64,000 nt of DNA from Candidatus Saliniplasma sp. Its GTDB lineage: Archaea; Thermoplasmatota; Thermoplasmata; Halarchaeoplasmatales; Halarchaeoplasmataceae. This document shows, piece by piece, positions 1 through 64,000 of the stretch. A model generated the notes under the pieces. It searched no databases, was not told the origin of the DNA, and worked only from the letters and a program-made list of their open reading frames with translations. Made by a program: the position numbers and the translations under genes. Location of the stretch: contig JAWOGF010000059.1 in assembly GCA_046497075.1 (NCBI GenBank), positions 3,040 through 67,039 of the forward strand, written 5' to 3'. Every line of letters starts with the position of its first letter. Positions within the stretch are counted from its first letter, which is position 1.

Positions 1-152
1 TTCTCAATATACATCTTGGAAAGATTTCTACTTATATTTTCAGCTATCCCATCAGCTATACTGTCTGGATGTCCTATACCTTTTCTTTCAACTATCTCGA
101 TATTCTGTTGTTCGATAGGGGTTTCTATCAGGGTTTCAGCAGCGATATTCAT
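1..152 (-). CDS. S-adenosylmethionine synthetase, archaeal type (N-terminal part; the gene runs off the window start)
   Basis: The reverse complement of bases 1-152 translates to [61 protein letters not shown] is the conserved N-terminal motif of archaeal MAT. This ORF is not in the supplied track because it is truncated. Confidence 0.6.
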
Positions 153-322
153 AATATTTCTCCTCTTTACTTTTATTGGCAAATTAAATCATTAACTATC
201 CCTATTGGATCGTACTATCCAAAGAGGACAAAACCTTCACTATAGATACTTTATTAATAATTTATTGTCGTTATTATTCGGATAGGAATAAATCTAAATA
301 GTGTTTTAAACAATATTCAGAT

Positions 323-868
323 ATGTTGAAAGACATAGGGGAAATTCGAGCTGTTAGGAAGAGACTCGGATTGACTCAAACAGAACTAGCTGAAAGATCT
401 GGTGTTAGTCAATCACTGATCGCCAAGATCGAAAACGGAAATACTACGCCATCTTATGAAAAGGGAAGGAAGATATTGGACAAACTCGAAGAGATGATCG
501 AACAAAATTCTATGAATAAGAAAGTAAAAGAAGTACAATCAAAAGATATACTTTCACTGGAAAAAAACGATAAGGTGGAAACCGCTCTGCAGATCATGGA
601 GGAAAATGCTGTTTCACAACTACCCGTTATAGATGGTGGATTGTTGAAAGGAGGCGTAACTGAAAGTAGTCTATTGAAAAACTATGAGACAATAGATAGA
701 GACGTTCCCGTGGAAAAGATAATGGACCCTCCATTCCCACTTATAGATGAGAATGCAGGAATAGAAACTGTCAAAAAATTACTGATGGATCAACCCTGTG
801 TTTTAACATCAAGAGAAGGGCGGATAATAGGTATCGTTACAAAAGTGGATATCTTAGGTGAGATATGA
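323..868 (+). CDS. HTH (XRE-type) transcriptional regulator with C-terminal CBS domain pair
   Basis: The N-terminus LGLTQTELAERSGVSQSLIAKIENG is a typical XRE helix-turn-helix. The C-terminal half has CBS-like repeats (VSQLPVIDGG..., RIIGIVTKVDIL). The stop codon overlaps the start of the next gene in an ATGA arrangement. Confidence 0.7.
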   Translation: MLKDIGEIRAVRKRLGLTQTELAERSGVSQSLIAKIENGNTTPSYEKGRKILDKLEEMIEQNSMNKKVKEVQSKDILSLEKNDKVETALQIMEENAVSQLPVIDGGLLKGGVTESSLLKNYETIDRDVPVEKIMDPPFPLIDENAGIETVKKLLMDQPCVLTSREGRIIGIVTKVDILGEI

Positions 869-3800
869 TGGGTAGTAGAATGATGAGTTTTTTTGTTGTT
901 TTTGTTGTATTGTTGATTTTGGCTTCGCTGTTCAGCGTAGCGGCACCCACATCGGAAAAAGATTTTTCAGAAAAGTATTTTTTATTGCGGGACACCGGTG
1001 AGGAGATATCAGACCGATTGGATAGTTCAGATATGGATCTGATCGAAAGATACGATAACTTCGTACTGATAAGAGGGACTGAGAACGAATTAGAAACTAT
1101 CGATAAAGATGGATTAGACATAGACACTTTGCATAACCATACTAAAGTTTATGTGAAGGGGAAAACCCTGGATATATCTTCCAAAAGATCAGTATCTAGG
1201 TCAGAAAATACCCAGTTTTTGATACGTATGGTGGGCCCTGTAAGGTCTGAGTGGAGAAACGGTCTTGAATCTAAAGGTGTAGATATACTCAATTATGTAC
1301 CGAATTATGCATATCATGTGCGGATGGATCCAGCTCTTCTAAGGGAGCTCAACGAACTCGAATTTGTAGAATGGATAGGTGAGTATCGATCTGATTATAA
1401 GATCCAATCGGATATAGAAACAGGAACTGTCAGTATCGATATCATCCGAGATGAAAATACTATCTCTAAATTGAACAGTTTAATAAACATAAATGCTTCC
1501 AAAGATAGAGGAAGTCGTTCAGAGATATTGACTGAAATTAGAGATCCAGATATATTTGAAAGATTGGTCGAAATGGATGATGTGATATATATCCAGAATA
1601 TCAAAGAACCTTCCTTGACCAGCGAGATGGGATCACAGCTGTTAGGGGGCTTTTGGGATCCGGATGATCCTTCATCGGTTTACCGGGAAACCGGTGATTT
1701 CGGTGCTTATGTGAATCATCTCGGTTATACCGGTGAGGGACTTAACATAACGATCGCGGATACTGGGATAGGAGATGGGACCCAGGGAGATGCGGGTCAT
1801 GATGATTTTACAGGCAGGGTCATAGGAGGTACCGATTTTGGAGTCGAAGATGACTGGAGTGATGGATACGGGCACGGAACACATACCGCTGGTTTAGCTG
1901 CAGGGGATACACATAGCGGGACCGGTCTGCAGTACCAGGGACATGCTCCCTATTATCTATCACAGGGATTAGCATACGATTCGGGACTTTATGCGCAGAA
2001 ACTTTTCGATGATAAAGGAGACTGGTCAGTTCCTATCACAGTATCTTATTATGATATTATAGAGGATGCGAAGCAAAATGGAGATGTGTACATTCATTCA
2101 AATTCTTGGGGTGAAGAAGAGGGGGATGGGGCCTACAGCGATAGTGATTCAGATTATGATAGAGCGGTCAGAGATGCAGATCCGGAAATTACTGACAACC
2201 AGCCTATGGTTATCGTGGCTAGCGCGGGTAATGACGGTGAAAAAGGATATAGTACTATAGGCAGCCCAGGTAATGCTAAGAACGTTATCACCGTCGGGGC
2301 TACGGAATCATACATGCCAGATGCTCATCTATATGGTTCTTCCGGTAGTTCAGATGATCCATATTCGATCCCTTCATTCAGTTCTCAGGGATGGACGGAA
2401 GACAACCGTGTGAAACCCACAGTCGTAGCACCTGGTAGAGTTTCACTTTCCACTAGTACACCGATGTTAGGTGAAAGTAATCTGTGGGGACTATATAGTG
2501 AAGATCAAAGGTATGAATGGGGGTCAGGAACTTCTCAGTCAAACCCTAATGTTGCTGGAGCCGCGGCGGTGGTTTCACAATACTACGAGAATACTTATGG
2601 CCATCTACCCAGCCCTGCAATGGTAAAAGCGATATTGATCAATTCCGCTAGAGATCTAGAAACGGATCATTCAGGGGACGGGAAGATCGACCATATTCCA
2701 AATAGATACGAAGGATGGGGGCTGGTGGATCTAACGAATGTGTTAGGGTCAGATGTTCAATATGTCTCTAACGATCAAACATCTTTGCTAGAAACAGGCG
2801 ATGCCGATGGCTACTACCTGTATCCAGATAGAAACGATGAACCCATGAAGATAACACTCACATGGACCGATAAGCATGCCGAAGCCGAAGATAGTCCCAC
2901 CTTAAAAAACGACCTAAATCTAGAAGTTATCTCCCCCAGCGGTGAAAGATACAAGGGGAACGCATTCGATGAGGGATGGACAAGGGCCGATACTGATACA
3001 TCAACAGAATTCGATGATAACGGCGACGGATTCGATAACAGAAATGTTGTAGAAAACGTTTACATACATCCCGATGAGGTTGAGCGGGGATTTTACGAAG
3101 TGAGGGTCGAAGGTTATAATATCCCGGAGGATACTAACGGAGACGGGACGTCGAATCAGGATTATGCCTTGATGGCTCACAACGCTCTGAATGTAACCTC
3201 TAACGGGAGCGTTAACCTGGATCAGGATAAATACGCTTTGGAGGATACGGTGAACATAACTCTGATGGATTCAGACCTGATCGGGGAAGGGAGTACAGAG
3301 ATAGAGATGGTCAGCGATACGGACCCTGAAGGAAAATTCGTTGAATTGTTCGAAGGTGACATAGACGGCGTATTTACAGGGTCGATCCAGACCTCAGGAG
3401 AACAGAACGACGAAATATTACATGTTTCCCATGACGATCTGATAGAAGCTGTCTACCATGATGAGAATCCATCAGAGGAAAAAACGGCATCGGCTTACAT
3501 CGATGGTCTCCCTGCTGAGATCAGAGATGTAGAAGTTAAAGAAAAATTAGCCGCAGAGTTATCACTAAAAACAGATGAACCTGCTGTAATTTCTGTAAAT
3601 TACGGCATCGACGAGGAGATGGATATGAATTCTGAAACCGAAACCCTCACTGAAGATCATTCGATGATATTAGATAATTTAACACCTAACAGGTCATATT
3701 CTTTTAAAATAAATGTCACAGATGAAGTCGGGAACTGGAGGATCTATGACAATGAAGGAGAATACTATCATTTTAGATCTTCAAACATCGACGAAGTTGA

Positions 3801-5406
3801 AGAAGGTAATATCGGGTGGTCCCCTGATGATGGATGGAAAGTGGTCGACTCTGATTCATACTCTGGAGACCTTTCCTGGAATTTTGGTCAGGGAGATTAT
3901 GGTAGAGAGTTAAACGAGTCGTTGATTTCACCCCACATAGATACCAGCAGATGGCAGAATGTATCACTTTCGTGGTATCACAGATATGATCTTGAGCAGG
4001 GATACGATGGGGGTATAGTTGAGGTCAACGATGGTTCAGGTTGGGAAAAAATTACCCCTGAGGATGGTTACGATGAAGAATTGGATACGGGGTACAATAA
4101 TCCATTAGAAGGAGAACAGGCTTTCACTGGAAATCAAGATGAATGGGTTGAAGAGGTAGTCAATATTTCAAATCAGGAGGATCCTATACTTTTCCGATTC
4201 AGAGTAGGTACCGATACACATGACACAGATCATGAGGGATGGTGGATAGATGATGTCAGGATCGAGGGGGTTGTTACACCCACTGCCAATTTTACATATG
4301 TCCCTGAGAGACCAACATGTACCGATGACATCCAGTTCTACGATACCAGTTATGATCTAGATGGGGATGTAAATTATTCTTGGGATTTTGACGATGGGAA
4401 TCGTTCTTACGAAAAAGAACCGGTGAAAAGATATGATAGATTAGGTTCTTATGACGTTACTTTAACCGTTAGAGACGATAGTGGTATGGAGTCATCTGTT
4501 ACGAAAACTATCGAGGTCGTTAACATCCCACCCCGGCCGGATTTCACCTACGAACCTGCAGATCCAACGGCCAAAGATGATGTCGAATTTATCAGTGATT
4601 CTTACGATCCCGATGGAGATATAGTTGAATACCACTGGGACTTTGACGATGGGAACGTTTCAGATGGAGAGGTAGTGAACCACAGTTATTCCTTCAGCGG
4701 AAGCTACCTGGTGAGTCTGGTAGTTTGGGATGATAACGGTGAAGAAAATCAAACAACTAAAGAGGTTGAGATAGAAAATCTTCCACCTGAACCTTCATTC
4801 GATTATTCCCCTGCCAAAATATATACCGGTCATGAAGTCCAATTCGAAGAGGACAGCTTTGACTACGATGGGTGGATAAGTGAATGGTCATGGGATTTCG
4901 GAGATGGTGAGAGCTCTGACATTCTAGAACCTACCCACACATATGAGGAGGCAGGTGAATATGAGATCGCCCTGACCATTGAAGACAATAAGGGGACTAG
5001 GAACAGTACCCAAAGCATCATAAAAGTTGAAAGCTCAGATCCGATCGCTGATTTCTCTTTCGATCCAGAAAAACCCTTAGAAGGGGGGGAGGTCCGTTTC
5101 TCCGACAATAGTACGGAGAGACCTGATGAAATAGTTTCATGGTCTTGGGAATTTGATGATGGAGCTGTATCCGAAGAGCAGGATCCGACCCACGTATTTC
5201 AAGAACCAGGAGAATACATTGTTGAATTAACCGTTACAGATGAAAACGGGGATAGTAACACCACGACTAAAACTGTAGTAGTCGAGAAAAAACCTTTCCT
5301 TCAATGGTGGGGCTGGGTGTTGTTAGCGGGGGCCATATCATCAGGGATTATCATAGGATGGTTGTACATAAAATATTGGCACATAGATAAAGGGGATAAC
5401 TCATAG
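865..5406 (+). CDS. Large secreted or membrane-anchored subtilisin-like serine protease (peptidase S8) with four PKD-like repeats and a C-terminal transmembrane anchor
   Basis: There is an N-terminal signal or transmembrane segment. The subtilase catalytic motifs are present: Asp (ADTGIGDG), His (GHGTHTAG) and Ser (GTSQSNPNVAGAAA). A repeated WDFDDGN motif occurs four times, as in PKD domains (about nt 4260-5280). The protein ends with a hydrophobic helix, WGWVLLAGAISSGIIIGWLY. It is extremely acidic. Confidence 0.85.
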   Translation: MMGSRMMSFFVVFVVLLILASLFSVAAPTSEKDFSEKYFLLRDTGEEISDRLDSSDMDLIERYDNFVLIRGTENELETIDKDGLDIDTLHNHTKVYVKGKTLDISSKRSVSRSENTQFLIRMVGPVRSEWRNGLESKGVDILNYVPNYAYHVRMDPALLRELNELEFVEWIGEYRSDYKIQSDIETGTVSIDIIRDENTISKLNSLININASKDRGSRSEILTEIRDPDIFERLVEMDDVIYIQNIKEPSLTSEMGSQLLGGFWDPDDPSSVYRETGDFGAYVNHLGYTGEGLNITIADTGIGDGTQGDAGHDDFTGRVIGGTDFGVEDDWSDGYGHGTHTAGLAAGDTHSGTGLQYQGHAPYYLSQGLAYDSGLYAQKLFDDKGDWSVPITVSYYDIIEDAKQNGDVYIHSNSWGEEEGDGAYSDSDSDYDRAVRDADPEITDNQPMVIVASAGNDGEKGYSTIGSPGNAKNVITVGATESYMPDAHLYGSSGSSDDPYSIPSFSSQGWTEDNRVKPTVVAPGRVSLSTSTPMLGESNLWGLYSEDQRYEWGSGTSQSNPNVAGAAAVVSQYYENTYGHLPSPAMVKAILINSARDLETDHSGDGKIDHIPNRYEGWGLVDLTNVLGSDVQYVSNDQTSLLETGDADGYYLYPDRNDEPMKITLTWTDKHAEAEDSPTLKNDLNLEVISPSGERYKGNAFDEGWTRADTDTSTEFDDNGDGFDNRNVVENVYIHPDEVERGFYEVRVEGYNIPEDTNGDGTSNQDYALMAHNALNVTSNGSVNLDQDKYALEDTVNITLMDSDLIGEGSTEIEMVSDTDPEGKFVELFEGDIDGVFTGSIQTSGEQNDEILHVSHDDLIEAVYHDENPSEEKTASAYIDGLPAEIRDVEVKEKLAAELSLKTDEPAVISVNYGIDEEMDMNSETETLTEDHSMILDNLTPNRSYSFKINVTDEVGNWRIYDNEGEYYHFRSSNIDEVEEGNIGWSPDDGWKVVDSDSYSGDLSWNFGQGDYGRELNESLISPHIDTSRWQNVSLSWYHRYDLEQGYDGGIVEVNDGSGWEKITPEDGYDEELDTGYNNPLEGEQAFTGNQDEWVEEVVNISNQEDPILFRFRVGTDTHDTDHEGWWIDDVRIEGVVTPTANFTYVPERPTCTDDIQFYDTSYDLDGDVNYSWDFDDGNRSYEKEPVKRYDRLGSYDVTLTVRDDSGMESSVTKTIEVVNIPPRPDFTYEPADPTAKDDVEFISDSYDPDGDIVEYHWDFDDGNVSDGEVVNHSYSFSGSYLVSLVVWDDNGEENQTTKEVEIENLPPEPSFDYSPAKIYTGHEVQFEEDSFDYDGWISEWSWDFGDGESSDILEPTHTYEEAGEYEIALTIEDNKGTRNSTQSIIKVESSDPIADFSFDPEKPLEGGEVRFSDNSTERPDEIVSWSWEFDDGAVSEEQDPTHVFQEPGEYIVELTVTDENGDSNTTTKTVVVEKKPFLQWWGWVLLAGAISSGIIIGWLYIKYWHIDKGDNS

Positions 5407-5436
5407 ATTCTCGTAGGACCTCATAAGACCTTAACC

Positions 5437-7185
5437 TTACATCCCCCAAAAAGGTTCCTCCTGCTGCTTGATCTCTTTTATCTCATCTAATATTCTTTCC
5501 TCATCAAAGGTGAGTTCTATATCTTTCAGTTTCTTAGCGTCACCTTCTGGCATTTCTATATACAGGTCCTCTTTTTCTTCTATCTGCCTACCAACGGTCA
5601 CACCTGATATGGCTATAGCTACCTCATCACCCTGTTCTGCGTGATCTAACGATCTATCCCCCTCCCTTATACTTTTGATCCTGCCAGTCACTCTACCGCT
5701 CTTTTTAAGCAGCCTACTACCCGGTCTGAGTTTCCCCGCGAGCACCCTTACCCCTACTATCGCGGGTTTGCTAATCCTGAATGTATGGTCTTCGAGGATA
5801 CGGAATTTACAGGGGAAAACAATCTCTCTTCTTTTTTCTTCCTCGATCTTCCTTTTCTGCTCTTCTTTCCAGTCCTTATAGTCATCTACCAACCGGTAGA
5901 CCACGTCGTTCTCTATCACTTTCACGTCCGACTGTTTTAGATCTTCCTTAGCGTCGGGTAGGACATTAACATTGAAGGCCAGTATGGTCTTATGTAAAAG
6001 GTCCTTCATAGTATCCGCGTCGACTATATCTTTCTGAGAAACATCTCCGACAGAAGCTCTTCCGATGGGGATATCTTCATCTTTAAGTTCGAAGGCGAGT
6101 CCCTCTAAAGATCCTATCGCATCAGCCTTGATTATCACACCTTCTTCTTCGATCTGAATGTTTGCTTCGCTCTCTTTTTGAACGGACCTCATCACTTCAT
6201 CGACGTCTTTGTCCCAGATCGCTCTTATCGGTGCACCAGCTACTATACCTTCCGTTTCAGGTGTTACTATTTTTATACCCGCTGCAGCATTGATCTCTTT
6301 GACCTCATCAAATCTCTCTTTTGGGTCTCTGATCTCATCCATAGGTTTGGGTTTGAGAAGTGATTTTATCCTAGTTCTGATGGGTTTGTTTCTAGTGCCG
6401 ATGACCACCTCATCACCCTTTCTTAAAGTCCCTTGGTAAATTATGGTGTCTAAAGTAGTCCCCAAGCCCAATTCCTCTTTTACCTCAAGGACCGTACCTT
6501 CTCCTGGACCTTCCTCAACTTCGAGCTCGTTTTTAAGAAAGGTTTGAGCCAGTCCGATAAGAGTCATCAACATGTCCTCTACACCCTCTCCTGTCTCGGC
6601 ACTCATTGGGACTATAGCTATATTTTTTGAAAAATCGTCTATAGCGTCGTACCGGTCCGAAGAAAATCCCATGTCGTAAAGATCACCGATGATCTCGTAA
6701 AGCGCATCGGTCATCCTATCCCGGGCACTTTTACTCTGTTCCTGAAAAGATCGTATGAAAGGTTTATTTTTTGAGTCCCAGCCTGCGATCCTATCTACCT
6801 TATTTGCCCCGATTATAAAAGGGGTTTCGTTTCTTTTTAATATCTCGATGGATTCTTTGGTCTGGGGCATCAGTCCGTCGTTTATATCGATTATGAGTAC
6901 AGCAAGGTCTGATAATGCTCCCCCCCTCGATCTCAATGTCATAAACGAGTGGTGCCCGGGTGTATCGATAAAAAGCAAACCAGGTAAGGAAAATTCTACC
7001 TCACAGCCCAATACCTCACAAGCTTTTTTCAAAGCTCCGACAGGGACTTCAGTAGCACCTATGTGCTGAGTTATCTTACCAGCCTCGCGATCAGCCACAG
7101 TACTACCCCTGATCCGATCTAAAAAGGTGGTCTTGCCATGATCGACATGGCCTAGAACGCTCACTATGGGCTGTCTTATTGGCAT
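5437..7185 (-). CDS. infB: Translation initiation factor aIF5B (IF-2 homolog)
   Basis: The N-terminus has the GTPase motif VSVLGHVDHGKTTFLDRIRGS. DTPGH and NKVD motifs follow. The length, 582 aa, is typical for an aIF5B without an intein. Confidence 0.9.
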   Translation of the reverse strand: MPIRQPIVSVLGHVDHGKTTFLDRIRGSTVADREAGKITQHIGATEVPVGALKKACEVLGCEVEFSLPGLLFIDTPGHHSFMTLRSRGGALSDLAVLIIDINDGLMPQTKESIEILKRNETPFIIGANKVDRIAGWDSKNKPFIRSFQEQSKSARDRMTDALYEIIGDLYDMGFSSDRYDAIDDFSKNIAIVPMSAETGEGVEDMLMTLIGLAQTFLKNELEVEEGPGEGTVLEVKEELGLGTTLDTIIYQGTLRKGDEVVIGTRNKPIRTRIKSLLKPKPMDEIRDPKERFDEVKEINAAAGIKIVTPETEGIVAGAPIRAIWDKDVDEVMRSVQKESEANIQIEEEGVIIKADAIGSLEGLAFELKDEDIPIGRASVGDVSQKDIVDADTMKDLLHKTILAFNVNVLPDAKEDLKQSDVKVIENDVVYRLVDDYKDWKEEQKRKIEEEKRREIVFPCKFRILEDHTFRISKPAIVGVRVLAGKLRPGSRLLKKSGRVTGRIKSIREGDRSLDHAEQGDEVAIAISGVTVGRQIEEKEDLYIEMPEGDAKKLKDIELTFDEERILDEIKEIKQQEEPFWGM

Positions 7186-7285
7186 TAAAGAGTCTTATCT
7201 GAATTAAGTATTTATCTTTTTTCCGACGTTTACAGATTTCTAAAATACTTTCTTTATCATGCTGATATATAGGATCTGATCGTGA

Positions 7286-8005
7286 TCATTCCTTCGCACC
7301 AGAGAACCAATGATGTTCACTTATTTGTTCAAATCCAAGAGATTCTGCTAAAGAGATCGATGCCTCGTTATCTTTAAAAATATCGACTACCGGTATCTGA
7401 CCATTCTCTTCCGCATATCTGCACATCTGTTCTGTGATGGCTTTTGCAAACCCCCTTCTTCTCCAATCCTCTTTCACATGAAGAAAACCAAGATTTAGTA
7501 CCTGATCGGTTATATAATGCGTCAGAGTCCATGCCACAAGTTCACCATCTCTTCTGATACCGTAAGCCGGACCATTACTTATCCTTTCAGATATATAATC
7601 TGTAGAATCACTCCCCTGGAGCCCCCAATATTTGTTTATCTCCTCGGCATCACCTACAACTAATTTTTCTACGTCAATGTCTGGTCCCTCAAAGTTCCGA
7701 CTAGGGCGTTTATAGAACCACGTAGGGCGATCATCTTCTATAGAGATGATCTTTTTTGCGGCCTGATATCCCTCGTTGTCGACGGCATGAAATCTGTATT
7801 CACCGTCGTCGATCTCTGATAAGACGCTGACCAGACCATCTTTATCCCCCCTCATCGAGATATAACCGTCCGATTCGATCAGAACGACTTTATGGTCCTT
7901 GTCATTATAAACAATTACATCATAATCATCCAGTCTTGCGATCAAATAGGAGTTCTTAAGGGGTTCCTTTTGTAAAAATCTCTTTGCTTGCATTCTCTGT
8001 TTCAT
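7286..8005 (-). CDS. GNAT-family N-acetyltransferase
   Basis: A GNAT core is present. The acetyl-CoA motif is VKEDWRRRGFAKAI. It is followed by a beta-strand and ends in SLGFE. Confidence 0.55.
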   Translation of the reverse strand: MKQRMQAKRFLQKEPLKNSYLIARLDDYDVIVYNDKDHKVVLIESDGYISMRGDKDGLVSVLSEIDDGEYRFHAVDNEGYQAAKKIISIEDDRPTWFYKRPSRNFEGPDIDVEKLVVGDAEEINKYWGLQGSDSTDYISERISNGPAYGIRRDGELVAWTLTHYITDQVLNLGFLHVKEDWRRRGFAKAITEQMCRYAEENGQIPVVDIFKDNEASISLAESLGFEQISEHHWFSGAKE

Positions 8006-8119
8006 GGTATGATTTAGTAAGATTTGATATTTTTATCTGTCGATTGTTTTTCAACCTGATAGTATCGGATACATCATCTTTCGGAAAATATAAAATGTAC
8101 CTGCAATCCTATATAACCG

Positions 8120-8548
8120 ATGACATACGCCTTCGTCGATCTAAATCTGGTCATAAATGCTTTGATAGCCGTCGGTCTCGGTGCGTTGATAGGGTTGGAA
8201 AGGGAGCACCGGGAAGACAAAAAGATGGTGATCGCCGGCGTTCGAACATTCCCTATGACATCTCTTACAGGCGTGATCTTCGCATTCCTTTCCCAAGAGT
8301 TAGGGTATTCCCTGATAGATGTCGGCCTGCTTATATTTGGAGGGTTTGCGATACTTTTAGCGTACCTAAAATACGAAGTCCACACCATCGGAATAACTAC
8401 ACCTGTGGCATTTTTCCTGACCTTTCTAATAGGTTTGATGGTCCAAAACGGATTTATTGCCGAATCGGCATTCTTGACGGTTCTTATAACGCTACTACTT
8501 CTGACCAAGGAAAGGCTGCACAAGATCGCTAGAAATATCGGCAGATGA
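8120..8548 (+). CDS. MgtC/SapB-family membrane protein
   Basis: AVGLGALIGLEREHREDKKMVIAGVRTF matches the MgtC signature (GxERE). Four hydrophobic helices are present. The overlapping + ORF at 7984..8532 is judged spurious. Confidence 0.6.
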   Translation: MTYAFVDLNLVINALIAVGLGALIGLEREHREDKKMVIAGVRTFPMTSLTGVIFAFLSQELGYSLIDVGLLIFGGFAILLAYLKYEVHTIGITTPVAFFLTFLIGLMVQNGFIAESAFLTVLITLLLLTKERLHKIARNIGR

Positions 8549-8588
8549 AGGTATAATTTTATATGATTGCGATTAATCGAGTAATATC

Positions 8589-9809
8589 ATGGATATTATA
8601 GATATAGCTGAAAAGGCCTTAGAAAAGGAACTGTGTGATCATTGTCTAGGAAGGTTATTTGCACAGTTAGGACATGGTCTCACAAACAAGGAAAGAGGGA
8701 AAGCAGTGAGAGTTTTTTATTCTATGGCTAAGACGGGTGAAGAGAAGGTCGAGGTCCCAGAGAGCAGTGATGTATGTTCGGTATGCGATAATATCTTTGA
8801 AGAGTTGGATCATTTTGCCTCACTGATCGCAGAAGGATTTGAAGACTTTGAATTCGATACTTTTTTAGTCGGTACCAGGATCGATCCCGAAATAGAGGAA
8901 AACGAAGAACTTCTATGGGCCGAACTCAATGTGACCACTTCAGAACCTATAAAATCCGAGCTGAATAGGGAGATCGGGAAGAAAGTTTTTGATAAAGTAG
9001 AGGCAGATGTTGACCTCGAAAGACCTGATCTCAAGGGTATCCTAGACACTAGATTCGATACAGTGGATATAGAGGTGGCGCCCCTTTTTGTTTACGGTAG
9101 ATATAGAAAACTCAACAGAGAGATACCTCAAACGAAATGGATATGTAAAGAATGCTGGGGTAAAGGATGCGATCACTGTGATGGTAAAGGTAAGATGTAT
9201 GAAACAAGTGTTGAAGAGATCATCGGTGAGCCCCTAAAAGAGATGGCCTTCGGTGAAGACTTCACATTACATGGGATGGGCAGAGAGGATATAGACGCTA
9301 AGATGGTAGGGAACGGCCGACCATTCGTCATGGAGATAAAGAATCCTATAAAAAGAGATATCGATTTTGAAGAGTTACAGAATGAGATTGAGGATGACGA
9401 TCGAGTCGAAGTCGAGTCCTTATCTTTTACTGATAGAGATAAGATAGTTGAGATAAAAGAAGCGGCAGCGGATAAGACATACAAGGTTAAGGTCGAACAT
9501 TCTTCAAAAGTTGATAGGGCAAAATATAAAAAGGCCTTGCATTCTTTAAAGGGAACGAAGATCTCACAGAGGACCCCTCATAGAGTAAGCCACAGACGAA
9601 GCGATAAGACTAGGATACGAGAATTGAAAGATATATATCTAGAAAACCTCGAAGATGAGATATCGGAGATAGTCATGAGATGTGAATCAGGTATGTACGT
9701 TAAGGAGATGGTACATGGAGATGATGGTCGTACCGAACCTAATCTCACCGAAAAACTAGGGGTTGGATGTGACGTCCTTGAATTGGACGTAATAAAAGTA
9801 CACTACTAA
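8589..9809 (+). CDS. tRNA pseudouridine synthase Pus10-like protein
   Basis: Two N-terminal CxxC pairs (CDHCLGRLF and CSVCDNIF) form the Pus10 zinc ribbon. A further Cys cluster (CKECWGKGCDHCDGKG) and a C-terminal catalytic-domain-like region follow. The 406-aa length is archaeal. Confidence 0.55.
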   Translation: MDIIDIAEKALEKELCDHCLGRLFAQLGHGLTNKERGKAVRVFYSMAKTGEEKVEVPESSDVCSVCDNIFEELDHFASLIAEGFEDFEFDTFLVGTRIDPEIEENEELLWAELNVTTSEPIKSELNREIGKKVFDKVEADVDLERPDLKGILDTRFDTVDIEVAPLFVYGRYRKLNREIPQTKWICKECWGKGCDHCDGKGKMYETSVEEIIGEPLKEMAFGEDFTLHGMGREDIDAKMVGNGRPFVMEIKNPIKRDIDFEELQNEIEDDDRVEVESLSFTDRDKIVEIKEAAADKTYKVKVEHSSKVDRAKYKKALHSLKGTKISQRTPHRVSHRRSDKTRIRELKDIYLENLEDEISEIVMRCESGMYVKEMVHGDDGRTEPNLTEKLGVGCDVLELDVIKVHY

Positions 9810-9819
9810 ATGGATGTGA

Positions 9820-10116
9820 TTGGTCATGAAGAAGTCTAAAGGAATAAGACAGGGAACCAGAAAAATACTAAGGAAAAAACCTAGAGAAAGGGGGATGATC
9901 CCGATAACCCGAGCTCTGAAGGAGTTCGAGAAAGGAGAGAAAACAAGGATCAAGATCGAGCCTAGCGTGCATAAAGGTAGACCCCATAGAAGATTTCATG
10001 GTAAAACCGGTGTGGTTACTGGGAAACAGGGAGATGCCTTTGTAGTCGAAGTTGAAGACGGAGGTAAAGTCAAAAAGATCATCGCTAGATCTGAGCATCT
10101 TCGTAAATTGAAATGA
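9820..10116 (+). CDS. rpl21e: 50S ribosomal protein L21e
   Basis: The N-terminus KSKGIRQGTRKILRKKPRERG and ...HKGRPHRRFHGKTGVVTG match the L21e family. The gene order L21e, RpoF, DUF655 is conserved in archaea. Confidence 0.85.
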   Translation: MVMKKSKGIRQGTRKILRKKPRERGMIPITRALKEFEKGEKTRIKIEPSVHKGRPHRRFHGKTGVVTGKQGDAFVVEVEDGGKVKKIIARSEHLRKLK

Positions 10117-10126
10117 GGGGGAGAAT

Positions 10127-10459
10127 ATGGCAGAAGAATCCAGATATGTTTCACTAACTGAGGTTAAAGAGCTCTTAGAGAAAGAGGCTGAGGAAAGGGA
10201 AATTTCTTATGAACAGAGTCTTGCACTGAGTCATGCAGAAAAATTCGTTAAACTCGATGTCGAAGAGACTGAAGAGTTAATAGATAAGCTTCAAGAAGAG
10301 TTCAAATTCATGAAAGAAGAATTGGCATACAAGACAGCAGATATATTACCGACAGAGGTAGACGGTGTTTTAGCCGTATTTTCAAAAGATCGATACACAC
10401 CTTCAAAAGATGAAGCTGAAGATATAATCAATTTGATCAAAAAATACGTGGAAGGTTAG
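10127..10459 (+). CDS. rpoF: DNA-directed RNA polymerase subunit F (Rpo4/RpoF)
   Basis: This is a 110-aa acidic helical protein directly downstream of L21e. VSLTEVKELLEKE...LSHAEKF is characteristic of Rpb4/RpoF. Confidence 0.6.
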   Translation: MAEESRYVSLTEVKELLEKEAEEREISYEQSLALSHAEKFVKLDVEETEELIDKLQEEFKFMKEELAYKTADILPTEVDGVLAVFSKDRYTPSKDEAEDIINLIKKYVEG

Positions 10460-10463
10460 TAAA

Positions 10464-11015
10464 ATGGAAGACTATGCTTACGTATTGGATTATCTAGCAG
10501 AAGGGAGACCCGACCAAGGCGGATACAAACACGAAAGTTTGACCCTCGCACTGGGCGAGGATGAGTTAAAACTCTTTGAACTCATATTGAAAGAGGATAA
10601 AACAGTGATCATCGGTGAGCGATTGTATATCGGAAAGGACGTCGATAAAAGAGAAAAAGTAAAGCATGTAAAGAGGAGGATAGGTTGGGACGAGCTAACA
10701 CATGCGGCACAGAGTGAAGTGCCATACGTCATAGAAGAGATCATCGATAATGATGAAGAAAAATTTATAGAGTTCTATAATGTTGCAAGACCTATTACTA
10801 AAAGGTACCATATGCTTGAATTGTTACCGGGTCTAGGACAAAAAAAGATGAACGCGATCTTAGACGAGCGAAGGGAGAACGGTGAATTTAAGAGTTTTGA
10901 AGACCTTGAAGAGAGAGTGCCCTTATTACATAAACCCAAAAAACTGATCAAGGAAAGAATACTTACAGAATTGAAGGAAACAGATATTAAATATAAAGTG
11001 TGGGTAGCAGATTAA
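10464..11015 (+). CDS. DUF655-family protein (conserved archaeal RNA-binding protein, HhH-containing)
   Basis: The N-terminus YAYVLDYLAEGRPDQGG is characteristic of DUF655. The gene follows rpoF, as in many archaea. Confidence 0.6.
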   Translation: MEDYAYVLDYLAEGRPDQGGYKHESLTLALGEDELKLFELILKEDKTVIIGERLYIGKDVDKREKVKHVKRRIGWDELTHAAQSEVPYVIEEIIDNDEEKFIEFYNVARPITKRYHMLELLPGLGQKKMNAILDERRENGEFKSFEDLEERVPLLHKPKKLIKERILTELKETDIKYKVWVAD

Positions 11016-11016
11016 G

Positions 11017-11181
11017 ATGTATTTTGATGAATCTGATGAAGAGGATATCGCTGAAGTGGAAGAATCAGACAAATTTATGACGGTTTTCTTTGTGTTTGAC
11101 TCAGTCCTAGAAAATAGCGAGATGCAGACCAATGCCGCCTTAGAACTGTTCAAAAAGATCCAATCAGAGAGTCTGACTTAG
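11017..11181 (+). CDS. Small acidic hypothetical protein (54 aa)
   Basis: The ORF is not in the track because it is under 60 aa. It translates to MYFDESDEEDIAEVEESDKFMTVFFVFDSVLENSEMQTNAALELFKKIQSESLT. It starts 2 nt after the DUF655 stop. There is no homology signal. Confidence 0.2.
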   Translation: MYFDESDEEDIAEVEESDKFMTVFFVFDSVLENSEMQTNAALELFKKIQSESLT

Positions 11182-11377
11182 TTTCTTGTCTCTTACTTAC
11201 GGGAAATTGGATATGGACCGGAATATTTTTATACTTTTAGAACGCTTTATGTGTTTGTCCGACGTATAGAAATTATATGTCGGACGTTATATCCCTTGGG
11301 ATGGGATCAATCATGCACTCTGATCAGGAAAAAAGCAAGGTTAAATCAAGCCCAGTTATCCACTGGAGGAAGATATT

Positions 11378-14300
11378 TTGTATCTAAAACAAGTTATGAT
11401 GGAGAATTTTAAATCGTTCGGGAAGAAGATGGAAATACCCATAAAACAGGGGTATACAAATATCACTGGTCCGAATGGCTCTGGCAAATCCAATATAGGT
11501 GATGCCATACTATTCGTTTTAGGGCCAAAGAGCTCTAAAGAGATACGGGCGGGACGTCTGACGGATCTGATTTTTAACGGGGGTAAGGATGGTAAACCAG
11601 CGGATTTTTGTAGGGTCAGTTTGACTTTTGAGAATGAGGATAAAACCATCCCCATGAACGAGGATGAGATAACTTTTACAAGGAAAGTCCAAAAATCTGA
11701 TAACCAGCAGGGTTACAATTCATACTTTTACATCAACGGAAGATCCTCCTCTTTGACCGAATTTCAAGATCTTCTAGCCCACGCTCGGATATCTCCCGAC
11801 GGGTACAACATAGTCCAGCAAGGAGATATCTCTAGGATAGTCAAGATGAGCGATTTTGAGAGAAGAAAGATATTGGATGATATAGCCGGTATCACCCAAT
11901 ACGATAGTGAGATAGAAGAGGCTGAAGAGAAAAAAGAAGATGTCATGGACGACCTAGATCGCATAAATATAATCCTGGACGAGATCCAGACACAGGTAGA
12001 CGAACTAGAGAATGATAGGACTGAGGCACTAAAATTTCAGGAACTGTCTGACAAAGTGAAAGAAGCTAAATCTATGAAGGCCTGGAAAACCTACAAGGAA
12101 ACGGAGAAGGAAGTCTCGAATGTCAGAAGTGATATCGATGAGAATAAAGACAGGATCGACAAGATAAAGGATAAAAAGAAGCAGGTCCGAGAAAAGGTAT
12201 CAACGTTAGTTGAGGATATCGAAGACCTAGAGGAGGAGATAGACGAGAAGACGGGTGAGAAGAGTTCAGACCTTCAAGAAACAATCAATGAACTAAAGCT
12301 TGCGATAGCTAGGGCTGAAGATGAAAACGAAGATGCGGAGCATGCGATAGAAACTAACAGAGAAAGGAGAGAGCAGTTCAAAGATGAGATATCTGAGGGT
12401 AAAGAGAGACTTTCCGAATTGAAGAAAGGTATTAGAGAAGTTAAAGATAATAAAACCGAAACGCAAGAAGAATTGGAAGAAGTACAGGAAGAAATTGAAG
12501 AAGTTAAAGACAAACAGACGGAATCCGACGATAGGATAAGTGATCTGAGGAAGGAAGGGATCCGTGTAAAAAATAAGATAGACGAAAAAAACGATAGTCT
12601 TGCCGATAAAAAAGTAGAATTGGATAGGAACAGAGATAAGATAGATCGATTGGTAGAGGAGATATCGGAGATCGAAGAAGAGAAAGAGACCTTGGAGTTT
12701 GAGAAGAAGGAAAGCGAATGGACCCTTAAAGAACTGAAATCGGATAACAAGGATGTTCAAGGTGAACTCAAAGAGTTGAAGGATGAATTCCACGATAAAA
12801 AGCGTAAAGAGAAAAGGCTTAGAGAAGATAAAAGTGATCTAGAAGATAGAGTGAACCGGTTAGAAAGGGAATATAATCAATTGAAGGCTCAAAAAGAAGC
12901 GGCCAAGAATGTGAAGAAAGGGTACAGTAGAGCTGTATCTACGATACTTGAAAGCAGAGATAGAGGGGACATAGATGGTATCCACGGAACGATCGCAGAA
13001 TTGGCAGACGTGGATGGAAAATACGAAACGGCTCTACAGGTCGCAGCCGGCGGACGGATGCAGTCTATAGTTGTTGAAAACGATAAAGTCGCTTCAAGGG
13101 CTATCAAACATCTTAAACAGAATGATGCCGGTAGAGCAACGTTTTTACCTTTGAATAAGATGAGGAAGGGGCGTCCAAGAGGAAAAGCCATCAGAGCGGT
13201 GAAAGATGATAGCGCAGTAGATTTCGCCTTGGAACTTGTAGATTTCGATGATGAATACGAAAACGTTTTCTGGTACGTGTTCCAGGACACAGTTGTGATG
13301 GAAGACATAGATTCGGCTCGTGAGATGATGGGAGGTGTCAGGATGGTGACCCTCGACGGCGAGAAGATCGAGAGGAGCGGTGCCATGGTCGGTGGAACGT
13401 TGAGTAAGAAGATGATGAGCTTTTCTGCTCCCGATAGGGGTAAATTGGATAGAGTTGGAACGGAACTCAAGACTACTCGAGAGAACCTCAAGAAGGTCAC
13501 ATCCGAGTTGAAAGACGTACAGAGTAGGATAGACGAGATACAAGACAAGATGGGGGAATTGAGGTCTAAAGGGGACAAAACAGAGAAGATCGATACTTTA
13601 GAAGCTAAAGTCAAAAGGACCAAAGAGAAGATCCATCGAAAATCTAAAGCTTTAGAGGAAAAGGAAGATGAAAAATCCGAATCCGAAGAAAAGGTCAGTA
13701 AATTGGAAAGATCCATAGAGCATATCGAAAGTGAGATAGATCAACTCAAATCTAAAAGAAAAGAGATAGCTGAAAACATCAAAGAAGTGAGTCCACAGGA
13801 ATTATCGACATCCCTTACCAATCTTCAGGATAAAGAAGTGGACCTAGATAAGAAATTAAATAAACTCGAATCTGAACTAGAGAGGAAGATCGATAAAAAA
13901 GAGAGATTAGAAGAAAATATAGAGTCCATGAAAACAAGAAGGGAAGAGTTTAAGGAAGAGATCGAGGAAAAAAGGTCCACCATAAAGAAGAACGAACAAA
14001 GGATCGATTCAAAACGGAATGAACTCAAAGGATACGAAGAAAGGCGGTCTTCGTTCTCAGACGATATCAAAGAACTAAGAGAGGAGTTAGACGAGAAGAA
14101 GGAAAAGAAGATAGAGTTGAAACATAAACTGGAAAGTCTCGACAGTGAACTGGAAGCAAAAAAGCAATATATCCGAACTCAAAAACAGAAAATAGATTCA
14201 CTGGAAGACACCTTAGATGATCTTAAAGAGGAGATCGGGAAAGAGGAGGATTACGGAGATGAAGAACTCCCGTCGATGAAGGAATTGAAGAACACCATCA

Positions 14301-14983
14301 GACGGGGAGAAAATCAGATGGAAGAGCTGCAGCCAGTCAATATGAGGGCATTAAAAGATTACGAGAAAAAGAAGGAAAGGATGGATGAGCTAAAAGAGAA
14401 ATACACTGAATTGGAAAACAGGAAAGAAGAACTCAATAAGCTTATCGATCAACTCGATGAGAAGAAGAAAGTAGGCCTGATGGATGTCAAAGAAGAGATA
14501 AATGAGAATTTCAAGGAAGTCTATAAGGAGTTATCTGAAGGAGGGGAAGCTCATATAGAACTCGAAAGTATAGAATCCCCCTTCGAAGGAGGTTTGATCG
14601 TAAAAGTGAGACCGCCAGGTAAAACGGTTCACAGGATCGACGCACTCTCCGGCGGTGAAAAAAGTCTGGTATCCATGGCATTTATCTTCGCGATCCAGCG
14701 GTACGACCCATCCCCATTTTATCTGCTTGATGAGATCGACCAGAACCTTGACGGCGTCAACGCAGAGAATGTAGCCCAGATGATTAACAAGAATTCAAAA
14801 TTTGCACAGTTCATACAGGTCTCTCTCAGGAAGGTCACTTTGAAGAAATCTGATCATATAATCGGCGTCACTATGCAGGATGACGGGATCTCTGATGTGA
14901 TCATGAAAGTCAACATCGGTGAGACCAAAAGCGGGGATCTACCTGAACTATCAGGTATGAGTAAACTGAAGACGGAGGTGTGA
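11378..14983 (+). CDS. smc: Chromosome segregation ATPase SMC
   Basis: The N-terminal Walker A is ITGPNGSGKSNIGDAIL. A long coiled coil follows, then a hinge (IHGTIAELADVDGKYETALQVAAGGRMQ). The C-terminus has the signature LSGGEKSLVSMAFIFA and the Walker B LLDEID. The antisense ORFs inside it are low-complexity artefacts. Confidence 0.9.
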   Translation: MYLKQVMMENFKSFGKKMEIPIKQGYTNITGPNGSGKSNIGDAILFVLGPKSSKEIRAGRLTDLIFNGGKDGKPADFCRVSLTFENEDKTIPMNEDEITFTRKVQKSDNQQGYNSYFYINGRSSSLTEFQDLLAHARISPDGYNIVQQGDISRIVKMSDFERRKILDDIAGITQYDSEIEEAEEKKEDVMDDLDRINIILDEIQTQVDELENDRTEALKFQELSDKVKEAKSMKAWKTYKETEKEVSNVRSDIDENKDRIDKIKDKKKQVREKVSTLVEDIEDLEEEIDEKTGEKSSDLQETINELKLAIARAEDENEDAEHAIETNRERREQFKDEISEGKERLSELKKGIREVKDNKTETQEELEEVQEEIEEVKDKQTESDDRISDLRKEGIRVKNKIDEKNDSLADKKVELDRNRDKIDRLVEEISEIEEEKETLEFEKKESEWTLKELKSDNKDVQGELKELKDEFHDKKRKEKRLREDKSDLEDRVNRLEREYNQLKAQKEAAKNVKKGYSRAVSTILESRDRGDIDGIHGTIAELADVDGKYETALQVAAGGRMQSIVVENDKVASRAIKHLKQNDAGRATFLPLNKMRKGRPRGKAIRAVKDDSAVDFALELVDFDDEYENVFWYVFQDTVVMEDIDSAREMMGGVRMVTLDGEKIERSGAMVGGTLSKKMMSFSAPDRGKLDRVGTELKTTRENLKKVTSELKDVQSRIDEIQDKMGELRSKGDKTEKIDTLEAKVKRTKEKIHRKSKALEEKEDEKSESEEKVSKLERSIEHIESEIDQLKSKRKEIAENIKEVSPQELSTSLTNLQDKEVDLDKKLNKLESELERKIDKKERLEENIESMKTRREEFKEEIEEKRSTIKKNEQRIDSKRNELKGYEERRSSFSDDIKELREELDEKKEKKIELKHKLESLDSELEAKKQYIRTQKQKIDSLEDTLDDLKEEIGKEEDYGDEELPSMKELKNTIRRGENQMEELQPVNMRALKDYEKKKERMDELKEKYTELENRKEELNKLIDQLDEKKKVGLMDVKEEINENFKEVYKELSEGGEAHIELESIESPFEGGLIVKVRPPGKTVHRIDALSGGEKSLVSMAFIFAIQRYDPSPFYLLDEIDQNLDGVNAENVAQMINKNSKFAQFIQVSLRKVTLKKSDHIIGVTMQDDGISDVIMKVNIGETKSGDLPELSGMSKLKTEV

Positions 14984-14986
14984 ATT

Positions 14987-15982
14987 ATGGTATGCGATGT
15001 TAAAAAACCAGTAGATGTATCTAGTGATGTCAAAAAGGAAGTTGTAGATCATCTAGTATTCCATAAATCTATAATCGATGAGCAGAGAGACGGTGAACGT
15101 ATCAACGACTATCTCGAGATGGTTGAAGGTATGAACGGTGGGTATCAGATATCGAACGATCCTTTCGAAAATGCCATCGCTTCGATATTCAAATTGGTGA
15201 TAGATGAGAATATGGATCCATGGAATATCGACCTTGTTTCATTCACAACCATGTACCTCGAACAGGCTCAAAATAAGGAATCTATAGATTTCATCGTTGC
15301 AGGCCAGTTGGTGAATATGGCCTGGTCGATACTGAAGATGCAGTGTGAAGAAACGCTGGCCTCCGCTGAAGATGGAGGTGAGGAAGTGGTCGAGGATGAG
15401 TTCATCTCACAGTGGGAGTGTTTTGATTATGACATGTATGAAGAGCCAGAAGACTTAGATTATGAGGAAGAAGTGCTCGAGGACGAAGAACCGATCTTGG
15501 AAAAAGCGGTAAGAAGAGAGGAAAAAAAACCCGTTTCACTGATCCAATTGGTCGAAGCTTTTGAAGAAGCGAGAAAAGAAGCAAAGTATCGAGAGAAGAT
15601 GGAACGGTTGAGAAAAGAGAACAAAAAGGAAAGGGAAGAAAAAGAGGCACAGAGAAAAGAGAACTACGAAACTAAAGCCCACAAGGAAGACATATACAAA
15701 GACATAGCAGTCATATGGGAGAGGATATGCTGGTACCAAACCGATGAACTCGATTTTGATATGATACATGATAATAGGTTATCAGACCTTGTTACAGCCT
15801 TCATATCTTCACTGTTCTTACATAAGAAAAAGAAGATCAAGATGGAACAGGATTACTATCCCGATGGCCCTATAAAAATAGAAAATCTAGTCCCAGAAGA
15901 TGAAAGGAAAGATGGGATACTAAAATATATATCCGAAAAAAATGAAGAAGGTGTAACCCTGGAACAGCTAGCTACCATCTGA
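14987..15982 (+). CDS. scpA: Segregation and condensation protein A (kleisin ScpA)
   Basis: It lies immediately downstream of smc. The N-terminal region DPWNIDLVSFTTMYLEQ...IVAGQLVNMAWSILKMQ matches the ScpA N-domain. It has an acidic middle and a winged-helix-like C-terminus. Confidence 0.6.
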   Translation: MVCDVKKPVDVSSDVKKEVVDHLVFHKSIIDEQRDGERINDYLEMVEGMNGGYQISNDPFENAIASIFKLVIDENMDPWNIDLVSFTTMYLEQAQNKESIDFIVAGQLVNMAWSILKMQCEETLASAEDGGEEVVEDEFISQWECFDYDMYEEPEDLDYEEEVLEDEEPILEKAVRREEKKPVSLIQLVEAFEEARKEAKYREKMERLRKENKKEREEKEAQRKENYETKAHKEDIYKDIAVIWERICWYQTDELDFDMIHDNRLSDLVTAFISSLFLHKKKKIKMEQDYYPDGPIKIENLVPEDERKDGILKYISEKNEEGVTLEQLATI

Positions 15983-15986
15983 AATT

Positions 15987-17747
15987 TCAGCTGGTATAGT
16001 AGTATTCCTCTTGAGATTTTTGTTTCTTATCCAACCTGGAATCTAATTTATTAACCCTTGGTCTGTTAGTGTCTGGATCTCTTCTGAACGTGATCTCTAT
16101 ATCTCTCAGGAAATTATTCATTCCATCCCGCATATCATAGGGTCCTTCTCCTATCCCGTGTACACCCGGTTCACCGGAGAAGTTCATGATCAGGTCCGAA
16201 ACGTAATCTATAAAGTACACGTCGTGGTCAACTATCATCCCGGCCTTGCTAGATTTTTCCATGAAGCGCCTGATCGTTTTAGCTGCGTCCATCCTTCGAC
16301 TCGAGTCCAGGTAAGCACTAGGTTCGTCGATCAGATATAGATCTGCGTCTCTACCCAAACATAATCCTATAACCACTCTCTGCAGTTCCCCTCCGCTCAG
16401 ATTGGTTATCTCTCTTTCATATAAGTCTTCTAAATCCAGTGGGGCGACCACTTGTGATTTGAACATGCTGGTGTTGAAACTATCACTAATTTCAGTATGG
16501 TAGAGATCCATGACTCTACCTTCAAAGCTTGGTTTTATATATTGCGGTTTATAGCTCACCGTGATGTTCTTTTCTATCTCACCTTCCGTAGGTTCGACTA
16601 CATCCGCTAACATCTTTACGAAGGTGGTTTTACCGGTGGCATTAGGTCCGACTATCCCTATAACTTCTCCTTTAGGTATCTCACCGGGTTCGGTCTCTAG
16701 TTCAAAACCGTCCCATTTTTTTACCAGCTTATCATATCTGATCAGGGGTTTCGAGTGCCATTGCCCCGCAGGCGTATGATCATGGAACTCGATAGCGGTA
16801 TTCCTAAATCTAACATTTTCCTCATCTAAAAAACCGTTCAGGTAAGTGTTGATAGCCTTTCTAACACCTCTAGGTTGTGCAACAACACCATAAGCACCTT
16901 TATCGCCGTAGATGATGTGGACGTTATCAGCTAGGAAATCAAGCACCGCTAGGTCGTGTTCGATAACCATGACCTGATTATCCTTGCTTTTGGCACGTAT
17001 GGCTTTCGCAACGCTGAGACGCTGTTTCATATCAAGGTATGAAGAGGGTTCGTCGTAGAAGTAGACGTCAGCTTCTTTAGTAGAGGCCGCAGCTATGGCA
17101 ACTCTCTGCAGCTCACCTCCCGATAGTTTTTTGAGAGTCGACCCTAACGTATGTTCTATACCCAGCATCTTCACCCAATGCATATATCCATCTCCGACCC
17201 CGTCTAGTAGGTCTTCCACTTTACCAGAATAATGAGCAGGGATATTGTCAACATACTGAGGTTTTAACGAAGTTTTTATCCCCTCTTCGGATAAGGATTT
17301 AAAATAATCTCCAAGACCCGTCCCGGAGTATCGGCTCAGAACTGCATCCCATGAAGGTTCGTCCTCATACTTACCCATGTTGGGTACTATCTCTCCGGAG
17401 AGGATCCGTATAGCGGTTGTTTTCCCGATACCATTACCGCCTAACAGACCGATAACCATCCCCTTTTGAGGGACCGGGAGTCTGTATAATCGGAATGAAT
17501 TTTCACCGAACTGATGTATCTTATCTTCATCTAGCTCTTCTGGAAGGTTGATTATCTTGATGGCGTCGAAAGGACATTTATCTACACATATACCACACCC
17601 GACACAGAGTTCTTCGGAGATCTTGATACCGTCCTCGGTCTTAACAATAGTTTCGTCTCCAGTCCTGACTCTAGGACAGTACTGTATACATTCATAACCA
17701 CATCTATCCGGTCTGCATTTATCCTCTAAGACGACAGCTATACGCAT
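15987..17747 (-). CDS. abcE1: ABCE1 / RNase L inhibitor (ribosome recycling ATPase)
   Basis: The N-terminus has the 4Fe-4S ferredoxin Cys pattern (CRPDRCGYECIQYCP, CVGCGICVDKCP). Two ABC cassettes follow (GLLGGNGIGKTT and GIVGPNATGKTT), each with an LSGGELQR signature. Confidence 0.9.
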   Translation of the reverse strand: MRIAVVLEDKCRPDRCGYECIQYCPRVRTGDETIVKTEDGIKISEELCVGCGICVDKCPFDAIKIINLPEELDEDKIHQFGENSFRLYRLPVPQKGMVIGLLGGNGIGKTTAIRILSGEIVPNMGKYEDEPSWDAVLSRYSGTGLGDYFKSLSEEGIKTSLKPQYVDNIPAHYSGKVEDLLDGVGDGYMHWVKMLGIEHTLGSTLKKLSGGELQRVAIAAASTKEADVYFYDEPSSYLDMKQRLSVAKAIRAKSKDNQVMVIEHDLAVLDFLADNVHIIYGDKGAYGVVAQPRGVRKAINTYLNGFLDEENVRFRNTAIEFHDHTPAGQWHSKPLIRYDKLVKKWDGFELETEPGEIPKGEVIGIVGPNATGKTTFVKMLADVVEPTEGEIEKNITVSYKPQYIKPSFEGRVMDLYHTEISDSFNTSMFKSQVVAPLDLEDLYEREITNLSGGELQRVVIGLCLGRDADLYLIDEPSAYLDSSRRMDAAKTIRRFMEKSSKAGMIVDHDVYFIDYVSDLIMNFSGEPGVHGIGEGPYDMRDGMNNFLRDIEITFRRDPDTNRPRVNKLDSRLDKKQKSQEEYYYTS

Positions 17748-17795
17748 CGTAAGGGGATTATGGTCGGTGGTATTTTAGTTTAGTGAATGAAAATT

Positions 17796-19097
17796 TCATA
17801 ACCCCACGCCGATATAGATGAAGTCATCGGTGAGGTCGGCAGGATCTAACAATCTTCTAGCGTCGACTATGACCTTACCTTTCATCGGTTTGAAATCCTG
17901 AGCTGTTAGCTCTTTGAACTCATCCCAATCACTCTGTATGATGCATATGTCAGCATTTTGTAACGCCTCTGCTACATCATCGGCATATTGGATCCTCCCT
18001 GATAATAGTTCTTTGAAATTATCCGTTGCCTCAGGGTCGTATCCGATCACATCCGAATCCAGTTCCAAAAGTTTTTCTACCATAGGTAAAGCACGTGTTT
18101 CCCGGACATCATCTGTCCCTCCCTTGAACGCTAGACCTAAAAAGGCGACTTTTTTATCTTCAAGACCACCGCTGATCTTCTCTAATCGGTTTATGATATG
18201 GACCGGCTGTTCTTCGTTGATTGAAAGGACGGAGTTCAATAAATTGGCTTCAAGATCGCTATCTTCAGCAAATCGGACCAAAGCTTTGACATCTTTTGGA
18301 AAACAACTTCCGCCGAATCCAGCTCCAGCGTTTAGGAAATCCCTGTTGATCCTATGGTCCATTCCCACTCCGTCCATGACACCGTAAACATCGATGCCGA
18401 TACTTTCACAGATACGGGATATCTCATTAGCGAATGATATCTTCGTAGCTAAAAGAGCATTGGATGTATACTTTATCATCTCAGCGGTTTTGATATCAGT
18501 TTCGAGTTTAGGGGCTTCAAATTCATCATATGCTTTTGAAAGGAAGTCAAGTGTCTTTTCATCCCATCCGCCTAAAACTATCCTATCGGGATTTAAGAAA
18601 TCTTCTAATGCGATCCCTTCCCGTAGGAATTCCGGGTTCATGCCCAGACCGAAATCTTCACCCACGACTTTATCTGACCTCTCCAGGATCGGTAAAACCT
18701 TTTCTTCAGTCGTGCCTGGAACAACAGTACTTTTGACACAAAATACATGGTATTCATCTTTGACTTTTAAAGGTTGAATCATATCTTCGACTGCCTTTTC
18801 AACACCTGAGATGTCGACTCCACCATCTGTTCTCGAGGGGGTACCGACACAAATAAAAGTAAGATCAGTCTCCTTAACAGCTTTTTCAGTATCGGTGGTA
18901 GCACTTAATCTATCATCTGAAACAACGTCTTTAAGGAGTTCGTCCAATCCCTCTTCATAGATAGGTGGTTCTCCACGGTTGATCATCTCAACTTTCTCTT
19001 CTACGATATCAACACATATCACATCATGTCCTTTACTGGCGAACCCGACACCGCTCACTAGACCTACATATCCCGTTCCGATTATGCTGATCTTCAT
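17796..19097 (-). CDS. Nucleotide-sugar dehydrogenase (UDP-glucose / GDP-mannose 6-dehydrogenase family)
   Basis: The N-terminal Rossmann motif is MKISIIGTGYVGLVSGVGFA. A catalytic Cys region (GFGGSCFPKD) is present. The 433-aa length fits the family. Confidence 0.85.
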   Translation of the reverse strand: MKISIIGTGYVGLVSGVGFASKGHDVICVDIVEEKVEMINRGEPPIYEEGLDELLKDVVSDDRLSATTDTEKAVKETDLTFICVGTPSRTDGGVDISGVEKAVEDMIQPLKVKDEYHVFCVKSTVVPGTTEEKVLPILERSDKVVGEDFGLGMNPEFLREGIALEDFLNPDRIVLGGWDEKTLDFLSKAYDEFEAPKLETDIKTAEMIKYTSNALLATKISFANEISRICESIGIDVYGVMDGVGMDHRINRDFLNAGAGFGGSCFPKDVKALVRFAEDSDLEANLLNSVLSINEEQPVHIINRLEKISGGLEDKKVAFLGLAFKGGTDDVRETRALPMVEKLLELDSDVIGYDPEATDNFKELLSGRIQYADDVAEALQNADICIIQSDWDEFKELTAQDFKPMKGKVIVDARRLLDPADLTDDFIYIGVGL

Positions 19098-19139
19098 ATC
19101 TCCGGATTAGAATACCCTTTCATATTTCTTTTGTTTGAT

Positions 19140-19400
19140 CTATGTAAAAATTGAAAATCTAAAAGGGTGTATCATGATTCGATGTATCTGATACAGGCCC
19201 CTGATTATCTCTCTCCAGTCTAATCTCCCAAATAAAATCAATATCAGTAATATCAGGACGGCTATAAGTAAGAACATGATCATAAGACGTATAACATTCA
19301 GTGCGAAATCACCCATCTTATCGGCACCAAGGATATAGCTCAACCCGGCGACGATCAGAAGGAGAACTACCAGCCAAAAGAACAGTCCACATGGCGCCAT
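19140..19400 (-). CDS. Small two-helix membrane protein (hypothetical)
   Basis: It has two strongly hydrophobic segments. No conserved motif is recognisable. Confidence 0.3.
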   Translation of the reverse strand: MAPCGLFFWLVVLLLIVAGLSYILGADKMGDFALNVIRLMIMFLLIAVLILLILILFGRLDWREIIRGLYQIHRIMIHPFRFSIFT

Positions 19401-19627
19401 ATCTGTATAATATTATATGGGACTATAAAAATTTTTGTTTTCAGACCTTTCCTTTAATACATTTGCCTCAACTGTGGTGATATGAAAAGATTCGGGATAC
19501 TAAAAAAAAAGTCAACTATTGTTCTCCGGTGAAGTAAATATTACCGATAAGCAGTTGGGACAAAACACGTGTTCAAACCATAATATTATAAATAGTATCA
19601 AAGATTACAGAAGCAAAGTGATTTGTC

Positions 19628-20233
19628 ATGAAAGGAATCGAGTCCCTTGTAGAGGAAGCCATGGAGTATAAAAAGAATGGACTTAAAGAAAAGGAGATAG
19701 CTACCGAACTCAATCTTTCTGTAGATACGATCACCTGGCTTTTGACTAAGGATGTAAGAGAAGAGACACCTCCTACTGATGTAAAGATAGGGTGGAGATC
19801 GATAGGTGTTTTTGGTGGAAGGATAGGTCTACTCGCCACAATGTTTTCAGATATTATCTTAGAAGAGATGGAGTTGATGGAAGAAGATTTCGATACTGTA
19901 GTCGGTGTCGCTATAAACGGTATCCCATTGGCGACTTTGATATCCGAGGAGTTGAACAGAGAACTAGCGATATATCGACCACCCGGAGGAGACAGAAGAC
20001 GTGGAGGTGGTGCATTGAGTTCAAATTATGCCGGTGTAAATGGAAAGAAGGTCGTTGTAGTCGACGACGTGATCAGCACCGGAGAGACCATGGAAGGTGC
20101 TATCACTTTCTTAGAGAACGAGGGCGCTGAAGCTGTGTTATCTGTAGTGACCGTGAATAAAGATAGTCAAGATGAAGTCGTCGGGGTTCCTCTGAGAGCT
20201 CTAATACGAGCTAAACTGATAGGTAAAAAGTAG
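19628..20233 (+). CDS. HTH plus phosphoribosyltransferase-domain regulator (PyrE-like, GfcR-type)
   Basis: The N-terminal HTH is LKEKEIATELNLSVDTITWLL. The C-terminal PRTase motif is VVVVDDVISTGETM. Confidence 0.65.
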   Translation: MKGIESLVEEAMEYKKNGLKEKEIATELNLSVDTITWLLTKDVREETPPTDVKIGWRSIGVFGGRIGLLATMFSDIILEEMELMEEDFDTVVGVAINGIPLATLISEELNRELAIYRPPGGDRRRGGGALSSNYAGVNGKKVVVVDDVISTGETMEGAITFLENEGAEAVLSVVTVNKDSQDEVVGVPLRALIRAKLIGKK

Positions 20234-20255
20234 TTGAACTAGTGATAGTGATCTA

Positions 20256-21764
20256 ATGCATTGGGCAGAAGTAGAAGCAGCAGAACTGGAGAAGGATCCA
20301 TTAGTTGCAACAGGCGAGGCACCTTCAGGACCCATACACACCGGCCATATCAGGGAGATCCTGACTGGAGAAGCCATTGCTAGAGAAGCTGACGGAGAAT
20401 TGATACTTATAGTGGACTCTATCGATCCTTTGAGGAAACTTTACCCCTTTTTAGATGATTCTTATGAGCAATATATAGATAGACCCCTTAATGAAGTCCC
20501 CTGCGTATGTGGAGAACACGGTAGTTATGCAGAGCATTTCATGGAACCCTTCATAGAATCTTTGAAGAAGATGGGAGTGGATCTGAAGCTGATCTACGCG
20601 CATGAGATGTATGCTGATGGGGAGTATGAAGAGGCCACGCGTAAAGTGATCCACAAGAGAGATGAAGTTGCAGAGATAATAAATTCTAAGACCGGGAGAG
20701 AACTGGGTGAGGATTGGTTCCCGTATAATCCGATCTGTTGTGAATGTGGTAAGTTAGGTAATGCGGTTGTAACGGGATTCGAAGATCCATACGTGTCTTA
20801 TACTTGTGAATGCGGGCACGAGGGGAAAGCAGATATCAGGAAGGACGACGGTAAACTCCCATGGAGATGTGATTGGGCTGCGAGATGGTGGATATTGGGT
20901 ATTGACTGTGAACCATTCGGTAAGGATCACGCAGCTTCAGGTGGTTCTTGGGATACTGGAAAAGAAATTGTAAAAAAGATATTTGATCGAGAACCACCAC
21001 ATCCAGTAGTTTACGAATGGATACAGTTGAAAGGAAAGGGTCCTATGTCCTCTTCTTCCGGAGTTGCTATAAAAACAGAGGATATCCTGAACATGGTTTC
21101 TCCAGAGGTGGTTCGATTTCTGATAATGCGTCCTAAGTTGAATACTCATATCGATTTCGACCCTGGATTTGGACTATTAGATCTTGTGGATGAATACGAT
21201 AAGTATGAAGAAGAGTACTTCGAAGGTGACGATGAGGAGATGAAGAAGGTTTATGAACTCTCCCAGGCGAGTGAACCTCCAAGAAGTAAACCACAAAGGA
21301 TCCCATACCGTCATCTGGTAAATCTAGTTCAGATATACGATGACCCTGAAAAGATATGGGAGATAGTTCAAGAAACTGGTGATATAGACCATCCTAGTGA
21401 AGAGGATCAGGTGATGATGAAAGAAAGGGCGGAAAGAGTAGAATTTTGGCTGGAAAATTATGCACCGGATATGGTAAAGTTCTCGATCAAGGAAGAGATG
21501 CCCGACGTAAAATTATCTACCGAAGAAAGAGAATTTCTGGAGAGATATCACGATTCCATGGATGAAGATTGTTGGACCTCCGAGGATCTCCACCGTTTGG
21601 TCCACGAAAACGCTGATAAAGTCGGTCTGAAAAAGGGAAAGGCATTTAGAGTCTTTTATAAGATACTTTTAGGGCAAAATAAAGGTCCTAGATTGGGGAG
21701 ATTCCTATCTCAGTTAGAAAAGGATTTCGTCGAAGAACGATTGAAAGAGGCAATCGATAATTGA
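20256..21764 (+). CDS. lysK: Lysyl-tRNA synthetase, class I
   Basis: The HIGH-type motif is SGPIHTGHIRE. The KMSKS-type motif is KGPMSSSSG. The architecture is the archaeal class I LysRS with a zinc-binding insertion (CCECG, CECGH). Confidence 0.85.
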   Translation: MHWAEVEAAELEKDPLVATGEAPSGPIHTGHIREILTGEAIAREADGELILIVDSIDPLRKLYPFLDDSYEQYIDRPLNEVPCVCGEHGSYAEHFMEPFIESLKKMGVDLKLIYAHEMYADGEYEEATRKVIHKRDEVAEIINSKTGRELGEDWFPYNPICCECGKLGNAVVTGFEDPYVSYTCECGHEGKADIRKDDGKLPWRCDWAARWWILGIDCEPFGKDHAASGGSWDTGKEIVKKIFDREPPHPVVYEWIQLKGKGPMSSSSGVAIKTEDILNMVSPEVVRFLIMRPKLNTHIDFDPGFGLLDLVDEYDKYEEEYFEGDDEEMKKVYELSQASEPPRSKPQRIPYRHLVNLVQIYDDPEKIWEIVQETGDIDHPSEEDQVMMKERAERVEFWLENYAPDMVKFSIKEEMPDVKLSTEEREFLERYHDSMDEDCWTSEDLHRLVHENADKVGLKKGKAFRVFYKILLGQNKGPRLGRFLSQLEKDFVEERLKEAIDN

Positions 21765-21813
21765 TTTTATATAGTATAAAGCATTTATGTTGAATTAGAA
21801 GGGCGGATCTGAT

Positions 21814-22464
21814 ATGGCGAAATATACTGCTAAGATATTGGTCCTCGGGGACGGAGCCGTGGGTAAAACCTCTCTCGTTCGAAGATACATAAAGGGTGAA
21901 TTCGAGGAAGACTATATCGCTACCATCGGAGTGAATCTTAAACATAAAACATTAGATGATATCGGATTAGATATGTCTATATGGGACTTATATGGGCAGA
22001 AATCCATGTCTCCTGGTAAACATTCATCTAATTATATAGGAGCAGAAGGGGCTCTAATAGTGTTCGATTTAACGAGGAAAAAAACTTTGGAGAATATCAG
22101 ACAGTGGGTGGATGATCTATACGAGGTCATCGGAAAAGTACCCATCGTTTTCGCTGGTAATAAAAGAGATATCTTGATCGAGTTCCAGAAGAAAAAAAAT
22201 CTCAAATTAACAAAAAAGACAAAAGAAGAATTCCACGATTTCATGATCGATGAATATTATTATAAAAGTATATATAGTCAAGAACCAAAATTCGTTCCAG
22301 TTTCTTCTAGTGAAGTAAAAGGGATGTTCAAGAGTTTTAAAAAGACATATAACAAAAAGACTGCGTACTATCTTACCAGTGCTAAAACGGGAAAAAACGT
22401 TGAGGAAGCGTTCAAAAAATTAGGTGAATTTGTTATGGAAAACCAGATAAGGTATGAGGTGTGA
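21814..22464 (+). CDS. Ras/Rab-like small GTPase
   Basis: G1 is GDGAVGKT, switch I is YIATIGV, G3 is WDLYGQ, G4 is NKRD and G5 is SAK. An unusually long Lys-rich insertion of about 50 aa lies between G4 and G5. Confidence 0.7.
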   Translation: MAKYTAKILVLGDGAVGKTSLVRRYIKGEFEEDYIATIGVNLKHKTLDDIGLDMSIWDLYGQKSMSPGKHSSNYIGAEGALIVFDLTRKKTLENIRQWVDDLYEVIGKVPIVFAGNKRDILIEFQKKKNLKLTKKTKEEFHDFMIDEYYYKSIYSQEPKFVPVSSSEVKGMFKSFKKTYNKKTAYYLTSAKTGKNVEEAFKKLGEFVMENQIRYEV

Positions 22465-22527
22465 CATCTTTCGATTTTTAGGAGATAGATTTATATCCGT
22501 ACAAATTTTTAAAGAGATGAGTTTACT

Positions 22528-23682
22528 ATGAAAGTCCTATTGGTAGATGATGAGCGTAATATACTGAATCTATCTAAGACCTACTTAGAGGAGATATATG
22601 GCAATCTAACAGTTGAAACAACATCATCTGCCCGAAAGGCACTGCAGATACTGGAAGAGGATTTTTTCTCCGCTGTGGTTTCCGACTATCAGATGCCAGA
22701 AATGGATGGACTAGAATTTCTGGAAGAATTAAGGAACCGAGGGGACGATACACCTTTTATAATTTTTACAGGAAAAGGTCGTGAAGAAGTAGCTATGAGG
22801 GCGTTAAATCTGGGGGCGGACAGATATATCCAGAAAGGCGGCGATCCACGATCCCAATACGTGGTACTTGCCCAGGCTATTAAACAATCTGTAGAGCATA
22901 GGAATGCCCAGGAGGAATTACAACGCTCTGAAAAGGAAAAAACAGCTATATTGAATTCACTTTCTGAGATCGTCATCCACCAGGATGAAGACGGGCGTAT
23001 AATCTGGTCAAATAAGGCTTTTTTAGATACTTTAAAGAAAGGCCGGGAGGACTTGACAGGCGAATATTGTTTTGAAGTATGGTTCGGACGAGACGAGAGA
23101 TGTGAAGGTTGCCCGATAGTCAAAGCATTTGAGACCCATGAAAGGGAGGAGGCTATGATATATTCGGAAAATGAAGGTGTCTGGTATATCCGGGGGGAAC
23201 CGATAAAGGATACCCATGGGGAGATCATAGGTATGTTAGAGATCGCCGCGGATATGACGGAGAGAAGAAAAGCGAAGGAACAATTGAAAAAAATTGAGAA
23301 AAAATTCACTAAACTTGTGGAAAGTAGTTCTTCAGCTGTATTTATCCTCAAGAATACTGAAGTCGTATATCTAAATAGGGCGACGGAATTTATCACCGGT
23401 TTCAGTACTGACGAATTGAAATCTATGGACTTCATGGAGATGGTGAGTGATGACCAGGAAAAAGTTTTCCGAGAAAGGATCGAATCCATCCAGAACAAAA
23501 ACAAGGGCAGGACTCGATTCGAGTTGAAGATAACTGGCAAAGCCGGTGATGAGCGTTGGATCTATCTTACTATGACTTACCTTGAATACGAGGAGGAAGA
23601 TGCAGTTTTGTGTAGTGGCGTGGAGATTACAGATCAAAAATATTTGGAGGAAGCTCTCTCAAAAACCTCGAAGGAACAATGA
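22528..23682 (+). CDS. Response regulator receiver (REC) fused to PAS/PAC sensor domains, with no output domain
   Basis: The N-terminus MKVLLVDDE...SDYQMPEMDG is CheY-like, with the phospho-acceptor Asp context. Two PAS-like segments and a Cys cluster (CEGCP) follow. Confidence 0.7.
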   Translation: MKVLLVDDERNILNLSKTYLEEIYGNLTVETTSSARKALQILEEDFFSAVVSDYQMPEMDGLEFLEELRNRGDDTPFIIFTGKGREEVAMRALNLGADRYIQKGGDPRSQYVVLAQAIKQSVEHRNAQEELQRSEKEKTAILNSLSEIVIHQDEDGRIIWSNKAFLDTLKKGREDLTGEYCFEVWFGRDERCEGCPIVKAFETHEREEAMIYSENEGVWYIRGEPIKDTHGEIIGMLEIAADMTERRKAKEQLKKIEKKFTKLVESSSSAVFILKNTEVVYLNRATEFITGFSTDELKSMDFMEMVSDDQEKVFRERIESIQNKNKGRTRFELKITGKAGDERWIYLTMTYLEYEEEDAVLCSGVEITDQKYLEEALSKTSKEQ

Positions 23683-23690
23683 TCATGAGA

Positions 23691-26465
23691 TCATTTATGT
23701 CTCGTCCTTCTTTTCTTAATAGAGTACATATTGATCCCGATCCAGGTAAAGAACAATACAGCGATTATGATCACGAAAGGAAGGAATGAATATACATCTA
23801 TATATGTGCCAACCGTCATACTGATGGTCGCTCCACTATCCGGATCTACACGACCTTCGATGTAATATCTTCCTGTCTCATCTTCTTGGATGTCAAATCC
23901 CCTTCCGTTTGCCTCAGCATCCATCAATTCCATACCCTCCGGTACTTTGATAGTATAGTTCAGACCCCACTCTTGAATACTGCCCAATTCTAGCATGACC
24001 TGTTGATCGATGAGATACCTTCTTTGTATCTCAAAAGCAGTCTGTTCGTTCCCGTCAGATAAATCTTTCTCAAACGAAGCATTATAGAAGATATTCAAAG
24101 GCTGTCCAGAGTCCATAGCGTTAACCTCATATTCGCCTTCGATCCCTCTCACTATCAACCTTTCCTCTATGGTTTTCCCGGAAACGGATGTTAATCTATA
24201 ATTGATCTCATCTTCTTTCTCTGCCAAGAATCTATCTATCTCATCTTCGAAACCGTTATCATACAGTAGTTTCAAAAAATCAGCATTGATGTGTTTTATA
24301 TCCAGTGGTTCCGGTAAATCCCTTTCTAAGGCTCTAGGTACGGGTATTTCGTCGATCGTTCCGGAGAGTTCCGCATGGGCCGAGACATACTCTCTATCAA
24401 CATCTCTTTTCAGTTCGTAGATATCTAACAGTAAACTAACGTCCGGCTGCTTTTCTTTCAATTCTACAGGGTTTTCATGTCCTATCTCCAATCTATTTTC
24501 TTTACGAGGGGTCAACCCATCCGTGTTGTTCAATCCTAAAGAAATAGATGTTTCTCGTTCTTCCCCATCAATAAAGGCGAGATCGGGTGGAGCAGTGATA
24601 TTATAACTAGTTTTATGCCCCTCTTCACAATAGATAGGGAATTCCTGTTCTAACCTTCCTCCGATCTTTAATGTACTGTACAAAAGGCTTTCCAAATCAG
24701 CATTTTCTGGAACGTCATATCGAGTGGGGTAAAAATTGATGACGATGTACGAGGTTATCACTATCGGGCCTTCTTCTGTGTCTTCTAAACTGTCCTCATC
24801 GATCGAACTATTGTAGCTATACTCCCCTTCATAGCTTTCACCATCTAAACCAAATGATTCGTTTAATCTGCTCTCAACAAAAGAGTCTGTAAGCGAGGTC
24901 AGGTCCTCTTCTATAACTTCTTTTATTTCTTCATTGGAATGATATAACTGTCGGATTTCATCTGCACTTAGATCCTCCTCTTCTACCTCCGCTTGGTGGA
25001 TCTCAAATGTCGAATTCATATGATGTTGAGTGAGGTTTTTAAAAGTTAACTCATGGTTTTCTTCTACAATTAATGGATCTTCTATTCCACCGTTCTCAGC
25101 AGTGTGTGGAGGTGAGATCATCAAGATCAAAACGCATAATACTATCAATGGTATCGATACCCGGTAATAGAAATGTTTCTTTGAATCCTCTGTTTTTGGT
25201 TTTTTGGTCTTTTTTCTGAGTTTCTTCTTTTTCACTTTCTTTTTCTGTGGTTTCTTCTTTTTCACTTTCATTTTCTGTGGTTTCTTCTTTTTCACTTTCA
25301 TTTTCCTCTGAGCAAGGACCTGGATAGTATTTCCCAACAGATGAGGTTTTTTAACACCGTGAAGGATGCAAAAATCATACCTTTTTCGTCCCTTGGATGC
25401 TTTATGAAAAAGGATATTGACGTTCCCATAACCGAACCGCTTAGCTAAAAAGCCCTGCACCACGCCTATATCTTTAAACCTATACAGGGGATAGACTACA
25501 GAATTCTCTAGCTTATGAGTATTGAGCTTGACTATCCTCTCATTAGTGACAAGGTATCTCAGACCAGCATCTTTGTATAAAAGCATGGCGGTGACTAACC
25601 CATAGAATATCAAAAGGATGGAAAATCCAGATGTAATAAGATTATGGAAGTATTCTAATGGGATGATCTGAAATTGAGGGATCAAAAAGACCATCGATAC
25701 GAGAACCAAGGTTATACCCGATGCCTTGAACGGAGAAGAATCCAATTTAATAAGATCTCCCAGTCTTATGAAGATCCCTCCGATAAGAAGTAAGATAACG
25801 AAGTACATCAGTGTTTGAAGAGAGAATGGAAACCCTAGGAACGTTTCCCATAAAGTTCTTGGATATACACTTCTGACATAATTTTTCAATGAGATCATGA
25901 AAGATATTGAGACCGCTATGGTAAAAAAAGCGATCCATGTATGTTCTAAAAACTCTCTCCATCCCTTCGGTTCGAACATGTTCTTACTAAATAGATGAAT
26001 GATCGATAGGACTGCTATAAGAGGGATCAGCATGGGGTATATGGAAAAAATATCTCCTCTTATACCTTCAGCAGTTACTATCAGAGTAAAAATTCCAGTT
26101 AAAACAGATAATATCGCTGCCACAGCTATCTTGAAATAAAAAGCGGGATGAAGCTTTGTATCAGCCATAATCGTTTCTTTCTTCTTTAGATTTATCTTCA
26201 GCCCCAACTTAAGACTATCATCTGAAGATTGTCCCATCAAGCCTTCAAAAACCTTTTTTTGTTCGATGATGATCTTATTTAAAGCTGCCCCGATGATCAC
26301 GACGGGGACCAAAATCAAACCTATATAAACACTATACGTTAAAAGATCTGGAGATCTTATAAATCCAAACATCGTCAAAAGATTGATACCGGCGATGCTT
26401 AAAGATACTAGAACGGTAATTATTATGAGTATATAACTCCCGATATCATTCCCTTTCTTTGGCAA
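23691..26465 (-). CDS. Large multi-pass membrane protein with a bacterial PH-like (bPH_2/YdbT-like) domain, a poly-lysine tract and an acidic extracytoplasmic domain
   Basis: The N-terminal half has about 8 hydrophobic helices, then a PH-like segment (LVTNERIVKLN...YRFKDIGVVQGFLAKRFGYGNVNIL). Next comes the basic tract KKKKPQKMKVKKKKPQKKKVKKKKLRKK, encoded by 30-nt tandem DNA repeats. A further transmembrane helix, a roughly 450-aa acidic domain and a C-terminal transmembrane helix with a KKRRTRHK tail complete the protein. Confidence 0.5.
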   Translation of the reverse strand: MPKKGNDIGSYILIIITVLVSLSIAGINLLTMFGFIRSPDLLTYSVYIGLILVPVVIIGAALNKIIIEQKKVFEGLMGQSSDDSLKLGLKINLKKKETIMADTKLHPAFYFKIAVAAILSVLTGIFTLIVTAEGIRGDIFSIYPMLIPLIAVLSIIHLFSKNMFEPKGWREFLEHTWIAFFTIAVSISFMISLKNYVRSVYPRTLWETFLGFPFSLQTLMYFVILLLIGGIFIRLGDLIKLDSSPFKASGITLVLVSMVFLIPQFQIIPLEYFHNLITSGFSILLIFYGLVTAMLLYKDAGLRYLVTNERIVKLNTHKLENSVVYPLYRFKDIGVVQGFLAKRFGYGNVNILFHKASKGRKRYDFCILHGVKKPHLLGNTIQVLAQRKMKVKKKKPQKMKVKKKKPQKKKVKKKKLRKKTKKPKTEDSKKHFYYRVSIPLIVLCVLILMISPPHTAENGGIEDPLIVEENHELTFKNLTQHHMNSTFEIHQAEVEEEDLSADEIRQLYHSNEEIKEVIEEDLTSLTDSFVESRLNESFGLDGESYEGEYSYNSSIDEDSLEDTEEGPIVITSYIVINFYPTRYDVPENADLESLLYSTLKIGGRLEQEFPIYCEEGHKTSYNITAPPDLAFIDGEERETSISLGLNNTDGLTPRKENRLEIGHENPVELKEKQPDVSLLLDIYELKRDVDREYVSAHAELSGTIDEIPVPRALERDLPEPLDIKHINADFLKLLYDNGFEDEIDRFLAEKEDEINYRLTSVSGKTIEERLIVRGIEGEYEVNAMDSGQPLNIFYNASFEKDLSDGNEQTAFEIQRRYLIDQQVMLELGSIQEWGLNYTIKVPEGMELMDAEANGRGFDIQEDETGRYYIEGRVDPDSGATISMTVGTYIDVYSFLPFVIIIAVLFFTWIGINMYSIKKRRTRHK
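25215..25310. repeat. About three copies of a 30-nt in-frame tandem repeat (ttttctgtggtttcttctttttcactttca) encoding the poly-Lys tract
   Basis: The repeat is directly visible in the sequence at 25217-25310. Confidence 0.8.
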
Positions 26466-26492
26466 AAGATTACCTCATTGTTATTTTACCAT

Positions 26493-26840
26493 TCAAGTGG
26501 TGAGTTCGATGATAGCTTCTGCAGGTTTTCCATCGGTTTTCTCAAGTGCTTCTTTAGCTTCCTCCTTGGATACACCGGCTCTCTCGGAAACAAGTTTGAT
26601 GTCCTCTTCATCAATCAAGACTTTACCCTCTAAAGCCTCTTCTCTTGGAGAACCGACTATCTGATACATCTCTTGGCCTTTTACTTTCATACGCACGACT
26701 TCAGCACTATCAAAAACAAGTTTTTTATCACTCGTTTCAATGATCACCTTCTCGGCATCGATATCATTACTTTCCATGCCCATCTTCTTCATCATGCGCT
26801 TCATCTGTCTTGAGTTACCACCCGGCATCATAGCTATCAA
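26493..26840 (-). CDS. nac: Nascent polypeptide-associated complex protein (archaeal alpha-NAC)
   Basis: The N-terminus MMPGGNSRQMKRMMKKMGM matches the NAC family. The C-terminus carries a UBA-like EEAKEALEKTDGKPAEAIIEL. Confidence 0.8.
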   Translation of the reverse strand: MIAMMPGGNSRQMKRMMKKMGMESNDIDAEKVIIETSDKKLVFDSAEVVRMKVKGQEMYQIVGSPREEALEGKVLIDEEDIKLVSERAGVSKEEAKEALEKTDGKPAEAIIELTT

Positions 26841-26959
26841 CCAATAAAGATAAGGTGGTAGTTCTTATAAAACAATTACGCTAAAATCACATAAAAGAAA
26901 GGTCGTTGAGTCAAAAAAAATATATCCTGTCGATTATATGCAGTAGCGGGTAAAGGAAG

Positions 26960-27802
26960 ATGTTGATAAAAGGACCTGGGTCACCAGAACTGAGCGATAG
27001 GTTGATAGAGAGAAATGATTTAGATCATGTAGAAGTCGAATCGAAGATCTTCCCAGATGGGGAGATCTATGTTAGTCTATCCGGGGATGTAGAAGGGGAG
27101 GACTGTTATCTAGTACAGACAACTTATCCTACTCGAAGATTAATTGAACTCTTCTTTATCCAGGATGCACTAGTTGGGAACGGAGCGAAGTCTATTAATG
27201 TGATAGTACCGTATTTTTCATACGCTCGCCAGGATCAGATGTTCGAACCGGGTGAAGCCGTCAGCTCTAGGGCTTTAGCTAAAAGGATAGAGATACAAGC
27301 AGAATCCTTTCACAGCGTTGATATGCATTCCGAAAAGATTATCGATTTTTTTAACATCCCCTGTGAGAATCACACAGCTATGAGTTTACTTGGGATGCAT
27401 TCCGAGATCTATGAACCCGATTTACTGATCTCACCAGACGAAGGAGGTGTCGATAGGGTGAAGATAGCAGCCGATGAGATAAATACGGATTGGGATTATC
27501 TTGAAAAGAAACGGATAGACGGTGAAACAGTACAGATCAAGCCCAAGAATATTAAAGTTGAAGGGAAAAAGGTTGTGATCTTAGATGATATCATCTCGAC
27601 CGGCGGAACTATGAGAGAAGCCTCTAAACAGTTGTTAGAACAGGGCGCGGAACAGGTGCATGCCGGGTGTACCCACGGACTCTTCGTTGACGATGCAAAA
27701 GAAAGATTAATGGATATATGCGACAGTGTTTTCTGTACGGATACCATCGAGAAGGGGAAATGTGAGCTGACAGTAGCTCCCTTGTTCGAGGAAATATTTT
27801 AA
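26960..27802 (+). CDS. prs: Ribose-phosphate pyrophosphokinase (PRPP synthetase)
   Basis: IFPDGEIYV is present. The PRPP-binding motif is VVILDDIISTGGTM. The 280-aa length is archaeal. Confidence 0.85.
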   Translation: MLIKGPGSPELSDRLIERNDLDHVEVESKIFPDGEIYVSLSGDVEGEDCYLVQTTYPTRRLIELFFIQDALVGNGAKSINVIVPYFSYARQDQMFEPGEAVSSRALAKRIEIQAESFHSVDMHSEKIIDFFNIPCENHTAMSLLGMHSEIYEPDLLISPDEGGVDRVKIAADEINTDWDYLEKKRIDGETVQIKPKNIKVEGKKVVILDDIISTGGTMREASKQLLEQGAEQVHAGCTHGLFVDDAKERLMDICDSVFCTDTIEKGKCELTVAPLFEEIF

Positions 27803-27951
27803 AATATATCAATTCGAGAACTGTGCGAAATATCTTTTATACTATCTAAATTAATGTATTACTGTAATTGAAGTTAAATTAACCTGACCTCATCAAGATA
27901 ACAACCTCCTCAACTCTCTTTTTTTTATAGAGAAAAGAGGGGTGAAAAGAT

Positions 27952-28836
27952 ATGCAAAAGGCCAATAAACTTAGACAGGTCATCGTTTCCTTTCTATTCA
28001 TCATCATCTTAGTATCTATTACACAAGGCGCTGTTTCGGAAGCTTATTCTTCGTCTGATTTTGATGTAGACGTAGATTTAGAGGATGAAGTGAAGGTTTC
28101 GATATCTCACGATGACAATTTGTTGTACAGTATAGATTATAAAAATTTTATCATAACTACTGAAGATAGAACCTATGATATTCCACTTCACGAGTGTGAT
28201 TGGACGATAGATAAAAGAGAGATAAAAGATGAAGCCTTTCCCCACACAGATATACAACTGCAGACTGAATTAAGAGACGGAAATGATTTCATCGGTGATC
28301 TCAATTTCGATATCGATGTTTATTACAGTCGAGATGTTTCAGAAGTCACATTCTCTTTCACTCTAAGCGATATCGAACATCTCAGCGGTGGGATGATAGA
28401 TATCGTCAAGGATGTTAGTACGACTGGGTACATGATAGACGAACCTGAATTAGATAAGGAATACTACAAATTTTATTATCAGGACGGATCTACAGGATTA
28501 TACCGTTGGAACAATGAACTGGTTTTTAACGGCGAGTCCTCTGAATTAGATTTCTGGTCTGAAGATGAAAGGAGATTGATAATTCAAGGTGATTTCGGAT
28601 CCGATATAGATGAAGTATCAATGGAACCAGTTGAAATAGAAAAAACAAACGCTGGAGTAGCAGTTCCCGTTCCGGAACCTTACGACCATCTACCTTCATT
28701 CGTTATCGGACTTATGATCGGGGCTGGAATAATAGTGGGTATCTTGGCGGAAAAGAGAACTCAATTCTATAAAGAAAAGGATCCAGAAAAGGTCGTGAAA
28801 TTAGAGGATTCTTATTACTACAAAGGGAAGGATTAA
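27952..28836 (+). CDS. Secreted or C-terminally anchored acidic surface protein (hypothetical)
   Basis: It has an N-terminal signal peptide, an acidic body and a C-terminal hydrophobic helix (FVIGLMIGAGIIVGILA) followed by basic residues. Confidence 0.4.
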   Translation: MQKANKLRQVIVSFLFIIILVSITQGAVSEAYSSSDFDVDVDLEDEVKVSISHDDNLLYSIDYKNFIITTEDRTYDIPLHECDWTIDKREIKDEAFPHTDIQLQTELRDGNDFIGDLNFDIDVYYSRDVSEVTFSFTLSDIEHLSGGMIDIVKDVSTTGYMIDEPELDKEYYKFYYQDGSTGLYRWNNELVFNGESSELDFWSEDERRLIIQGDFGSDIDEVSMEPVEIEKTNAGVAVPVPEPYDHLPSFVIGLMIGAGIIVGILAEKRTQFYKEKDPEKVVKLEDSYYYKGKD

Positions 28837-29480
28837 GGAAGGTCAAGTTCTTCAGCGAGTTTATCGATACCTTCTCCTTTTTTTGCATTCATCCTTATCA
28901 AAGTACCATGCGGATTTATTCTCTCATAATCTTCTTCGATTACAGATAATTCAACATCCATCATATCTGCTAGATCTACTTTGTTGATGACGGTGATATC
29001 ACTCTGAGCAAATATCAGTGGGTGTTTACGTATCATATCATCACCTTCAGTTACGGATATGATGACTACATTTTTCTCCGAACCAAGAGGGAAATCCACT
29101 GGACAGATCAAGTTTCCTACGTTTTCTATGAACAGATAATCAAGATCCTTAACGGGTAGATCTTCCAAAGCGTGGGAAACGTAATGTGCATCTAGATGAC
29201 AGTCCTTACCGGTGTTGACAGCTGTGGATATGAGTCCCTTTTCTTTAAAACGCAGATGGTCGTCCTCTCCTGTTAGATCTCCAGCGATAGCACCGATTTT
29301 CTTCCCGTCGATAACCTCGGATAAACGTTCTATAACAGATGTTTTCCCGGAACCGATAGCCCCCAGTATGTTGAACGCTCTGACTCCATTTTCTTTAAAA
29401 AGTTCAGCATTCTTTTCCGCTAATTTTTCATTCTCCTCGAGTATGTTCTTCTCCATATCGACGTCGCAGACTTTATGCAT
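28833..29480 (-). CDS. hypB: HypB/UreG-family nickel-incorporation GTPase (HypB-like)
   Basis: The P-loop is GAIGSGKTS. GDL..EDD, a CH motif (GKDCHLDAHYV), ENVGNLICP and NKVDL are present. The sequence is co-linear with HypB. Confidence 0.75.
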   Translation of the reverse strand: MHKVCDVDMEKNILEENEKLAEKNAELFKENGVRAFNILGAIGSGKTSVIERLSEVIDGKKIGAIAGDLTGEDDHLRFKEKGLISTAVNTGKDCHLDAHYVSHALEDLPVKDLDYLFIENVGNLICPVDFPLGSEKNVVIISVTEGDDMIRKHPLIFAQSDITVINKVDLADMMDVELSVIEEDYERINPHGTLIRMNAKKGEGIDKLAEELDLP

Positions 29481-29503
29481 GTTAGATTTCAGTTTCGCAT
29501 TCG

Positions 29504-31426
29504 TTATAAATCTTTTCTCTCACGGAAAAATTCTTGGATCGATGATACGGGTTCTTCGGTTAAGAATAGATCTGGAAGATAACTGTTGAAGTGTACAGCA
29601 CGCTCATCTAAGATGACTGCAGCACCTAGATCATTTTCACTCCGGACCAACCTCCCGGTTGACTGGAGTATCTTCCTGACGGTCGGTGCCTTTATGGTGT
29701 ATTCCCAGCCCTTATTGAACTTCATATCGTAATAATGTCTGAGACCTTTCTGTCTAGCGGTCGGTTTTGGGTAAGGGATCCCTACGATCGCTGCAACTTC
29801 TAATTCATCCCCGGGAAAATCCATACCTTCACTGATCCGACCGCCGATGACCGAGAATAGTACACCACCATCGGATTTGAACTTATCAACGGTTTCCATC
29901 AATTCCGGTTGTGTCATGCCCTGATGTTCTACCGATATATCGTATTCGTCCATGATCGAACCACCTACTTCGTTCATCAACCTGTAGCTTGGAAAGAACA
30001 CTATGGTGTTTCTCTCGATCGTTTCAACAAGGTTCCTAACCTCCTGACGAAGCTTTTGGATCATCTTGTCACTGCGCTGAAGGGCTTCATACTGTGTGGA
30101 AACTCCCTCTTTATAGAATATCTTTTGATTCTCCTCTGGAAAGGGGCTTGGGAATATCTTGATATCGGTATCGTAAGGTAAACCTACTGAATCACGGTAC
30201 TCATCTAAAGGTTCTAGAGTCGCTGATTGATGGACCGATGCATGACAGTGGTTGAGTACTTCTGTCACGTTACTTGGATCGAGACAGAATCCTTCTAGTG
30301 ATGGGTTGTCACCTCCGTTAACCAGCTTGATATACTCTGCTTGATCCAGGGACAACCATACCTTTAAGAACTCTGATAGAGAGTGTATGTATGAACGAGG
30401 GAGTTTCCTTTCTTTCCTTTTCTTTTCCTGGACTATCTCACCATGGACCTTCATATCTTTGATAAGTCCCTTGAACTGGTTGGTGTTGATCCCCATTATG
30501 TTGAGAAGTTCACTTCTTACTTCGTTAGGCGGTATCAAACCATCCTCTTCTATCACGAACTCCTGAACCACGTCTAAAAGTATGTTTTCGAACAATCTAC
30601 AGAACGATGAGATCGTGGTATTTTCGTTCAATTCTGGGTCCCCTATTTCTTGTCCCTCATCGAGTGCACGTTCTAACGATGTGTTGGTGATCTCGATGGA
30701 AGCTAAGTCACGGGCATAATCAGGTAAATTGTGTGCCTCATCGATAACGACTATAAGTTCTGGTAATTCCACGTTCATCCATTCTAACAAATTTCTTCGG
30801 ATGTATGTCAAAAAGAAATAGATATACGGTGCCACTAAAAGGTCGGCTTCTGGAATAAGAGCTTTAGAAAGTTCATATGCACAGAGCTCGTTCCTCTGAC
30901 AGTAATCTAGAAACTCATCGACAGTCGGGATATTTTTCTTAGCCCAAGATCTAACTTCGTTAAGGTCACACTGAAGCATACCGGCGTAGTATGGACACGA
31001 GTAAGATTCACTATCTTCCTGGATAGCTGTTCTTACTTCCTTCTTTCTATCGCTGCAGTATTTAGAAAGCTCCTCGGCAGTACCCTGTTGCAGATCTTCA
31101 TTATCCTGGGCTAAGAGGCACGTGTTGTTCCTACCCTGGATACCGAGTGCGTAGAAATCACCTATCTTCCTGGTTTCGTAGATCACCTGCTTCTGCTGGG
31201 AATTTGTTCTGGTAAGGTAGACAACCTTCTTATCATGCTTCTCAGCATAACTCAATACCGGTGTCAAAGTGCATATAGTCTTACCGGAACCTGTCGCCGC
31301 TTGATATACCGTGGATTTCCCCCTGTTCAGATTTTCTAATATGGTTTCCATGATCTTTTTCTGGTTCTTACGGGGATCATAAGGGAAAATTCCGTTCATA
31401 GGGGAGGACAACTTGTTCTCCATCAA
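29504..31426 (-). CDS. XPD/Rad3-family (DinG-like) 5'-3' DNA helicase with Fe-S domain
   Basis: Walker A is QAATGSGKT. The DEAH box is VIDEAHNL. Four Cys lie in the Fe-S insertion (CLLAQ...C...CPYY). C-terminal helicase motifs are present. Confidence 0.8.
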   Translation of the reverse strand: MMENKLSSPMNGIFPYDPRKNQKKIMETILENLNRGKSTVYQAATGSGKTICTLTPVLSYAEKHDKKVVYLTRTNSQQKQVIYETRKIGDFYALGIQGRNNTCLLAQDNEDLQQGTAEELSKYCSDRKKEVRTAIQEDSESYSCPYYAGMLQCDLNEVRSWAKKNIPTVDEFLDYCQRNELCAYELSKALIPEADLLVAPYIYFFLTYIRRNLLEWMNVELPELIVVIDEAHNLPDYARDLASIEITNTSLERALDEGQEIGDPELNENTTISSFCRLFENILLDVVQEFVIEEDGLIPPNEVRSELLNIMGINTNQFKGLIKDMKVHGEIVQEKKRKERKLPRSYIHSLSEFLKVWLSLDQAEYIKLVNGGDNPSLEGFCLDPSNVTEVLNHCHASVHQSATLEPLDEYRDSVGLPYDTDIKIFPSPFPEENQKIFYKEGVSTQYEALQRSDKMIQKLRQEVRNLVETIERNTIVFFPSYRLMNEVGGSIMDEYDISVEHQGMTQPELMETVDKFKSDGGVLFSVIGGRISEGMDFPGDELEVAAIVGIPYPKPTARQKGLRHYYDMKFNKGWEYTIKAPTVRKILQSTGRLVRSENDLGAAVILDERAVHFNSYLPDLFLTEEPVSSIQEFFRERKDL

Positions 31427-31503
31427 AAGTGCTATGGTAGATTTGGTTTATAAAAGTGTCACACAGGGATGTGTGAAAGTGGATCGAGCAAAATATTTAA
31501 TAA

Positions 31504-31968
31504 TTGATAACCCTAAATTTGTATAGAGCACTTATGGAGAACAGCAGTATCAAAGTCGAAATGGAAAATTTAGAGGGCTATAAGTTCAAAGCTAAATTCG
31601 ATAAAGAAAGCATGGGCGAGATCATAACCGACGAAACCGAAGAGGTGGGTGGTGATGAGGAGGGACCCAATCCCGGGAGGCTGTTAGCCGCTGCGTCCTT
31701 GAACTGTCTCATGGCTAGTTTGATATTCTGCTTAAAGAAAAAGAGAGTTGATTTGAAGTCTTTGAAGGGAGAAATAGAGGGGGCCGTTGAAAGAATAGAT
31801 GGAAGATTAAGGATAACTCATTTAGATGTGCATATATTTCCAGGGATCGGTGAGGATGATAAACAGAAATTAGAGAAATGTGTAGATATCTTCGAGGATT
31901 ACTGTATAGTAACTCAAAGTATCAGGAACGGTATCGATGTGGATGTCGAAATAGAACCAGAGGTGTGA
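31504..31968 (+). CDS. OsmC/Ohr-family protein
   Basis: GPNPGRLLAAASLNCLMASL matches the OsmC fold with its conserved Cys. The length is 154 aa. Confidence 0.7.
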   Translation: MITLNLYRALMENSSIKVEMENLEGYKFKAKFDKESMGEIITDETEEVGGDEEGPNPGRLLAAASLNCLMASLIFCLKKKRVDLKSLKGEIEGAVERIDGRLRITHLDVHIFPGIGEDDKQKLEKCVDIFEDYCIVTQSIRNGIDVDVEIEPEV

Positions 31969-32085
31969 ACCATACCGCAGACTACTCTTTTCGATGAAAG
32001 CAACAATAGTGAAGAACTGACTCAGATTTCCGAAGAGATCTCCAGATGCACTCTCTGTCCCCTTCACGAATCACGTACAAATACA

Positions 32086-32544
32086 GTGCCCGGAGAAGGA
32101 GATGACGATGCAGAGATCATGCTCATAGGGGAGGGGCCGGGTAAGAATGAAGATGAGCAGGGGAGACCTTTCGTTGGACGGGCTGGAAAGTTGTTGACAG
32201 AATTGTTGAGATCCGCCGGTTTATCTCGTGCAGAGGTTTTTATTACAAATGTTGTTAAGTGCCGACCTCCGGAGAATCGTGATCCTCGGAAAAGTGAGAT
32301 CAAAACCTGTAATCCCTATTTAAATCGGCAGATAAAAGTTATCGATCCAAAAGTCATCGGAACTCTAGGTAATCACGCCACTGAAACTCTGGTGGGTGAG
32401 AAAGGTATCTCAAAGATCCACGGAGAGGAGTTCGAATACGAAGGTAAGATCCTCATCCCACTCTACCATCCTGCTGCGGGACTTTACAACCCTAACTTGG
32501 TTTCAGAGATGAAGAAGGATATCAAAAAATTGACTGAGTATTAA
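32086..32544 (+). CDS. udg: Uracil-DNA glycosylase, family 4. The true N-terminus probably lies upstream, at roughly 31990-32020.
   Basis: GEGPGKNEDEQGRPFVGRAGKLL and FITNVVKCRPPENRDP are family-4 UDG motifs. The conserved N-terminal Fe-S ligands (EISRCTLCPLHESRTN) lie in frame upstream of the track's GTG start. No ATG, GTG or TTG precedes them. Confidence 0.7.
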   Translation: MPGEGDDDAEIMLIGEGPGKNEDEQGRPFVGRAGKLLTELLRSAGLSRAEVFITNVVKCRPPENRDPRKSEIKTCNPYLNRQIKVIDPKVIGTLGNHATETLVGEKGISKIHGEEFEYEGKILIPLYHPAAGLYNPNLVSEMKKDIKKLTEY

Positions 32545-32598
32545 GTTTCTTCATCGGTAAATTTTATTTATACCCTCCCCTTAATCGCTTATCCATAA

Positions 32599-32673
32599 GG
32601 GCCCATGGCTTAGGTTGGTTATAGCGTCCGGCTGATAACCGGGAGGTCGAGAGTTCAAATCTCTCTGGGCCCA
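32599..32673 (+). tRNA. tRNA-Ile (anticodon GAU)
   Basis: The cloverleaf was drawn by hand. The acceptor is GGGCCCA/UGGGCCC with discriminator A. The D-arm is GCUU...AGCG. The anticodon stem UCCGG/CCGGG carries loop CUGAUAA. The T-arm is GAGAG-UUCAAAU-CUCUC. Confidence 0.8.
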
Positions 32674-32686
32674 CTTCCAATATTTT

Positions 32687-33514
32687 CTATTGCTCATTTT
32701 CCGGAAGGTAGAGTTCACATGTTTCATACTGAAATCTACTTCCGTTTCCTAAAACATGAACTCCGATCCCACTAACTGACATATTGTCACCGAGTTCTAG
32801 TTCTGGAACATTGCTTTTTGTTAGATGTCTGCCTTCTATAGCAACTACGTTACCGCTCCCGATGACTTCGAATTCCATTTTATCAAAATCCCAAACTGCA
32901 CCAGTTCTTTCACCTAATCCGATACCCAAAAAGGCGGGATTTTCACTTACCACTTGTATCAAACGTGGAAAACGTCCTCTCTCTGCGAAGTGAGTATCTA
33001 TGAATACTTCTTCTATAAACCCCAAACCCTTGATCAGGTCGACTTCACCTTTGTAAAAATGTCGTTTGATGGTCCCCTCGAATATCATGGTCTCAGTAAG
33101 ACATACCGCACCTGCACTCGTTCCACCTACCAGGGCACCCTGATGAAACTTTTCTTTGATCTTCTCAACCATCTCTGTACCTTGTAAAAGGTCAGTTATC
33201 CTGAGCTGATTGCCACCGGTTATAAAGAAGGAATGTGCCCTATCTAAATCTTCGAGAACCTTTTCAGAATTGGCTTCACTTCTACTTTTAGGGTTTAAAA
33301 CAACCGTGTTGGCCCCAATATCATTGAAAAGACGTGAATAAATCTCCCCACTTCTGTCCGGTTCACCGCTTGGTGTAGGTATTATACCGATGGTGGGCTG
33401 TCCGTCAGATATGATCTGGGAGATGTTAAAAAATTCTTTGAACAGTGGTTCAGTGGGTGAGATACTAACATTCCCTCCCATCGTTATTATCTTTCCAACT
33501 CCCATTTGAATCAC
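32687..33514 (-). CDS. Peptidase S51-family protein (cyanophycinase / peptidase E-like)
   Basis: The Ser-nucleophile context is GGTSAGA. FITGGNQ is present. The 275-aa length is typical of cyanophycinase. Confidence 0.6.
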   Translation of the reverse strand: MIQMGVGKIITMGGNVSISPTEPLFKEFFNISQIISDGQPTIGIIPTPSGEPDRSGEIYSRLFNDIGANTVVLNPKSRSEANSEKVLEDLDRAHSFFITGGNQLRITDLLQGTEMVEKIKEKFHQGALVGGTSAGAVCLTETMIFEGTIKRHFYKGEVDLIKGLGFIEEVFIDTHFAERGRFPRLIQVVSENPAFLGIGLGERTGAVWDFDKMEFEVIGSGNVVAIEGRHLTKSNVPELELGDNMSVSGIGVHVLGNGSRFQYETCELYLPENEQ

Positions 33515-33554
33515 TCTACACTCTATACCGATATTTATTAAGCTATAATTAATA

Positions 33555-33890
33555 TTATGGTATTTTATCTTGTATGATGATCACATCTTCAAGGTAGTCC
33601 CTCTTTGTTTTTTCTCCATCGGTCCTTATGAATTTCTCTCCCTCGACTTCGACCAATGATACTTTCTTATCAACCTGGAAGTCGAATTGGTCATCATCCG
33701 GTGAGATCAAGGTTGCGTAGAAACATCCGTCTTCCAACTTCTTCAAAAGGTTATCTCTCTCTTCCGGGTAGGGATAGCCTACAGCATGATCATCCATGTG
33801 TTCATGGGTCCTGACCTTCTCGAAGAGTTGATCTTTTTTATCGTATTTTACAGCGGTTATCAAGTAATCGATCTTATCTATATCCATCAA
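33555..33890 (-). CDS. Hypothetical acidic protein (111 aa)
   Basis: It is translationally coupled directly downstream of the GIY-YIG gene. No recognisable motif was found. Confidence 0.35.
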   Translation of the reverse strand: MMDIDKIDYLITAVKYDKKDQLFEKVRTHEHMDDHAVGYPYPEERDNLLKKLEDGCFYATLISPDDDQFDFQVDKKVSLVEVEGEKFIRTDGEKTKRDYLEDVIIIQDKIP

Positions 33891-34145
33891 TCAAACACAT
33901 CCATTTTTCTTTACGAAGTCCTCTTTCTTGCTTTTACTCCACCTTTTGATCTCAGCTTCTCTTTTTAAAGCCTCACTCATGGTTTCACGTTCTTCTGAGT
34001 GAACGAGTTTTACCGGTGTCCTTCCCCTTACGTATTTACTGCCCCGCCCATCTTCGTGTTCTTCTATCCTTCTTTGGATATCTTTAGTGATACCTGTGTA
34101 AAGGGAATCGTCTTTCAATCTTAAAATGTAAACGTACCACATCAT
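33891..34145 (-). CDS. GIY-YIG nuclease-family protein (UPF0213-like)
   Basis: WYVYILRLKDDSLYTGITKDIQRRIEEH carries the GIY...YIG motif with Arg and Glu catalytic residues. The length is 84 aa. Confidence 0.7.
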   Translation of the reverse strand: MMWYVYILRLKDDSLYTGITKDIQRRIEEHEDGRGSKYVRGRTPVKLVHSEERETMSEALKREAEIKRWSKSKKEDFVKKNGCV

Positions 34146-34148
34146 CGA

Positions 34149-34769
34149 TCACTCTAAGTTTTCAATAGTTGTTTTAACCGCTATCTCAACCGCTTTGACC
34201 GTCAAATCCAAACACATGCTGGGTTTATCTTTATCTAAAGTCTGTTCGGGCATCATGGGTACATGGGTGAATCCAGCCTTGATGTCTAGTTCATACTTGT
34301 TGATGTGATTCAATACACCATACATCAAATGATTGCAAACGAAGGTTCCAGCGGTGTTAGATATATGTGCTGGAATGCCTTCTTCTATTAATCTATCATA
34401 TATTTCTCTAACAGGTAATGTAGAGAAGTAAGCTGTTTCACCTTCTTCATCTATAAGTTCATCTTTCGGCTGCTGCTCATCATTGTCAGGAATCCTTGCA
34501 TCGTTAACATTGATACCAACTCTCTCAACAGATATCTTCTTCCTTTGTGACATACCCAAACTGATAACTGCTTCTGGATGGATCTCTTCGATCTTCTCAA
34601 CAGTTTTTTCTATGGACCGATAATAAACCGTAGGAACATTTAGAGTTTCAATCTTATATCCATGGAATTCCATGCCTTCGATCATCTCTAAAACTCTGCA
34701 GGCAGGATTATCGTCGTTCTTACCATAAGGTTCGAACCCGGTGACTAAGATGTTCTTCATAGTTATCAC
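34149..34769 (-). CDS. pcp: Pyrrolidone-carboxylate peptidase (pyroglutamyl peptidase I)
   Basis: The N-terminus ILVTGFEPYGKNDDNPA is present. The catalytic Cys context (GTFVCNHLMY) and His (FTHVP) are present. Confidence 0.85.
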   Translation of the reverse strand: MITMKNILVTGFEPYGKNDDNPACRVLEMIEGMEFHGYKIETLNVPTVYYRSIEKTVEKIEEIHPEAVISLGMSQRKKISVERVGINVNDARIPDNDEQQPKDELIDEEGETAYFSTLPVREIYDRLIEEGIPAHISNTAGTFVCNHLMYGVLNHINKYELDIKAGFTHVPMMPEQTLDKDKPSMCLDLTVKAVEIAVKTTIENLE

Positions 34770-34830
34770 ATAGATATACTCATTATATATAAAACATGTA
34801 ATTAGTCTTTCCTCGTTTATTGATTCAGAA

Positions 34831-35103
34831 TTAACAAAGTATCCTTCTGATATCTTCTAGTTCTTCTTCTACCCTTTCTAAAACCTCTTCTTCATCCCTG
34901 ATATCGATATCCGGACATTCTTCGGAAAATATTTCAACAAGTTCCTGAGGTTCGTGTTCATCGATGGTGTTCAGTATCTTTCTCTTAAAAAGTAGTGCAG
35001 TAAGTTTGTGCTTTTCAATCAGGTCACAGATAGAACTTTGACCTTCGACCCATCTATCGTAATCTTCCTGATCAAGTTTTCCTAAAAACTTTGAGATATC
35101 CAT
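34831..35103 (-). CDS. Hypothetical small acidic protein
   Basis: ORF only. No motif was recognised. Confidence 0.3.
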   Translation of the reverse strand: MDISKFLGKLDQEDYDRWVEGQSSICDLIEKHKLTALLFKRKILNTIDEHEPQELVEIFSEECPDIDIRDEEEVLERVEEELEDIRRILC

Positions 35104-35176
35104 TTGTCGTGGTTTTACTTTTACAAATACTTAAATCTTATCGAAGATTTTGAGTTCGGTTATAGATTCAACTGAA

Positions 35177-36169
35177 TCAGTATTCTAGATCTTTTCCAGT
35201 GTGGTAGACTCCTTTGCCCTCTTGTACTTCACCAACAACGTTTCCACCGAGCTCTTCAGCGACTTCTTCAGATATCTTCGAACTTACGACCAAGCAAAAT
35301 CCCATGCCCATGTTGAACGTTTGATACATCTCCTCATTGGTGACTTCGCCCTCTTCTTGTAAAAATTCGAATATCGGTTGAGGTTCAAGCGGATCATCTA
35401 TAACGTATCTGAATTCGTCATTCATCCTTTTGACGTTCCTCAAACCTCCTCCAGTGATGTTGGCCATGGCGTTTATATCGTACTTTTTCAGTGCTTTAAT
35501 TATCGGTTTAACATATATCTCAGTGGGAGTTAACAGTTCATAACCGATAACACCGAATCCCATCTCATCGTGATAGTCATATTCACTCTCATCGACTATT
35601 TTCCTAGCTAGTGTGAAACCGTTAGAATGAACTCCCGAACTTGGAAGACCTATTATATGGTCCCCTACCTCGATATCTTTCCCATCGATGATGTCCTCTT
35701 TTTTCACGAAACCGAGGGTCGTACCGGCTATATCGAATCCTTTGATTATATCTCCTAGAGTTGCGGTTTCACCACCGATGATAGTCATGTTGGATAGTTC
35801 CGCACCCTTTTCCAACCCCTTACCGATCTCTTCAGTCAGTACAGGATCCGCTTCTTCCACAGCTAAATAATCCACGAAGGCTATGGGTTCTGCACCCTGA
35901 CAGATAGTATCGTTAACGTTCATGGCGATGCAGTCGATACCTACGGTATCCCACTTCTCCATGATATCAGCAACCAGGAGTTTCGTCCCCACTCCATCGG
36001 TGCATAGTGAGAGAGCGTACTCCCCAAAATCTATCAAGCCAGTAAAGTCACTTTTCAAGGGAGCTCCGATACCCTCTCTAGCAAAAAGAACACTTTTCTT
36101 CAAAGCCGAGATAGCTTCTTCTTCCTTGTCGATATCCACTCCCGCGTCCTTGTAAGATAACCCTTTCAT
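35177..36169 (-). CDS. purM: Phosphoribosylformylglycinamidine cyclo-ligase (AIR synthase, PurM)
   Basis: The N-terminus is SYKDAGVDIDKEE. CTDGVGTKLLVA is present, together with the PurM N- and C-domains. The length is 330 aa. Confidence 0.8.
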   Translation of the reverse strand: MKGLSYKDAGVDIDKEEEAISALKKSVLFAREGIGAPLKSDFTGLIDFGEYALSLCTDGVGTKLLVADIMEKWDTVGIDCIAMNVNDTICQGAEPIAFVDYLAVEEADPVLTEEIGKGLEKGAELSNMTIIGGETATLGDIIKGFDIAGTTLGFVKKEDIIDGKDIEVGDHIIGLPSSGVHSNGFTLARKIVDESEYDYHDEMGFGVIGYELLTPTEIYVKPIIKALKKYDINAMANITGGGLRNVKRMNDEFRYVIDDPLEPQPIFEFLQEEGEVTNEEMYQTFNMGMGFCLVVSSKISEEVAEELGGNVVGEVQEGKGVYHTGKDLEY

Positions 36170-36236
36170 GGTTGCCTATTGTGGAACTTTATTAATTATT
36201 TTTGTAAAGACTTAGATAAGAGTAAATTTAATAGTT

Positions 36237-37547
36237 ATGAGTGTTGTAGAGGAATCAGAATATCGAAGAGTAAAAGGAGTGAGAACATTGTCTTTCAGTA
36301 GTTTTGTCAACAAATTCGAGAAAAGGATCGTTGAAGAAGAAGTATCTTACGAGATGGATGTCACCAAAGAGGCTTTAAAAGATCTAGAAGAACCGGTTTA
36401 TTTCCCCAATTTCCCAGGAGGTGCTCTTATGATAAACCTATGGGGCACTCGTGAAAGGGTTGGGAAGGCTTTGAATGTAGATAGGTCACAAATCGTAGAT
36501 CTGTTGGCTCAAGCAGTTGAAAAACCTGAACCCGTAGAGATATTAGACGATGCACCGATATTGGATAACGTTGTAACGGATTTCGATCTTAGAGATCTTC
36601 CTATCCCAAAATACTACCCCGGAGATGGTGGTAGGTATATCACCTCTGGCGTAGTTTTCTCAGAGTACGATGGGGATAGGAATTTATCGTTCCACAGGAT
36701 GATGCTCACAGGTAAAGATACCTTCACAATCAGACTCGTACCCAGACATCTAAATAAGATGTATGAGAAAGCCAAAGAGAACGGTGAAGAGTTGAAGATC
36801 TCGATCGCCATCGGTCTCTGCCCTTCGATACTTCTAGCCGGCGCTACCTCTGTAGATTATCATGTAGGTGAGTTCGAGATCGCCTCTGCTCTACGTAAAA
36901 AAGGTAGGGGTGAAAGAGTTCAGGCTGTAAAGTTAGAGGATGGAGCACTAGTACCCGCCTACACCGAATACATCTTCCAAGGTCGGATAACACATGAAGA
37001 AGGTGACGAAGGTCCCTTCGTTGATATAACTGGTACCTACGATAAAGTTAGAAAGCAGCCGGTTGTCAAAATAGATACAATTTATCACAAAGACGATCCG
37101 ATCTTCCATGCACTACTACCTGGAGGATATGAACATTTCCTACTCATGGGACTACCAAGGGAGTCCGTCATGAAAAGCGAGGTCGGAAAGATCACTGACG
37201 TCAAGGACGTTCGCTTAACAGAAGGGGGATGCAGTTGGCTGCACGGGATTATATCCGTCAATAAAAGTAGTGATAACGAAGTCAAAGAAGCTATAAAAAA
37301 GGCCTTCGAAGCACATACGTCTATGAAAAAAGTGATAATAGTCGATGACGACATCGATATATTCGATGATCGGGAAGTGGAATGGGCCGTAGCTACTCGA
37401 TTCCAACCGCACAAAGATTTAGTGATCTTAGAAGATCAAAAGGGAAGTTCACTAGATCCGAGTGCCCCTAATTTGACTTCCAAATGGGGTTTAGACGCAA
37501 CAAAACCATGGGATGGAGAAGAGTTCACAAAAGCAAAAGTCGAGTGA
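36237..37547 (+). CDS. UbiD-family decarboxylase
   Basis: GGRYITSGVVFS...NLSFHRMML and the conserved IAIGL...GEFEIASALR region match the UbiD fold. It may be the archaeal mevalonate-pathway anhydromevalonate-phosphate decarboxylase. That is inference. Confidence 0.6.
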   Translation: MSVVEESEYRRVKGVRTLSFSSFVNKFEKRIVEEEVSYEMDVTKEALKDLEEPVYFPNFPGGALMINLWGTRERVGKALNVDRSQIVDLLAQAVEKPEPVEILDDAPILDNVVTDFDLRDLPIPKYYPGDGGRYITSGVVFSEYDGDRNLSFHRMMLTGKDTFTIRLVPRHLNKMYEKAKENGEELKISIAIGLCPSILLAGATSVDYHVGEFEIASALRKKGRGERVQAVKLEDGALVPAYTEYIFQGRITHEEGDEGPFVDITGTYDKVRKQPVVKIDTIYHKDDPIFHALLPGGYEHFLLMGLPRESVMKSEVGKITDVKDVRLTEGGCSWLHGIISVNKSSDNEVKEAIKKAFEAHTSMKKVIIVDDDIDIFDDREVEWAVATRFQPHKDLVILEDQKGSSLDPSAPNLTSKWGLDATKPWDGEEFTKAKVE

Positions 37548-37553
37548 AAGTAA

Positions 37554-38696
37554 ATGAATGAAGTCGTGTACCCCTATAAATTCGATAAAGAGAAACGGAA
37601 AAAAGCAAGGCTTTACTCGAAGCAAAAATTCTACACAGGATTCGTTCAGGGAACTATTTTGACATTAACCACCTTGATCATCCTATATTTCACTGGATTA
37701 AGTGAGATCATGGAAATCCTGGCTTTTAACGTACTTTCATACCTACCTTTGAACAATTATTGGATAGGCGGTGCTATCTTTGTGCTTTTCTTCACAGGTG
37801 TAATCTATCTGATCGGTTTACCTGTATCCTATTACTCCGGTTTTGTTCTAGAACACAGGTATGGACTTAGTAATCAGTCTAAAAAAGATTGGATAAAGGA
37901 TCAAGTCAAGGCATTTTTGATAATGCAGCTGCTAGGCATACCGTTAATTCTAGGCATATTTTACTTAGGTCAGAATTACACTGAACTTTGGTGGTTATAT
38001 GCAGGTATCATTTATTTTGTGATACTCGGTGTACTCTCGAACACGTCTCATTTGATTTTTCTTCCATTATTTTACGAGCTGAGTGAAGTAAAAGATGAAG
38101 AATTGAGTCGCAGATTGACTGAGATCGCCGAGGCAAATGGTGTTGATGAAGTTGAAAAAGTTATGGAGGTCAAAGCGGGCAAGAAAACAGAGAAAGCGAA
38201 CGCGGGGTTCGCTGGCATGGGTAAGACCAAAAGGATTTTTCTGTTCGACACTTTACTTGAAAATTTTCATGAAGAGGAGATAGAAACAGTAGTTGCTCAC
38301 GAGATGGGACACTATGTGAATAAAGATATAGTCCGTTCTATTTTGATACAGGGTTTCATGATATTTCCGATGTTTTATCTAACTGGTATAATCTTTAATA
38401 CTTTTACATCCTTCGAGAATTTTTACGCACTACCATTATTTTTGTTGATAATCTATGGACTTTATAGTCTTGTTGACCCTTTCCTCTTGGCATACAGCAG
38501 ATCGAGAGAAAGAAAAGCTGATGAGTTCGCTTTATCTGTCGTAAGCGATTCTAATGCCGCAGTATCTGCTTTTAAAAGATTGTCAGATATAGATTTAGCA
38601 GAGTTGAATCCCAGTAAAGCTGTTGAACTACTCTTTTATTCTCATCCAACTCCTATCCAACGGATACGAAAAGCTAGGGAGTATGAAAATAGATAA
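37554..38696 (+). CDS. M48-family zinc metalloprotease (HtpX/Ste24-like), membrane-embedded
   Basis: Multiple transmembrane helices are present. The HExxH motif is VVAHEMGHYVNKD. A downstream Glu ligand region is present. Confidence 0.75.
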   Translation: MNEVVYPYKFDKEKRKKARLYSKQKFYTGFVQGTILTLTTLIILYFTGLSEIMEILAFNVLSYLPLNNYWIGGAIFVLFFTGVIYLIGLPVSYYSGFVLEHRYGLSNQSKKDWIKDQVKAFLIMQLLGIPLILGIFYLGQNYTELWWLYAGIIYFVILGVLSNTSHLIFLPLFYELSEVKDEELSRRLTEIAEANGVDEVEKVMEVKAGKKTEKANAGFAGMGKTKRIFLFDTLLENFHEEEIETVVAHEMGHYVNKDIVRSILIQGFMIFPMFYLTGIIFNTFTSFENFYALPLFLLIIYGLYSLVDPFLLAYSRSRERKADEFALSVVSDSNAAVSAFKRLSDIDLAELNPSKAVELLFYSHPTPIQRIRKAREYENR

Positions 38697-38700
38697 GTTG

Positions 38701-39465
38701 TCACATCTTTTCTAAAAGTTTTATGTGTTCTTTTCTTTGATGGAAAGCACCATAACCCGCTAGGATCATACCAACATACCAAAACAGTCTGATAGGGGAC
38801 CCCGGGTACATCAAACTATAAGCAGATGCTAAGGGGTGAAAGATGTCTCCCATACTTATGAAAAGTAAGCCCAGAGCAACGAAGTACCATCCCCGTGTTT
38901 TGATAGTCTGGATCAAGATGATTGCTAGTAAAAGGGCGAATATCTCTGTAAATGCGAAAATTGGGTAAGGATTAGATAGATAGTTAAAGCCCTCTTCCAA
39001 GGCAGGTATTAAAGAAGAGACGAGGGTGAGCAAGGCCCATCCGGTGAAAAGAATTGCTGTAGTTGTCTTCTGGCTAAGATCGAAATCTGGTCCCGTGTAC
39101 CATACCTTAAAGATCAGACCGAACGTCAAAACAGGTATGGAAATGAACCGTAATACAAAATATGTTTTAGCGTATCCAAAACTGTTAGCTAGATTAGATA
39201 TCAATACTATTAGCATGGCAAAGAAGAGGAAGGCCCACGCTTTACCTTCTATACTTTTCCATCCATAGAGTTTATAGGTAAATAAGAAGGACAACAATGC
39301 GACTAGAACCGATATAGATCCAACCATCGAATCTAAAAAAAGGCCATAGTCAAAAAAAGGTACCAAACCGAACAATAACATAAATAAAGCTATCAATGCA
39401 AAATACATTTTTTCTATTGATCTCGGAGTCTGAAGTTTTTCAATCTCCCCGATCATTTTATCCAT
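38701..39465 (-). CDS. Polytopic membrane protein (hypothetical)
   Basis: There are 7-8 hydrophobic helices. No catalytic motif was recognised. Confidence 0.4.
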   Translation of the reverse strand: MDKMIGEIEKLQTPRSIEKMYFALIALFMLLFGLVPFFDYGLFLDSMVGSISVLVALLSFLFTYKLYGWKSIEGKAWAFLFFAMLIVLISNLANSFGYAKTYFVLRFISIPVLTFGLIFKVWYTGPDFDLSQKTTTAILFTGWALLTLVSSLIPALEEGFNYLSNPYPIFAFTEIFALLLAIILIQTIKTRGWYFVALGLLFISMGDIFHPLASAYSLMYPGSPIRLFWYVGMILAGYGAFHQRKEHIKLLEKM

Positions 39466-39715
39466 TTTTTCCCTCCAAATTATCTAACTTTTTAAAGGTC
39501 TTTTCCCTCCACTTTCGCGCCTTTTTTTTACTAACGAAATCATGCAAGGCAGGTTCGATATGGTTCCTTATCGCCTTTTTCATTTCCTTTTTTGATACGG
39601 AATCGGGGATCGCACCTTCATTTTTAATTGCCTTCTTTGTCATTCCTAAGGATAGGATATTACCAACAAAGTTTAGTTCTTCAACGACTGTTTCGAAAAT
39701 CTTGTTTCCCATCAC
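39458..39715 (-). CDS. Hypothetical basic protein (85 aa)
   Basis: The ORF overlaps the downstream gene by 8 nt. No motif was recognised. Confidence 0.3.
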   Translation of the reverse strand: MMGNKIFETVVEELNFVGNILSLGMTKKAIKNEGAIPDSVSKKEMKKAIRNHIEPALHDFVSKKKARKWREKTFKKLDNLEGKNG

Positions 39716-39873
39716 TTACACCTGGATTTAGAAATTTCTCTCATTGTATAGATAAGCAATAATCTATAAATAATTTTCTTTTTCCAAAAAATTTGTGAAT
39801 ATATTGGTAAATTTTAATGAAGATAGATGCGAAAATGATATATAATGTTTACAAATAGGATTGTATACCTATT

Positions 39874-40000
39874 CCCGACTTAGCTCAGTTTGGCTAGAGC
39901 GGGTGACTGTAGTTATATTTTACATCTGGGTCGAATTTAGACCCATTCACCCGTAATAGCGGAAATCACCAGGTCCCCGGTTCAAATCCGGGAGTCGGGA
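39874..40000 (+). tRNA. tRNA-Tyr (anticodon GUA) carrying an intron of about 51 nt after position 37
   Basis: The acceptor CCCGACU/AGUCGGG is followed by A73, giving a C1:G72 pair, the archaeal Tyr identity element. The D-arm is GCUC-AGUUUGGCUA-GAGC. The anticodon stem GGUGA (39902-06) pairs with UCACC (39965-69). The loop 5' half is CUGUAG. A 51-nt insert lies at about 39913-39963. The T-arm is CCCGG-UUCAAAU-CCGGG. Confidence 0.7.
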
Positions 40001-40144
40001 CTTTCTTTACTTTTTAAGGATTTGAACTAAAAACATTATTTCTCACTACGAATTTATAAGACCTATTAATAACGATTATCATCCTAATTAAGGAAAAATT
40101 ATTTTATAATACATCATTAATGCCTTATAGGAAGTTGAGGAACG

Positions 40145-40507
40145 ATGGTAAAAGCAGCAATTTATAATTCGATAAAAAAACTCAGTAATCACGAGGACGT
40201 GGAGTTTTCCTTGTTGATGAGCAAGAAGGGGAAGGTTTATGTTAAAACGGGTATGTTCGGGAATATAAACATGAGGGAATTAGTAACATACACAGCTACT
40301 TTATATGGAGCTAGCGTACAAACCAATAAAACTTTAAAAAAGAAATATCCAAAGCACGTTATAATAGCGGATCCAGATGGTCATATGATTCTGATGACTG
40401 TAGATAAAAATCATGTCATTGTAGTTAGGACTACATCAGCTGACAATCTTGATGAGATGATGGATAAGGTAGAAAGTTCTAGATGGACCATATTAACTGA
40501 ACTTTAG
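40145..40507 (+). CDS. Roadblock/LC7-like domain protein (possible small-GTPase regulator)
   Basis: It is 120 aa. The alpha-beta pattern resembles the Roadblock/MglB fold (VEFSLLMSKKGKVYV...HVIIADPDGHMILMTV). The match is weak. Confidence 0.4.
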   Translation: MVKAAIYNSIKKLSNHEDVEFSLLMSKKGKVYVKTGMFGNINMRELVTYTATLYGASVQTNKTLKKKYPKHVIIADPDGHMILMTVDKNHVIVVRTTSADNLDEMMDKVESSRWTILTEL

Positions 40508-41881
40508 GTCTTTTCTTATTTTATATATGGATATAGAGATGAATACTGCGGGTATAACCATTATCCATGTGAATCCGGGTATTAGTTCCCCGTCACCCAA
40601 TACTACCTGTCCCTCAGTTTCCATATCCGTATTTTTAAAATCCTCGGAGATAGATACTCTTGCTCCGGAAGTATAATTAAAGAAATGATAATAATTGTCA
40701 AGATTCCCTTCTGTCCCGTTATCTACCCAGAATGTGACCCTATTGGCACCTCTAGCGAAGAACTGATCATTAACCGTGTCTATATTGATCCATCCTACAG
40801 TTCCTTTATCATCAACCGCTATTTGCCTGACCCATCCGTGACCACCCCATTGATCTCTTATCCGGTCATAGAGAACACCCAATTCTAACCACGATGGCAG
40901 ATCAACAGCCCTTGATAAAGATATGTATAAAAAAGATTGTTCATCACAATCACCCGTACCACTATCCCAGACCCATGCCGAATGCTTGGGAAGTTGATTC
41001 GAGCCCCCGATTTCGTAATCTATGTTACGGTTTATCCAATCATAGATGGCTCTAGATTTGTCGTACAAGTTATCTTCATCTTCAACGATATTTTCTGCTA
41101 AGTGTTCGATGTCAGGATGTTTTGGTTGTATCATCCAGTCGTTCTCTCCATCGTTGTCCCTATCTTCGTCTAATTGCCACTGGTTACCAGTGTAATTATC
41201 TTTTAGATCATCCGGAATATCACCCATCGAACCAATACTATCTGAATTATATCCCCAATCTATAGTTCTTGTTTCAGCTTCATAGACTATCTCTATAGAT
41301 TTAGACTCCCCTGACGATAAACTCTCACTCCAGTAGTTCCAATCCCTTCCATCTTTTTCCACGGTAGATGGATCACCATACCACTCGATATCTCGGATAT
41401 ACTGAATATCATCCTCAGGTATATCTTCAGGGACCACTAACTTCATATTGTAATCAATATCTCTATTCGTGCTTATATCAAAGGTCCTTTGGATAGAGAA
41501 ACGGGCTTTTTCTGGATAAACGGGCCCGCCCCAGGCATCTTGTATCTCGCTGAATAAAGGAGTGAATGATAAAGTGATCAAAAGTCCCGCTATGATCAAT
41601 ACAACTATACCTTTCTTCCAGCTACCTTTTTTTATCCTACTGGTTCTCGAATATGTTGTATCATCGGTTACATCCGTTTGATTCCTATGGTCATCTTGGC
41701 TAATATTCCTTTTATTTGATTTCGGTTCTTGATCCCAACCGAATCTCTCATTATCTCGGTCTGAGGTATAACCATTACCATTATGATCATCGTCAATGTA
41801 GTTATATCCATCCGATTCATCATGATTATTGGTTCTATAGTCATCACTATTTTTTTTAACCATTCTAAGATTAAAAACCAT
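40493..41881 (-). CDS. Membrane-anchored transglutaminase-like cysteine protease domain protein
   Basis: The N-terminus is cytoplasmic and low-complexity. One transmembrane helix follows. The extracellular TGc core has Cys (GDCDEQSFLYISLSRAVDLPS), His (GHGWV) and Asp. Confidence 0.65.
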   Translation of the reverse strand: MVFNLRMVKKNSDDYRTNNHDESDGYNYIDDDHNGNGYTSDRDNERFGWDQEPKSNKRNISQDDHRNQTDVTDDTTYSRTSRIKKGSWKKGIVVLIIAGLLITLSFTPLFSEIQDAWGGPVYPEKARFSIQRTFDISTNRDIDYNMKLVVPEDIPEDDIQYIRDIEWYGDPSTVEKDGRDWNYWSESLSSGESKSIEIVYEAETRTIDWGYNSDSIGSMGDIPDDLKDNYTGNQWQLDEDRDNDGENDWMIQPKHPDIEHLAENIVEDEDNLYDKSRAIYDWINRNIDYEIGGSNQLPKHSAWVWDSGTGDCDEQSFLYISLSRAVDLPSWLELGVLYDRIRDQWGGHGWVRQIAVDDKGTVGWINIDTVNDQFFARGANRVTFWVDNGTEGNLDNYYHFFNYTSGARVSISEDFKNTDMETEGQVVLGDGELIPGFTWIMVIPAVFISISIYKIRKDLKFS

Positions 41882-41913
41882 AAAGTTTGTATTTATAGTT
41901 TATTCAAATTCAA

Positions 41914-42585
41914 CTAGGATTCAACATGCCTTTTGGCCTTTTTCATCTCCTCAGGTATGGTTCTTTTTAAAATCCTCTGTATAATGAACATCATCAACAG
42001 AACATTGTATATTATGCCAATGAGCAAAATAGCAAATATTCCCGTTAAAGAAGCTCCTCCATAAACGAAAGCAAGCATAAAACCTAAAACACTGTGAGCG
42101 AGGAATGCTCTAAATAGAGATCTCCAAAAGTTACCTTTAGAGCTACCATATCCTATAATAGCACCAGTAGAAGAATTGATTGCAGTATAGTTTATGGAAA
42201 GTAATAATATAAAAAGCAAAGTTGTAGCTGACAACTCTGCAAGACCTGCATAAAAAATGTTAACGAAGACGAACGTTGCTCCTAGACCACACCCCATACC
42301 GAATCCGTAAAAAGGTGTATCAAAATTGAGTCTGAAAGGTTTTTGGAGTAACACTAGCATCTTTGTAAGTTCAATCAAGAAGATCACCGCTAAAATCAAT
42401 ATTAAATTAACCAGCATTATTGTAGAGGCTAAAATACCTGTAAATAAACCGATAGCCATACCTAAAATTATCATAAAGAATGCTTTATTATCCTTGAAAT
42501 ATCCTTCAAACTGACCTAAAACGAAATAAAGGATAAATGCAGTAGGAGCTAAACTCACTAAACTTATGACTGGAAATGGGTCCAT
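41914..42585 (-). CDS. Polytopic membrane protein (hypothetical)
   Basis: There are 6-7 hydrophobic helices. Confidence 0.4.
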   Translation of the reverse strand: MDPFPVISLVSLAPTAFILYFVLGQFEGYFKDNKAFFMIILGMAIGLFTGILASTIMLVNLILILAVIFLIELTKMLVLLQKPFRLNFDTPFYGFGMGCGLGATFVFVNIFYAGLAELSATTLLFILLLSINYTAINSSTGAIIGYGSSKGNFWRSLFRAFLAHSVLGFMLAFVYGGASLTGIFAILLIGIIYNVLLMMFIIQRILKRTIPEEMKKAKRHVES

Positions 42586-42608
42586 GATCTATGTCTCTCT
42601 TCTTAAAT

Positions 42609-43160
42609 TCATAAATAATATTCTTCTAAAGTTTCATATATGGGTCCTTTTTTAGTTAAGGTACTTTTCTTTAGTTTTAGCTTGGTAACTTTCTGGGTCT
42701 TGAAATAGTAATCTTCATAATTTTTGATTGTTTTTTTAAGTCTCTCTTTGTTCTTCCCCCCTTTTACTCTAGCGACTGTGATATGAGGGGAAAATCCTTT
42801 CTCTTCTCTGGAAAATCCCAAAGGGACAAGTTCTTCTTCAATCCTGTGCGCGGTATTCTCGAGTTTCGGCTCTTCTTCTGAGCCTATCCAAACTACTTTC
42901 ATATAACCTAAGTGTGGGAAGGCGCCTACGCCTTTTAGATCGATTGTGAATGGTTCTTTGTTATCCAAGACCCGTCTTACAATTTCTGAAATATTTTGGG
43001 TATCATCCTCTTCTGTATCCCCTAGAAATTTCATGGTGATGTGAAGTTTGTTAGAGTCTACCATCTTCAGGGGTGCACCGGTTTTCTTTAGGCCTTCCAT
43101 AAACTTACGTATCTCATCATTTGGTTCGATGTCCAAAGCAATAAACCCACGATATGTCAT
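42609..43160 (-). CDS. thpR: RNA 2',3'-cyclic phosphodiesterase (2H phosphoesterase, LigT/ThpR)
   Basis: Two H-x-T/S-x motifs are present: LHITMKFLGD and PHITVARVK. The length is 183 aa. Confidence 0.75.
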   Translation of the reverse strand: MTYRGFIALDIEPNDEIRKFMEGLKKTGAPLKMVDSNKLHITMKFLGDTEEDDTQNISEIVRRVLDNKEPFTIDLKGVGAFPHLGYMKVVWIGSEEEPKLENTAHRIEEELVPLGFSREEKGFSPHITVARVKGGKNKERLKKTIKNYEDYYFKTQKVTKLKLKKSTLTKKGPIYETLEEYYL

Positions 43161-43372
43161 AGTCTTTCCTAATAGGGTATTATTCTTAATTCTTTCGGGG
43201 GTATTTATTTATTATAATTACGGATATAAATCTAATTCATTTGTTGACCATGATGCTTTTTTCCAAAAAACGCTTATAGTTAATGATCATTTTTAGCCTA
43301 GTCTTTAAAGGGCCCATAGATAGTTTCAGAGCAAAGCTCTAAATATCTATGCACCCACTCACATTCGTTCAC

Positions 43373-43446
43373 GGGCCCATAGATCAGTTCGGAAGATCGA
43401 TACCTTCGCAAGGTATAGGCCGTGGGTTCAAATCCCACTGGGTCCA
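43373..43446 (+). tRNA. tRNA-Ala (anticodon CGC)
   Basis: The acceptor GGGCCCA/UGGGUCC carries the G3:U70 wobble, the Ala identity element, and discriminator A. The D-arm is GAUC-AGUUCGGAA-GAUC. The anticodon stem AUACC/GGUAU carries loop UUCGCAA. The T-arm is GUGGG-UUCAAAU-CCCAC. Confidence 0.8.
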
Positions 43447-43540
43447 CTTCGCTATTGCTCGTGTACCCAGCGGCATTTGAAAACTGTGAGGAATAAATTC
43501 CTCACGCTCGGTAATTTTCTTCGAAAATTCCCTCGTCCCA

Positions 43541-43880
43541 CTGGGTCTATAAAAAATGTTAACTTTTTATAGGCAGTTAGAAAATTTTTAATTTTCTGAC
43601 GGGTCCACTATAAAATCTCTGATTTTTAGTGGTAAGTTAGAATACGTCAGTATTCTGACGAGTCTATAAAAAATGTTAACTTTTTACAGGCAGTTAGAAT
43701 ACGTCAATATTCTGACGAGTCTATAAAAAATGTTAACTTTTTATAGGTAGTTAGAATACGTCAATATTCTGACGTGTCTATAAAAAATGTTAACTTTTTA
43801 TAGGTAGTTAGAATGCGTCAGTATTCTGACGAGTCTATAAAAAAGCCTTATTTTTATAGGCAGTTAGAATCTTCGATTTG
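43541..43880. repeat. Six tandem copies of a ~59-bp direct repeat, each containing two palindromes
   Basis: The unit is about ctataaaaaatgttaactttttataggcagttagaatacgtcaatattctgacgagt. It contains a 26-bp dyad (ctataaaaaa-tgttaac-tttttatag) and a 7-bp hairpin (agaatac-gtca-gtattct). The first two and last copies are diverged. The segments between the dyads are near-identical, so this is not a CRISPR array. Confidence 0.8.
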
Positions 43881-43944
43881 AGTTGCTCTATTTAAATGAT
43901 TCATCGGAAAATGATAAATAAGTTCTATTACGTAAATATGAACG

Positions 43945-44238
43945 GTGAGAAATATGCCGAAATATGTGATATTGTCAAAACTAACAGACGAAGGGAGAAA
44001 AACAATAAAAAGCAATCCTGAGCGAATTAAAGAAGTTAATAAAGAGATGGAAGACATGGGAGTTAAGGTAGAAAAGCAGTACGCTCTACTTGGGGACTAT
44101 GATTTTGTAACCATCTTTGACGCTCCTGACAAAAAAGCGATGACCAAAGTCGCGGTAGAGATGGGATCAAGAGGAACTATCGACACGGTGACAATGGCGG
44201 CTATGTCAATAGACGAGTTTATAGATGCTATGAGTTAA
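43945..44238 (+). CDS. GYD-domain protein
   Basis: It is 97 aa. MPKYVILSKLTDEG...LGDYDFVTIFDAPD matches the GYD family signature. Confidence 0.7.
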   Translation: MRNMPKYVILSKLTDEGRKTIKSNPERIKEVNKEMEDMGVKVEKQYALLGDYDFVTIFDAPDKKAMTKVAVEMGSRGTIDTVTMAAMSIDEFIDAMS

Positions 44239-44364
44239 ATCCCTTTTTTTAATTTTTTTTATTCCGTTTTACAATTTGAATATAATATGATATGTGACAA
44301 TTCCGTAAATTATAAATACCTATCCTACTACCGATGCATATACTATAACAATTGAGGGCATTAG

Positions 44365-45369
44365 ATGTCTATTGAAAAGGGTTGTCGTGTAGCGGTTGAG
44401 ACATGTATGGGCGTTAGAGGAAATGAAAAAGTTGTGATAGTTTCAGATGAGAGAACGAAAAATATCGGTACGGAAATTAGGGATATAGCCCTAGAGGTTA
44501 CACCGCACGTGAAATATTTCAATATCAACAAATATGGTAAAAGACCTTTAGATAGACTTCCAAGGGGAATACACACATGTGCACATGATGCCGATGTCAC
44601 CTTTTGGACACCTCACTCAAAGGACGGTGAATTAGAGACTCTCAGGATGCCATTTTTAAAAGCGGCACTGAACATGGGACGTCATGCTCATATGGTCAAT
44701 ATAAATGAAGAAATAATAAAAGACAGCATGGCTGTGGACTATGAGGAGATATCAGAATTTACCGACAAGCTTTATGATAAAATCAAAAAAGCTGATAAGA
44801 TACGAGTCAAAAATGACTTAGGTACTGACATAACTGCTACGTTTGATAAATATAGATGGGTCAGATCGACCGGTATATGTCATACAAAGGGCCAATGGGC
44901 AAATCTCCCTTCTGGAGAAATGTTTAAACCGCCGACTAATATGGAGGGGGAGATCGTCATCGATGGTTCCGTAGGTGATCATTTGGGGGAGAAGTACAGG
45001 CATTCAGACTTAGTAAAAACTCCAGTAACCATTGAAATAAGTACAAAGGAAAGACCACAGGCAACTTCGGTTTCCTGTGAGAATAAAGAACTGGAGAAAG
45101 ATATCAGAGGATATATCAGTCGTCATGAATGTTCAAAATATGTAGGAGAAGTCGGTTTTGGAACAAATATCTTTCTAGACAAGATAGTCGATAATATACT
45201 CCAAGATGAAAAGTATCCTGGAATCCACATTGCTTTTGGAGATCCTATTGCTGACGACACTCTTGCAGATTGGAGCTGCCCAGAACATATCGATATGATA
45301 TTGACAAAATGTAATATCTGGTTTGATGACGATAAGATCATGGAAGAAGGCAGCTATCTAATAGAGTAA
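44365..45369 (+). CDS. M29-family aminopeptidase (AmpS/aminopeptidase T-like)
   Basis: GTDITATF, NLPSGEMFKPP, GEIVIDGSVGD and GEVGFGTN follow the M29 conserved-block order. Confidence 0.6.
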   Translation: MSIEKGCRVAVETCMGVRGNEKVVIVSDERTKNIGTEIRDIALEVTPHVKYFNINKYGKRPLDRLPRGIHTCAHDADVTFWTPHSKDGELETLRMPFLKAALNMGRHAHMVNINEEIIKDSMAVDYEEISEFTDKLYDKIKKADKIRVKNDLGTDITATFDKYRWVRSTGICHTKGQWANLPSGEMFKPPTNMEGEIVIDGSVGDHLGEKYRHSDLVKTPVTIEISTKERPQATSVSCENKELEKDIRGYISRHECSKYVGEVGFGTNIFLDKIVDNILQDEKYPGIHIAFGDPIADDTLADWSCPEHIDMILTKCNIWFDDDKIMEEGSYLIE

Positions 45370-45507
45370 GACCCGATAAGTGCAGGAATTTAAAAACAAT
45401 TATCTTATATTTTAAAAACCCGTCATTACTATGACGAAAACTTTTATATCTCCACTATCATTACCCATTAGATATTAGGAGTCTTAAAAATATAAATAAG
45501 TGATATC

Positions 45508-46134
45508 ATGGCTTCAAAGAAAAAGTCCGATAAGAAATCTAGTGATTGGTTTGACGAGCTGGATGCTGAGTTGGAAGAAAAAACAGAAGAGACCTTCAGG
45601 GATATGGGGGAGAGAGATTCAAGGATGGCTGAATTAAACAGACAGTTCATAAAGGACTTCTGGAGAATATGGATAAGATTCGAAAAATTGAATGTCCATT
45701 TTAGCATGAAACCAGACTACAGCTCTTTTGCTCATTTCAAGGAATTCCCTGAAGAATGGGATTTCAAGGATGATTTTGATTTCTCAGGGATCCGAACGAT
45801 AAAACTGATGGATAAAACTCAGGACGAAGGCAGGACCGGCGATACCATAATGCTCGATTACTTCTCAGAGGACGAGGAACTTTATTTAGGGATGTTTTTC
45901 GAATTCTGTGAAGGTGAAACATATTACAAATATAGTGGATGGAAACGTATATTCGCTCGGTATAAACTCGCTAGATACAAGTTCCCTATGGATGATAAAA
46001 AAGTAGACGAACTCCATGGTAAATTGAAAGATATCATCAAAACATGGTACGAATCTCATCTAAAAAGAGATAGAGATATAGTAATAGATTACATCAAAGA
46101 CAATTTCGATAAAATAGAGGAATATCCCGAGTAA
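45508..46134 (+). CDS. Hypothetical protein (208 aa, W/F/Y-rich, acidic N-terminus)
   Basis: It has its own AT-rich promoter region. No motif was recognised. Confidence 0.4.
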   Translation: MASKKKSDKKSSDWFDELDAELEEKTEETFRDMGERDSRMAELNRQFIKDFWRIWIRFEKLNVHFSMKPDYSSFAHFKEFPEEWDFKDDFDFSGIRTIKLMDKTQDEGRTGDTIMLDYFSEDEELYLGMFFEFCEGETYYKYSGWKRIFARYKLARYKFPMDDKKVDELHGKLKDIIKTWYESHLKRDRDIVIDYIKDNFDKIEEYPE

Positions 46135-46250
46135 AGAAGTCAAACCAAAACCACTTTCACTTTTTTCACTTACCCCCTTAGGAAACGATTAAATAATCCT
46201 CCATGATAGAGTAGGGTGGTCCTAATCGGGACCTGTCAAACGCAAAAAAC

Positions 46251-47570
46251 GTGAGTAAAATGAATGAAGAAAATGAACTCGCGCCCCATATTGAAGATAT
46301 AACCCGGGCGCTGAACGAAAAAGTAAGTAAGGAACAGATCGAAGAGGAACTCCACAACTATATCGATATCTATGGAGTCCCTTTGGGAACCGCAAAAAGA
46401 GCAATCGTAAAAAAACATGAGGGAGATCCTCAGAAGCTATTCAATAGCACTGAGAAGAGGATCGAAGAGATAGAAGGTGAAGAAAGATCACTTAACCTCA
46501 AAGCTAGGATCGTTTCTATAAATGATAAAGAGATAGAAGTAGATAACGAACCTAAGAATATACAGTACGGTATCCTAGGCGACGAAACGGGCACGGTGCC
46601 CTTCACTGCTTGGGAGAAATTACCTATAGATGTAGAAAAAGGTGATACTGTAGGCATACAGAACGCTTATGCAAACATGTGGAACGACAAACCTCAGATA
46701 AACATAGGAACGAAAAGTACAGTCAAGCACTTAGACGATGAAGATGTTCCTCGATTCGAACAGGAAATACAACCCTGTGAATTGAAGGATATAAGAGAAG
46801 GGATGAGGAACTTAAGCGTGACTGGAAGATTGCTGTCTGTAGATAAAAAAACGGTCAACACAAAAAACGGTGAAAAGGAACTTTTCTCTGGAGTGATCTC
46901 TGACGAAACAGGTAAAGCCCAATTCAGTGCATGGCACGATTTTGGATTGGATGTAGGTGATGTAGTCCGGATAGAAGGAGGATATGTTCGCTCTTGGAGA
47001 GGTATCCCACAGCTTAGTTTTGATGATAACGCTGATGTTGAGTTTTTAGAAGATGACGTACTCCCTCAGGCTCAAGACCTTCAGGAAATAAATGTCATCT
47101 CCATCTCAGAATTAGCCAAACGTGGTGGGGCAGTCGATGCGGTTATCGATGCGGTTATGATCGATATAAAGAGCGGCAGCGGCCTGATATTCAGATGCCC
47201 TGAGTGCAGTAGAGTGATCCAGAAAGGTGCATGTAGAGTTCACGGCAAGGTCGATGGTGAAGCGGATCTAAGAATCAAAGGTATATTAGACGATGGAACC
47301 GGAGCATTGACAGTAATAGCGAACAGCGAACTTACGGAAGAAGTACTGGGTTACAACATGGAAGAAGCCATGGACATCGCAAGAGACAACATGAACCAGG
47401 ATGTCATCAAAGATGAGATCGAAGAAAAGCTGATCGCTCAACCGGTTAAGGCTACTGGAAACGTAACTAGTGATGATTATGGTTTGATGCTGATCGCTAA
47501 TGATCTCAGCACGAAAACCGTAGATGTTGAGGAAGAAGCTAGAAAACTACTTGACGAGGTGAGAGTGTGA
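46251..47570 (+). CDS. rpa: Replication protein A (RPA) large subunit-like ssDNA-binding protein with OB folds and a zinc ribbon
   Basis: Several OB-fold-like segments are present (LKARIVSI...GDETGTV, VTGRLLSV...SDETGKA). The zinc ribbon is CPECSRVIQKGACRVHG. Confidence 0.75.
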   Translation: MSKMNEENELAPHIEDITRALNEKVSKEQIEEELHNYIDIYGVPLGTAKRAIVKKHEGDPQKLFNSTEKRIEEIEGEERSLNLKARIVSINDKEIEVDNEPKNIQYGILGDETGTVPFTAWEKLPIDVEKGDTVGIQNAYANMWNDKPQINIGTKSTVKHLDDEDVPRFEQEIQPCELKDIREGMRNLSVTGRLLSVDKKTVNTKNGEKELFSGVISDETGKAQFSAWHDFGLDVGDVVRIEGGYVRSWRGIPQLSFDDNADVEFLEDDVLPQAQDLQEINVISISELAKRGGAVDAVIDAVMIDIKSGSGLIFRCPECSRVIQKGACRVHGKVDGEADLRIKGILDDGTGALTVIANSELTEEVLGYNMEEAMDIARDNMNQDVIKDEIEEKLIAQPVKATGNVTSDDYGLMLIANDLSTKTVDVEEEARKLLDEVRV

Positions 47571-47615
47571 GAAACCTCACACCTCTTCCTTTACATATTT
47601 TATGGAGGTTATAAG

Positions 47616-48494
47616 ATGAGCATGATAAATAGAGAAGTAGCTTGGAGGATTTTCGCGGAAGAGTTCAACCGATCTACACTTGAAACTGGTGGGGCAGAGG
47701 AGAGGTCTCCTAGTTATGTGGTAACACCGTTGGGTGCTAAAGTAAACAGAGTGTATGTAGTCGGGGTACTAACTGAAACTGAAAATATAGGCACACCTGC
47801 CGAACCTATGTGGCGAGCTAGAGTCTCTGATCCGACTGGGACCTACTTCGTTTCTGCAGGACAGTACCAACCGGGCGTAGCGACAGCCCTAGCCAATATG
47901 GAACCACCCACATTCGTTGCAGTTGTCGGTAAAGCTAATACATATAGACCTGATGAAGAAACTATCTTAGTAAATCTAAGAGGGGAACTTGTCAAAGAGG
48001 TCTCTGAGGAACAGAGAGATTATTGGATATTGGAATCCGTCAAAAGCCTTAAAAAGAGGTTAGAAGCAGTTTCCGAGGCATCTAATATGGAAGAAGTCTC
48101 TGTAGAAGAGCTGGCGGACCTGGGCTACGACGCTAACTTAGCAGATGGAATCAAGATGGCTATAGAACATTACGGTCGTCCCTCTTTTGAAAAATACTGG
48201 AGGATGATCGAAGATTCACTTCGATATATACTACCAGAATATGAAAGAAAAACTGAAGAACCTCAAGAAGACGTAGAAGAAGACGAAGAGATAGAGGAAG
48301 AGATCCTAAAAGTCATCGAGGAACTCGAAGATATGGCAGAACACGATAATGGTGTTGAATACGAGAAAGTGATGAACAAGGTCATGGATAGTGAAGATAT
48401 AGGACAGGACAAATTCGAAGAAGCTGTAAACAGCCTCAGAGGCAGTGGTAAAGTTTACGAACCGGTGCTTGGAAATCTAAAAAGGATAGTATAA
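47616..48494 (+). CDS. RPA-associated protein (COG3390-like)
   Basis: It lies directly downstream of rpa. The N-terminus REVAWRIFAEEFNRS...VVTPLGAKVNRVYVVGVL resembles the archaeal RPA-associated family. The C-terminus is acidic. Confidence 0.5.
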   Translation: MSMINREVAWRIFAEEFNRSTLETGGAEERSPSYVVTPLGAKVNRVYVVGVLTETENIGTPAEPMWRARVSDPTGTYFVSAGQYQPGVATALANMEPPTFVAVVGKANTYRPDEETILVNLRGELVKEVSEEQRDYWILESVKSLKKRLEAVSEASNMEEVSVEELADLGYDANLADGIKMAIEHYGRPSFEKYWRMIEDSLRYILPEYERKTEEPQEDVEEDEEIEEEILKVIEELEDMAEHDNGVEYEKVMNKVMDSEDIGQDKFEEAVNSLRGSGKVYEPVLGNLKRIV

Positions 48495-48495
48495 C

Positions 48496-49251
48496 TCATT
48501 CCCCATTGCCATCCTCTTGGCGTCCGATGGCCTCTTTCAAATCTATTTCACCTTCAACCACTTTCTTAGCTAGGTCTTTAGATATAGTTATCTTACCGTC
48601 GCTTTTTATTCGACTCCTTCGCTGTATCTCTCTTTTTTCACCTTCCGTAGCTTCTATTTCATAATCTCCTTCTATAGGTTCTCCCGACGTGATAGAGATC
48701 TCTTTAGCGGAAGTCAGATCCTGTAGAAAACCACCATGAGTGGTATCTTCTTCATTAACTATCTCGATCCTCATACATAAACCAGTAAGAGAGTTTATAG
48801 TCCTATTTCGATTCGTTTTGTCTCCATGGCCTATCCTTATGATCATCTCGTGAAAATCATAGGCATCCATGTATTTCTCTACGATATGTCGAACATTTTC
48901 TGGTGATTTTGCATAAACGGTCTCAAGAACCTTCCCATCCCCCAATAAAGCTATACCCGGTTTCTCACCAGGATCTATGCCTACGATCATCTGCTGAAAT
49001 GATTCTTTCCCAGATATTGCTGTTAATCCTTGTCTTATCCCTTTTCGAATATCCTCGGATATCGGTATAACTTTGTGGAAATCGATGCCATCGGCTTCTT
49101 TTTCAGTGGTTAGAACAGCGCCTATGTTATCTGGGATAGGATCTGTTGGTGATATACTAATAAATGGTATATCCCTCTGTTTCAACTCTTTTACTACATC
49201 ATAATAGAATTTGAAATTATCTGTAGCTACTGCTATTATTTTCACAATCAA
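48496..49251 (-). CDS. Hypothetical protein with a possible RNase H-fold (YqgF/RuvC-like) segment
   Basis: MIVGIDPGEKPGIALLGDG resembles a resolvase-type GxDxG start. Otherwise it is unassigned. Confidence 0.3.
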   Translation of the reverse strand: MIVKIIAVATDNFKFYYDVVKELKQRDIPFISISPTDPIPDNIGAVLTTEKEADGIDFHKVIPISEDIRKGIRQGLTAISGKESFQQMIVGIDPGEKPGIALLGDGKVLETVYAKSPENVRHIVEKYMDAYDFHEMIIRIGHGDKTNRNRTINSLTGLCMRIEIVNEEDTTHGGFLQDLTSAKEISITSGEPIEGDYEIEATEGEKREIQRRSRIKSDGKITISKDLAKKVVEGEIDLKEAIGRQEDGNGE

Positions 49252-49314
49252 ACATAAACGCTAAACAAATATAGGTTTTTTGAAAAAAATAGAAAAGAAA
49301 TGGGTTTTTATCGA

Positions 49315-50667
49315 TCAAACTGATGGGGCATCCTTTATAAAACCTGCATCCATCATACTTTGAGTTTTTTCTCTGCTAGATTCGATGGTCTTTTCAGCTC
49401 TCTTCCTGAGTTCCCCCTCAGAAAGTTCAACTCTAGCGATACCTTGTTCGATAGCTTTCATACCGACTCTTACAGCCTGCCTTATGAAGACCTCTGTATC
49501 TTCCATCGTGGGTACGAGGTGTTCATCATCTAATCCTCTTTCTTCAGCGACTTCCGCAATGGCGTAAGCGGCTTCGATATGCATCTCGTCGGTGATCGTT
49601 TTTGCCCTCACATCTAGTGTTCCCCTGAATATTCCTGGGAATCCGATCGAATTGTTGATTTGGTTCGGGAAATCGGATCTTCCAGTTCCCACGACCCTGA
49701 CACCGGCTTCCTTAGCTTCCCAAGGCCATATCTCTGGTATCGGATTCGCTACTACGAACAACACCGCATCGTCATTCATTCCCTTCAACCATTCTTTCTT
49801 TATGGTATCTGGACCGGGTTTCGAAGCTGCTACCACGACGTCTTTTCCTTCAATCAGTTCCGGTAATCCTCCTTCTTGCTGTTCTTTGTTGGTCTTCTGT
49901 GCGAATTTATATTTCTCCGGGGTTGATTCCTCGTCTAGATCATTACGGCCTGGATGAAGCAATCCCGTTGAATCCGCCAGATAAAGATTCTCTTCTTTAA
50001 CACCTGCTTTCAAAAGTGTCCTAGCCAAACAGAGATTTGCAGCTCCAGCACCTATCAAACCGATCTTTGCAGTTTCTAATTCTTTATCAACAACTTTTAA
50101 TCCGTTTATTATCCCTGCCAATGTTATAGCTGCGGTTCCCTGTTGATCATCGTGCCATACAGGTATATCTAGTTCCTCTCTTAGTGTATCTAAAACTTCA
50201 AAACATTTCGGTTTTGAGATATCTTCTAGATTGATACCGCCAAATGACGGTGCTATCCATTTAACCGCTTGAACTATCTCCTCGGGTTCATGAGCGTTCA
50301 AACATATTGGAAATGCATCTACACCTCCGAGATATTTGAATAAAAGACCTTTACCTTCCATAACTGGCATCCCGGCTTCAGGCCCTATATCTCCAAGCCC
50401 TAAAACTCTGCTCCCATCACTGACAACTGCTACATTGTTCCACTTGTTTGTGTGTTCGTACACCATCTCTGGATTCTCACTGATGTCCTCACAGGGTTTA
50501 GCTACACCAGGTGTGTACCAAACACCAAAATCATCAAAACTCTTGATCTGGACTTTAGGGGATACTTCAATTTTACCTTTGTAGAACGGATGCCACTTCA
50601 TTGCTTTCTTTGCCGGTTCTTTCGCCTTCTCTAAAAGTTCTTCCTTGGTGATCTTTTTCTCTTCCAT
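49315..50667 (-). CDS. Malic enzyme (NAD(P)-dependent malate dehydrogenase, decarboxylating)
   Basis: [20 protein letters not shown] and the Rossmann motif [10 protein letters not shown] are present. The length is 450 aa. Confidence 0.85.
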
Positions 50668-50744
50668 ATTAATAACTCCCTAATCATCAGGGGATAATAA
50701 AAAAGGTTATAAATAGATATGGGAAAAAAAGAATGTTTTTTGTT

Positions 50745-51374
50745 CTAGAACACGAAAAACGACAACTGACCAAAACCGAGATACAGTGCTATCAGTAGTG
50801 CTGCGGCCATGATCAAACCTTTCCTTATATGTTCGTCCAGATGGTCAGCCACCGATCCAAATACCAGCATACCTAGGCCGGCCATGAGAACACCAACTGA
50901 AGTCAGAAGTAGATAGCTTCCTCGAATTATCTCTCGGTGCTCTTCTAGACCGACCTCCATGGTAAATAACGAAGCCAAGACATATCCGACCATCATCAAG
51001 ACTAAACCTACAACACCTAACCATAAAAACCCTCTTCCCTTAGGTTCTTCAATCGCACCAGTTTTCTGAGAGGGTGTGTAACCATTTCTAGAGGGGGCAG
51101 TACCGTTAGTACGTGAAACCCCAGTAGTTTGAGATCCGGACATCTGTTGTGGTTGAGATCTTCTAGTTGAGTCCGGAGGTCGCTCTGATGTACTCGTTGT
51201 TTGCTCCGTTTGTGCAGATCTATCTACATCACTTTTCTGTTGTGAAAGCTCTTCTTTCGATGCCCATCTGAATGCTCTACCACAATCCAAACATCTCCCA
51301 CTTCCATCGTCATAGAACTCTAAGTTTTCAGAATCACACCGAGAACAAATACCTTCTTCGGGTTTTTCAACCAT
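50745..51374 (-). CDS. Zinc-ribbon protein with S/T/Q-rich linker and two C-terminal transmembrane helices (hypothetical)
   Basis: The track ORF (to 51527) overlaps the kae1 3' end. An internal Met (MVEKPEEGICSRCDS...CLDCGRAF) with its own upstream TATA-like tttatttatatt gives a non-overlapping start at 51374. Confidence 0.4.
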   Translation of the reverse strand: MVEKPEEGICSRCDSENLEFYDDGSGRCLDCGRAFRWASKEELSQQKSDVDRSAQTEQTTSTSERPPDSTRRSQPQQMSGSQTTGVSRTNGTAPSRNGYTPSQKTGAIEEPKGRGFLWLGVVGLVLMMVGYVLASLFTMEVGLEEHREIIRGSYLLLTSVGVLMAGLGMLVFGSVADHLDEHIRKGLIMAAALLIALYLGFGQLSFFVF

Positions 51375-51424
51375 TTGTTTCACCAGGTTCAATATAAATA
51401 AAATACTTATTAAATTTTCGGAGG

Positions 51425-52390
51425 TTACCAATTCACGACCACGTCGTCGGTTCGAAAATCCTGTTTGACCCCAGAATCTTCTACCTCTATCGACATCCCA
51501 GCTTCGTACATCAACGACCCGGTCCAAGCTATCATCGCTCCATTATCGATACAGTATTCTCCCTCTGGAAAATGTAAAGTCGCTTCTCTTTCCTTTGCCA
51601 TGATCTCGCCCATCTCCTGGAGTCTTTTATTTCTAGTGACACCGCCTCCCAGCAGGACCTCATCTTTCCTAGTATGAGCTAGAGCTCTCTCAGTAACTTC
51701 AGTCACCATCGCAAATGTGGTCTCCTGTAGAGAATAACATAAATCCTCTAATTCAGCTTCTGAGTTTAGGGCAGCGGTCATTATACCTGAAAAGGCTAGA
51801 TCCATGCCTTTAACGCTATAGGGGAGATCGATCAAGTCTTCTCCCTCTTTCGCCTTTTCTTCTATTATCGGACCAGCCGGGAATGGCATTCCATTTTTTC
51901 TTCCAAATTTATCCAACATATTCCCAAGACCGATGTCGAGAGTTTCCCCAAATACACGGTATCTGCCTCTCGAAAAAGCTATGACCTGGGTATTTCCACC
52001 CGATACATATAGAAGGACTGGATCAGAAGCACCGGTTCTGAGTTTTCCTATCTCGAGATGGGCTATACAGTGGTTCACACCCACCAAAGGAACATTCAAT
52101 CTAAGAGACAAACTTCGAGCTGCTGTAGCTGCAGTCCTCAAGCAAGGCCCCAATCCAGGCCCCTGTGAAAATGAAACTACATCGATATCCTCTTTCTCAA
52201 TACCCGCGTTATTCAAGGCATCTGAGACCAGTGAAGTTAATCTTTCTGCATGATGATTCGCAGCCTCTCTAGGATGTATGCCTTCCTCTGGATTATAAGA
52301 AGAGGATACATTTGCCAAGATATCCCCCTCATCATTTACTATACCGATCCCAACGGTGTGGGCAGTCCCCTCTGTACCTAAGGTGATCAT
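51425..52390 (-). CDS. kae1: tRNA N6-adenosine threonylcarbamoyltransferase Kae1 (KEOPS catalytic subunit), not fused to Bud32
   Basis: The N-terminus is MITLGTEGTAHTVGIGIV. HCIAHLE and GIHPREAANHH carry the metal-binding His residues. The 321-aa length means there is no kinase fusion. Confidence 0.85.
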   Translation of the reverse strand: MITLGTEGTAHTVGIGIVNDEGDILANVSSSYNPEEGIHPREAANHHAERLTSLVSDALNNAGIEKEDIDVVSFSQGPGLGPCLRTAATAARSLSLRLNVPLVGVNHCIAHLEIGKLRTGASDPVLLYVSGGNTQVIAFSRGRYRVFGETLDIGLGNMLDKFGRKNGMPFPAGPIIEEKAKEGEDLIDLPYSVKGMDLAFSGIMTAALNSEAELEDLCYSLQETTFAMVTEVTERALAHTRKDEVLLGGGVTRNKRLQEMGEIMAKEREATLHFPEGEYCIDNGAMIAWTGSLMYEAGMSIEVEDSGVKQDFRTDDVVVNW

Positions 52391-52419
52391 ATAGAAAAAA
52401 AGAAAAGTGTGAAAAGTGT

Positions 52420-52560
52420 TTATTTGCCGATTCTGAATACTTTCGTCCCGCAGTCAGGGCATTCGCCCTTGGTCGCTGGACGGCCATTCTTTAATTCAGT
52501 TTTCTTTGGATTCTTGATCTCAACCTTTTCCCTACATTTTACACAATATGCTTCTGTCAT
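52420..52560 (-). CDS. Small zinc-ribbon protein (46 aa)
   Basis: This ORF is not in the track. It translates to MTEAYCVKCREKVEIKNPKKTELKNGRPATKGECPDCGTKVFRIGK. Two CxxC pairs are present. It lies immediately upstream of kae1. Confidence 0.45.
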   Translation of the reverse strand: MTEAYCVKCREKVEIKNPKKTELKNGRPATKGECPDCGTKVFRIGK

Positions 52561-52630
52561 GATTATCACTTAGGCACCAAATATGACTAGGTGTATTAAA
52601 GAATTTCCTAAGAGAACTAAGTAAAATAGG

Positions 52631-52978
52631 GTCAGGTCACCGTAGTAAGCCCCTTTCTGTTTAAAGACGACATTCAACTATGCGTCCTACCTGCCGGTCC
52701 CGGAAGAGTCATCCCGGCTAGTTTGGACTTGCTCCAGAGAGGTAGTGGCCGTTTCATCGATCCCACCGGATCTTCGCTCTGCGGGTTAACTCACCTGTCT
52801 TTCGACAAACTTCGCACACGTCATTGCTTACCGGTGGACGTGTCGTTTCTGCGCCCTTACCGGATATACCGGCTTGACCTGGACTCTCGCCCCACCATCT
52901 TGCGATGATCCTCCTTTCCTGTGGAGAGGGGACTTTCCTCAGTGTCTAGCACCGTCGGTCGCCCACGGTCTCCTGACC
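52631..52978 (-). ncRNA. rnpB: RNase P RNA (type A-like)
   Basis: This is a GC-rich island of about 350 nt in an AT-rich context. Minus-strand reading gives GAGGAAAGUCC (P4/CR-I) about 40 nt from the 5' end. The terminal helix pairs 5' GGUCAGG with 3' CCUGACC (P1). The track ORF 52723..52908 inside it is spurious. Confidence 0.55.
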
Positions 52979-53201
52979 TGTTCTATGGATGGTTGGTAGA
53001 TCGTATATAAGGATTTTGTATGTGAAAATTTAATAATCATATAATTTAGTTAAAACAAACATTTCGGATAGTGAATCATTTTTGACATATTACCATTTTA
53101 AACGATAAAATAATAATATACATTTGTATGTTGATACAAGTATTATATGAACCATAATATATATATTTCTACTTGTTTATAGGTAGTTGAGGTGAAGCAG
53201 G

Positions 53202-53351
53202 ATGAAAAAAATATTTAAAATATGTATAATATCCGTGATAGGTGTACTAATTATCTCAACGCTACTTAGTACTTTTGCTTTGAATACAGAGAGAAACCTT
53301 GACACAGAGGAAACAAATAAACCTTTAGATTCCTCAAAAGACAAACATTGA
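53202..53351 (+). CDS. Small signal-peptide protein (49 aa, hypothetical)
   Basis: It translates to MKKIFKICIISVIGVLIISTLLSTFALNTERNLDTEETNKPLDSSKDKH. An RBS-like ggtga lies 8 nt upstream. This ORF is not in the track. Confidence 0.25.
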   Translation: MKKIFKICIISVIGVLIISTLLSTFALNTERNLDTEETNKPLDSSKDKH

Positions 53352-53472
53352 AAGATCAATCAAACGGGATTTCATGATACAATCAACTGGGTTTTACCAT
53401 ATATATAGAGGTGGATAAACACATTTTATTTATTTAACACCATTTAATAAAATTAAATTTAGAGGATAAAAA

Positions 53473-54837
53473 ATGAAGAAGTTAAACAGTTTAATCATTA
53501 TTTGTTTGTTGATAGTCACAGCATGCTTTATCGCTGCAGAATCGACTTCTAGAAAAATAGAAAACAAAGAAGTAGGTCTATCCAATTCAGCCTGGCCTAA
53601 TTACGGAGGTAATTTTAGAAATACTAGGAGGAGCCCTTACAATACAAGTCATGTAGATGGAGAAACAAAATGGTGCACAGGTGAATTGAGTCACCATAAA
53701 GGTGGTGCCCCTTTAGTTGGTGACGGAGGTGCAGTTATCGATAATGATGGTACAATTTATTATCAAACTATGTTTTATCTGAGAGCCGTAAATCAGGATG
53801 CAACATTAAAATGGGAATACAGAATTATAAAAAGAAACACAATTAGAGACACTGAGGCATGCGTATCTCCTGCAATAGCAAGTGATGGAACTATATATGC
53901 TGGAACCGCTACTGGAAAATTCCATGCAGTAAGACCGAATGGTACTCTAAAATGGACGTTTGAAGCTGACGGACCGATCGGACACAGCCCGAATATAGGT
54001 CATGATGGTACCGTTTATTTTACTTCAGATGATACTTTTTATGCTTTAAATCCAAACGGAACTCAGAAATGGAATTATACAAGTGAGAGTTCATTCTCCA
54101 GATCTTCACCAACTATAGGTGACGATGGTACCATATATGTAGATGAGTATGCTTTCTATTCAAATGGTACTTTAAAATGGGATTCTTACGGAGATGCATG
54201 GATTACACCCGCAATAGCAGAAGATGGAACAATATATAATTTTCAATATGATGGAACACTTTATGCATTATATCATAACGGAACTATTAAATGGAAATAT
54301 AAAACTGATGGAGGAGGAACAGCTCCTGCGATCGGAGAAGATGGGACAATATACCTTACAGCTGGTGAAAACTTTATTGCATTGAATACTAATGGTTCCC
54401 TAAAATGGAAGTATTATACAGGACGCTACTGGGAAAATTCTCCCACAATAGGTGGGGATGGTACCATATACTTGATCAATGGCGGCGGTACTTTTTATGC
54501 AATTAACCCAAATGGTACTCTTGAATGGAAGGACCAAATAGACGGAAATTGGGAACACTATAGATCACCCATAATTGACAGTGATGGTAACGTCTACATA
54601 TACCGGTCTACCTCATCTAAGATGGGATTACTAATATATGGAGAGGAAGGACCTGATTTCGATGAAGATGATGGACTTTTTACCCCTGGATTCTCTTTTC
54701 CAGTATTAATATGTGTGTCAGTAATAATGGCAATTATCTGGAATTATAAAAAAATAAACTTCCAATCTAAAAATAAAAATCAGGTCATCCAGGAGAAAAA
54801 AATGACAAACAATACAGGAAAATTACTAAGGATTTAA
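53473..54837 (+). CDS. Secreted PQQ-like beta-propeller repeat protein with a C-terminal PGF-like segment, transmembrane helix and basic tail
   Basis: There is an N-terminal signal peptide. About 8 repeats of the DGTIY...LNPNGTLKW type are present. The C-terminus has TPGFSFPVLICVSVIMAIIW plus NYKK. Confidence 0.65.
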   Translation: MKKLNSLIIICLLIVTACFIAAESTSRKIENKEVGLSNSAWPNYGGNFRNTRRSPYNTSHVDGETKWCTGELSHHKGGAPLVGDGGAVIDNDGTIYYQTMFYLRAVNQDATLKWEYRIIKRNTIRDTEACVSPAIASDGTIYAGTATGKFHAVRPNGTLKWTFEADGPIGHSPNIGHDGTVYFTSDDTFYALNPNGTQKWNYTSESSFSRSSPTIGDDGTIYVDEYAFYSNGTLKWDSYGDAWITPAIAEDGTIYNFQYDGTLYALYHNGTIKWKYKTDGGGTAPAIGEDGTIYLTAGENFIALNTNGSLKWKYYTGRYWENSPTIGGDGTIYLINGGGTFYAINPNGTLEWKDQIDGNWEHYRSPIIDSDGNVYIYRSTSSKMGLLIYGEEGPDFDEDDGLFTPGFSFPVLICVSVIMAIIWNYKKINFQSKNKNQVIQEKKMTNNTGKLLRI

Positions 54838-55093
54838 GCAACTCTTGGTAACAAAATGGAGAATTTCAAATGAAAAAAAGATTTGTTGCGAAAGTCTTCA
54901 CTCCTACTGTATAAAAAATAACGTTTTACTTAAAATGAGGCCCCTGTTGAGATGAAAAACAGAATGAAAGAATCAACTCTTATTCTATATTTTTCCCCGA
55001 GTTTTTCTCCGAGGCCTCATTTACCTATATTTAAGATTGATATTTATAAATTTGTCAGGTTTTTCAATTTTTTCCTATCATTATAATCTTTAA

Positions 55094-55981
55094 TTGACTC
55101 TATTTCAAAGTCTAAAAAGAAAATATTATAACCCTCCACTTCACTTTATTTATGGAATGAATATTTCAGATAATACCGAAGGTATCCAGATTTTACCGTT
55201 AACAGAAAACAATGTAGATGATATAATATGCAGTCCCGGTGGTTTAGAGATCAAGAACGTAGACCTGAAGGGAGACCTGTACAAAACCGTCTTATGGCAT
55301 AAAAAGATGATAAACAAAGGGATGAGTGGTTACATTTTTTACAAAGGGGATACACCCTATGGATTCATAGAATACATGCCTGTAGAACCATCTCCATTTC
55401 CCATAGAAGCCCCGGGATCAGCAGTTCTGATGTGCTTTCACTGGGTGGCTACTGAAGATGAACCTCATCTCGAAACAGAGAAAGAAATGATCGAGATGGT
55501 GATAGAAGATATCTATGATAATTTTGACGGTTTAGTCACTTTTGGATGGAACAATCCAGAACATTATCCGATTGAGATGCTGGAGGAACTAGGTTTCGAA
55601 ACCGTGGAAAACTTGGACCAAACATCTTTGATGTGGCTTCCTCTTAAAAAAGATGCAGTGGAACCGACTATCATGGATACAACTTTACAAGTAGAAGACC
55701 TTTCAGATGAAGGTAAATTAAAGATCGTATCCACATATTCGAACAGATGTCCATACAGCATCTATAATGGAATTAAAGTTAAGAAAACGGTCAAAGAAAT
55801 TGATGATGATCGTATAGAATTCACACAACACCTGATAGATTCCCAGGATGACGCCCTTGGATGGGCAGATAATCCAGGCCGCTGGGAGTACATGATCATC
55901 GATGGTGAAGAAATCGACATCTTCCATAAGCCATCTGATGAGATAAAAGAAATAATCAAAGAAAAATTATCTGAACTCTAA
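55094..55981 (+). CDS. Hypothetical two-domain protein (GNAT-like N-terminal region plus conserved C-terminal RCPYSIYN domain)
   Basis: The C-terminal ~95 aa are paralogous to ORF 56449..56754. The N-terminal assignment is weak. Confidence 0.4.
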   Translation: MTLFQSLKRKYYNPPLHFIYGMNISDNTEGIQILPLTENNVDDIICSPGGLEIKNVDLKGDLYKTVLWHKKMINKGMSGYIFYKGDTPYGFIEYMPVEPSPFPIEAPGSAVLMCFHWVATEDEPHLETEKEMIEMVIEDIYDNFDGLVTFGWNNPEHYPIEMLEELGFETVENLDQTSLMWLPLKKDAVEPTIMDTTLQVEDLSDEGKLKIVSTYSNRCPYSIYNGIKVKKTVKEIDDDRIEFTQHLIDSQDDALGWADNPGRWEYMIIDGEEIDIFHKPSDEIKEIIKEKLSEL

Positions 55982-56448
55982 ACCATTCTCTATACATCTC
56001 AGGTTGACTATCACTTACTATTTTCCATCTACCAGTATAAGAATCGTACTTAAATTCTCATTTTATAACAACTAGAGTTTTCTTCAGAACAGTTTCATTT
56101 CCGCCTTGGGTCCAACTTTGATATGAGAATGTAATCTTTTATATCCCCCTTCTAAAGGACATCTCTCTATATCAGAACCACCATATGACTGACTCTCTCT
56201 TACAACCTAACCTCTAACCTTTACATTGATCCCATCATACCACTCTAGATTCTCTAGTAAAGAAGATATTTAGGTATAGCTGTAATACGCTTTCTCTTCC
56301 AACTCTATTCCATAGGACTCTTCTATCTACAAACTATACTTATCTTCATATTCCTCAACAATACATCTAGCAGTGATCACGGCCCCCGGTTTGATCTCTC
56401 CTTTCGTATCTAAATTCTCCAATCGCTCTTTATTTATTTTCACCTGCA

Positions 56449-56754
56449 GTGAATTATTCACCCTCAGACCTTTCACATGAAGGCAAACTAGCTATCGAAC
56501 AAGGCTACAGCCATCGCTGTCCCTATAGCATCCATAATCAGCAGAGGGTGTCTAACCTGATAACGGATATCGATGACGAAAGAATAAGTTACAAAGCGAT
56601 AGCGATAGACTATAGGGAAGAAGCTCTAAAATACACTATCGAACCTTTGAACTGGGAGTGGCTTTACATCAGCGGTAGGGAAATAGAATATTTCTTCAAA
56701 TCTAAGGAAGAACTCGAAGAAGAGATAAAAAGCATGTTAGACGATTTAGGTTGA
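56449..56754 (+). pseudogene. Stand-alone copy of the C-terminal RCPYSI domain (truncated paralog of 55094..55981, possible gene remnant)
   Basis: The alignment is by eye. DLSDEGKLKIVSTYSNRCPYSIYNG...IDDDRIEF aligns with DLSHEGKLAIEQGYSHRCPYSIHNQ...IDDERISY. About 470 nt of upstream non-coding DNA is present. Confidence 0.35.
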
Positions 56755-56757
56755 TCT

Positions 56758-57447
56758 TCAATGATCTTCTGGACTGCTTTCAGTCGTTATACACCATCTT
56801 CCCCTATATGAGTCATATCCAAAGTTGCCTCTGACCACTATAACACTGCCTTTAGATATAGAATAATTCTCAGTAAAATCCCAATCTTCGATTCTGATCA
56901 TAAGTTCACAATCCATTCCATCAAGGGGCTCAAGTTCTAGGATAGTATCATCTGCTATTATTTGTAAGGAGAGGATCTCACCTCTAATTTTATGATTCAT
57001 GCCCTCATGCCATTCTGGGTTATCCAACAGTTCGCCAGGAGAGGTAAAGCTTGAATAGGCTGCGTTTTCGATCCTAAAATCTCCTGCTCTAGAGACAATG
57101 ATGGATATATCTTCTTCATACATGTCGACCTCCCCTCTAGCAGTTATCTCAGTACCAGTTCTTACCTCTTCTAGATCACTAACATATGAAAGAACCCTTT
57201 TTTCTACCAATGCTGTGACAGAAGAGTTCCCTTTGTCTTCTTTCAGCTCCATAATATAACTGTCCTCTAGCGTGATGAGGTTAGAAATAAAACCTCTAGT
57301 TTCAACATGAGCCCCTACCAAATTTTCATCGATCTCGGATATCTCAATCTTCTCAGCATCTTGGCTAGCCGAGTATAAAAATAAAAAACTAGTTCCGATC
57401 AGAGAAATTATTACGGAGATAGTTAGAAGCTTTTTTTCATCGATCAC
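56758..57447 (-). CDS. Signal-anchored hypothetical protein (two beta-rich domains)
   Basis: There is an N-terminal transmembrane or signal segment. Its start lies 4 nt after the orc1/cdc6 stop. Confidence 0.4.
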   Translation of the reverse strand: MIDEKKLLTISVIISLIGTSFLFLYSASQDAEKIEISEIDENLVGAHVETRGFISNLITLEDSYIMELKEDKGNSSVTALVEKRVLSYVSDLEEVRTGTEITARGEVDMYEEDISIIVSRAGDFRIENAAYSSFTSPGELLDNPEWHEGMNHKIRGEILSLQIIADDTILELEPLDGMDCELMIRIEDWDFTENYSISKGSVIVVRGNFGYDSYRGRWCITTESSPEDH

Positions 57448-57451
57448 CAGA

Positions 57452-58615
57452 TCAACCCTCGAGCATCGACTCTATCTTTTTTTCTAGTACCTCTGCGGGA
57501 ATGTCCGATACGGTTATCTTTGTAGTTCGTCCGGTCCCGGTGGACACAGTTTTCGTATCTAGTAAACCTTCTTCAGACAGTGATTTTATATATTTCCAAA
57601 ACTGAGTGTGACCTAGTGTATCCATACCGTATCCTTCGGTAGCAACTTTATATTGCTCTTCCAATTTACCGGTGGTGGTGTATGCTTTGTTTTTCAACTG
57701 ACGAGCGGTAGCTAAGAGTATGATCCTTTCCTGCTCGTTCAAAGATCTGATCCGATTTTCGGTGAAATAGGGGTCAACTTCTGCTTTGGAGTGCCTGATC
57801 TCCTCCGCATCGATCTTATCGTCTCCCTTTTCCTCTGTTAGAAGTGCTGACTTCTCCATGAGTTCTATACCTAGTCTAGCGTCCCCTCTTTTTGCAGCTA
57901 TATCTGCTAGTAGTTTTAATTCTTCTTCACCTATCGAATCTGGATATAATGCCAGTCTCCTACGCTGTTCCAGGATATCATATAACTCGTCAGGTCCATA
58001 TTTGGGGAATTTTATCCGGTTCCCTCTTTTAAAAGAACTCAGTGCCCCTTCCTCTAGAAACTCAAGAGCGTTCTTCTGTGAGATCAAAATGAGCGATACA
58101 CTTCCTTTAGGCGTAAAACTTTCGTCATCGAATCTAGAGAACAGATATATGAGTTCAGATCCTTCTTTCTTAATGAGGGCATCCACCTCGTCCAATATGA
58201 TTATAAGATGCATACCTCTATCTTTGATGTGTTTACTCAGTATCTCCATCATCTCGCCAACCGAGAATCCTCTATCTGGAAAACCTTTATCGAAATTAGA
58301 TATTATCTTCCACATAACTTGGCCATTGTTGTTACTCCTTCTACAGTTCACGAAGACGTAATCTAAGTTTTTCCCCTCCTCAGAAGCCCATTCTTTGAAG
58401 TTCATACTGAATCTTTTTACTGTGGCGGTTTTCCCTGTCCCGACACTCCCGTGTAAGAAAACATTTTGAGATACATCTGAGTCTACTACGCCTTTGAATA
58501 GAGTGAACAGCCTTTGAATCTGTTCATCCCTATTCGGTAGTTCTTTTGGAACGTAATCGAAAGATAGTTTTTTGTGGTCTTTTATTATCTTTGCTTTTGT
58601 TCTTTTGAATGCCAT
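57452..58615 (-). CDS. orc1: Orc1/Cdc6 replication initiator
   Basis: DYVPKELPNRDEQIQRL is present. The AAA+ Walker A is LHGSVGTGKTATVK. The Walker B is IIILDEVD. The sensor motif GDARLGIEL is present. The C-terminal winged helix contains GRTTKI. Confidence 0.85.
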   Translation of the reverse strand: MAFKRTKAKIIKDHKKLSFDYVPKELPNRDEQIQRLFTLFKGVVDSDVSQNVFLHGSVGTGKTATVKRFSMNFKEWASEEGKNLDYVFVNCRRSNNNGQVMWKIISNFDKGFPDRGFSVGEMMEILSKHIKDRGMHLIIILDEVDALIKKEGSELIYLFSRFDDESFTPKGSVSLILISQKNALEFLEEGALSSFKRGNRIKFPKYGPDELYDILEQRRRLALYPDSIGEEELKLLADIAAKRGDARLGIELMEKSALLTEEKGDDKIDAEEIRHSKAEVDPYFTENRIRSLNEQERIILLATARQLKNKAYTTTGKLEEQYKVATEGYGMDTLGHTQFWKYIKSLSEEGLLDTKTVSTGTGRTTKITVSDIPAEVLEKKIESMLEG

Positions 58616-58639
58616 TAGTATCGAAATCTCTTTCTGTAA

Positions 58640-59776
58640 TTAAAGGTCCGCCCCGCAACTTCTACATTTATCCGCATCGGGGTCATTCAACTCCTCACAG
58701 ATAGGACATATAAGTTTTTTCTCATCCGTTTCTTCCATTTCATCGCTTTCAAATTCATCCTCTTCTTCGCTGTCCTGTTCTTCCTCCTCAATTTCTTCTG
58801 GTTCCTCTTCCTCAGTTTCTTCTAGTTCTTCCTCCTCAGTTTCTTCTAGTTCTTCCTCCTCAGTTTCTTCTAGTTCCTCTTCCTCGGTTTCTTCTAGTTC
58901 CTCCTCCTCTGATTCCTCCTCCCATTCTTCCTCGGTTTCTTCTAGTTCCTCCTCCTCTTCTTTAATCTTCTCATCGGATCTTGGCATAACAGAATCTGTG
59001 ATAGTGACACTCTTCCCAGCTTCCAAGTCACCTGAATATTCTACACTACCTTCGACCTTGACGCCCTCCTCTAACCTAACATTACCTAGGACTGAAAGAT
59101 CACAAACTTGAGAATTTCTAGCGATATTTACATCTCCATCGCTTTCTATGTCTCCAGTAGAAACCTCTTCGGAGAGGCTTATATCCCTACCTGTTATCAT
59201 CCCTCCTATCTTGGACGATTTACCTATATTGATATTTCCGGTTTTAGAATCGATATCACCTTCCACTGTTGTATTTTTTCCGATCTCTATATCCCCCTCA
59301 GCTTCGATAGACCCATGGATCTTGACCGAGTCCTCAAATGATAAATTACCTTTCGATTTTATATCACCATTTATTACGGTATTGGACTTGAAGAACAAGT
59401 CTTCCCCTGACTCTACAGCAGGTTCCTCAAGGGCTCCGCTATATCCTTCCATTTCTTCCATCAATCTTTTATTTTCCTCGTCTAACTCCTGTACCTCTTT
59501 TCTGAGCTCTTCATTTTCTTCTTCGAGTTCAGCTAACAATGTTCTTTCCTCTTCACTAAAATGACCTAGATCTCCACTTTCGTCGAGTTTATAAAGTAAT
59601 TCTTGTATCCGCTGCTCCTTTTCTTCGATAGTCTCTCTTTTTTCATGGAGGAGTTTTCTTTTCTCTTTCTCTAATGAGTCTACTTGTTTGGTAAGTCTTT
59701 TTAACTCATTCTTTAGTTTAACTACCCTTTTTTTGTATTCTTCCATGCGCTTCCTTATCTGGTTTTTGCTGACCAT
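58640..59776 (-). CDS. Coiled-coil plus bactofilin-like beta-helix repeat protein with acidic repeats and a C-terminal zinc ribbon
   Basis: The N-terminal roughly 120 aa are heptad-rich (KLKNELKRLTKQVDSLEKEKRKL...). The central G-x-I/V repeat region (GDIKSKGNLSFEDSVKIHGSIEAEGDIEIGKNTTVEGDID...) resembles a bactofilin/DUF583 beta-helix. An EELEETEE tract repeated 5 times follows. The C-terminus has CPICEELNDPDADKCRSCGADL. Confidence 0.55.
   Translation of the reverse strand: MVSKNQIRKRMEEYKKRVVKLKNELKRLTKQVDSLEKEKRKLLHEKRETIEEKEQRIQELLYKLDESGDLGHFSEEERTLLAELEEENEELRKEVQELDEENKRLMEEMEGYSGALEEPAVESGEDLFFKSNTVINGDIKSKGNLSFEDSVKIHGSIEAEGDIEIGKNTTVEGDIDSKTGNINIGKSSKIGGMITGRDISLSEEVSTGDIESDGDVNIARNSQVCDLSVLGNVRLEEGVKVEGSVEYSGDLEAGKSVTITDSVMPRSDEKIKEEEEELEETEEEWEEESEEEELEETEEEELEETEEEELEETEEEELEETEEEEPEEIEEEEQDSEEEDEFESDEMEETDEKKLICPICEELNDPDADKCRSCGADL
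58795..58950. repeat. In-frame 24-nt tandem repeat (about 5 copies) encoding EELEETEE
   Basis: The unit ttcttctagttcttcctcctcagt is directly visible in the sequence. Confidence 0.8.
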
Positions 59777-59814
59777 GATTACCCCTCATCTGTAAAATAA
59801 AAAAAGGACGGAGA

Positions 59815-60480
59815 TTATTTATCGTTTTCTATTTCAGATTCTATACCCCAACCCTTTCTCTCCATATTTTTGACCACCCCATCGACCCTTTCAACCTCTA
59901 TCACCGCTAGGCAGTCACCTTTTTTAGATAATCTTATCAGATTCTTAGCGATGATGTCTTCTCTATGTTCTTCCAGTTTTTGAAACCCTTTGAGTTTATT
60001 GATAGCTTTATCCCATTCTTTTACAAAATCTCTAGGATCATCATTAGGGAAGGTCTTCTTTTTTAATCTTTTTTCTCTTATCGATTGTAATATCCATTGA
60101 GTCCCTGTCACATGATCACAATAAGCCATTGTATAATGTTCTTCATCCATATCGAGAGCGAACAATTTTATATCATTATCCTGACAGTATTTAAGGAAGG
60201 CTACGAAAGATGGTGGAGGAAGGCTCACTTCGCCGAATTCACTGAGTTTTTCTGCGTAGATCTTTTCAGGTCTATTCGGTTCGATGGATATATCGAGTTC
60301 CTTATCTATCATATCCCTGAGTCCTTTAAGTTCTTTTTCAGATATAGCCAATGCGCCTACGTCGAAACCTACGCTTTTCAGTTGGGACACGGTCCGGTCC
60401 ACCTCGGGATTTAGACCTTTAACAACATCTATGATGTAAACATAAGTACCGCCCTTTCTTAAAACGAACAAATCAATCAC
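59815..60480 (-). CDS. Hypothetical protein, possibly TraB/GumN-family-like
   Basis: GTYVYIIDVVKG...DVGALAISE weakly resembles the TraB N-terminal pattern. The assignment is tentative. Confidence 0.3.
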   Translation of the reverse strand: MIDLFVLRKGGTYVYIIDVVKGLNPEVDRTVSQLKSVGFDVGALAISEKELKGLRDMIDKELDISIEPNRPEKIYAEKLSEFGEVSLPPPSFVAFLKYCQDNDIKLFALDMDEEHYTMAYCDHVTGTQWILQSIREKRLKKKTFPNDDPRDFVKEWDKAINKLKGFQKLEEHREDIIAKNLIRLSKKGDCLAVIEVERVDGVVKNMERKGWGIESEIENDK

Positions 60481-61420
60481 CCTTTCTTTCCCTGAGAAGA
60501 TCCGTGATATCTTGTTTAGAATTTATCGAACTGAGTTCGGAAATATCGATTATGGGTATGCCTTCTAGATTCACTCTAGTAACCCGTTTTTTAAGAAATA
60601 TCACTGAATCTCGCTCCGTTATATGTGAGATATCTGAAACAATCTTAGCTTTCTTTTTGATCTCAGGATTTTCTTCAGATCCAACACCCGTTAAAAGTAC
60701 ATCCTTTTCATCCTCGGTGATTGCTTCAAAGGGACATTTCCAGGTAGGAACTATACGATATCCGATAGAGGTAAGATATTCAAAGATGTCTTTATCGAAC
60801 CCACTCATATCTTCAGGGAACTCCTTTGTATATTCACTTTCATCCGACCTATCTAGAGGGTTTAGAGGCAATATGAGATCCTCACCGAGGAATTCTTGAA
60901 GTTTTAAGGCCACTTCTAGATCGGCACCCATCCCTTTCTCATATTTCTGTATAGCTTTCCGGGAAACGCCTCCGATATCCGCTAACCTGCTCAAAGAAAC
61001 ATTCCTATCCTTTCTAGCTTTTTTTATGAGATCTGAATCTATCTTAACATAGAAGCCGCCAGGTGCCGAAAAAACATAGGGTGGAACCCCTTCGATGAAC
61101 ATATCATAAAGCGTATCTAAAGAGAGAAGAGGAACCCCCTGTCTAGAATAGATTACCCCTCTTTCCAAAGATCTATTACCGCCTTTCTCCGCGACGAATA
61201 AAGGAGACCCCTCTAAAACATCGCTCAATATCTTGATCTCCTTGGCATTACGTATCCTAGAACTGTCAGCATTAAGGGATACACCTATTATCAAGAGTTC
61301 ATCGTCCTTACGAGCTATGATATCAAAACTGATGTTTCTATCAAAATGCCTTTCAGAAAGGTAGAATCCAGCCTTTGCCAATATATCTCTGACATTTTCG
61401 ATCAACTGGAGTCGTTTCAT
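60473..61420 (-). CDS. Predicted transcriptional regulator with C-terminal XRE-type HTH (archaeal COG1395-like)
   Basis: The HTH is NVSLSRLADIGGVSRKAIQKYEKG. The N-terminal domain resembles the conserved archaeal regulator family. Confidence 0.5.
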   Translation of the reverse strand: MKRLQLIENVRDILAKAGFYLSERHFDRNISFDIIARKDDELLIIGVSLNADSSRIRNAKEIKILSDVLEGSPLFVAEKGGNRSLERGVIYSRQGVPLLSLDTLYDMFIEGVPPYVFSAPGGFYVKIDSDLIKKARKDRNVSLSRLADIGGVSRKAIQKYEKGMGADLEVALKLQEFLGEDLILPLNPLDRSDESEYTKEFPEDMSGFDKDIFEYLTSIGYRIVPTWKCPFEAITEDEKDVLLTGVGSEENPEIKKKAKIVSDISHITERDSVIFLKKRVTRVNLEGIPIIDISELSSINSKQDITDLLRERKGD

Positions 61421-61529
61421 GGGTATTTAAATTAGCTTGATGTTTTATATAAATATGTTGGTCTAAACTGTTTATGGCAGGTGTGTAAAGAACGAAACCG
61501 ATAAAAAGTACTTCTAATGTAATAGAACT

Positions 61530-62243
61530 ATGACTGAAATACTATATATGCCGGATATCGAGAGCAATTATATCAAAGAATTCGAAGCGACCGTTCGAAC
61601 CGCAGGTAGCAGTCACGTCGTCCTAGACAGAACAGCCTTCTATCCTAAAGGGGGAGGGCAGCCTTCCGATACTGGTACACTAAATTGGGATGAGGGTAAG
61701 TCTGAAGTTATCAAGATCGAGAAAAAAGGAAAGATCATACATCGACTGGAAGGAAATGTCCCCAAAGAAGGGATGACTGTTGAAGGGAAAATAGATTGGG
61801 AGAGGAGATACGAACATATGAAACTACATACTGCTCAACACCTATTTTCTGCTGTGGTTTATGAGCTGTTTAAAGGTGAAACGGCGGGTAACCAGATATA
61901 TACTGATTACTCTAGAGTCGACTTTGAACCCGTTGACCTATCTGAGCGAGACCTAGACAGGATCGAGGAGGAGGTGAACTCCTTGATAGAAGACGCACAT
62001 CCTGTATCGATTTACAGCGAAAAAAGAGATGTGTTGGAGGAAAAGATAGAAGAGTGTAGAGTGAATTTTTCACTTCTCCCTAATTCTATAAAAGAATTAA
62101 GAGTCATCGACATAAACGGATACGATGTATGTCCATGTGCAGGTACCCACGTTCGAAACACACAGGAAATAGGAGGCATCGGGATCACTGGAAAAGAAAA
62201 CAAGGGCAAAGAAAAACAAAGGATATACTATGAACTTATCTGA
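61530..62243 (+). CDS. alaX: Alanyl-tRNA editing protein AlaX-M (AlaRS editing-domain homolog)
   Basis: The zinc-binding motifs are HTAQHLFSAV (HxxxH) and CPCAGTHV (CxxxH). An N-terminal beta-barrel is present. The length is 237 aa. Confidence 0.7.
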   Translation: MTEILYMPDIESNYIKEFEATVRTAGSSHVVLDRTAFYPKGGGQPSDTGTLNWDEGKSEVIKIEKKGKIIHRLEGNVPKEGMTVEGKIDWERRYEHMKLHTAQHLFSAVVYELFKGETAGNQIYTDYSRVDFEPVDLSERDLDRIEEEVNSLIEDAHPVSIYSEKRDVLEEKIEECRVNFSLLPNSIKELRVIDINGYDVCPCAGTHVRNTQEIGGIGITGKENKGKEKQRIYYELI

Positions 62244-62244
62244 T

Positions 62245-62925
62245 TCAATCAAAGAGAAGTTCCCAGTATATCGTTGAGGCGGTCCAACTCTCTTCATTTA
62301 CAACCTTCTCGTCGAGTTCTGATAGCTTTTCAGCTAGGCTTAAGGGGAGGCACTGGTATATACCATAAGGTATCAGTAATTCTTCATGAAACCTCACTTC
62401 TTTAACTCCTTCTATATCTTGAAATTTATTTTTCAAAAAAGTGTTGGAAAACATCCTGCTATTTTGGGGTAAAATCCACTGGTATAAGAGCCTTAAACTC
62501 ATCGGATGCAGCGATTCGAAAACGAATTTTTCTCTCGTGACTCTTCTAACCTCCTTCACAAAATCATCGATGTGTTGTGGTTTTAAAAGATGGAGGAATC
62601 TCATACTGATCGTGGTATCGAAACTTTTGTCTGCAAAAGGCAGACTCAATGCATCACCTACAAGATAATCTGCCCTACCTTCAGTAAGCATCTCACTGCT
62701 AGCATCTAGACCAACAACATCAGCTCCATTTTCCACCAACATCTCAGCGAACCTACCTGTACCCGTAGCAATATCCAGTATCCTTTTTCCATCGGGCTCA
62801 AGAAGAGAAAGAACTATCTCCTTTTCCTTAAAATCTAGCACTAATCCTCCCCTCTTGAATCTTTTTTGATCATATTTGTTAGCGACTTCTTTTTTCTGAT
62901 ACCAACTGCTACTTTTATTAAGCAT
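62245..62925 (-). CDS. Class I SAM-dependent methyltransferase
   Basis: Motif I is ILDIATGTGRFAEML. The post-I segment is VVGLDASSEML. Confidence 0.75.
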   Translation of the reverse strand: MLNKSSSWYQKKEVANKYDQKRFKRGGLVLDFKEKEIVLSLLEPDGKRILDIATGTGRFAEMLVENGADVVGLDASSEMLTEGRADYLVGDALSLPFADKSFDTTISMRFLHLLKPQHIDDFVKEVRRVTREKFVFESLHPMSLRLLYQWILPQNSRMFSNTFLKNKFQDIEGVKEVRFHEELLIPYGIYQCLPLSLAEKLSELDEKVVNEESWTASTIYWELLFD

Positions 62926-62973
62926 TCGAAAGGTATATTGCCTACGACTTTTTTATATGATTCGGTAGCACAT

Positions 62974-63825
62974 ATGGCGGAAAGTACGGAGAAGAAAAGA
63001 GAATATTTGAAAAAACTGGCTGACAAGATTGAGGAAAGCCAGCTTGAAAGCCCCTTTTTTAGAAAGATCGAAGGTCAAAATCATACTCATTTTGGTAGCG
63101 TGATTAAAGAGATAAAGGATGCAGAAGAGAATACACATCTTGTAAAGATCAGGCCTCCTCTTTTCCTGTTGAGCGGTATATTGAGCAATATCTCCCGTAA
63201 ACTATCTGGAATGGAAAACCTGAAGATATTAGATAACAAACGCTGGAAAAACAGAGAGGTTGACCAACTAAATAATCTTCATCCTGATCTATTTTCACAA
63301 GAAACCGAATATGAGAACGCTTTTTTGGTAGAGAAAATCCAAGGTGAAGTAGCTTTTGAGGTCTTGACCTCGAAGGATATATCGAATGAAGATAAGATAG
63401 AACTAATAATAAAAATGATCAAAGGCTTGAAAAGTATCCATCATAAGGACCTTTATCATGGAGAACCGACAACTCAAAACTGTATACTAGGTGATGACGG
63501 AGATATATACTGGATAGACTTTGAGATCGAGTATCACGATGACCTGAGCGACCTAGAAAAAGAGGCGAGAGACCTTGAACAGTTGACCATGTCTATATTG
63601 GGTGTTTTTGAAGATGAAGGGGAGATAGGTATGGATGATAAAGAACTCATAGAGATGATATTCGAATTATATGGGAACAATGAAGTGATATTTACCTTTT
63701 CTAACAATCCCAGTCTACCGTTGTTCGGCCCTCATCGAGTGTTTCAACTTTCTTTCGTATCTGTTAGAAGATTTTATCAGGTCCAGATCAATCTCATAGA
63801 TTATCTTAGGGAGTATTCGAATTGA
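62974..63825 (+). CDS. Bud32/RIO-like atypical protein kinase homolog with non-canonical catalytic motifs
   Basis: LYHGEPTTQNCIL aligns with Bud32 HGDLTTSN. IYWIDFEIEYH aligns with LIDFGL. DLSDLEKEARDLEQL aligns with the Bud32 C-terminal EDKAVDLYVLE. The start is taken at the internal Met (MAESTEKK), to avoid an overlap with the methyltransferase gene. The track start is 62866. Confidence 0.45.
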   Translation: MAESTEKKREYLKKLADKIEESQLESPFFRKIEGQNHTHFGSVIKEIKDAEENTHLVKIRPPLFLLSGILSNISRKLSGMENLKILDNKRWKNREVDQLNNLHPDLFSQETEYENAFLVEKIQGEVAFEVLTSKDISNEDKIELIIKMIKGLKSIHHKDLYHGEPTTQNCILGDDGDIYWIDFEIEYHDDLSDLEKEARDLEQLTMSILGVFEDEGEIGMDDKELIEMIFELYGNNEVIFTFSNNPSLPLFGPHRVFQLSFVSVRRFYQVQINLIDYLREYSN

Positions 63826-63827
63826 TA

Positions 63828-64000
63828 ATGGAAAATATTTCACAGAACAGATCAGAGCTCTTCATAGAAATATCTCATGCGTTCCTAACGTTAGTGCCTG
63901 CCTTGACTGCGGCAGTTATCATCTTGATGCTCGGCTCTCAAGTTTATCTAGCCGTATCCGCTGTATTACTGAACTATTATTTCGCTCTGGGTGTAGGATG
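63828..64000 (+). CDS. Membrane protein (5' fragment; runs off the window end)
   Basis: MENISQNRSELFIEISHAFLTLVPALTAAVIILMLGSQVYLAVSAVLL. The hydrophobic helices are truncated by the window. Confidence 0.3.
   Translation, partial: MENISQNRSELFIEISHAFLTLVPALTAAVIILMLGSQVYLAVSAVLLNYYFALGVG

Follow-up and report, generated by a model that had tools for sequence, protein, structure and literature searches.

The window analysed here, a stretch of 64,000 nucleotides from a metagenome-assembled genome (MAG) of Candidatus Saliniplasma, a halophilic member of the Thermoplasmata, carries on its minus strand an open reading frame for a 924-aa polytopic membrane protein (23691–26465; TTG start, stop codon at 23691–23693). 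The product is 100% identical to a hypothetical protein of Ca. Saliniplasma sp. and has no paralog within the window. A GAGGT Shine-Dalgarno motif (26472–26476, minus strand), read directly from the sequence, lies 6 nt 5' of the TTG codon, and alignment places the start of the orthologs at the same position, both in agreement with the frame called by the initial annotation. The gene is real and is conserved over its full length in halo(alkali)philic Thermoplasmata including Ca. Saliniplasma: we found 20 full-length orthologs, the 19 genome loci all derive from halophilic Thermoplasmata MAGs, and identity is 35–59% across 19 full-length orthologs of the 924-aa protein. Pfam and NCBIfam scans of the query returned nothing significant and no family spanning the whole protein, in line with the earlier view that the architecture is undescribed.

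Upstream on the same strand is a gene for NAC alpha with NAC and UBA domains (26493–26840, minus strand; Pfam NAC, 1.4e-15). The Shine-Dalgarno motif sits within the 27-nt gap that follows the NAC stop codon, a search of this gap for a terminator-like site found none, and the two genes are probably co-transcribed. NAC lies directly upstream, on the same strand, in all ortholog loci whose upstream region is covered except L007, and also upstream of one distant, deeply diverged lineage with a standalone N-terminal module; the adjacency is absent at L023/L032 and L029. Genes for a response regulator (REC-PAS-PAS) and a Ras-like GTPase are convergent to the target. These opposite-strand genes had been singled out as its neighbours, and they do adjoin it in many loci (L001, L002, L004, L009, L011, L015, L020 and L021), but the pair is missing from several that keep the target (L003/L013, L008, L010, L012, L014, L017 and L022), and the conserved neighbour is NAC. 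Two distant loci have GT2 glycosyltransferase genes beside them.

Hydropathy and the AlphaFold model agree with the arrangement first proposed, giving ten transmembrane (TM) helices: eight N-terminal ones, TM9 at ~431–452 and TM10 at ~888–913. The distribution of K and R fits an N-in orientation with the PH domain and the polybasic linker inside and the ectodomain outside, and thereby upholds the cytoplasmic placement of both basic arm and PH domain. The AF2 model has a pTM of 0.48, and the inter-module contacts in it are unreliable. The polytopic membrane domain (residues 1–299; 25569–26465, minus strand) comprises the eight N-terminal helices, while some relatives of this module have six. 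Its most conserved motif, YPRxxWExFLGxPFSL, lies in the outer loop that connects TM5 with TM6. A transporter or enzyme fold was sought for the membrane domain, and only a generic helical bundle emerged. The C-terminal segment (residues 888–924; 23694–23804, minus strand; from hydropathy, alignment and the model) consists of TM10, a helix that opens with a conserved (L/I)PF motif, and of a short, basic tail on the cytoplasmic side, KKRRTRHK. This combination of (L/I)PF, TM helix and basic tail resembles a sorting signal and prompted us to consider an exosortase or archaeosortase for the membrane domain, which we rejected for want of an invariant Cys; a rhomboid-type protease was rejected because the order of the invariant Ser and His does not fit. 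Both rejections were made by reading alignments, and the lack of conservation of H157, E174 and H175 in distant relatives was likewise counted against protease and sortase readings. A rhodopsin reading of this module was also discarded; one source labels a relative of it 'bacteriorhodopsin'.

TM7 and TM8 (245–299) directly precede a PH domain (residues ~300–385, with a C-terminal helix to ~393; 25311–25568, minus strand), which the charge distribution places inside the cell. The initial annotation had read this segment as a PH domain of the bPH_2/YdbT type, and homologs and fold bear this out, but Pfam applied to the query itself does not (bPH_2, PF03703, no match at E≤1). Three of the 20 orthologs give a weak bPH_2 match (best E 0.0047), and five standalone homologs of the module, found by the family profile at E 1e-30 to 1e-39, score 22.9–38.6 bits against a gathering score of 22 bits. 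Since the query falls below Pfam detection and its standalone homologs pass the gathering score, membership in bPH_2 would hold only transitively, through these homologs and the predicted fold. The model shows a ~7-strand beta-sandwich capped by a C-terminal helix, as in PH domains, and NCBI names one family member 'PH domain-containing protein'; PDB sequence searches with a profile of the PH region gave no meaningful match. A cytoplasmic bacterial-type PH domain placed straight after a TM hairpin is also found in bPH_2 membrane proteins of the YdbS/YdbT and DdE/DdF type. YdbT, however, consists of three units, each of two TM helices and a PH domain, whereas here a single PH domain stands behind 6–8 TMs, the extra helices carry the conserved motif described above, a basic or disordered tail follows, and the whole is fused or coupled to a large surface protein. 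Moreover, the present protein is archaeal (Thermoplasmata) and has no bacteriocin or ABC transporter context. Solved bPH domains reportedly form ring-shaped homo-oligomers (Xu et al. 2010).

Between the PH domain and TM9 runs a linker that is polybasic by composition and disordered by pLDDT (residues 386–430; 25176–25310, minus strand; pLDDT <50 at residues 395–435 of the AlphaFold model). K and R make up ~62% of residues 389–430. The extremely basic tract noted earlier is indeed present: the densest 33-aa stretch holds 23 K/R, and no other of the 53 proteins in the window exceeds 14. Part of it is encoded by a 30-nt tandem repeat (25211–25305, minus strand; TRF: 3.2 copies, 95% match, score 162), which in register forms three units at 25212–25301, two of them perfect and one degenerate, that encode MKVKKKKPQK twice and then KKVKKKKLRK. 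The initial annotation was correct in counting three 30-nt repeats, the third being the degenerate copy, but its coordinates of 25215–25310 were ~5 nt off. It had also held such repeats to be labile, which the orthologs support: the linker is basic in 20 of 20 and varies from 25 to 60 aa in length, and at least six other ortholog loci have independent in-frame repeats, with units of 15, 24 and 27 nt, in the DNA that encodes the linker. The property conserved in the linker thus appears to be its charge and not its sequence or length. Replication slippage of short in-frame units is its probable mode of evolution and would explain the 30-nt repeat, and a charge-constrained linker seems to have been rebuilt in different lineages by independent in-frame tandem duplications. 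Such a basic linker stands out in a halophile with an otherwise acidic proteome.

We propose that the poly-Lys tract is the junction between two modules and serves as a disordered tether next to the membrane on its cytoplasmic side. Following the positive-inside rule, the tract most likely sets the N-in/C-out orientation of TM9, and it most likely lies along the anionic inner membrane surface. The charge of the arm (10–28 K/R) is far above the need of topology alone and hints at an additional role. The initial annotation had suggested that the arm may bind nucleic acid or acidic lipid; electrostatic binding of lipid, if it occurs, would be weakened in the salt-in cytoplasm of a halophile. A strongly basic set of tandem 10-residue repeats on the cytoplasmic side of a membrane anchor is reminiscent of the ribosome receptor p180/RRBP1, in which a TM anchor is followed by basic decapeptide tandem repeats. 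The likeness is one of analogy: the two share no sequence relationship, and p180 has dozens of repeats plus a coiled coil, compared with three repeats here.

Past TM9 (residues 431–452; 25110–25175, minus strand; from hydropathy) lies the extracellular ectodomain (residues 453–887; 23805–25109, minus strand). An acidic ectodomain had been predicted and is present, but it measures ~431 aa rather than ~450 aa and its acidity is not special. It contains 101 D+E and 34 K+R and has a pI of 4.18; the proteome of the window is acidic overall (D+E 18.4%, typical pI 4.4–5.2), and other proteins have pI values of 4.08–4.24. The acidity is therefore mostly a proteome-wide signature of halophily. The ectodomain is modelled as two-lobed and beta-rich, with an N-x-S/T sequon at N795 that every one of the 20 orthologs shares; 17/20 have another at position 699. 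The ectodomain matches no Pfam family, PDB sequence searches with its profile gave no meaningful match, and a word-indexed homolog search with the same profile returned two proteins only and added no depth. No conserved catalytic constellation was found in it. An internal duplication of the ectodomain was considered and rejected, the hhalign signal being weak (probability 16.6%).

The broader family shows that two membrane-protein modules are fused in the 924-aa protein, and that this fusion is specific to its lineage. The first is a polytopic protein that ends in the cytoplasmic bPH_2 domain and a disordered tail, basic in several relatives; the second is a type-I surface protein with a signal peptide or anchor, a ~430-aa ectodomain bearing sequons, and a C-terminal TM anchor. 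Among 1.84 billion proteins, a profile search recovered forms with the N-terminal module only (323–519 aa) and with the ecto module only (~490–580 aa, ~730 aa and >1100 aa), and elsewhere in the Thermoplasmata the modules are encoded by separate genes. Several standalone N-terminal modules have basic tails (e.g. P0041 and P0061), and the standalone ecto modules have N-terminal signal peptides and C-terminal anchors. In the fused protein TM9 would serve as an internal signal-anchor that replaces this signal peptide; small residues stand at –3/–1 after TM9 in many orthologs. At two verified distant loci the module genes are adjacent and overlap (P0052 with P0035 at L029, and P0120 with P0047 at L033), and P0106 and P0032, whose contigs are of equal length, probably form a third pair. 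In a close relative (L026/L027) two ORFs encode the protein; the break falls exactly at the poly-Lys linker, where stop and start codons overlap as ATGA. The adjacent overlapping genes and the split at the linker lead us to infer that the modules work as one complex. Standalone modules are non-adjacent at L023, L025, L028 and L030, and a metagenome locus scan with a narrower alignment retrieved two loci, both already known.

The nearest known fold to the ectodomain is that of Ost1/ribophorin I (RPN1), with marginal structural scores. Ost1/RPN1 is a non-catalytic subunit of the eukaryotic oligosaccharyltransferase (OST; Pfam PF04597). Like it, the ectodomain is two-lobed and beta-rich and is followed by a single C-terminal TM helix, and the standalone ecto modules share its type-I topology, with a signal peptide-like start and one C-terminal TM. 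Scans with Pfam Ribophorin_I at E≤1, however, gave no match, whether in the query, in the 20 orthologs or in a diverse set of 28 ecto-module proteins. Searches of PDB sequences with two profiles of the family did not retrieve Ost1/RPN1 either, and full-length profile-profile comparison with a shallow Ost1 profile (6 vertebrate sequences plus yeast) reached an hhalign probability of 1.8%. When the C-terminal halves were compared, again with the shallow profile, 157 columns aligned colinearly (P=0.0058; reversed control, P=0.13), among them GGW..Y, LPEG, D..GR and the TM helix; the N-terminal halves gave P=0.094. The membrane-proximal half shows a weak colinear motif match. Overall sequence and profile similarity is not significant, the present protein lacks the cytosolic four-helix bundle of Ost1, its ectodomain is attached to a polytopic PH-domain protein, and its lineage falls outside the eukaryotes, TACK and Asgard archaea in which Ost1 has so far been reported. 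Should the homology be true, OST accessory subunits would have a wider distribution.

These comparisons allow several readings of function. An unlikely one, although the least so among the alternatives, is that the protein is a translocon- or ribosome-associated accessory factor whose ectodomain is a true distant homolog of Ost1 and which works with the NAC of its own operon, holding nascent exported glycoproteins outside while the PH domain and poly-Lys repeats dock the ribosome or rRNA inside. NAC stands upstream in nearly all ortholog loci and in one diverged N-module lineage, GT2 genes occur at two distant loci, and the p180-like pairing of anchor and basic decapeptide repeats would suit such a role by analogy, as would the Ost1-like topology of the standalone ecto modules and the C-terminal-half match. 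Ost1 uses basic patches on its cytosolic domain to bind ribosomes (PMC11417166). Against this stand the absence of Ribophorin_I in all 48 family members scanned, the low full-length profile probability, the loci at which NAC is not adjacent, the reported range of Ost1, and the annotated genes of the loci examined, which contain no AglB/STT3 or SecY link, nor aglB or sec genes around the target. The wider proposal that the protein, or its two-gene cassette, is a hitherto unrecognised euryarchaeal counterpart of the eukaryotic translocon accessories, Ost1-like outside, with a ribosome-recruiting arm inside and NAC co-expressed, is somewhat more doubtful still; if it is true, a ribophorin-like element that docks ribosomes would exist in archaea other than the TACK and Asgard groups.

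The large extracellular domain, the cytoplasmic domains and the frequent proximity of the response regulator and Ras genes might also suggest that the protein is a receptor or adhesin at the cell surface and passes signals to the products of these two genes. We regard this as improbable: the genes are convergent to the target and so do not form one operon with it, the pair is missing from several loci that keep the target, and Pfam and NCBIfam scans detected no kinase, HAMP or other transmitter domain in the protein. An export device, such as has been proposed for bacterial bPH_2 membrane proteins like YdbS/YdbT, in which the membrane and PH module moves a peptide or other substrate and the ectodomain receives it, has equally poor prospects. 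The PH domain does follow a TM hairpin directly, and the bPH_2 proteins DdE and DdF are needed for export of the leaderless bacteriocin EntDD14 (PMC8657885). However, the helix count and single PH domain differ from YdbT, the conserved neighbours include no gene for a bacteriocin, an ABC transporter or another cargo, and no channel- or transporter-like fold was detected. Finally, chimerism or misassembly could have joined two genes into this ORF, or the 30-nt repeat could be an assembly error, given the relative with two ORFs split at the linker, the low-complexity, A-rich DNA of the repeat, and the single assembly available for the species (cluster size 1). Such an artefact is highly implausible, as different studies have yielded ~20 independent MAGs with the fused frame, the length of the repeat unit is divisible by 3 and leaves the frame intact, and analogous in-frame repeats occur in other lineages.

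We favour, at roughly even odds, a non-enzymatic, two-faced membrane scaffold in which the two modules work as one complex joined by a tether that hugs the lipid and fixes the topology; a role linked to the ribosome or translocon appears less likely. With no conserved catalytic constellation and a membrane part that is a generic helical bundle, the complex probably has no enzymatic activity. On the outer face, the ectodomain, a glycosylated, Ost1-like beta-sandwich with a membrane anchor at either end, could bind a protein or glycan ligand; on the inner face, the PH domain and basic arm might serve for oligomerisation or for attachment to the membrane. A purely structural scaffold leaves the conserved NAC neighbour unexplained, and likewise the GT2 genes at two distant loci. 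Both speak against it, as do the non-adjacent standalone modules at several loci, an arm charge beyond the need of topology, and the unreliable inter-module contacts of the AF2 model. Membrane proteins with bPH_2 domains are widespread and almost uncharacterised, and the fused and overlapping two-gene forms may name a partner for one archaeal branch of them, a conserved surface family that lies outside Pfam.

Our analysis demonstrates that the gene for the 924-aa membrane protein (23691..26465, minus strand) joins a bPH_2 membrane protein to a type-I surface protein, that this fusion is conserved and specific to its lineage, that the two entities are encoded by coupled genes elsewhere, and that they meet in a disordered, slippage-prone cytoplasmic tether whose charge is conserved. 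The resulting architecture is undescribed, its parts being bPH_2, a known family of unknown function, and an uncharacterised ectodomain family. Translation starts at a TTG codon at a position common to the orthologs, with a GAGGT motif 6 nt 5' of it, inside the 27-nt gap behind the preceding gene's stop. The same layout emerges from hydropathy analysis and from an AlphaFold2 model (mean pLDDT 75): eight N-terminal transmembrane (TM) helices, a helix-capped, beta-rich domain (residues 302-393), disorder over residues 395-435, TM9, a well predicted ectodomain (467-889), and TM10 with a short basic tail at the C-terminal end. Lysine and arginine are concentrated in loops predicted to face the cytoplasm, in the segment of PH domain and linker (43 K/R vs 6 D/E) and in the C-terminal tail, while the ectodomain contains 34 K/R vs 102 D/E. 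The ORF, membrane layout, poly-Lys tract and repeat described in the initial annotation were confirmed, with small coordinate corrections only.

When 1.84 billion representative proteins were searched with a profile, 241 matched, and scoring with sub-profiles separated these into proteins with the membrane and PH module only (323-519 aa), proteins with the ectodomain module only (about 490-580 aa), and larger proteins that repeat parts of the ectodomain (about 730 aa and >1100 aa). The ectodomain-only proteins are type-I membrane proteins, with a signal-peptide-like N-terminus and a C-terminal TM helix followed by basic residues. Several standalone N-terminal modules end in basic tails and others in long low-complexity tails. 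At two distant loci the module genes are adjacent and overlap, P0052 being followed by P0035 (7 nt, L029) and P0120 by P0047 (35 nt, L033); P0106/P0032 is a probable third pair, since the contigs of these two proteins are equally long, and at other loci the modules are non-adjacent. A relative in the halophilic group has two ORFs in place of one gene, of 417/400 aa and 511 aa; the break falls precisely at the poly-Lys tract (L026 4120-4360, identical in L027), where stop and start overlap as ATGA beside an A5 run. A genuine split whose halves are translationally coupled, a frameshift error and slippage of the ribosome are the possible causes; the L026 and L027 assemblies are identical at the split and possibly stem from the same underlying reads.

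A hypothetical protein from a Candidatus Saliniplasma sp. MAG matches the 924-aa protein at 100% identity, and the 19 further full-length relatives (35-59% identity) all belong to MAGs of Thermoplasmata or Thermoplasmatota. Scanning GTDB with a single genome per species placed the gene at 19 loci, all in Thermoplasmata MAGs, and those hosts that are named, Ca. Saliniplasma, Ca. Haladaptatiplasma and Ca. Halarchaeoplasma, are halo(alkali)philic. Organism names on members of the two-module family are likewise Thermoplasmata throughout.

Conservation is highest in the membrane and PH part. A Pfam scan of the 924-aa protein itself gave no bPH_2 match, and weak matches were obtained for 3 of 20 orthologs. 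Standalone N-terminal relatives, which the family profile retrieves with E values from 1e-30 to 1e-39, score 22.9-38.6 bits against the bPH_2 cut-off of 22, and NCBI labels one of them 'PH domain-containing protein'. The model displays a PH fold, for which Foldseek returned PH and PTB domains and the bacterial PH structure 3dcx; the eight-helix part resembles generic four-helix bundles only. One standalone relative, the IMG record P0151, is named 'bacteriorhodopsin' by one source, which looks like a misannotation, given that there is no conserved Lys and no rhodopsin fold match.

In all 20 orthologs the PH domain is connected to TM9 by a basic linker, which ranges from 25 to 60 residues and from 10 to 28 K+R. 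Tandem Repeats Finder reported a 30-nt period at 25211-25305 (3.2 copies, 95% matches); in register, two of the copies are perfect and a third is degenerate, and they encode MKVKKKKPQK, MKVKKKKPQK and KKVKKKKLRK. The densest 33-residue window of this tract holds 23 K/R, compared to 14 for the best elsewhere among the 53 proteins of the window. The 30-nt repeat is restricted to this genome, and at least six further ortholog loci carry in-frame tandem repeats of their own where the linker is encoded, with units of 15, 24 or 27 nt, such as the 15-nt unit (x 6.2) encoding TPIKK-like units in L003/L013. Charge and disorder are thus conserved, and sequence and length are not; slippage appears to remodel the tract time and again. 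Long tandem repeats also occur 5' of the gene pair formed with the nascent-polypeptide-associated complex (NAC) gene, at L022 878-1239 (81 nt x 4.5 copies) and L003 4319-4553 (= L013 1391-1625; 126 nt x 1.9 copies).

The ectodomain modelled alone is confidently predicted (pLDDT 83.5, pTM 0.69), and neither Pfam nor the PDB sequences gave a match, which a broad family profile did not change. We compared it to a small alignment of Ost1 that included human RPN1 (verified against PDB 6s7o) and yeast Ost1. The full-length profile-profile comparison was negative (probability 1.8%). The membrane-proximal halves gave a colinear 157-column alignment (P=0.0058) pairing GGW..Y, LPEG, D..GR and the TM helix, with P=0.13 for the reversed control and P=0.09-0.3 for the other pairings. 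The ectodomain may be a true homolog of Ost1; published searches found Ost1 in eukaryotes, TACK and Asgard archaea only (PMC11417166). N-x-S/T sequons at N795 (20/20 orthologs) and position 699 (17/20) fit with a predicted extracellular, glycosylated ectodomain. Its acidity, pointed out in the initial annotation, is mainly a halophile signature: with pI 4.18 and D+E 23.5%, the ectodomain is near the top of the range in an already acidic proteome (D+E 18.4%), in which other proteins reach pI 4.08-4.24. A 1513-aa secreted-type subtilase with four PKD domains (865-5406, plus strand) has a pI of 4.08, which shows that surface proteins of such acidity are common here. A 378-aa protein (58640-59776, minus strand) contains 34% Asp+Glu, a FapA and bactofilin-type beta-solenoid match and a C-terminal zinc ribbon.

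The response regulator and small GTPase genes do lie next to the fusion gene on the opposite strand, as initially annotated, but they are convergent with it and missing at several orthologous loci. Compared with the Pfam model, the Ras/Roc/Arf-type GTPase (21814-22464, plus strand) has an insertion; the regulator behind it (22528-23682, plus strand) consists of REC and two PAS domains without an output domain, and the pair is kept together in many related loci. Except at L007, every ortholog locus whose upstream sequence is available encodes NAC immediately 5' of the gene and in the same orientation; NAC also precedes the split relative and a ~23%-identical standalone N-terminal module with otherwise different flanks. 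NAC is absent at L023/L032 and L029. Convergent family-2 glycosyltransferase (GT2) genes follow the two-gene cassette at two distant metagenomic loci (L033 3189-4668, L034 1981-2643).

We propose that the two-module complex acts as a non-enzymatic, two-faced scaffold, in which the linker tether probably lies along the anionic inner membrane face and fixes the orientation of TM9. Residues after TM9 resemble signal-peptidase sites in many orthologs (e.g. VSA-Q, VYA-Q, ISA-D, VAA-D), so the precursor might be cut behind TM9 into two subunits; the candidate site in the 924-aa protein, HTA-E, is atypical. bPH_2 proteins have a known role in peptide export (PMC8657885). Together with the Ost1-like ectodomain fold, the putative NAC operon and the GT2 neighbours, all of them weak leads, this suggests a ribosome- or translocon-associated role, which we consider improbable. 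The ribosome receptor p180 combines a TM anchor with basic decapeptide repeats, and this likeness is a further weak lead to the same role. The main value of the finding lies in the proposed functional link between both modules, along with the possible Ost1 relationship.

Two MAGs contain two diverged copies of the gene, either real paralogs after rearrangement or mixed bins. In B1Sed10_191R1, L007 has the regulator and GTPase downstream and no NAC within 3 kb upstream, and L022 lies between NAC (upstream) and LysRS (downstream). In binchicken_co32_338, L008 has NAC and LysRS, and L006 has the regulator downstream, its upstream sequence being too short to judge NAC. A 294-aa acidic type-I membrane protein without a Pfam match (27952-28836, plus strand; pI 4.24) belongs to a block, HypB - 294-aa ORF - PRPP synthetase - NAC - fusion gene, that is kept in several related loci (36-63% identity).

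Follow-up and report, generated by a model that had tools for sequence, protein, structure and literature searches.

A family-4 uracil-DNA glycosylase gene of halophilic Thermoplasmatota that probably starts at a near-cognate AUA codon directly behind OsmC

How is a gene translated when its conserved 5' end holds no ordinary start codon? The question is raised by a family-4 uracil-DNA glycosylase (UDG) gene in a stretch of 64,000 nucleotides, here called the window, where it follows an OsmC-family gene whose exact protein is deposited as NCBI MFO7792630.1, 'Candidatus Saliniplasma sp.'. A preliminary description, made from the DNA letters, had placed both genes in one frame across a single TGA, and proposed a non-canonical start, a readthrough fusion, a sequencing error or gene decay as explanations. 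Orthologous loci most likely settle the matter in favor of the first of these, with an AUA, AUU or AUC start 2-3 nt past the OsmC stop. The relevant features of the window are the following.

29504..31426, minus strand: XPD/Rad3-type helicase gene (Pfam DEAD_2, HBB, Helicase_C_2), divergent, conserved as neighbour to the left of OsmC-UDG
31534..31968, plus strand: OsmC-family gene, 144 aa, from ATG 31534 to stop TGA 31966-31968 (PF02566, E=3.5e-18, full profile length)
31960..31965, plus strand: Shine-Dalgarno (SD)-like GAGGTG, formed by the final two codons of OsmC and ending 6 nt before ATA
31966..31971, plus strand: OsmC stop TGA and 3-nt spacer ACC
31972..31974, plus strand: ATA, putative UDG initiation codon, from the aligned codons in relatives
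31972..32544, plus strand: family-4 UDG, putative full coding sequence, 190 aa and stop (PF03167)
31978..31992, plus strand: Q-T-T-L-F, codons 3-7, short PIP-like motif on a predicted flexible N-terminal tail
32017..32019, plus strand: CTG, Leu16, conserved internal Leu with variable Leu codons across lineages
32038..32040, plus strand: ATC, Ile23, start in the NCBI model for this genome
32047..32058, plus strand: CxxC, with C26 at 32047-32049 and C29 at 32056-32058 (ATA = 1), taken as two of four 4Fe-4S ligands
32086..32088, plus strand: GTG, first canonical start in the UDG frame by the ORF list, giving a 152-aa product without CxxC

Past the OsmC stop the UDG frame reads TIPQTTLFDESNNSEELTQISEEISRCTLCPLHESRTNTVPGEG... 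and ends at 32544, according to the sequence and the ORF list. No in-frame ATG, GTG or TTG occurs between 31969 and 32085, and the CxxC motif lies inside this stretch of 117 nt. In these points, as in the sharing of one frame by OsmC and UDG across the TGA and in GTG 32086 being the first canonical start, the preliminary description agrees with the sequence, the ORF list and the PF03167 match. It had also listed further candidate codons, where ATA 31972-31974 and ATT 32026-32028 were placed correctly, while the CTG is found at 32017-32019 and not at 32020. By our own estimate, 39 codons without a canonical start have a probability of about 0.15 for random codons; the run is meaningful because conserved, essential coding sequence sits within it, not because it is improbable alone. 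In a scan of the window, UDG was the only long ORF to pair a strong SD with a near-cognate codon far 5' of the first canonical start. No other such case was seen among all window ORFs of at least 100 codons, and a genome-wide relaxed use of start codons was rejected on that count.

The encoded protein holds a UDG superfamily domain (PF03167, E=1.8e-37; cut-off 24.3 bits), matches PDB entry 4zbx (E=2.6e-58) and is modelled by AF2 at a pLDDT of 94.7. In an alignment with the UDG4 structures 4zbx and 1l9g, the CxxC falls on their cluster cysteines, in line with the earlier assignment of two of the four Fe-S cysteines to this motif. C26, C29, C97 and C113, which we take to be the 4Fe-4S ligands as in published UDG4 structures, are invariant in 43/43 homologues, and invariant are also the active-site motifs GEGPG 53-57 (G53, E54, P56, G57) and HPAA 166-169 (H166, P167, A168, A169). 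Judged by domain, cysteines and active-site motifs, the predicted product is a family-4 UDG of the Fe-S type. The solved members from Sulfolobus tokodaii (4zbx), Thermotoga maritima (1l9g/1vk2) and Thermus thermophilus (1ui0) can be classed with it in one fold family by sequence (E=2.6e-58 to 1e-46), the alignment pairing all four cysteines and the catalytic motifs; unlike the UDG here, they have an ordinary start about 10-15 residues before CxxC and no QTTLF tail.

A sequencing or assembly error, or else a recent mutation, might have removed the start, leaving a decaying pseudogene or only the 152-aa product from GTG 32086. Such a loss would explain the start-free 117 nt, and it fits the truncated models of 141-153 aa that Prodigal-type callers give for many relatives, as well as the ATG that L001/L002 carry in place of the window CTG. 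However, UDG ORFs are intact over 185-194 codons across lineages, dN/dS amounts to 0.05-0.14 with dS saturated for most pairs, and the first 38 codons, with the CxxC among them, are conserved and show no change at the positions expected to be invariant, whereas the product from GTG 32086 would be missing two of the four cluster ligands. In L004 a canonical start is absent even ahead of the catalytic GEGPG motif. Moreover, close relatives carry the same junction sequence in independent assemblies, so that a read error is excluded, and ATA, ATC or ATT (ATH) in the place of a start is common to 10 lineages. An ordinary ATG in relatives had been proposed as the sign of a local error, and it is indeed seen twice, in L001/L002 at the CTG column and in L103 at the ATA column; it implies no such error, given that the whole clade shares the ATH state. 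The comparison thus points to an intact UDG gene under purifying selection, and we consider error as well as decay very unlikely.

The junction was compared across 10 lineages with XPD/OsmC/UDG synteny, that is, the window and at least nine related lineages, all of them uncultured MAGs with loci taken from ENA, JGI, NCBI and Logan assemblies. The XPD-type neighbour is present also at the L003, L084, L088, L095, L097, L100 and L103 loci. A protein scan of genome contigs was swamped by Chloroflexota UDG4 via the generic EQGRPFVG pattern, with only L004 being useful, and a DNA-pattern scan of metagenomes returned two known JGI loci and four chance matches, with no new loci. In all 10 lineages the order is GAGGTG, OsmC stop, 2-3 nt and ATH. 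The start column reads ATA in seven (window/L001-2, L003, L084-87, L088, L004, L099 and L097-98), ATC in two (L096, L100) and ATT in one (L095), with ATG, GTG or TTG in 0/10. The sister lineage L103-105, with the same synteny, has ATG exactly at this column, 3 nt past the OsmC TGA, which marks the ATA of the window as the position homologous to that start. Analogously, the called first Met of P0055 (MAKQATLL) aligns with the Ile of L097 (IAKQQTLF), and P0022 (MAEQTKLL) starts at or adjoining the ATH position.

Downstream of ATH, the peptide x-Q-T-T/K-L-F is conserved, and nearly all differences between its codons are silent third-position changes (CAG/CAA; ACT/ACC/ACA; CTT/CTC/CTG; TTC/TTT). 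Since the changes in QTTLF are near-exclusively synonymous, we conclude that the peptide is translated, and that initiation occurs at or before it. Upstream of ATH there is only the stop codon and one variable codon, and in the lineages where UDG is out of the OsmC frame, a frame that overlaps OsmC and lacks any start-like codon. Drift between ATA, ATC and ATT would also be expected of an internal Ile, and the first-codon status is argued only by the upstream stop and the frame data. The absence of ATG is only weakly significant in these 10 non-independent lineages (P about 0.07-0.27 by the number of independent lineages), the value of about 0.07 assuming neutral, saturated third positions in an underpowered test of ATG avoidance, and the NJ tree is too poorly resolved to separate single from multiple ATH origins.

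GAGGTG is invariant in 10/10 ATH lineages, 5-6 nt upstream of ATH, and appears as GGAGGT in L103; it is kept also in L101/L102, which are without OsmC. This conservation is not purely an SD signal, as the motif encodes the conserved E-V of the OsmC C-terminus. Several ATG starts in the window have parts of GGAGGTGA 3-8 nt ahead of them, and the ribosome-binding motif of UDG matches these starts in type and spacing, the host 16S anti-SD being located outside the window. RNA structure was ruled out as the cause of the junction conservation, with RNAalifold predicting 0 conserved pairs there. The only Rfam match was a tRNA, with neither an element at the junction nor a SECIS.

In the window and 7 further lineages, OsmC and UDG are in frame across a single codon that is TGA in all of them, never TAA or TAG, as could be anticipated if readthrough or recoding of the OsmC stop yielded an OsmC-UDG fusion of about 335 aa. 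Contrary to this, OsmC ends in TAA in L097/L098 (two independent assemblies) and in L100, with UDG in a different frame, and these loci still keep GAGGTG, 5 nt, ATH and the peptide. The spacer between stop and ATH varies non-synonymously (ACC, AAC, ACT, ATC, GAC, AAT) and is only 2 nt long after TAA (CT, AT), while L103 places its ordinary ATG 3 nt past the OsmC stop. No fusion-length protein was present among the best 120 homologues, the longest of which has 242 aa, and Rfam detected no SECIS-like or other recoding element at the junction. TGA also closes other ORFs in the window, among them, as had been pointed out before, the ORF 302..868 with its TGA at 866-868. Readthrough and selenocysteine recoding were rejected, with the frame not kept in all orthologues and no recoding signal found. 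A fusion, for which the orthologous locus had been put forward as a check, is contradicted by the out-of-frame TAA lineages, and hence has very little probability.

Next, we considered a start further downstream, at CTG 32017 or ATC 32038, where the QTTLF segment would be an untranslated leader. Both sites would retain CxxC, the NCBI annotation of this very genome begins UDG at ATC 32038, and the CTG column holds ATG in the closest relatives L001/L002 and TTG in L084 and L097. Nevertheless, this column comprises CTG, TTG, CTT, CTA, TTA and CTC besides the ATG of L001/L002 and L103, so that four of the six Leu codons (CTT, CTA, TTA, CTC) are not start-like, and the column of ATC 32038 alternates between I and V (ATC, GTC, GTA, ATA, GTG). 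No SD precedes either codon. In addition, the upstream QTTLF segment varies only synonymously, hence is translated, and no conserved RNA structure explains its conservation. CTG 32017 was rejected as an ordinary synonymous Leu column and ATC 32038, as a probably wrong start, for being an I/V column without SD; altogether, a downstream start is unlikely. Of the non-canonical codons named at the outset, ATA 31972 is upheld by the lineage comparison, while CTG, as a Leu column, and ATT gain no support. Downstream sites may nonetheless contribute slightly in some lineages (ATG16 in L001/2; TTG16 in L084 and L097).

An out-of-frame ATG at 31994 (MKATIVKN*) deserves mention as well, located 23 nt before CTG and followed by AAA, where with a single added A the reading would continue in the UDG frame as MKSNNSEEL.... 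Translation could start there and shift frame, or an indel in the A-run could hide an ordinary ATG. However, this ATG is a mere D-E codon junction (GAT GAA), is missing from L084, L088, L004, L096 and L100, lies in a region that is identical in independent assemblies, and is preceded by QTTLF codons conserved in the UDG frame. With the ATG missing from most lineages, a hidden frameshift or homopolymer error was rejected and is barely conceivable.

We consider it quite probable that the intact UDG instead starts at the near-cognate AUA 31972-31974 behind the SD-like GAGGUG, on the OsmC transcript. The gap between the genes is 3 nt in the TGA lineages and 2 nt in the TAA lineages, in 11/11 lineages including L103, and because only 3 nt separate them here, the two genes almost certainly share a transcript. 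The ribosome would either bind de novo to GAGGUG in the last two OsmC codons, or stay on the mRNA after the OsmC UGA, and 6 nt further on the initiator Met-tRNA would be set on AUA, mismatched at the third position. The resulting enzyme of 190 aa would be composed of a flexible QTTLF tail, a helix (residues 6-24) leading into CxxC, and a normal UDG4 core. As AUH codons initiate poorly, UDG probably stays at a low level compared with OsmC, and its synthesis is probably coupled to the translation of OsmC.

Such initiation has precedent in bacteria, as E. coli initiates from AUA, AUC and AUU with 1-2% of the efficiency of AUG, with Met inserted at the N-terminus (10.1101/063800). For Archaea, reviews of initiation give only AUG, GUG and UUG as start codons (PMC7531240). 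A literature search for archaeal AUA or AUU starts returned no described case. In Haloferax, ribosome profiling reportedly saw near-cognate initiation sites, which were set aside. The one match of the search concerned a laboratory ATG-to-ATA mutation in Halobacterium nadA. Like infC and pcnB of E. coli, which have AUU starts, UDG appears as a functional gene without AUG, GUG or UUG and with AUH behind an SD, a weak start of this kind presumably serving to restrict or regulate expression. Unlike in these genes, the start codon would be checked by the archaeal factor set (aIF1, aIF1A, aIF2), the codon is not fixed like the bacterial AUU but drifts between AUA, AUC and AUU, and the putative start is 2-3 nt past an upstream stop.

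The arrangement also resembles the termination-reinitiation pairs of Haloferax volcanii and E. coli, which are likewise co-directed, with a start few nt from the upstream stop and an SD within the end of the upstream gene; translational coupling there needs very short distances, with 13-14 nt costing 40-60% (PMC6728339, PMC10666635). The studied coupled pairs, however, overlap (ATGA, TGATG) and have canonical starts, whereas OsmC-UDG has a gap of +2/+3 nt and a near-cognate start, and its coupling is a proposal.

The proposed start bears also on the tail that it would add to the enzyme. The AF2 confidence falls to a mean pLDDT of 52 over the first ten residues and lies under 50 in the first four, and such a predicted disordered N-terminal tail is compatible with PCNA binding. 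QTTLFDES has Q1 and L4 of the canonical PIP box (Qxxhxxaa) but E and S at positions 7-8, so that the QTTLF here, without the aromatic pair of the consensus, is a putative PCNA motif; it resembles only the short PIP-like variants AKTLF and QKSFF, which have been reported (PMC4858679). An interaction between archaeal UDG4 and PCNA is documented (PMC4858679, PMC6202378), and the PCNA-interacting UDGs compared were P. furiosus UDG ('AKTLF'), S. solfataricus UDG1, P. aerophilum UDGa and human UNG2. Like P. furiosus UDG, the present enzyme is a family-4 UDG with a short motif of the Q/A-x-T-L-F type, and the tail would probably bind PCNA. The motif is internal in P. furiosus UDG, whereas here it occupies residues 3-7, directly after the start. 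In human UNG2 the PIP box is located at the extreme N-terminus. The choice of start codon decides the presence of the PIP-like tail, and hence probably the recruitment of UDG by PCNA.

The persistence of a near-cognate start through synonymous saturation represents comparative evidence suggesting that archaeal ribosomes use AUH productively, and the locus offers a natural test case where SD, 2-3-nt post-stop spacing and AUH are combined. A tentative further possibility is that the AUH start is a selected regulatory device rather than a tolerated defect, and that it has withstood synonymous saturation throughout a whole order of halophilic Thermoplasmatota ('Ca. Halarchaeoplasmatales' and relatives). 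Termination-reinitiation at this start would then hold UDG at a constant low ratio to OsmC, or the synthesis of UDG would respond to factors of start-codon stringency (aIF1). If so, it would constitute a clade-conserved near-cognate start in Archaea, functionally analogous to the bacterial infC AUU, and an experimentally tractable case for archaeal start-codon fidelity.

Finally, the lack of a canonical start leads gene callers to truncate UDG or to place its start inconsistently. NCBI MGM0404870.1 and MFW6037925.1 (190 aa, MPQTTLF...; two sister MAGs) start at the ATA position, and the NCBI start of the L095 UDG is ATT. The NCBI model for this genome is the 168-aa MFO7792631.1 from ATC 32038, and P0134 begins with MSRCTLC, while Prodigal-type callers start at GTG 32086 (P0004, P0036, P0139). 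NCBI thus holds three different UDG starts, canonical or not, in near-identical genomes, resulting in 168 aa, 190 aa and other lengths. The truncated models of 141-153 aa drop Fe-S ligands, and a consistent model (ATH start, 185-194 aa) would correct the whole orthologue group.

The OsmC-family gene and the family-4 uracil-DNA glycosylase (UDG) gene behind it share one reading frame, and the sequence, the ORF list and the in-frame translation all bear out the preliminary description that UDG has no canonical start before GTG 32086:

ATG 31534 to TGA 31966-31968: OsmC-family gene (PF02566, E=3.5e-18)
OsmC frame continued as TIPQTTLFDESNNSEELTQISEEISRCTLCPLHESRTNTVPGEG..., end 32544: family-4 UDG (PF03167, E=1.8e-37)
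GTG 32086: first in-frame ATG, GTG or TTG of UDG in the ORF list, 3' of the N-terminal Fe-S cysteine pair (CxxC)

With ATA 31972-31974 as codon 1, C26, C29, C97 and C113 are invariant among 43 homologues and align with cysteines of the UDG4 structures 4zbx and 1l9g, in agreement with the earlier assignment of the CxxC, 5' of this GTG, as two of four cluster ligands. Starting at this GTG would thus leave a 152-aa product without these two ligands. The window's OsmC protein is NCBI MFO7792630.1, from a 'Candidatus Saliniplasma sp.' MAG; the organism is a halophile within the Thermoplasmatota (PMC11332174).

A homologue search revealed that the UDG of close relatives is often called at merely 140-153 aa (MLIGEGPG... 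or VPGEG...), suggesting that the missing start is a clade-wide property. We compared the junction in the DNA of 14 orthologous loci, across which the order XPD helicase (divergent), OsmC, UDG is conserved. Ten lineages display GAGGTG, a Shine-Dalgarno (SD)-like motif at the OsmC 3' end, then the OsmC stop, 2-3 nt, an ATA, ATC or ATT codon (ATH) and x-CAR-ACN-ACN/AAR-CTN-TTY. The start column holds ATG, GTG or TTG in none of the ten (L-numbers denote loci of relatives):

ATA: window with L001/L002; L003; L084-L087; L088; L004; L099; L097/L098
ATC: L096; L100
ATT: L095

A pyridoxal-phosphate enzyme (PALP) gene lies between XPD and OsmC in L084/L085 (1354-2366) and L103 (1061-2068). As the OsmC-UDG junction is unchanged in lineages with this insertion, the two genes form a conserved unit.

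Eight lineages have only a TGA OsmC stop and one codon before ATH, and that codon varies non-synonymously (ACC, AAC, ACT, ATC, GAC, AAT). OsmC terminates as GAG GTG TAA in L100 and in L097/L098, the latter being two independent assemblies, with a 2-nt gap to ATA or ATC, and the UDG frame therefore differs from that of OsmC; no start-like codon occurs upstream of ATH in the UDG frame at these loci. The shared frame across a single TGA had earlier raised the option of readthrough or recoding into a fusion, which these out-of-frame UDG genes contradict: judging from the sequences, stop-codon readthrough is ruled out as a general mechanism. A sequencing error and gene decay had also been considered. 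Against both, the UDG ORFs of the ATH lineages are intact at 185-194 codons (except in L095, where the ORF reaches the contig end after 155 codons), dN/dS is 0.05-0.14 where dS is measurable, and most comparisons between lineages show saturation at synonymous sites. Thus, the ATH state is long-lasting in a gene under purifying selection, and is neither error nor decay. Together with the AF2 model (pLDDT 94.7; residues 1-10 of low confidence), the intact ORFs and dN/dS predict a functional gene.

The orthologous loci, to which the preliminary description had looked for a decision, favour its option of a non-canonical start at ATA 31972, with ATH in ten lineages and a conserved peptide following. 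The sister lineage L103-105 (70% identical, with shared XPD/OsmC/UDG synteny) reads GGAGGT TTGA CGG ATG GTA CAG ATG ACG TTT, which puts a normal ATG in the ATH column itself, again 3 nt past the OsmC stop. The first Met of the Prodigal-called homologue P0055 (MAKQATLL) occupies the position of the Ile of L097 (IAKQQTLF), and P0022 (MAEQTKLL) starts there or adjoining. The ATH column is hence the predicted start site in L103-105 and P0055. Since an in-frame stop or no start-like codon lies upstream, ATH would be the sole available initiation codon; L004 has no canonical start even 5' of the catalytic GEGPG motif.

Other candidates were rejected. The alternative CTG, previously placed at 32020 and actually at 32017-32019, is an ordinary hydrophobic position 10 codons 5' of Cys26, its column holding CTG, TTG, CTT, CTA, TTA and CTC, and ATG in L001/L002 and L103. 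ATC 32038-32040 (codon 23) falls in an I/V column with no SD, and the out-of-frame ATG 31994 arises from an unconserved GAT-GAA junction. The closest relatives, L001 (982-984) and L002 (173-175), carry ATG, versus the window's CTG at Leu16, at the equivalent of 32017-32019, and could produce a second, shorter isoform without the QTTLF tail alongside the ATA-initiated form. At internal positions of the window's UDG, Ile is encoded by 10 ATC, 2 ATT and 2 ATA codons; ATC is also commonest in L003, L084, L088, L004, L096 and L100, but not in L097, L099 or L095. ATA as first codon in seven of ten lineages, against such ATC-rich interiors, weakly hints that this codon departs from internal usage.

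The peptide 3' of ATH is conserved as x-Q-T-(T/K)-L-F, its codons varying almost solely at synonymous third positions (CAG/CAA; ACT/ACC/ACA; CTT/CTC/CTG; TTC/TTT). RNAalifold detected no conserved structure over the junction (0 pairs), and no Rfam element was found there, the sole match being the downstream tRNA. The constraint is therefore on protein, and initiation must occur at or 5' of this peptide. The tail QTTLF is similar to the short PIP-like motifs AKTLF of P. furiosus UDG and QKSFF of P. furiosus ligase (PMC4858679), fails the full PIP consensus Qxxhxxaa, and is a candidate PCNA-binding motif. In the AF2 model, helix 6-24 runs into the CxxC.

The archaeal SD, GGAGGTGA, pairs with the 3' end of 16S rRNA, and GAGGTG at the OsmC end corresponds to its core. 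The spacing to ATH is 5-6 nt, and similar motifs stand 3-8 nt before several ATG starts of the window (e.g. 865, 14987, 27952, 39465, 47616). ORF 302..868, ending in TGA 866-868, overlaps ATG 865 of a 1514-codon ORF (ATGA overlap) with AGGTGA 3 nt 5', a classic coupled pair with a canonical start. In L101 (2519-2545) and L102 (798-824), of a more distant UDG4 lineage with a flavin reductase replacing OsmC upstream, GTAGAGGTG-N6-ATC-x-CAR-ACA is kept almost base for base, within an ORF whose called start is an ATG or GTG further 5'. Its retention without OsmC suggests that the motif serves UDG initiation beyond encoding the OsmC C-terminus; the segment may be what is left of an OsmC 3' end, or an SD maintained for a possible ATC start. 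Termination-reinitiation in H. volcanii and E. coli operates over distances that include a 2-3-nt gap (PMC10666635, PMC6728339). E. coli initiates at AUA, AUC and AUU with 1-2% of the AUG level and inserts Met, the confirmed natural cases there being infC and pcnB only (10.1101/063800). From spacing, gap and E. coli precedent we propose that initiator tRNA would start at AUA by SD-assisted and/or post-termination initiation, with UDG made at a low level and in coupling to OsmC. Such a level plausibly suits an enzyme creating abasic sites.

A review of archaeal initiation gives AUG, GUG and UUG as the only start codons (PMC7531240), and ribosome profiling of H. volcanii set aside near-cognate codons, ~30% of putative alternative sites (PMC7261190). 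Our literature search found no described archaeal gene starting at AUA, AUC or AUU. The NCBI pipeline already gives this orthologue group non-canonical starts, inconsistently: ATA, codon 1 (190 aa; MGM0404870.1 and MFW6037925.1, two MAGs), ATT (partial; P0032/L095), or ATC, codon 23, 32038-32040 (168 aa, MSRCTLC...; three MAGs including the window's, MFO7792631.1). Near-identical Saliniplasma UDG genes begin at different non-canonical codons in the NCBI models, and ENA, JGI and Logan callers give 175, 152-153 or 141 aa. Membership in the known near-cognate start class is well supported, and the case is notable as archaeal and clade-conserved.

The evidence for the ATH start is comparative throughout, and the ten lineages are mutually non-independent; a poorly resolved NJ tree mixes them with canonical-start lineages, and a test for ATG avoidance at the start column was weak. 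A Natronoplasma-like subclade (proteins P0014, P0043, P0054, P0068, P0118, P0025) has many shortened UDG calls (MLIGEAPG..., VPGEG...). The long call P0014 is extended at its N-terminus by ...SRGVIITEQLQL, which resembles GAGGTGTAA and subsequent ATH codons translated out of frame; judged from protein calls, this subclade may possess the same junction architecture.

Elsewhere in the window, the 111-aa ORF 33555-33890 (minus strand) and the 294-aa ORF 27952-28836 (plus strand) have no Pfam match, and the minus-strand 'Plastid-ycf2' match, below the Rfam threshold, is just a tRNA in antisense. Neighbouring features include:

32599-32674: tRNA-Ile(GAT), 55 nt 3' of UDG
32687-33514, minus strand: Peptidase_S51 (cyanophycinase/peptidase E-like) gene, convergent, 3' of UDG
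43373-43447: tRNA-Ala(CGC)
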